Of a DNA stretch of 64,000 nt, positions 1 to 64,000 are shown piece after piece; positions within the stretch are counted from its first letter, which is position 1; each line of letters starts with the position of its first letter. The stretch is taken from positions 23,622,001 to 23,686,000 of the forward strand of contig OZ024751.1 of NCBI GenBank assembly GCA_964016885.1. Direction: 5' to 3'. The position numbers and the translations under genes are program-made. The stretch comes from Eledone cirrhosa (Eukaryota). Below the pieces are notes generated by a model. The model was given only the letters and a program-made list of their open reading frames with translations. It was not told where the DNA came from and searched no databases.

Positions 1-480
1 CTACTGATTACACGAACAAAGTAAATAGCAACATCTCTTCTCGTGTAGTGAGCAAGGAGGTGAGGGACATGAGTCATATTCGTTTTAAATTCTAAATATC
101 AGTGATATAATTCATGGAAAAAACCCTGCATTTCAATATTAGTCAATGTAAAATGTACTGCAGAAAATATTGGAAAACATTATTTGTGATAATATATCAA
201 ATCTAAAATTACATTACATCTTATTCTTATCTTGTGTCGTGTAATTTTTTGTATAGACGTCATATCTTCTCATATTGTTTAAATTTCATAAATCGAATTT
301 CATAAATCGAACTGAAAATATTTGCAGCAGGGGTTTTCAGCGGGGGTTTATGCCATCGCGGAACCCTTTGATTAAAATGAAATATACTTATCCAAGTACC
401 CTGGGCGATATAGTTTCAGAATTTATATGGTTATATAACCATAGGAGTAGTCCGTGAACAAACAGACAGACAGGAATACA

Positions 481-527
<47 letters not shown>

Positions 528-634
528 CTTTCTCTCTGTATAACATTTTTTCACTGCCAGCTTAACCTCTTCAAATGCAAGTCGGTGTTATAACGGTATG
601 TCGAATCTATTTATCTATAAAACTGTTTATATTG

Positions 635-700
635 TATTTTGTCTGAGGAAGGCATAGCATATTGTTAATATGATATCCCCGAAATATATATAATGAAATA
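635..700 (+). ncRNA. Candidate minimal type-I hammerhead ribozyme in a Penelope pseudo-LTR fragment
   Basis: CTGAGGA at 643-649, hairpin with catatt/aatatg core, GAAA at 681-684, then TATATA. It is followed by the same AATAAA tail as the motif at 13125. Stem I is weak. Confidence 0.5.
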
Positions 701-737
701 AATATGGTTTTATAAATATAGTTTCCATTTATTTAAT

Positions 738-796
<59 letters not shown>

Positions 797-801
<5 letters not shown>

Positions 802-989
802 AACCAGTAAGACCCCGACAGCTGAGTTCAAGCCGTTTCGACGGCTAATTCTGGACTAGAATTAGCCGTCGAAACGGCTTGAGCTCAGCTATCGGGGTCT
901 TACTGGTTCCTATTACCCACTCTACTACCTCAAGTATTGAGTACTTTGGTGCGTTATGGTCCACCTGGTTCCTTACCACATTTCCTTCG

Positions 990-990
<1 letters not shown>
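797..990. mobile_element. Penelope-type pseudo-LTR fragment with a 117-bp hairpin (797-913)
   Basis: Arms ataggaaccagtaagaccccga... and ...tcggggtcttactggttcctat. The tail motif aagtat(c/t)gagta(c/a)t(c/t)tggtg recurs near 2997, 13765, 31494, 42478 and 59554. Embedded in (TA)n. Confidence 0.5.
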
Positions 991-1950
<960 letters not shown>

Positions 1951-2475
1951 AAACAAGGTTTAGCAAACAAGAAAAAATTTTTAAATAAATTTTAAAAATT
2001 TACTGTACCTGCTTTAGTTACCCTTACCGTACGGTTTCAAGTCTCAAAAATAAATGGAGTGTCCTTACGGACCTCCATTGAACAGAAAGACTCGTCAGAA
2101 GGTTCTTTTCACTCGGAGACTATAAAATTCCCGAGTTCAAATTACGAACTGGCGCTATTCTAAATTGTTCCAGATATGAGAGTGAATGATATAGAAGAAA
2201 TTCTGTCCAGTGTCGTGTGCAAATATAGAAGGCAGAGGCGGAAAGGTCAATCCACGGCCATTAGAAATAGCAGTAGTCAAAACGACCAACATGTTATCTC
2301 GACAAGGGGAGATTAATAATAATAAAGTATATATCCCTACATGCAAATACATATAGGGACACATGCATTATCCAACCATATGCCAATGTGGTTCTATGGA
2401 AGGTTAATAAATTAACGAGCCAGAACATATATAATCAAGGTTTAACAAACAAGAAAAAGTTTTTAAATAAATTTT

Positions 2476-2480
<5 letters not shown>
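1951..2480 (-). mobile_element. About 530-bp non-coding element with ~50-bp direct terminal repeats and a hammerhead motif (pLTR/retrozyme-like)
   Basis: Both ends read caaggttta(g/a)caaacaagaaaaa..ttt(t)aaataaattttaaaa. Further copies at 29022-29550 (opposite orientation), 29645-30175 and 30400-30930; partial copies at 15050-15243 and 43666-43860. Confidence 0.65.
2021..2102 (-). ncRNA. Candidate type-I hammerhead ribozyme
   Basis: Minus strand reads CCTT-CTGACGA-[GTCT..AATGGAG GTCC GTAA GGAC A CTCCATT..AGAC]-TT-GAAA-CCGTACGG-TA-AGGG. Palindromic stem III, GUA cleavage triplet, 2-nt insertion before GAAA. Confidence 0.6.
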
Positions 2481-2525
<45 letters not shown>

Positions 2526-2636
2526 TATAAATGTATATATATATATGTATATATATGTATATATATATATTAAGTTTTAAAATAAATTTTAAAATATATA
2601 TATATATATATATTAATGTATATATATATATGTATA

Positions 2637-2754
<118 letters not shown>

Positions 2755-2854
2755 AAAATAAATTTTAAAACTTAATATATATATATATATACATATATAT
2801 ACATATATATATGTATATATATATATGTATATATATGTATATATATATATATAA

Positions 2855-2885
<31 letters not shown>

Positions 2886-3289
2886 CATATATATATACAC
2901 ATTGAACAGCTAGGTCTTAACAGACCTAACTGTCCCAACGGCCGGAGCTTAGCCGCCGGGGTTCTGATACTTTTGCTATTATCCACTCACTACGCTAAGT
3001 ATCGAGTACTCTGGTGCTTTATTTGTCCACTCGGTTCCTTAGCACAATTCCTTCGTTCTATATACATTATATATGTTTTTTGAAATATTCACTTCTGCGT
3101 TCACAGATTGACTTTGTTAGTTTCAGAAGAACCGGTTAAGGGTGAAAGCAGCGATTCTTTGCTTAAACTTTAATCTGTTATTTTAATAAATATTTGCTCT
3201 ACGGTTCTTATATATTTGATATATATTTATCCTTATCGAGCCCTCTTTGGATTTTAGTCTTCAAATTTATTATTATTACTCTATGTATG

Positions 3290-3349
<60 letters not shown>

Positions 3350-3356
3350 ACATACA

Positions 3357-3402
<46 letters not shown>

Positions 3403-3403
<1 letters not shown>

Positions 3404-3599
3404 TAGGGTCGGCTGAAAGAGTTCATAAGCTGACAAAGGTACACTCTTGGAATGGTCAATTGTGGTATATTTTTCAATATCTTTCCTGAAAAGAAACAAT
3501 GCAGTTATCTATAAAAAGAGCTGAAATCAACGCATCCGAGATTTGACAAACCTAGCATCAGCCTTTCACACAGCCTATGAACTTTTCCGACGACCCTTG
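3403..3599. mobile_element. Tc1/mariner-type MITE (copy at 31886-32082)
   Basis: Imperfect ~25-bp TIRs (ctagggtcggctgaaagagttcata / tatgaacttttccgacgacccttg) flanked by TA on both sides. Confidence 0.65.
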
Positions 3600-3787
3600 T
3601 AAGTTCTTCTGACGGAAATTGGTAGACTGAATAGAGCAGATTTCTTCCAGAGAAAGATAGAGAGAGAGAGAAGAAGTGTGAAAGAGATATAGAGGAAGAA
3701 CCTACCCTAGTACTAGGTCACGTTGGATAATATAATCCTACGTTTAACTAATAGCTTTTGCACTATTTAGACTAACGATGAGTTTAA

Positions 3788-3889
3788 CACCATCACCATC
3801 ACCATCACCATCATCATCATCATCATCATCACCATCATTATCATCATCGTCTTCATCATCATTATCATTATCCTCATCATCACCATCAC

Positions 3890-3925
<36 letters not shown>

Positions 3926-3977
3926 GATTATCATCATCGTCTTCATCATCATCATCACCATCATTATCATCATCGTC

Positions 3978-4028
<51 letters not shown>

Positions 4029-4058
4029 GCTATCATCATCATCATCATCATCATCATC
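3788..4058. repeat. (CAT)n trinucleotide tract (paralogs 16121-16188, 32270-32607, 44698-44770)
   Basis: Direct reading; source of the poly-Met/Ile/Ser ORFs. Confidence 0.95.
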
Positions 4059-4894
4059 GAGAATAACAACAACCTAATCATTATCCTTGTAGTCAAAACA
4101 AAGCTAAAAAAAGAAAGCAACAAATCTGTACAAAGGAACTATGGAAAGAAGTCTCTAGAAAAAACGATACCAAGCGACAAATTGATACGAAGATCGATTT
4201 ATTGAATAAGGAAGCGATTAAGATATGAAACATCCGGGTTGTTAGAAAACGTATGAGATGAGAGAAAATATATTTAAGTAGCGTTTATTGTTGTTGACCA
4301 CAGATGGTAAGAGTGGTGCTTGTTGGTTTGGGTGGTAATTGTAAATATAAAAATAAATATAAATATATATATACACATACATATCCATACAAACACTGAC
4401 ACACACACTCAAACGCACACGCACACGCACACACAGACCGACACACACACGCACGCACACACGGACCGACACACACACACACAAATATATATACACGTGT
4501 GTGTAAATAATAGTACAGTTACGAAAGTTGTTAGGTATTATGTTCACGCTTGTGTTTATGTGTGTGTGTGCCTGTGAGTGTGTGTGTGTTTGTGTATTTG
4601 TGCATGTGAGTGTGTGTGTGTGTGCGTACGTGTATGTAAGAATGTATACATATATATTTATATAGATATGTATATAAATATATATGTATACATGTTTACA
4701 TAACACGTAGTTACACATATACACACGCACAAACACACACTCACACTCTCTCTCTCTGTCTCTCTCTCTATCTTACACACACACACACACATACACACAT
4801 ATATATATATAGTTTAGAATTGGTGTTCGAAAAGTTCTTCGAAATGCTTTTAATTAAGCATACAGTGTATTGCAAAATACACTGTATATACATT

Positions 4895-4988
<94 letters not shown>

Positions 4989-5071
4989 GGAGGTGAGTTT
5001 TATTGTAGTACAATAAAGCAATGCAGATATCGGATAAGAAGCACTCTACAGTTTGTGGGACTGGAGTATGC

Positions 5072-5407
5072 ATAATATAAGATCAAAAGATGGTTAAAGG
5101 AGTTCCATATATTTTATTATGCGCATTTCAAAAACAAACATCATCAAGCAATAATATTTGTGTTTTCATCAGATAAAACAGGAGAACATGATATGAAGGC
5201 TAAAAAATACTTGTGGATAGTGCAGCTTTAAATCAACATATGTTGATTTAAAGCTGCACTATCCACAAGTGTTTTTTAGCCTTCATATCATGTTCTCCTG
5301 TTTTATCTGATGAAAACACAAATATTATTGCTTGATGATGTTTGTTTTTGAAATGCGCATAATAAAATATATGGAACTCCTTTAACCATATTTTGATCTT
5401 ATATTAT
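5072..5407. repeat. 336-bp spacerless palindrome (inverted Penelope-type pLTR pair)
   Basis: 168-bp arms centred on caacat|atgttg (5239/5240), with 2 mismatches seen. Copies at 17203-17538 and 33612-33947. Confidence 0.93.
5300..5368 (+). ncRNA. Type-I hammerhead ribozyme in the palindrome right arm (mirror copy on minus strand 5111-5179)
   Basis: TTTTAT-CTGATGA-(long G-U-rich stem II aaacacaaatattattg/tgatgatgtttgttttt)-GAAA-TGCGCA-TA^ATAAAA. All three stems pair; predicted cleavage after 5361. Confidence 0.72.
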
Positions 5408-6176
5408 ATATATATATATATATATATGGATGACTGAAGGCTGACGTGCTTACTTCTAAAATGTCTCCCGTGTCTTTCTCTTCTCGCTCTCATCTATCCT
5501 TTTTTATAACTTTATATCTTCTTTTATTTCTTCTAGCCGAACCTCTTCCTTACTCATAACTAACAAGGTTGTGTTGGCTACCCACAGGAGCGAGTCTCAC
5601 GAATTGGAATGGCTATTCCAACAGGTCTCCCTCACCATGCTCTAGAGCAGCGTTTCCTCCATTCTGTTCGCTGGGACCATCAGACAGATATACATAATTG
5701 ATATTTATCAGAAATTGTGTGAAAGGACCTACAACACTCATCTAAGTTTATATCAAAATTGAATACCTTTAAGTGATTGTGTGAACGCTCATTGAATAAA
5801 AAATACAACAATTCAACACACCTTAACATTAGTTTTCACTTAACATTTGTGTTTCCGTATGTAATTACCTTTGAGAGAACAAGAACAGTAACGCCGCCGC
5901 CATCTTAACATAGTATTTCTTTGATTTGAAAGTTAATAGTCCGCTGGGTTTTGTGGATGTAAATCCCGCTGTAATAAGGTAAGATGTAAGCCTTTGGTGT
6001 TTCATATAATATATTAACATTGTATAATATGTTAGCCATAAAAGAATGTTAAATTTCAATATATGCTTTTAACAGACAATTACATCGCTCCAAATGTATC
6101 CAGAATAGCACACACACACACATACACACACAGACACATACATACACATACACACACGCAGTTACACACATAGACA

Positions 6177-6263
<87 letters not shown>

Positions 6264-6833
6264 CACATATATATATATGGAACGTTTTGCTGTCTAACTT
6301 ACACAGAAGGCGCAGCAGACACTTTAGGAGAAGCTTATAACCAATTTGTTGAAACCCAGGGCTGAAATACCAGCTATTTTCTTGAAACAGGAAAAATGAA
6401 AAATGAATTTGCTGCTAGTTCTTCACTAGTGTACTTATCTTATTCTTCCTGGACTGATGAATGGTGAAGATGGCATCAGTTTCGAACTGAACTCATTGTA
6501 CGAAGAAACCAAACGATTTATCCACTAGGTGTGATGTCTTCTTTCAGAGCACGACACTCTGTTAACGCTGGGGTATCCTACACTTTAGGGATTTAACTTT
6601 ATCATTTGCAGTGACAATGTTATCCGAGTCGAAGAAGAAAACCTTCCATCTCATACATTTGACGACATCCGGACCCTTATCCAGTAACATCGAATGATCA
6701 TTGTTTTTCGCGGATATGGTAAGTTTCTTTATTGAGTTAGTCATTTTGTATTGTTCCATGTTGATATGAGGTAATTATAAAAAAGTAATTATGAAAAGTG
6801 AAAAATTATTATATATTACAAATCTATAAACAA

Positions 6834-7020
6834 TGGATTGGTAGTATCGGTAGGGGGTCGGACATCATGCTTTGACGCATAGAGTTACGGCCCTTTCCAT
6901 TCTGAGTTCAAATCCCTCCGAGGTCAACTTTGCCTTTCATCCTTACGGCGTCGATGAAATAAAGTACCAGTAATGTATTGTGTAATTGCTGGCCTTAAGC
7001 CAAAAGTAGAAACAATTATT
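6834..7020 (+). mobile_element. Octopus-type tRNA-derived SINE (copies near 14300, 18949, 35365, 43002, 49174(-), 61969(-), 62168(-), 63012, 63205, 63400, 63866(-))
   Basis: A-box-like tgg(c/t)agtatcgg, B-box gagttcaaat, core actttgcctttcatccttacgg..tcgat.aaataaagtaccag and tail gctggccttgtgcc...tagaaacaattatt, repeated more than 10 times. Confidence 0.8.
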
Positions 7021-7630
7021 TATATATTTATTTATTTATATATATTTATAAATTAATTAATTTATTTATTTATTAATCTTATCCTTTTCCAAATTATATT
7101 AAGAATGTAAAATTACAAATCTATAAACAATATGTATATTTTATATTATTTCTATATTTATTTATTTATATATATTTATAAATAAATAATTAAATTAATT
7201 AAGTTAGTTATTTATTTATTTATTAATCCTTTTCCAAATTGTATTAAGAATGTCCAAGTATGGAGATGAATTTATTTAGTAGTGGATTAAAGTATGTATC
7301 TAATTTATGAACACTATTACTAGCTAGTTATTGTGTGTTATATTTATTCAGAAATGAAATAATGAAATGGAAGATATTTTAAGAATAAGATGATATAGGA
7401 AGGTACATAATGTATTTATTTAATCTATTTTATGGGAATAATGTATAAATAAAGTATAAGATCTGTAGTAGAGAAAAGAAGTTACAAGGAGTGTATTAAT
7501 ATATTAAGGTTTTCGTAATAGTTTTATTATCAAGTGGGAAAAGAGGATATAGGATAGAAATATATATGTGTATGAGAGTATTGAAGTTTGCTTGAAGCAT
7601 TGTGGAATAATAAGGTAAAATTGTGGAATA

Positions 7631-8794
7631 ATAAGGTAAATTTCTTTAAGTCGTTTGGAAGCCTCGACAATGCAGATGGGTAAATCTCCGAAATAACAAG
7701 ATCCGGTGGTGGAGAGAGATGTAAGTGGGTGTACGTTGAAATGCTTGGCGTGTATAAGACGTGTAGAGAAATGAAGGAAAGAGCGTAATCAACTGACGCG
7801 TGCTCTCTCAGAAACTGCCCGATGCACCATGGGAAATGTTGCCTACGCACATACGTCGTGTATAAGATAGAATGTAACAAGTGCAACCAATACTATATAG
7901 GTAGCACAATCCGGCCGTTGCAGATCCGGATCAAGGAACACACCAAAACAAGGGCCTCGTCTTTCCGGAAACACATAGCCAAATGCGGAAACAAAGACGG
8001 AAAAACCATTGTCACAATTCTAGCGACAGAAAGAAACGTCGGCACGTTACGTATCAAGGAAGCACTTTGGATCAAACGCCTAGGGCCACAATTAAACAGC
8101 CGATCCGAGAGAAGCGAAATGAGGTGGTTGGTTTAAGTTAACAAACGATGCAGCAATACACGCACACACACAAGCGAGACAGCAACACACGCACACACAC
8201 ACACAGTAGCATTCCACCACACGAACACACTACACTGCCAATACAGAGGAACAAGGCAACAACACACGCACACACACGAACACACTCAAGCGAGACAACA
8301 ACACACACACACACACACATAGTAACATTCACCAAACGGGCAGAGAATGGACTGACAGCTAGCGCCACCCCACTACCACAATTGAAAGAACAACTTCGGC
8401 CGCTGACCTCTGCCTGACCGACCCCATTTCAAGCGCACGCACGCTCTGCTGAATACCTCAGATATTCAAAACAACGAACAGCGGAGGACACATTCCGCAG
8501 CTTTCCGACAGACAACCTTTCCTCTACCCCCCCGGAAAAACCCCCAGTCGATGGATGTGAATCCGAAATATATAGGGACGATTAAATCTCTCCCAATGTA
8601 ATTCTCTCTCGTGTTGTTATTTTTATCTTTATCCTTTACGCTCTTTCCTTCATTCCTCTACACGTCTTATACACGTCACGCATTTCAACGTACACCGACT
8701 TACATCTCTCTCTCCACCAACGGATCTTGTTACCCGGAGATTTACCCATCTGCATTGTCGAGGCTTCCAAACGACTTAAAGAAATTTACCTTAT
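7631..8794 (+). mobile_element. 5'-truncated Penelope-like element (GIY-YIG endonuclease remnant) with ~160-bp inverted terminal pLTR segments
   Basis: ORF 7822-8136 contains VVYKIECNKCNQYYIGST.RPL..RIKEH. 7631-7788 is the reverse complement of 8636-8794. Carries a 126-bp deletion relative to the other two copies. Confidence 0.85.
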
Positions 8795-9048
8795 ATATGT
8801 GTAGTGTCTGAAAGCTGGTCACCATTAACATAGAATATGGTTTAGAAGGTTTGATTTAGATTGTATTTTCTAACAAGTCTCTCTTCGATTTCAGGTAGAC
8901 GATTCTTCTGGTTACTATAAAACCTTGTATATCTGTAACAGCGACTCATTTCTTCAATAAGAACCTAAGAACTTGAAAACTACTATTTCCTGCCGATATT
9001 GTTACTGCTGTCACAAGTAATTTACTGAATCACATACATTTACGTGGA

Positions 9049-9216
<168 letters not shown>

Positions 9217-9493
9217 TATATTCATATATAATGAAACAACTTCCTAAATGATAAAAAAGATGGACTATTTAATATGTTATTATATAATCCTCGTATATGT
9301 TAACAATCAGTTCTTATAACTTTTACTTGCGCCTATAACAGTGACCTAACACTTACTAAATGAAACACCTAAAACTTTGACAAATTAATATTTATATTTA
9401 TTAGAGAAAGTTAATATTTAATGGAGTGAATTTATATGTATCAGAGAAACATTAATACAAAAACTAAAATTGGCTCGTTTACAAATAGGAAAG

Positions 9494-10699
9494 ATGAAGA
9501 TGTTGATAAACTATTTTGTTTTAATCCTGACAGCAACTCTATCGCTAGTAAATCTCAGTCCTACGCGGGAAGATGAAATTCTACTACATACTAACTTGTT
9601 ATCCACTTATAACAAACAAATAAGGCCTGTTTCGAATTTGAATAAATCAGTCGATATAGAGGTTTGGTTATTCCTTAAGACGCTCTATAATTTCGATTTT
9701 GTAAATAACATATTAATTGCACAATACTTCATTATCTTCTACTGGGAAGATGAAATGCTGAGATGGAATCCAGAAGATTACCATAACCTCACACGTACAT
9801 ACTTACCGAAAGCTAAGGTATGGACACCAGGTGTCATAATGTGTAATTCAATGAAGGAATCAGACGATAAAGATAGTTTTCCCGAGGTAATAGTTTATAA
9901 TGAAGGGTGGATAGAAATGCGGGCACTAAAATCAGTAGAGACATATTGTGAAGTAGATGCTTACACCTACCCATTTGATAAACAGGAGTGCCCAATCTGC
10001 ATATCTGTCACTGTGCACGAACCTCAGCATACCAAATTTGTATCAATTAATTGCGGGGTTAATGAATTTGAAAATAACCACCAATGGGGTATCAGCATGG
10101 ATGGTCAAGTAGACCCAAAGAACGACATATACAGCTCCGTAACAGCTACGATGTTCTTACAACGTAAACTCACAGTAGGTATTTTGGCTATGCTAATTCC
10201 AACTGTAATGATGACACTTTTAACTATCTTTGTGTTTCTCCTGCCCCCTGAATCAGGAGAGAAAGTCTCTTTAGCAACAACGATATTTTTATCAAATGTC
10301 TTATACCTCGTTCAAATAGATAAAACGACGCCTAAAAACTCAAAATATCCTTCACTTCTGATGTTGTATTTAATGTTGTTATCAATGTGCAGTGGAGTCG
10401 CCACACTTGGTTCAGTGGTTCTCAGTAAATTGTATGTAAACCAATCGGCTAAGGAAAAGAATTCATCGGCTTTAGATCAAAATAATACCAAACCTCAGGG
10501 TAACAAAATTGCTGATGTTTCACTAATTTCCACAGCACAAGCTTATCCTGCCATGACACAGGAAAGGTCAAAGTTAAAACGATGGTTCTACATCTCTGAC
10601 TACGTACGACTTGACAACATTTTTCTAAAACTTAGCGTCGTAACATCAATAATAATTGCAATATTATTTGTAACTTTGTTGTTTACAGCTCCGGATTAA
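9494..10699 (+). CDS. Chemotactile receptor (CR)-like divergent nicotinic-type Cys-loop ion channel subunit, copy 1 (intronless CDS, 401 aa)
   Basis: Uninterrupted ORF. The ORF-track start at 9470 is TTG and the first ATG is at 9494. Hydrophobic signal peptide; nAChR-like motifs YNKQIRP, W.D..LRWNP and VWTP; Cys-loop C160-x13-C174 with YPFD; M1-M2 linker LPPESGEKVSL; four TM segments; short M3-M4 loop. No loop-C CC, no loop-B Trp, loop-A Tyr replaced by Cys. Intronless tandem organisation matches cephalopod CRs. Confidence 0.92.
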   Translation: MKMLINYFVLILTATLSLVNLSPTREDEILLHTNLLSTYNKQIRPVSNLNKSVDIEVWLFLKTLYNFDFVNNILIAQYFIIFYWEDEMLRWNPEDYHNLTRTYLPKAKVWTPGVIMCNSMKESDDKDSFPEVIVYNEGWIEMRALKSVETYCEVDAYTYPFDKQECPICISVTVHEPQHTKFVSINCGVNEFENNHQWGISMDGQVDPKNDIYSSVTATMFLQRKLTVGILAMLIPTVMMTLLTIFVFLLPPESGEKVSLATTIFLSNVLYLVQIDKTTPKNSKYPSLLMLYLMLLSMCSGVATLGSVVLSKLYVNQSAKEKNSSALDQNNTKPQGNKIADVSLISTAQAYPAMTQERSKLKRWFYISDYVRLDNIFLKLSVVTSIIIAILFVTLLFTAPD

Positions 10700-10819
10700 G
10701 CAATTCTAAAATATTGAAAAATAAACTAAACGTACATTCATAAATACATCGCTATTTCAGAGCACCAATAAGTGTGTATTTATATATATAATGTAGTAGT
10801 AGTGCACTCAGTCCATGGG

Positions 10820-13222
10820 ATAAGATTGGTAGAAGGAGTTCCACAACAGTTAATTCACAATATCGAACACAAATCTAACACCATATTCGGATCCTCATTT
10901 CGTTCTAGACAGAGCTGAGGATCCGATGAACAAGGTGAAACATTTGTTCTCGGTATGGTCTATTAACTGTTGTGGAACTAACTCTATAATATATTTAGAT
11001 TAGCAACGGATTTCACGCATCTCTGCTAATAAAAATATTTTTGATGATAAGGCAGAATACCACAACGAGGTTTAACATAGAGCAGGATACTCGAATAAAA
11101 TTAAATACTTAGATAACAATAACATTATAAATCATCCTAGAATTCATTATAATAACAATAAACAATTCAACTTAAATAGTAAACCAAACAAAAAAACTAG
11201 AACTAGAAACATTTTTTGGTACCCTCCCTCATTCTCATTAGGCGTTAAAACACCTTTAGCAAAGCTATTTTTTAAAGCACTAGATAAGTGCTTTCCTAAA
11301 GCCCACAGATACCACTCTATTTTTAACAGACACACTATAAAACTATCCTACTCTACTACTATGAACATAGCACAAAATATAAATAGAATCAATAATAGAA
11401 ACTTAAATTTAAACCCGAACCAAACAAACCAAAATAGCAATAATAGTATTTCTAATAACAATATTTATAATAATATTACCCCATAAAATGTAACTGTAGA
11501 ATTAAATCAAACTGCCCTTTACAAAATAATTGCTTAGACAAAAACTTAATTTATAAATGCACAGTTAAAACTAGAGACAAAATATTTAACTATATAGGTG
11601 CCACTTCTACAAAATTCAAAGAACACTGGTACAACCACAAACATACATTTAATAGGTCCGATAAAAAAAACTTCCACTTCACTTTCACATCTAATTTTGA
11701 ATTTAAAGGACAACAGTATACACCATTCAATATCTTGGGGAACCATTTCGAAAGCACCTGCATACCGAAATATGGTTTTCTCAAGGATCTGTCAATTGTG
11801 TATCGAGAAAATATTTTATATAATTAACTGTCAAAACTATTAATTTAAAAACAGAATTATTTTCTACTTGCAGACATCGCCAACATTCAACTTTCCGAAG
11901 TATTTTTAATCTATGATATTCATTACACTTGATTATATCTTATACACCTTTAAAATGATCCTATTACTTACTGAGTCTTTCTTTATGAATTTTAAATTTT
12001 TTTAAAAATGATCTTCCTTCTTAAATATAGTATTTTTTCCATTTGATATTCTTTTCCTAATGATACTCTTCTTAATCTATTTTTTAGATGTAGATTGATA
12101 CTCTTTAATTGAAATTCTGAAAGATATCCTCTTTACGATAGTTCTTCGAAATGCACTCTTGACTTATCTAATAATACATTTTTTCCTCTTTTTAATCTTC
12201 AAACTTTTCACACATCTTTCGACGTAAATAATATGTAATTGAAATTCTCATCCTTGAAAAACATATACAAAATACCTTATAATCTCACACAAAATAATAT
12301 ATAATTTTCTGTACATACTTTCTAAGTAAATCATTCATTAAATTTAATGGTTAGTAAATAATATTGGAGTTATCTTTTCATTTACAATTGAGCAAACATA
12401 GACATGATAACTGTATGATGAATTATATAATTTCGCTAAATTAACAATATTCTGAAAACATTTTCAATGTTGGAACACAAATTAGAATCTACAAATTATT
12501 CTCCTCTTACAACTTGAACTACGTCTTTTTTTTAAATATTTATGTAAAATGTAAAATTAACATCCTTCGTAACTCATATGAGAAATGTAAACAATTAATA
12601 AGTGTGGTTTATTTCTATAAAATCACCAAAAATACTTATACTTGCACAATTATTAATCTATATAGATATTTTTATACTTACACACTCTTGTAATGTAATA
12701 ACATAAAATGTACTTACAACTATAATTCTTCATATAATCTAATTGATTATATATACAATATTATAAATCATAATATAGCTAAATTACTTTTTTTTAATTC
12801 TGGAATCATATTCCACCATTCCTACAAACTTATAATTCTTTTTAAATTCACGTAAATACCAGCGTTTCTTTCTTTCTCTTTCTTATTCCTACACATACAT
12901 ATATATATATATCCTAATAATTATTTAAATCTACCTAGCGTCTAAAAATAATGCTTTTTTCAGCCCTATACGTCGACCTCATTTGCATACTCAACTTAAT
13001 AATTTAAAATATTTGACTTTTCCTCTCTTTCCCTTGTTTCCTTTTACTATCCAGGAAAAACTTGAACCGTTAAGATCTTCTTCCTGGATATGTCAATATT
13101 TATAAAACAATCTTTGTATGTTATCTGATGAGAGCGTACCAAAGTTTTGGTACCCTTGAAATATATAATATAGAATAAATATGGTTTTATAAATATAGTT
13201 TCCATTTATTTAATATCATTGT
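10820..13222 (+). mobile_element. Degenerate 5'-truncated Penelope-like retroelement (RT C-terminal region, GIY-YIG, 3' pLTR) downstream of CR copy 1
   Basis: Frameshifted translation gives RISRISANKNIFDDKAEYHNE.., RNIFWYPPSFSLGVKT, HRYHSIFNRHTIKLSYS, CNCRIKSNCPLQNNCLDKNLIYKC..YIGATSTKFKEHWYNHK and CQLCIEK. Imperfect inverted repeat at the 5' end (10837-10980); hammerhead motif near the 3' end. Confidence 0.82.
13115..13175 (+). ncRNA. Candidate minimal type-I hammerhead ribozyme (intact paralog 41820-41880)
   Basis: CTGATGA at 13125-13131, stem II gtaccaaa/tttggtac, GAAA at 13158-13161, TATATA^; short stem I. Confidence 0.6.
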
Positions 13223-13275
13223 ATATATATATATGTTATATTATATATATATAATATAATATATATATATATTAA

Positions 13276-13339
<64 letters not shown>

Positions 13340-13826
13340 ATATAATATATAATGTTATATAATAATAATAATAATCTTAATGGCGAGTGTGCGCGCCTGA
13401 CTACTTGGCACTTTCAAATCAGTTTGTCTACTAACTCATTCCCCCTTTTATTTCGGCCTATCTAGTCTACCGCCGCCAAGAAGGTAATAAACACGCCATT
13501 TAGTAGGACCAAACGACTTATTTGAGCGAAAGTAAGCTCCCCCCCCCCGATCACTGGCCACTCCTGGAGAAAAATAAGAAAAATAACAAACTTTTAAGAC
13601 TTTTTGCTTGGAATGTTTGCTTTTTTGCTTTGATTGCATGTCCATATATGGACTGTACTCCTTAATAAGTTCAGCTAAATTCCTGCCATTTTAATAATGT
13701 TGATTTAGTTCGGATCTAGCCTTCAGGGTCCTGAAACTTTTCATATTACTCCCTATACTATCGTAAGTATCGAGTAATCTGGTGGGCTATGATCCACCTG
13801 CTATCGTACCACATCCTTTCTGATAA

Positions 13827-13952
<126 letters not shown>

Positions 13953-14768
13953 CATATTTGATTACTCCGGTATGTTTGTTCAAGCCTTGTATAATGTAAT
14001 TGTAATAATGTAACAATTATCTGAATAAAATATTTCAACAAAATATTTTTTATTTTGTATAATTTTATAACACACATTTTATAACTCTATTCCACTAAGT
14101 ATGTTGTTCCATGCTCTACTGATTACACTAACAAAGTAAATAGCAACATCTCTTCTCGTGTAGGGAGGTGAGGGACATGAGTCATATTGTTTCAAATTCT
14201 AAATATCAGTGATATAATTCATGGAAAAAACTCTGCATTTCAATATTACTCAATATAAAATGTACTGCATGAATAATTGGAAGACATTATTTGTGATATT
14301 GGCAGTATCGGTAGAGAGTCGGACGCCATGCTTTCCAGCATAGTTACGTCCTTTTACGGTCTGAGTTCAAATTCCGCCGAGGTTGACTTTGCCTTTCATC
14401 CTTACGGGGTCGATAAAATAAAGTACCAGTAATACACTGGGATATTTTGCTGGCCTTGTGCCTAAAGTAGAAACAATTATTTGTGATAATATATCAAATC
14501 AAAATTACAATACATCTTATACTTAATTTGTGTCGTGTAAATAAATTTTTTTATACGCATCATATCTTGTCATATGGTTTAAATTTCATATAAATCGAAC
14601 GGAAAATATTTTCAGCAGGGGTTTTCAGCGGGGGTTTATGCCCCCGCGGAACCCTTTGATTAAAATGAAATATACTTATCCAAGTACCCTGGGCGATATA
14701 GTTTCAGAATTTATATGGTTTTATAACCATAGGAGTAGTCCGTGAACAAACAAACAGACAGGAATACA

Positions 14769-14904
<136 letters not shown>

Positions 14905-15244
14905 GAAAGGTATAGAAAGTATTGTAGCAAGAACCCAACAGTATTCCATAATATTAAAGTGACTATAGCGTCAGAATGGGAAAATGGTTAACATAAGATG
15001 TGCGAAAAAAAAAAATATATATATACATATAATCAAGTGAAAATGATCAAAATGTTATCTCGACAAAGGGAGATTAATAATAATAAAGTATATATCCCTA
15101 CATGCAAAGTACATATAGGGACACATGCATTATCCAACCATATGCCAATGTGGTTCTATGGCTGGTTAATAAATTAACGAGGCAGAACAAATATAATCAA
15201 GGTTTAACAAAAAAGAAAAAGTTTTAAAATAAATTTCAAAATAT

Positions 15245-16107
<863 letters not shown>

Positions 16108-17017
16108 ATATATATATATATCATCATCATCATCATCATCATCATCACCATCACCATCATCATCATCAACATCATTATCATCATCATCGAGAATAACAAC
16201 AACCTAATCATTATCCTTGTAGTCAAAACAAAGATAAAAAAAGAAAGCAACAAATCTGTACAAAGGAACTATGGAAAGAAGTCACTAGAAAAAACGATAC
16301 CAAGCGACAAATTGATACGAAGATCGATTTATTGAATAAGGAAGCGATATAATATATGAAACATCCGGGTTGCTAGAAAACGTATGAGATGAGAGAAAAT
16401 ATATTTAAGTAGCGTTTATTGTTGTTGACCACAGATGATAAGAGTGGTGCTTGTTGGTTTGGGTGGTAATTGTAAATATAAAAATAAATATAAATATATA
16501 TACACATACATATCCATACAAACACTGACACACACACACACACTCACACGTACACGCACACACATACACACACACACGCACACACCGACAGACACACACA
16601 CACACAAATATATATACACGTGTGTGTAAATAATAGTACAGTTACGAAAGTTGTTAGGTATTATGTTCACGCTTGTGTTTATGTGTGTGTGTGCCTGTGA
16701 GTGTGTGTGTGTTTGTGTATTTGTGCATGTGAGTGTGTGTGTGTGTGCGTACGTGTATGTAAGAATGTATACATATATATTTATATAGATATGTATATAA
16801 ATATATATGTATACATGTTTACATAACACGTAGTTACACATATACACACGCACAAACACACACTCACACTCTCTCTCTCTGTCTCTCTCTCTATCTTACA
16901 CACACACACACACATACACACATATATATATATAGTTTAGAATTGGTGTTCGAAAAGTTCTTCGAAATGCTTTTAATTAAGCATACAGTGTATTGCAAAA
17001 TACACTGTATATACATT

Positions 17018-17116
<99 letters not shown>

Positions 17117-17202
17117 GTAGGAGGTGAGTTTTATTGTAGTACAATAAAGCAATGCAGATATCGGATAAGAAGCACTCTACAGTTTGTGGGACTGGAGTAT
17201 GC

Positions 17203-17530
17203 ATAATATACGATCAAAAGATGGTTAAAGGAGTTCCATATATTTTATTATGCGCATTTCAAAAACAAACATCATCAAGCAATAATATTTGTGTTTTCAT
17301 CAGATAAAACAGGAGAACATGATATGAAGGCTAAAAAATACTTGTGGATAGTGCAGCTTTAAATCAACATATGTTGATTTAAAGCTGCACTATCCACAAG
17401 TGTTTTTTAGCCTTCATATCATGTTCTCCTGTTTTATCTGATGAAAACACAAATATTATTGCTTGATGATGTTTGTTTTTGAAATGCGCATAATAAAATA
17501 TATGGAACTCCTTTAACCATCTTTTGATCT

Positions 17531-17538
<8 letters not shown>
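17203..17538. repeat. 336-bp palindrome with two inverted hammerhead motifs, copy 2
   Basis: Centre 17370/17371; hammerhead motifs at 17431-17499 (+) and 17242-17310 (-). Confidence 0.92.
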
Positions 17539-17569
<31 letters not shown>

Positions 17570-18319
17570 TGACTGAAGGCTGACGTGCTTACTTCTAAAA
17601 TGTCTCCCGTGTCTTTCTCTTCTCGCTCTCATCTATCCTTTTTTATATCTTTATATCTTCTTTTATTTCTTCTAGCCGAACCTCTTCCTTACTCATAACT
17701 AACAAGGTTGTGTTGGCTACCCACAGGAGCGAGTCTCACGAATTGGAATGGCTATTCCAACAGGTCTCCCTCACCATGCTCTAGAGCAGCGTTTCCTCCA
17801 TTCTGTTCGCTGGGACCATCAGACAGATATACATAATTGATATTTATCAGAAATTGTGTGAAAGGACCTACAACACTCATCTAAGTTTATATCAAAATTG
17901 AATACCTTTAAGTGATTGTGTGAACGCTCATTGAATAAAAAATACAACAATTCAACACACCTTAACATTAGTTTTCACTTAACATTTGTGTTTCCGTATG
18001 TAATTACCTTTGAGAGAACAAGAACAGTAACGCCGCCGCCATCTTAACATAGTATTTCTTTGATTTGAAAGTTAATAGTCCGCTGGGTTTTGTGGATGTA
18101 AATCCCGCTGTAATAAGGTAAGATGTAAGCCTTTGGTGTTTCATATAATATATTAACATTGTATAATATGTTAGCCATAAAAGAATGTTAAATTTCAATA
18201 TATGCTTTTAACAGACAATTACATCGCTCCAAATGTATCCAGAATAGAACACACACACACATACACACACAGACACATACATACACATACACACACGCAC
18301 GCAGTTACACACATAGACA

Positions 18320-18378
<59 letters not shown>

Positions 18379-19750
18379 CACATATATATATATGGAACGT
18401 TTTGCTGTCTAACTTACACAGAAGGCGCAGCAGACACTTTAGGAGAAGCTTATAACCAATTTGTTGAAACCCAGGGCTGAAATACCAGCTATTTTCTTGA
18501 AACAGGAAAAATGAAAAATGAATTTGCTGCTAGTTCTTCACTAGTGTACTTATCTTATTCTTCCTGGACTGATGAATGGTGAAGATGGCATCAGTTTCGA
18601 ACTGAACTCATTGTACGAAGAAACCAAACGATTTATCCACTAGGTGTGATGTCTTCTTTCAGAGCACGACACTCTGTTAACGCTGGGGTATCCTACACTT
18701 TAGGGATTTAACTTTATCATTTGCAGTGACAATGTTATCCGAGTCGAAGAAGAAAACCTTCCATCTCATACATTTGACGACATCCGGACCCTTATCCAGT
18801 AACATCGAATGATCATTGTTTTTCGCGGATATGGTAAGTTTCTTTATTGAGTTAGTCATTTTGTATTGTTCCATGTTGATATGAGGTAATTATAAAAAGT
18901 AATTATGAAAAGTGAAAAATTATTATATATTACAAATCTATAAACAATGGATTGGTAGTATCGGTAGGGGGTCGGACATCATGCTTTGACGCATAGAGTT
19001 ACGGCCCTTTCCATTCTGAGTTCAAATCCCTCCGAGGTCAACTTTGCCTTTCATCCTTACGGCGTCGATGAAATAAAGTACCAGTAATGTATTGTGTAAT
19101 TGCTGGCCTTAAGCCAAAAGTAGAAACAATTATTTATATATTTATTTATTTATATATATTTATAAATTAATTAATTAATTTATTTATTAATCTTATCCTT
19201 TTCCAAATTATATTAAGAATGTAAAATTACAAATCTATAAACAATATGTATATTTTATATTATTTCTATATTTATTTATTTATATATATTTATAAATAAA
19301 TAATTAAATTAATTAAGTTAGTTATTTATTTATTTATTAATCCTTTTCCAAATTGTATTAAGAATGTCCAAGTATTATTATGGAGATGAATTTATTTAGT
19401 AGTGGATTAAAGTATGTATCTAATTTATGAACACTATTACTAGCTAGTTATTGTGTGTTATATTTATTCAGAAATGAAATAATGAAATGGAAGATATTTT
19501 AAGAATAAGATGATATAGGAAGGTACATAATGTATTTATTTAATCTATTTTATGGGAATAATGTATAAATAAAGTATAAGATCTGTAGTAGAGAAAAGAA
19601 GTTACAAGGAGTGTATTAATATATTAACGTTTTCGTAATAGTTTTATTATCAAGTGGGAAAAGAGGATATAGGATAGAAAGATATATGTGTATGAGAGTA
19701 TTGAAGTTTGCTTGAAGCATTGTGGAATAATAAGGTAAAATTGTGGAATA

Positions 19751-21041
19751 ATAAGGTAAATTTCTTTAAGTCGTTTGGAAGCCTCGGCAATGCAGATGGG
19801 TAAATCTCCGAAATAACAAGATCCGGTGGTGGAGAGAGATGTAAGTGGGTGTACGTTGAGATGCTTGGCGTGTATAAGACGTGTAGAGAAATGAAGGAAA
19901 GAGCGTAAATGCCACACCTGGGCGAGAATACCACCAACGCTATCCGCAAGTCTATACGGGGGGAGGGCCTCGACATCCATCTGGCCCACTCGAGCCCCTC
20001 CCTGCGAAGATGCCTTTCCAGGAAACCCGCGAAATCAACTGACGCGTGCTCTCTCAGAAACTGCCCGATGCACCATGGGAACTGTTGCCTACGCACATAC
20101 GTCGTGTATAAGATAGAATGTAACAAGTGCAACCAATACTATATAGGTAGCACAATCCGGCCGTTGCAGATCCGGATCAAGGAACACACCAAAACCAGGG
20201 CCTCGTCTTTCCGGAAACACATAGCCAAATGCGGAAACAAAGACGGAAAAACCATTGTCACAATTCTAGCGACAGAAAGAAACGTCGGCACGTTACGTAT
20301 CAAGGAAGCACTTTGGATCAAACGCCTAGGGCCACAATTAAACAGCCGATCCGAGAGAAGCGAAATGAGGTGGTTGGTTTAAGTTAACAAACGATGCAGC
20401 AATACACGCACACACACACACAAGCGAGACAGCAACACACGCACACACACACACAGTAGCATTCCACCACACGAACACACTACACTGCCAATACAGAGGA
20501 ACAAGGCAACAACACACGCACACACACGAACACACTCAAGCGAGACAACAACACACACATACACACACACAGTAACATTCACCAAGCGGGCAGAGAATGG
20601 ACTGACAGCTAGCGCCACCCCACTACCACAATTGAAAGAACAACTTCGGCCGCTGACCTCTGCCTGACCGACCCCATTTCAACCGCACGCGCGCTCTGCT
20701 GAATACCTCAGATATTCAAAACAACAAACAGCGGAGGACACGTTTCGCACCTTTCCGACAGACAAACTTTCCCTACCCCCCGGAAAAACCCCCAGTCGAT
20801 GGATGTGAATCCGAAATATATAGGGAAAATTAAATCTCTCCCAAGTTAACTCTCTCTCGTGTTGTTATTTTTATCTTTATCTTTACGCTCTTTCCTTCAT
20901 TCCTCTACACGTCTTATACACGTCACGCATCTCAACGTACACCCACTTACATCTCTCTCTCCACCAACGGATCTTGTTACCCGGAGATTTACCAATCTGC
21001 ATTGTCGAGGCTTCCAAACGACTTAAAGAAATTTACCTTAT
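19751..21041 (+). mobile_element. Penelope-like GIY-YIG remnant with inverted termini, copy 2
   Basis: ORF 19909-20382 has the Cys-rich linker plus GIY-YIG motif; same inverted termini. Confidence 0.85.
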
Positions 21042-21438
21042 ATATGTGTAGTGTCTGAAAGCTGGTCACCATTAACATAGATTATGGTTTAGAAGCTTTG
21101 ATTTAGATTGTATTTTCTAACAAGTCTCTCTTCGATTTCAGGTAGACGATTCTTCTGGTTACTATAAAACCTTGTATATCTGTAACAGCGACTCATTTCT
21201 TCAATAAGAACCTAAGAACTTGAAAACTACTATTTCCTGCCGATATTGTTACTGGAATATTCATCTCTCTCTCTTTCTCTTTCTCTCTCTCTCTCTCTCC
21301 TCTCTCCCTCTCTGTCTGTCTAGCTCTCTCTCTCTCTCTCTCTCCACCTCTCTCTGTATATATATATATATATATACTCTGCCTGTGCATCGAATATTCA
21401 TTTTGGTGCTGTCACAAGTAATTTACTGAATCACATAC

Positions 21439-21512
<74 letters not shown>

Positions 21513-21520
21513 ACACACAC

Positions 21521-21566
<46 letters not shown>

Positions 21567-21874
21567 ACTCATAAACACACAGCCACATACACATATATTC
21601 ATATATAATGAAACACAACTTCCTAATTGATAAAAAAGATGGACTATTTAATATGTTATTATATAATCCTCGTATATGTTAACAATCAGTTCTTATTATA
21701 ACTTTTACTTGCGCCTATAACAGTGACCTAACACTTACTAAATGAAACACCTAAACTTTGACAAATTAATATTTATATTTATTAGAGAAAGTTAATATTT
21801 AATGGAGTGAATTTATATGTATCAGAGAAACATTAATACAAAAACTAAAATTGGCTCGTTTACAAATAGGAAAG

Positions 21875-23080
21875 ATGAAGATGTTGATAAACTATTTTGT
21901 TTTAATCCTGACAGCAACTATATCGCTAGTAAATCTCAGCCCTACGCACGTAGATGAAATTCAACTACATACTAAGTTGTTATCTACTTATAACAAACAA
22001 ATAAGGCCCATTTCGAATTTGAATAAATCTGTCGATATAAAGGTTGAGTTATACCTTGGCAGACTCTATAATATCGATTTTGTAAATAACCTACTAATTG
22101 CACAATACTGGATTATCTTTTACTGGGAAGATGAACTGCTGAGATGGAATCCAGAAGATTACCACAATCTCACACATACATACTTACCGAAAGCTAAGGT
22201 ATGGACACCAGGTGTCATAATTTGTAATTCAATGAAGGAATCAGAAGAGAAATATAGTATTTCCGAGGTAATACTTTATAATAATGGGCGGATAGAAATG
22301 CGGACACAAAAAGTAATAGAGACATATTGTGAAGTAAATGCTTACAACTACCCATTTGATAAACAGGAGTGCCCAATCACCATATGTGTCGCTGTGCACA
22401 AACCTCAGCATACCAAATTTGTATCAATTAATTGCAGGATTCATGAAATTGATAAAAACTACCAATGGGGTATCAGCATGGATGGTCAAGTAGACCCAAA
22501 GAACGACATATACAGCTCCGTAACAGCTTCGATGTACTTACAACGTAAACTCACAGTAGGAATTTTGGCTATGCTAATTCCAGCTATAATGATGACACTT
22601 TTAACTATCTTTGTGTTTCTCCTGCCCCCTGAATCAGGAGAGAAAGTCTCTTTAGCAACAACGATATTTTTATCAAATGTCTTATACCTCGTTCAAATAG
22701 ATAAAACGACGCCTAAAAACTCAAAATCCCCTTCACTTCTGATGTTGTATTTAATGTTGTTATCAATGTGCAGTGGAGTTGCCACACTTGGTTCAGTGGT
22801 TATCAGTAAATTGTATGTAAACCAATCAGCTAAAGAAAAGAATTCATCGGTTTCAGATCAAAATAATACCAAACCTCAGGGTAACAAAATTGCTGATGTT
22901 TCACTAATTTCCACAGCACAAGCTTATCCTGCCATGACACAGGAAAGGTCAAAGTTAAAACGATGGTTTTACATCTCTGACTACGTACGACTTGACAACA
23001 TTTTTCTAAAACTTAGCGTTGTAACATCAATAATAATTGCAATATTATTTGTAACTTTGTTGTTTACAGCTCCGGATTAA
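21875..23080 (+). CDS. Chemotactile receptor (CR)-like Cys-loop ion channel subunit, copy 2 (divergent extracellular domain)
   Basis: Same length and architecture as copy 1. By hand count 50 aa differ from copy 1, 44 of them before M1. First ATG at 21875. Confidence 0.92.
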   Translation: MKMLINYFVLILTATISLVNLSPTHVDEIQLHTKLLSTYNKQIRPISNLNKSVDIKVELYLGRLYNIDFVNNLLIAQYWIIFYWEDELLRWNPEDYHNLTHTYLPKAKVWTPGVIICNSMKESEEKYSISEVILYNNGRIEMRTQKVIETYCEVNAYNYPFDKQECPITICVAVHKPQHTKFVSINCRIHEIDKNYQWGISMDGQVDPKNDIYSSVTASMYLQRKLTVGILAMLIPAIMMTLLTIFVFLLPPESGEKVSLATTIFLSNVLYLVQIDKTTPKNSKSPSLLMLYLMLLSMCSGVATLGSVVISKLYVNQSAKEKNSSVSDQNNTKPQGNKIADVSLISTAQAYPAMTQERSKLKRWFYISDYVRLDNIFLKLSVVTSIIIAILFVTLLFTAPD

Positions 23081-23259
23081 GCAATTCTAAAATATGGGAA
23101 AATAAACTAAACGTACATTCATAAATACATCGCTATTTCAGAGCACCAATAAGTGTGTATTTATATATATAATGAAAGTAGATCATATTCGAAGTTCGAG
23201 CGGGAGCTAAGCCAACAGATACATATAATGTAGTAGTAGTGCACTCAGTCCATGGAACA

Positions 23260-25640
23260 AGATTGGTAGAAGGAGTTCCACAACAGTTAATTCACAATAT
23301 CGAACACAAATCTAACACCATATTCGGATCCTCATTTCGTTCTAGACAGAGCTGAGGATCCGAAGAACAAAGTGAAACATTTGTTCTCGGTATGGTATAT
23401 TAACTGTTGTGGAACTAACTCTATAATATATTTAGATTAGCAACGGATTTCACGCATCTCTGCTAATAAAAATATTTTTGATGATAAGGCAGAATATTAC
23501 AACGAGGCTTTACATAGAGCAGGATACTCGAATAAAATTAAATCCTTAGATAACAATAACATTATAAATCATCCTAGAATTCATTATAATAACAATAAAC
23601 AATTCAACTTAAATAGTAAACCAAACAAAAAAACTAGAACTAGAAACATTTTTTGGTACTCTCCCTCATTCTCATTAGGCGTTAAAACACCTTTAGCAAA
23701 GCTATTTTATAAAGCACTAGATAAGTGCTTTCCTAAAGCCCAAAGATACCACTCTATAAAACTATCCTACTCTACTACTATGAACATAGCACAAAATATT
23801 AATAGAATCAATAATAGAAACTTAAATTTAAACCCGAACGAAACAAACCAAGATAGCAATAATAGTATTTCTAATAACAATATTCATAATAATAGTACCC
23901 CATAAAATGTAACTGTAGAATTAAATCGAACTGCCCTTTACAAAATAATTGCTTAGACAAAAACTTAATTTATAAATGCACAGTTAAAACTAGAGACAAA
24001 ATATTTAACTATATAGGTGCCACTTCTACAAAATTCAAAGAACGCTGGTACAACCACAAACATACATTTAATAGGTCCGATAAAAAAAACTTCCACTTCA
24101 CTTTCACATCTAATTTGGAATTTAAAGGACAACAGTATAGACCATTCAATATCTTGGGGAACGATTTCGAAAGCACCTGCATACCGAAATATGGCTTTCT
24201 CAAGGATCTGTCAATTGTGTATCGAGAAAATATTTTATATAATTAATTGTCAAAACTATTAATTTAAAAACAGAATTATTTTCTACTTGCAGACATCGCC
24301 AAAATTCAACTTTCCGAAGTATTTTTAATCTATGATATTCATTACACTTGACTATATCTTATACACCTTTAAAATGATCCTATTATTTACTGAGTCTTTC
24401 TTTAACAATATAAAAAATTTTTTTAAATGATCTTCCTTCTTAAATTTAGTATTTTTTCCATTTGATATTCTTTTCCTAATGATACTCTTCTTAATCTATT
24501 TTTTAGATGTAGATTGATACTCTTTAATTGAAATTCTGAAAGATATCCTCTTTACGATAGTTCTTCGAAATGCACTCTTGACTTATCTAATAATACATTT
24601 TTCCTCTTTTTAATCTTCAAACTTTTCACACATCTTTCGACGTAAATAATATGTAATTGAAATTCTCATCCTTGAAAAACATAATATAAAATACCTTATA
24701 ATCTCACACAAAATAATATATAATTTTCTGTACATACTTCCTAAGTAAATCATTCATCAAATTTAATGGTTAGCAAATAATATTGGAGTTATCTTTTCAT
24801 TTACAATTGAGCAAACATAGACATGATAACTTGTATGATGAATTATATAATTTCGCTAAATTAATAATATTCTGAAAACATTTTCAATGTTGGAACAAAA
24901 ATTCAAATCTACAAATTGGTCTCCTCTTACAACTTGAACTACGTCTTTTTTAAAAATATTTATGTAAAATGTAAAATTAACATCCTTCGTAACTCATATG
25001 AGAAATATAAACAAGTAATACGTGTGGTTTATTTATATAAAATCAACAAAAATACTTATACTTGCACAATTATTAATCTATATAGATATTTTTATACTTA
25101 CAAACTCTTGTAATGTAATAACATAAAATGTACTTACAACTATAATTCTTTATAAAATCTAATTGATTATATATACAATATTATAAATCATAATATAGCT
25201 AAATTATTTTTTTTAAATTCTGGAATCATATTCCACCATTCCTACAAACTTATGATTCTTTTTAAATTCACGTAAATACAAGCGTTTATATCTTTCTCTT
25301 TCTTCTTCCTACAGATACATATATATATCCTAATCATTTAAAAAAATCTACCTAGCGTCTGAAAATAACGTCTTTTTCAACCCTATACCTCGACCTCATT
25401 TGCATACTCAACTTAATAATTTGAAATATTTGACTTTTCTTCTCTTTCCCTTCTTTCCTTTTACTATCCAGGTAAAACTTGAACCGTTAAGATCTTCTTC
25501 CTGGTTATGTCAATATTTATAAAACAATCTTTGTATGTTATCTGATGAGAGCGTACCAAAGGTTTGGTACCCTTGCAATATATATGATAGAATAAATATG
25601 GTTTTATAAATATAGTTTCCATTTATTTAATATCATTGTA
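23260..25640 (+). mobile_element. Paralogous degenerate Penelope-like element downstream of CR copy 2
   Basis: Collinear with 10820-13222; its terminal hammerhead has GAAA mutated to GCAA. Confidence 0.8.
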
Positions 25641-25699
25641 TATATATATATATGTTATATCATATATATATAATATAAAATATATATATATATTTATAT

Positions 25700-25774
<75 letters not shown>

Positions 25775-62969: not shown

Positions 62970-63592
62970 TGGGCGGTGGATTGGCAGTATTGTTCTACCT
63001 TAATGCATGCTATTGGCAGTATCGGTAAGGGTCGGACGCCATGCTTTCCAGCATAGTTACGTCCCTTTACGATCTGAGTTCAAATACCGCCGAGGTTGAC
63101 TTTGCCTTTCATCCTTACGGGGTCGATAAAATAAAGTACCAGTAATGCACTGGGATAATTGCTGGCCTTGTGCCTAACGTAGAAACAATTATTTATTAAT
63201 TCACTGGGCGGTGGATTGGCAGTATTGGTAGAGTGTCGGATGCCATGCTTTGGCGCATAGAGTTACGGCCTTTGCCATTCTGAGTTCAAATCCCGCCGAG
63301 GTTAACTTTGCATTTCATCCTTACGGGGTCGATAAAATAAAGTACCAGTAATACACTGGCCTTGTGCCTAAAGTAGAAACAATTATTTATTAATGTACTG
63401 AGGGTGGTGTATTGGCAGTAACGGTAGAGGGTTGGATGCCATACTTTCTAGCATAGTTACATCCCTTTAGATTCTGAGTTCAAATCCCGCCGAGGTTAAC
63501 TTTGCCTTTCATCCTTACGGGTCGATAAAATAAAGTACCAGTAATGTACTGGATAATTACTGGCCTTGTGCCTAACGTAGAAACAATTATTT
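62970..63592 (+). mobile_element. Head-to-tail trimer of the octopus-type SINE
   Basis: Three consecutive ~190-bp copies starting near 63012, 63205 and 63400. Confidence 0.8.
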
Positions 63593-64000
63593 ATCTTCTG
63601 TGTATAATATGCTTGATATCTTCACTTTTACTTCTACTCTTCTTTTAACACATTTCAATATTTTGATATCTTTTTACTGTAATATCATGTATATGCTTGC
63701 TATCATTTTGCCTCTGTACTACCTTAATGATTTTCCGTGTAATATGCTTGATGTACTCACTTTTGATAATACCCTTTTGATAACTTCCAGTATTTGGCTA
63801 TCTTTTCAATGTAATATCATTTTATTACTCTTGTTTTTCAATATGATGTCAGTGACACTGTTAGTAATAATTGTTTCTACTTTTGGCACAAGGCCAGCAA
63901 TTACTCAGTGTATTACTGGTACTTTATTTTATCGACCCCGTAAGAATGACAGGCAAAGTTAACCTCGGCAGGATTTTAACTCAGATCTGAAAGGGGCGTA

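Follow-up and report, generated by a model that had tools for sequence, protein, structure and literature searches.

Mosaic structure and likely diversifying selection on the ligand pocket in a young cluster of chemotactile receptor genes from Eledone cirrhosa

Three receptor genes in a tandem array

The window analyzed here is a stretch of 64,000 nucleotides from Eledone cirrhosa (assembly GCA_964016885.1, contig OZ024751.1, positions 23,622,001 to 23,686,000). It contains three intronless genes, all on the forward strand, copy 1 (L001, 9494..10699), copy 2 (L006, 21875..23080) and copy 3 (L002, 38142..39347), each an open reading frame of 401 codons that starts at the first position given. 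The three encoded proteins all differ from one another at only 3 of the 401 positions: in copies 1, 2 and 3, respectively, residue 58 is W, E and L (TGG, GAG and CTG), residue 60 is F, Y and L (TTC, TAC and CTC) and residue 79 is F, W and I (TTC, TGG and ATC); the adjacent residue 80 is I, I and M. On the + strand, these codons occupy 9665..9673 (58-60) and 9728..9733 (79-80, TTC ATT) in copy 1, fall within 22046..22111 (58, 60 and 79) in copy 2 and occupy 38376..38381 (79-80, ATC ATG) in copy 3, where both are private among the nine assembled genes described below and each is one base away from the cluster majority. The original prediction had singled out exactly this three-way pattern, and the re-read codons bear it out; its residue numbers (66, 68 and 87, as well as 88 and 89) are 8 too high because the count began at a TTG (9470), 8 codons ahead of the first ATG. 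We number from the Met throughout.

Copies 1 and 3 share the same backbone, with 16 nucleotide and 8 amino acid differences between them, compared to 74 and 50 between copies 1 and 2, and 73 and 49 between copies 2 and 3. All but one of the 16 coding base differences between copies 1 and 3 lie within nt 66-240 (codons 22-80). After residue 80, these two copies differ by a single synonymous change, in codon 285, such that their proteins are the same from residue 81 (89 in the earlier numbering) to the end, as had been noted. Among the 50 residues that distinguish copy 1 from copy 2, 44 are located in the region 22-225 and 1 in the signal peptide.

The genes reside in tandem segmental repeat units (1715..45661, + strand) of 12-16 kb with one receptor gene each; the genes are spaced by 12,381 and 16,267 bp. 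The unit flanks are 0.7-3.6% diverged between units, and 0.7-1.1% in the case of copies 1 and 3. After copy 3, at 42390-49003, the upstream flank sequence of the unit appears again with no receptor gene downstream; blastn detects no receptor remnant in this segment, which is possibly a truncated fourth unit. Further downstream, positions 49900-54100 are occupied by a very AT-rich (18-19% GC) simple-repeat block that contains long spurious open frames and is flanked by the two copies (49916-50375 and 53625-54083) of a 460-bp direct repeat.

A young expansion of CRT-type chemotactile receptors

Judged by their sequences, the three genes are chemotactile receptors (CRs) that belong to a young expansion of the CRT type. 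All three copies contain the PF02931 and PF02932 domains above the Pfam cut-off and display the Cys-loop architecture, with a ligand domain, a Cys-x13-Cys motif (C152-C166) and four membrane helices, predicted in copy 2 at residues 228-247, 255-278, 288-326 and 360-397. The best match in the PDB is CRT1 of Octopus bimaculoides (8EIS, 9E6B), likewise an intronless Cys-loop subunit, with an E-value of 1e-137, about 55% identity and no gaps over the extracellular domain; further matches are squid CRB1 (9e-42) and the 5-HT3A and nicotinic acetylcholine receptors (3e-32 or weaker). The top fold match of a structure model of copy 2 is 8EIS as well; the mean pLDDT of this model is 71, and it is higher over the two predicted strands 53-68, with residues 58 and 60, and 73-85, with residue 79. 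The coding sequence is a single exon, and CRs are reported to be intronless (PMC13174522).

The genome encompasses 25 near-full-length relatives of these genes, 24 of them on contig C11 within a 0.3-Mb stretch (23.62-23.93 Mb). Nine relatives, the three genes of the window included, share 82-100% identity with copy 1, retain open reading frames and form a clade with support of 100/100. In a comparison with 26 public homologues, this clade is found in this genome only: 24 of the homologues show 47-58% identity, with 58% being the maximum, the other 2 show 36%, and no orthologue of the clade was detected in the collection searched. The trees, which left out L017-L020 and L022 as well as L023 and L025, for which no clean frame was recovered, do not resolve the deep branches within the CRT-type group.

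Two other assignments were considered and rejected. The canonical acetylcholine cage includes a Trp in loop B and vicinal cysteines in loop C. In contrast to alpha7 and 5-HT3A, the CR copies lack both the loop B Trp and the loop C vicinal cysteines (in copy 1, the respective regions read ...CISVTVH... and ...PKNDIYSS...), and the loop D Trp is present in copy 2 only; with the aromatic cage residues absent, a canonical nicotinic acetylcholine receptor is rejected. An orthologue of CRT1, the progesterone and norharmane receptor, is rejected on pocket residues and tree position: not one of the residues Y58, W122, F124 and F192 is kept in any of the nine genes, which do not group with P0001-P0003 in the trees and constitute a clade of their own. 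None of the seven sequencing runs listed is recorded as RNA, and a 1420-base contig of the L005 type in X4, a run whose kind is not on record, was not counted as expression.

The variable residues align with the ligand pocket

Residue n here corresponds to CRT1 residue n-21 in the gapless extracellular alignment, so that residues 58, 60 and 79 correspond to L37 and Y39, in strand beta1/loop G, and to Y58, in the register of the loop D Trp. This register upholds the earlier placement of the three sites on the complementary face of the pocket. When residues 4-85 of the query are matched at equal length with 6-87 of the alpha7 chain, the three sites fall on chain positions 33, 35 and 54, which we take to be S34, S36 and W55 in the usual numbering, as the original prediction had it. 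The alignments also place F79 opposite the loop D Trp of 5-HT3A and R55 of Torpedo alpha; fold and register are shared with alpha7 and 5-HT3A, and copy 2 has a Trp at the loop D position as well. The names of loops G, E, F, B and C, and the faces to which they belong, follow common usage. Loop D is contributed by the complementary subunit (PMC10338036). A loop-by-loop mapping of CRT1 was not found in PMC11536092.

The published pharmacology of CRT1 bears directly on these positions. According to the legends of Figs 5, S7 and S8 of one preprint, L37A, Y39A and Y58V give no response to progesterone or norharmane (10.1101/2025.10.28.685082). The same source reports that Y39Q loses the progesterone response and keeps that to norharmane, that mutants at L37, Y58, F124 and S169 lose responses and E167A (residue 188 here) keeps them, and that W122L and F124V silence the receptor. 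Because substitutions at W122 and F124 silence CRT1, the nine genes, with R, L or P at the former position and L, Q, I or V at the latter, likely do not share its ligands. The effects of the CRT1 mutants would carry over by analogy, at about 55% identity, and the same analogy suggests that the copies differ in ligand specificity.

Selected CR sites are reported to concentrate in the pocket (PMC11526382). On Y58, the two preprints, in the parts available, disagree: across 235 CRs drawn from 30 species, Y39 is assigned to diversifying and Y58 to purifying selection (10.1101/2025.10.28.685082), whereas Y58, W122, F124 and F192, which touch all ligands, are called positively selected in the other (10.1101/2025.03.03.641191). 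In the nine genes, the Y58 position varies between F, W, I and L, a difference from CRT1.

The nine genes are mosaics

Recombination among the nine genes is detected with a PHI-type test (p = 1e-4), and the AICc decreases from 6916 to 6457 with 7 breakpoints: these genes are mosaics. In copy 3, a minimal conversion tract of 113 bp (38207..38319, + strand; nt 66-178, codons 22-60) matches L003, a paralogue located outside the window, at 12 of 12 consecutive informative sites (permutation p 0.003, the floor of 300 permutations). Its outer bounds are 38035-38357, for a size of 113-323 bp. Copy 3 equals copy 1 at the 8 informative sites upstream of the tract and at all but 2 downstream. Within the 113 bp, copy 3 shows 13 differences from copy 1 vs 1 from L003; over the next 1050 aligned bp after nt 216, the respective counts are 6 and 48. 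L58 and L60 are encoded by identical codons (CTG and CTC) in copy 3, L003 and L008, and most likely were imported into copy 3 from L003 as a block, by gene conversion. The simplest history, by parsimony, would have the transfer go from L003 to copy 3 after the split of copies 1 and 3. I79 and M80 of copy 3 lie outside the tract. Copy 1 is nearest to L008 over nt 31-150.

The original prediction held that several of the codon differences require multi-nucleotide changes. This is true of 6 of the 9 pairwise comparisons, which need at least two bases, but once the six paralogues outside the window are included, the codons are mostly linked by single steps (GAG-GGG-TGG, GAG-AAG, TAC-TTC-CTC, TTC-TTG-TGG and TTC-ATC), with CTG at 58 as the only state among the nine genes that needs two base changes.

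Gene conversion among CRs was not found in the literature searched, which stops short of key subscription papers and preprint supplements; the terms recombination, GARD, tandem and paralog are absent from the portions of text available for 10.1101/2025.03.03.641191 and 10.1101/2025.10.28.685082.

Excess amino acid change on the complementary face

As the pocket, we took 15 positions, the 14 mutated in CRT1 (10.1101/2025.10.28.685082) and A152, and determined, independently of any tree, the smallest number of changes able to connect the codons present in the nine genes. For the pocket, this minimum is 29 non-synonymous changes on 32.7 sites, against 56 synonymous changes on 300.8 sites for the complete gene, a ratio of 4.8; the excess over random extracellular codons is significant (permutation p 1e-5) and remains so without codons 58, 60 and 79 (20 changes, p 1.4e-4). 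That all three sites fall among the 15 pocket positions, out of 204 extracellular codons, has p = 3.3e-4, a value that is in part a necessary outcome, as codons 22-80 hold 15 of the 16 base differences between copies 1 and 3. In a test that is independent of the choice of sites in the original prediction, the six genes beyond the window show 7 amino acid changes at the three codons (permutation p = 0.0035).

Neutral simulation on the segment trees, with omega = 1 and the average rate per segment, yields 9.2 changes at the 15 pocket codons vs 29 seen, and 1.2 at codons 58, 60 and 79 vs 9 seen. For the 8 complementary-face codons, 4.6 changes are expected and 24 are seen; for the 7 principal-face codons, the numbers are 4.6 and 5 (p 0.50). 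Along three beta strands, 35 changes occur at 19 outward, pocket-phase positions and 6 at 17 inward positions (p 3e-5), and the alternation persists without the anchor sites (21 changes at 14 outward positions, p 5e-4). A mutational hotspot is rejected given that the adjacent inward codons 57, 59, 76 and 78 carry no changes.

Site models fitted to the nine-gene clade favor M2a over M1a, with signal at all three sites named by the original prediction. On 8 segment trees, the LRT is 34.3, with omega of 4.2 on 20% of the sites and posteriors of 1.00, 0.84 and 1.00 at codons 58, 60 and 79, that at codon 60 having fallen to 0.84 on partitioning; these values come from custom code with empirical Bayes (not BEB), 8 null replicates and breakpoints picked on the same data. 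The LRT of 84 obtained with one tree was set aside as inflated by recombination: in the 8 neutral replicates, a single tree yields LRTs of 2.0-32.3 and segment trees yield 0-6.1, so that here recombination alone can yield significant single-tree selection tests. For the pair of copies 1 and 3 alone, there is no sign of selection (extracellular pN/pS of 0.46, from 9 non-synonymous and 6 synonymous differences).

The pocket excess, thus, sits on the complementary face and outlasts the correction for recombination, and diversifying selection likely drives this face apart.

Proposed scenario and alternative readings

The family assignment, the pocket register, the excess of amino acid change in the pocket and the mosaic structure of the genes are established. 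On this basis, we consider it probable that young tandem copies of CRT1 type are diversified in the pocket by selection and gene conversion acting together, and that the copies would sense different surface chemicals. Copies 1 and 3 would have split at about 1% neutral divergence, after which a piece of L003, 113-323 bp long, would have overwritten copy 3, bringing in L58 and L60; I79 and M80 might be point changes, or might stem from another short tract whose donor copy is absent from the assembly. By family, the three genes would act as chemoreceptors in the sensory epithelium of the suckers and, like other CRs, would be gated by poorly soluble ligands rather than acetylcholine. The ligand binds between subunits, and the W/E/L, F/Y/L and F/W/I replacements would alter the size, aromaticity and charge of the pocket and, hence, the ligand range. 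Copy 1 would present an aromatic triad (W/F/F), copy 3 a smaller, aliphatic one (L/L/I) in an otherwise near-identical protein, and copy 2 E/Y/W within a more charged face. On the complementary face, selection would favor novel side chains, which conversion would spread and recombine.

Neurotransmitter sites of alpha7 and 5-HT3A are conserved within their families. The conservation of the AChR pocket is also noted in one of the CRT1 preprints (10.1101/2025.10.28.685082). Diversifying selection on the pocket is reported for CRs family-wide (PMC11526382; 10.1101/2025.03.03.641191; 10.1101/2025.10.28.685082), and the present clade resembles the CRT clade in that regard; the published comparisons involve old paralogues, whereas here the differences are among genes that are 82-98% identical. 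That CR pockets evolve fast, at the Y39 position among others, is accordingly already on record in these sources. The clade of nine genes is new, as are the ranking of its loop D position with the fastest sites and the probable role of conversion in generating pocket combinations. Gene conversion in tandem clusters is the subject of reports on rodent V1R receptors (PMC2644715), Drosophila chemosensory families (PMC4122928) and the clustered protocadherins of Xenopus (PMC4978886), and the CR cluster shares with such clusters the exchange of tracts between tandem paralogues along with diverging recognition surfaces. It differs from them in that CRs are pentameric channels whose pocket lies between subunits, and in that the tract brings in pocket residues where it might have erased them. 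The cluster shows a route of pocket change, through conversion and selection, that was not found described for CRs in the literature searched, and touches on the question of how octopuses cover chemical space with some 25 receptors. Copies 1 and 3, both intact and 8 residues apart, 3 of these at pocket positions, represent a natural near-isogenic pair for asking which residues determine specificity.

Rather than agonist choice, the target of selection might be the subunit interface or the evasion of an antagonist, given that the complementary face also sets assembly partners. CRs assemble as homo- and heteropentamers (PMC11526382), and the excess of change reaches codons 56, 62, 73, 77, 137 and 139, beyond the known ligand contacts. 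The fastest codons, 58, 79, 145, 188 and 190, however, are positions that line the ligand site in CRT1, and the L37, Y58, F124 and S169 mutants lost responses, even though E167A, at 188, kept them; we consider this reading unlikely.

The original prediction held that ligand specificity is retuned copy by copy at a few pocket residues; read strictly, this means a separate tuning of every copy through point and multi-base mutations in that handful of codons. W58 (by one private base), W79 and I79/M80 are indeed private to single copies among the nine genes, and the posteriors at 58 and 79 are high. The diversifying selection part of this claim stands, but the mechanism is incomplete because L58 and L60 of copy 3 sit, together with several synonymous differences, in the tract shared with L003, and copy 3 is copy 1-like again downstream; for these two residues, separate tuning is already largely refuted. 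The scope is incomplete, too: the change is wider than a few residues because variation also affects loop F and the outward positions on three beta strands, and because copies 1 and 2 are 50 residues apart. As a general account, separate tuning is rather improbable.

Constraint is loose throughout the gene, given an omega of about 1.0 over its whole length and only weak constraint on the membrane half, at a ratio of 0.66; in the extracellular domain outside the pocket, the ratio of 1.2-1.3 is not clearly above 1. It might, therefore, seem that redundant young copies simply drift and conversion shuffles the outcome, with the variety of pockets being non-adaptive, the more so as recombination inflates single-tree tests to LRT values of up to 32.3 under the null. 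The pocket, however, has changed about 3 times as much as in the neutral simulation and at 4.8 times the synonymous rate, the changes alternate along the strands, and all nine frames are open, which makes relaxed constraint quite improbable.

Read support for copy 3

Four of the seven runs listed contain the stretch; they represent at most two samples from one study and may be the source of the assembly itself. The check covers the 5' part of copy 3, among the contigs listed (25 of 63 pieces). One X1 contig equals copy 3 exactly over 38299-38433 and a second one over 38213-38312, which includes the private base 38261 of copy 3 beside L003-type bases. Hence, both this private base and the codons ATC ATG exist in reads. 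An X3 contig over the same span differs at two bases, one contig resolves codons 79-80 the other way, and the 31-letter graph does not phase codons 58/60 with 73/74, which are 39 bp apart. The TGG and TTC codons of copy 1 and the copy 2 codons do not appear among the rows listed, which is uninformative as contigs drop variants.

An assembly artefact, with two alleles assembled in tandem as copies 1 and 3 or with a read chimera of L003 and copy 1 as the tract in copy 3, would fit the small divergence between the flanks of copies 1 and 3, the contig with the other resolution of codons 79-80, the possible identity of the runs with the source of the assembly and a pocket type in the reads that the assembly lacks, but copy 2 lies between copies 1 and 3, the two X1 matches to copy 3 are exact and the differences are in frame, clustered and common to other paralogues, so that an artefact is very improbable.

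The pocket type in question is seen in X2 records 11 and 16 and X3 records 20 and 23 (38283-38424) and is absent from the nine assembled genes. It shows G58 and I60 along with L79, T81, L82 and, by subtraction, probably M80. Its origin may lie in an allele, in a paralogue missing from the assembly or in another individual.

A possible pocket library

The preferred scenario, in which selection and conversion jointly diversify the pockets of young tandem copies, has a more tentative extension. The cluster could, as one possibility, operate as a combinatorial pocket library, with sensing-domain grafts onto a shared membrane half, sets that vary between haplotypes and channels with multiple pockets. 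The shuffled cassettes would be beta1/loop G, beta2/loop D, beta6/loop E and loop F; entire sensing domains would be grafted onto the common membrane half, as in L010 and L011; shuffling would be fast enough for individuals or haplotypes to carry different receptor sets; and co-assembled subunits would create several different pockets within one channel. Should this be the case, the published selection tests for CRs would be inflated, the methods text available making no mention of recombination.

Other receptors of the cluster

The extracellular domains of L010 (G000:C11:23741265-23742539) and L011 (G000:C11:23750750-23752024) are 65% identical to copy 1 at the DNA level. Codons 241-400 of L010 are 92-100% identical to copy 1 in 20-codon windows, and in the tree of the membrane half, both genes nest inside the nine-gene clade. 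These genes likely combine an old sensing domain with the pore of the young clade, via domain-scale conversion or fusion.

L004 and L005 (G000:C11:23696196-23703867) are a second near-identical pair, the same from nt 135 to 630; their extracellular differences include I vs K at position 212, which corresponds to CRT1 L191, a site reported as positively selected. L025 (G000:C11:23863980-23865011), a distant CR paralogue adjacent to the similar L024, contains one in-frame TAG and is a probable pseudogene.

The E/Y/W triad of copy 2 (22046-22111) is the same as that of P0019, a CR of Octopus sinensis, at CRT1 positions 37, 39 and 58, and a Trp at the loop D position is also present in the public CRs P0017, P0018 and P0024; in the trees, none of these four is sister to the nine-gene clade. 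Because W79 is private to copy 2 within the clade, it likely represents a return to the nicotinic-type Trp.

What the first reader, a model, noticed from the sequence alone, without database searches (positions are those of the whole stretch)
21875..22546. Extracellular domain of copy 2 diverges faster than its pore and its non-coding flanks
Seen (hand count): 44 aa differences from copy 1 in the ~232 residues before M1, against 6 in the remaining ~177, with M2 invariant. I could find only about 8 synonymous changes in the extracellular part. The upstream non-coding DNA (17570-19720 vs 5430-7600) is almost identical. Inference: positive selection on the sensing domain, or homogenisation of flanks and pore by gene conversion that spares the sensing domain, giving a variable-sensor/constant-pore design.
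Basis: partly seen in the sequence, partly recalled or inferred. Interest (0 to 1): 0.75.

Follow-up and report, generated by a model that had tools for sequence, protein, structure and literature searches.

The report
Young octopus taste-by-touch receptor copies
Three recently duplicated octopus 'taste-by-touch' receptor genes differ mostly in the pocket that binds chemicals while their ion pore stays the same, a fresh and unusually young example of a pattern already described for this receptor family.

Summary
The counts are right: copy 2 differs from copy 1 at 44 of 224 residues before M1 and 6 of 177 after. Eight extracellular codons are purely synonymous and M2 is identical. The genes are three intact, tandem, single-ORF octopus chemotactile receptors (CRT1-like Cys-loop channels, 56% identical to CRT1).

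The interpretation needs narrowing. Whole-domain dN/dS is 1.5 (P 0.19) and falls to neutral when multi-base mutations are allowed. The robust signal is the ligand pocket: 9 of 15 positions defined from CRT1 differ, against about 3 expected under neutrality and 34 of 188 elsewhere in the domain.

The pore is held by purifying selection (omega about 0.26), not by conversion; its synonymous divergence equals the extracellular domain's. Both lineages diverged about equally, so copy 2 is not the fast one. The near-identical upstream DNA is a separate homogenised block (0.4%) ending about 1.3 kb before the ATG; the proximal flanks differ by 3%. Copies 1 and 3 differ almost only in codons 22-80, a mosaic patch.

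Pocket-focused selection in this family is published, so this is a new member of a known kind. It is useful as a natural few-residue experiment.

The parts
21875..23080 (+). Copy 2 chemotactile-receptor gene, one uninterrupted 401-aa ORF
   Evidence: best PDB sequence match CRT1 E 6e-137; Pfam Neur_chan_LBD and Neur_chan_memb; best fold match 8EIS
9494..10699 (+). Copy 1 gene, 401 aa; 50 aa differences from copy 2, 8 from copy 3
38142..39347 (+). Copy 3 gene, 401 aa; differs from copy 1 at one base in codons 81-401
21938..22546 (+). Mature extracellular ligand-binding domain of copy 2 (codons 22-224); 43 aa differences from copy 1. Codons 1-21 are the inferred signal peptide
   Evidence: the mature CRT1 chain aligns from residue 22
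22046..22054 (+). Pocket codons 58 and 60 (CRT1 L37, Y39): W/E/L and F/Y/L in c1/c2/c3
   Evidence: CRT1 residues
22109..22111 (+). Pocket codon 79 (CRT1 Y58): F/W/I in c1/c2/c3
22307..22309 (+). Pocket codon 145 (CRT1 F124): L/Q/L
22379..22393 (+). Codons 169-173 (171 = CRT1 C150, 173 = A152). The cysteine is at 171 in c2 and at 169 in c1/c3
22436..22444 (+). Pocket codons 188-190 (CRT1 E167, D168, S169): GVN in c1/c3, RIH in c2
22547..23080 (+). Transmembrane and intracellular part (codons 225-401), under purifying selection; M2 (about 22637-22708) invariant
   Evidence: omega 0.26, LRT P 0.003; 6 aa-changing events against about 30 neutral; helix 255-278 in the model
38205..38381 (+). Mosaic patch, codons 22-80 of copy 3 (9557-9733 in copy 1): holds 15 of the 16 coding differences between c1 and c3
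   Evidence: scan test 0 of 1000 permutations
21940..21963 (+). Run of 5 consecutive variable sites where c2 = c3 and c1 differs (candidate short conversion tract; direction unknown)
   Evidence: permutation P 0.0007
16120..20585 (.). Distal upstream block nearly identical in all three units (c1-c2 0.4%), ending abruptly at about 20586
   Evidence: changepoint 9/3640 vs 20/914 c2-unique sites, 0 of 2000 permutations
20586..21874 (.). Proximal upstream flank, about 2.4% diverged c1-c2
23081..25750 (.). Downstream flank, 3.5% diverged c1-c2
17198..17543 (.). Spacer-less palindrome (173-bp arms, 98% complementary) inside the homogenised block; present in all three units

Best explanation
These are three young tandem paralogs of the octopus chemotactile receptor (CRT) family: pentameric cation channels that bind poorly soluble molecules in an extracellular pocket between subunits. 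SHOWN: family identity by sequence and fold; intact frames; amino-acid change concentrated on pocket positions beyond neutral expectation; purifying selection on the TM part; symmetric divergence of the c2 and c1/c3 lineages; a sharply bounded near-identical upstream block; a mosaic patch in codons 22-80. INFERRED: after duplication, selection favoured changes that retune the pocket, so c2 and c1/c3 detect different ligands, while the rest of the domain drifted under loose constraint. The pore, and probably the ability to co-assemble, was kept by purifying selection. Unequal exchange or gene conversion among units homogenised the distal upstream block and shuffled the N-terminal strands that carry pocket positions 58, 60 and 79. 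NOT SHOWN: expression in suckers, ligands, channel activity.
For: CRT1 is the best sequence and fold match. Pocket set = all 15 CRT1 residues named in the legends of Figs S7C and S8 of 10.1101/2025.10.28.685082: 9 of 15 differ against 34 of 188, Fisher P 0.0007; ML omega 10.2, LRT P 1e-6. Multi-base-aware neutral simulation conditioned on synonymous events: mean 3.0 pocket changes, with 0 of 631 and 9 of 1042 runs reaching 9. The changed pocket positions lie in five separate stretches of sequence. The three codons with a different residue in every copy (58, 60, 79) are all pocket positions. M2a beats M1a, 2dL 29. TM: 6 events against about 30. Differences avoid family-conserved ECD sites: 3 of 43 sites conserved at 90% or more, 20 of 62 variable sites. 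Site-level selection on the CR pocket is published.
Against: Whole-ECD omega is not above 1 under the conservative test (293 of 631 neutral runs reach 41 events), and non-pocket ECD omega of 1.4-1.65 is not significant. Only three sequences, two of them 98% identical. The ML LRTs ignore multi-base mutation, which is common here (17 of 85 flank events), and ignore recombination. The pocket is mapped from a 56%-identical homologue without coordinates. Unseen paralogs could have donated patches. In the contigs of runs X1-X3, several c2-specific letters (22222, 22246, 22249, 22253, 22854) were not seen at all (absence from contigs is weak evidence).
Confidence: 0.72

Rival explanations
1. Relaxed constraint only: the ECD of redundant young duplicates drifts neutrally (omega about 1) while the TM stays constrained. 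The pocket enrichment is chance plus clustered mutation.
For: ECD as a whole: 41 events against 39 neutral; NG86 P 0.19; multi-base events are frequent.
Against: The pocket count exceeds the neutral simulations (0/631 and 9/1042, and 0 of 321 when conditioned on about 44 ECD changes). Three different residues sit at each of three pocket codons. Against the flank rate, the ECD has 41 events against 13 expected (0 of 3000).
Confidence: 0.15
2. Mosaic donor: the ECD of c2 (or of c1/c3) was imported by conversion from an older paralog, so it is simply older than the pore and flanks.
For: Mosaicism exists in codons 22-80. More versions of the gene occur in public contigs, for example pieces with 17-19 other letters in 142-169. 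Synonymous events in the gene exceed the flank rate (13 against 5.25, 7 of 3000).
Against: Synonymous divergence is alike in ECD and TM (10/146 against 7/130, P 0.80; 3/61 against 4/81 fourfold sites). An older donor raises dS with dN and does not explain the pocket focus.
Confidence: 0.08
3. One reading: gene conversion homogenised the pore and flanks and spared the sensing domain.
For: The distal upstream block is nearly identical and sharply bounded.
Against: The TM keeps 6 synonymous events, more than the 2.5 expected at flank rate, so it was not recently converted. The proximal flanks are 3% diverged.
Confidence: 0.03
4. Assembly artefact: copies 1 and 3 are two haplotypes of one locus, or copy 2 is chimeric.
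For: c1 and c3 are 98-99% identical over about 12 kb. No whole genome was held to check against.
Against: The units are flanked by different spacers. A 124-letter public contig matches c2's most divergent stretch, 22017-22140, with no difference (that run may not be independent of the assembly). An artefact would not touch the c1-c2 contrast or give intact frames with pocket-focused change.
Confidence: 0.05

Closest known systems
Octopus bimaculoides chemotactile receptor CRT1 (PDB 8EIS, 9E6B-D, 9YI4) and the CR family
   Same: Cys-loop architecture; 56% identity overall; 90% over residues 225-315 and 45% over the ECD; same M2; single coding ORF; clustered family (26 genes on one chromosome, PMC9068888 passage); diversifying selection reported at pocket residues.
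   Different: A separate subclade with a long stem (0.52) and no relative above 56% among 27 hits. The paralogs are 88-98% identical, so very young. The pocket has Arg at the W122 position in all copies, and Gln or Leu at F124. c1 and c3 lack the C150 equivalent and have a cysteine two residues earlier. Y58 and F124, reported as purifying in one preprint and as positively selected in the other, vary here.
Squid CRB1 (8EIZ) and nicotinic acetylcholine receptors
   Same: Fold and Cys-loop.
   Different: Far weaker matches (143 and 128 bits or less, against 460). No vicinal cysteines in loop C.
Peak of divergence under gene conversion (human red/green opsins; review PMC3924837)
   Same: Tandem duplicates with near-identical non-coding DNA and higher divergence around functionally important coding sites.
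   Different: Here the homogenised block stops 1.3 kb from the gene, and the evidence that the gene resisted conversion is modest: non-CpG fourfold sites (3/125) match the flank rate.

Membership tests
Cephalopod chemotactile receptors (CRT clade) | Cys-loop ligand-binding domain plus four-helix membrane domain | tested here: met
   Pfam PF02931 and PF02932; C152-C166 invariant; model with four TM helices
Cephalopod chemotactile receptors (CRT clade) | Closer to CRT1 than to CRB1 or nAChRs; groups with octopus CR-like proteins | tested here: met
   460 bits against 143 and 128; best fold hit 8EIS; nests among 20 CRT-like octopus or unnamed proteins, midpoint-rooted tree without an nAChR outgroup
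Cephalopod chemotactile receptors (CRT clade) | Loss of the acetylcholine-binding motif (loop C vicinal cysteines, loop B Trp; feature recalled from general knowledge) | tested here: met
   Loop C has no cysteine and positions 169-175 have no Trp in any copy
Cephalopod chemotactile receptors (CRT clade) | Uninterrupted coding sequence in a tandem cluster (single exon recalled; cluster from PMC9068888) | tested here: met
Cephalopod chemotactile receptors (CRT clade) | Cation-type pore motif before M2 (Glu ring; feature recalled) | tested here: met
   Residues 252-278 are the same in the three copies and in CRT1; conductance itself not measured
Cephalopod chemotactile receptors (CRT clade) | Diversifying selection concentrated at the ligand pocket | tested here: met
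   three sequences only
Cephalopod chemotactile receptors (CRT clade) | Expression in sucker sensory epithelium | not testable with these tools
   no RNA holder listed
Cephalopod chemotactile receptors (CRT clade) | Gating by poorly soluble ligands, not acetylcholine | not testable with these tools
   needs heterologous electrophysiology
Divergence peak maintained by selection against gene conversion | Neutral sites near the selected residues are more diverged than converted flanks | tested here: inconclusive
   13 synonymous events against 5.25 at flank rate (7 of 3000), but 4 of the 14 differences in synonymous codons are CpG transitions and non-CpG fourfold sites are 3/125

The most novel reading that the evidence does not exclude
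The array is a live diversity generator. A long palindrome in each unit promotes exchange between units. Exchange erases differences in non-coding DNA but swaps the N-terminal strands that carry the pocket's complementary face (positions 58, 60, 79) between paralogs, so new ligand specificities arise by module shuffling on a constant pore, with selection guarding the pocket against homogenisation. c1 and c3 would then be one receptor body with two different pocket faces.
Probability: 0.2. Interest if true: 0.6.

Novelty: new member of a known kind. Interest (0 to 1): 0.33.

Why it matters
The published selection signal in chemotactile receptors was computed across family-wide alignments. Here it appears between copies 88-98% identical. 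c1 and c3 differ by only 8 residues, three of them pocket positions, on an identical pore. That makes a small natural experiment on how a taste-by-touch receptor changes its ligand. It also shows that exchange among copies must be modelled when selection is estimated in this family. It does not overturn anything known.

Tried and rejected
Whole-genome look-up: no genome held, so array members outside the window could not be read. RNA evidence: no RNA holder listed. Allard et al. 2023 (Nature) was not held; its claims come second-hand from passages of a review and two preprints, and its supplements may list further pocket residues.

Rejected: copy-2-specific acceleration. The branch lengths are equal; of 38 ECD sites, outgroup counts c2-derived, 12 c1/c3-derived and 7 unresolved, a rough method with 56%-identical outgroups.
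Rejected: a converted pore.
Rejected: pseudogene decay (intact frames, TM purifying).
Rejected: the distal block as neutral baseline.
Considered and left unsupported: an alternating two-gene higher-order repeat. The tail at 1-525 is closer to c2's tail (16/505 differences) than to c1's (17/303) but is not near-identical.

Whole-domain ML omega of 1.95 (P 0.02) did not survive the multi-base-aware test. The structure model gave no coordinates, so no distance-based pocket could be defined. Earlier-findings look-ups returned nothing. Eight of ten other ORFs scanned had no Pfam match. Three paper searches on these receptors listed no paper on gene conversion among chemotactile-receptor paralogs; subscription journals are largely missing from that library.

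Full report
WHAT IS THERE. The window is AT-rich, microsatellite-rich DNA holding three related units of about 12-16 kb. Each carries one uninterrupted 401-codon ORF: c1 9494-10699, c2 21875-23080, c3 38142-39347. The protein has the Pfam neurotransmitter-gated channel domains. Its best solved relative is octopus chemotactile receptor CRT1 (460 bits, E 6e-137), far ahead of squid CRB1 (143 bits) and nicotinic receptors (128 bits or less). An AlphaFold2 model (pLDDT 73.6) matches CRT1 8EIS first. A search of the large protein set gave 27 hits at E 1e-40 or better, none above 56% identity, the named ones from Octopus species. I aligned 22 of the 27, leaving out five short ones. The three copies form their own clade with a long stem. 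The animal is therefore most likely an octopod; I did not determine the species.

OBSERVATION. c1 and c2 differ at 44 of 224 residues before M1 and at 6 of 177 after. Eight extracellular codons differ synonymously only, and residues 252-278 (M2) are identical in all copies. All of this is confirmed. The N:S ratio differs between the domains (51:10 against 6:7, P 0.008).

THE RIGHT BASELINE. I aligned the three units and kept 8168 of 10304 columns, dropping those near gaps or in simple repeats. The near-identity is confined to 16120-20585 (c1-c2 0.4%). At about 20586 the density of c2-unique sites jumps from 9/3640 to 20/914 (0 of 2000 permutations). From there through the 3' flank, non-coding divergence is 3.1% (105/3334). 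So a distal block was homogenised recently, by conversion or unequal exchange (inferred), and the whole gene neighbourhood was left out. Synonymous divergence inside the gene is 5-7%: 13 events against 5.25 expected at the flank rate (7 of 3000 simulations). However, 4 of the 14 differences in synonymous codons are CpG transitions, and non-CpG fourfold sites (3/125) match the flank. The neutral yardstick thus lies between about 2.5% and 6%.

WHOLE-DOMAIN SELECTION IS NOT ROBUST. NG86 omega for the ECD is 1.47 (P 0.19) and ML omega 1.95 (P 0.02). Against the flank rate the ECD has 41 amino-acid-changing events against 13 expected (0 of 3000). But 17 of 85 flank events involve neighbouring bases. 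A neutral simulation with such events, conditioned on the observed synonymous events, expects 39; 293 of 631 runs reach 41. On its own synonymous sites the domain looks neutral on average.

THE POCKET SIGNAL IS ROBUST. I took all 15 CRT1 residues named in the legends of Figs S7C and S8 of bioRxiv 10.1101/2025.10.28.685082 (passages read) and mapped them by the ungapped alignment. Nine of 15 differ between c1 and c2, against 34 of 188 other mature-ECD residues (P 0.0007); ML omega is 10.2 (LRT P 1e-6). The conservative simulation expects 3.0; 0 of 631 runs (whole-gene conditioning) and 9 of 1042 (ECD-only conditioning) reach 9. The changed positions fall in five separate stretches (58-60, 79, 145, 171-173, 188-190). 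The only three codons with three different residues in three copies (58 W/E/L, 60 F/Y/L, 79 F/W/I) are the equivalents of CRT1 L37, Y39 and Y58. In that preprint, substitutions at these positions abolished progesterone responses. M2a beats M1a (2dL 29) and picks 58, 60, 62, 79 and 169, though that test ignores multi-base mutation and recombination. Differences avoid family-conserved sites (3 of 43 against 20 of 62 variable sites, scored on 20 of the 22 homologues).

THE PORE IS CONSERVED BY SELECTION, NOT CONVERSION. TM omega is 0.26 (P 0.003), with 6 amino-acid-changing events against about 30 neutral. Its synonymous divergence equals the ECD's (7/130 against 10/146, P 0.80). The same contrast holds deep in the family: c2 is 45% identical to CRT1 in the ECD and 90% over residues 225-315.

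NOT A COPY-2 EFFECT. Branch lengths are 0.076 for c2 and 0.063 plus about 0.01 for c1/c3. Of 38 ECD sites where c2 differs from both others, outgroup counts c2-derived, 12 c1/c3-derived and 7 unresolved. One c1/c3-derived change is notable. Cysteines 117 and 171 are present together in 19 of 22 homologues and absent together in 3, which suggests a disulfide (inference). c1 and c3 keep C117, lose C171 and gain C169.

MOSAICISM. c1 and c3 differ at 15 of 177 bases in codons 22-80 and at 1 of 966 in the rest of the gene downstream (scan test 0 of 1000). Within the patch, five consecutive variable sites (21940-21963) are shared by c2 and c3 (P 0.0007). Three sequences cannot give the direction.

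PUBLIC CONTIGS. Four runs (two samples, one study, possibly not independent of the assembly) hold further versions of the gene. Of 186 difference rows 40 were shown, 39 of them in the ORF. Eleven letters occur in none of the three copies; each would change a residue, nine lie in the ECD, and four are in pocket codons 58, 143 and 190. This list is display-biased and only suggestive. One 124-letter contig matches c2's 22017-22140 exactly. Against this, several c2-specific letters further on (22222, 22246, 22249, 22253, 22854) were not seen in runs X1-X3.

MECHANISM. Most likely (0.72): young chemotactile-receptor paralogs whose ligand pocket was retuned by positive selection on both lineages, on a loosely constrained ECD and a strictly conserved pore, in an array that undergoes segmental exchange. 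Rivals: relaxation only (0.15), an older donor for the ECD (0.08), assembly artefact (0.05), converted pore (0.03). Expression, ligands and channel function are not shown.

WHAT IS KNOWN. The review PMC11526382 (passages) states that positively selected sites in octopus CRs concentrate in the ligand pocket, citing Allard et al. 2023, which I could not read. Two preprints repeat and extend this (passages and one methods section). PMC9068888 (passages) reports a cluster of 26 such genes. Divergence peaks under conversion are described for opsins (PMC3924837, passages). Three searches listed no paper on conversion or mosaicism among CR paralogs, in a library that lacks most subscription papers.

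VERDICT. It is a new member of a known kind; interest 0.33. Its value is as a young, few-residue natural experiment, with a 20% chance of the bolder module-shuffling reading.

Noticed in passing
window 17198-17543; also centred after 5239 and 33779: Spacer-less palindrome with about 170-bp arms (1-3 mismatches over the first 168 bp) in the homogenised upstream block of every unit. The partial fourth unit joins the equivalents of 17090 and 17531, so it lacks the palindrome. It could be a recombination trigger or a foldback element.
   Followed up: partly
window 19909-20382 and 36305-36778: GIY-YIG endonuclease ORF (Pfam PF01541) with an inverted repeat 19748-19909 / 20882-21045, like a Penelope-type retroelement fragment (type recalled). 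Unit 1 lacks about 120 bp at its start. The homogenisation boundary at about 20586 lies between the ORF and the second repeat arm.
   Followed up: partly
window 1-525: Tail of a further unit upstream of the window, closer to unit 2's tail (16/505 differences) than to unit 1's (17/303); the array probably continues to the left.
   Followed up: partly
window 44390-49003: Two truncated copies of the units' upstream region (95% and 87% identical), with no receptor ORF after them in the window.
   Followed up: no
window 50375-53632: A 3.2-kb TATA/TACA microsatellite array that produces several spurious ORFs of 600-1000 codons; flanked by a 460-bp direct repeat, 49916-50375 / 53625-54083.
   Followed up: no
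window 22379-22387 and the equivalent codons 169-171 of c1 and c3: Cysteine shift from 171 to 169 in c1/c3, breaking a perfect covariation of C117 with C171 in 22 homologues. All three copies also have C187, seen in 2 of 22 homologues.
   Followed up: partly
window 21714-23127 as laid in run X4: One 1420-letter contig with 97 other letters and 7 gaps carries c2's letters at 21920 and 22728 but c1-type letters at many ECD sites, plus a 6-base deletion at 22968. It is either another mosaic paralog or a chimeric contig.
   Followed up: no
window 22247-22249 (codon 125): The equivalent of CRT1 E104, the vestibule ring that tunes calcium permeation, is Glu in c2 and Asp in c1/c3.
   Followed up: no
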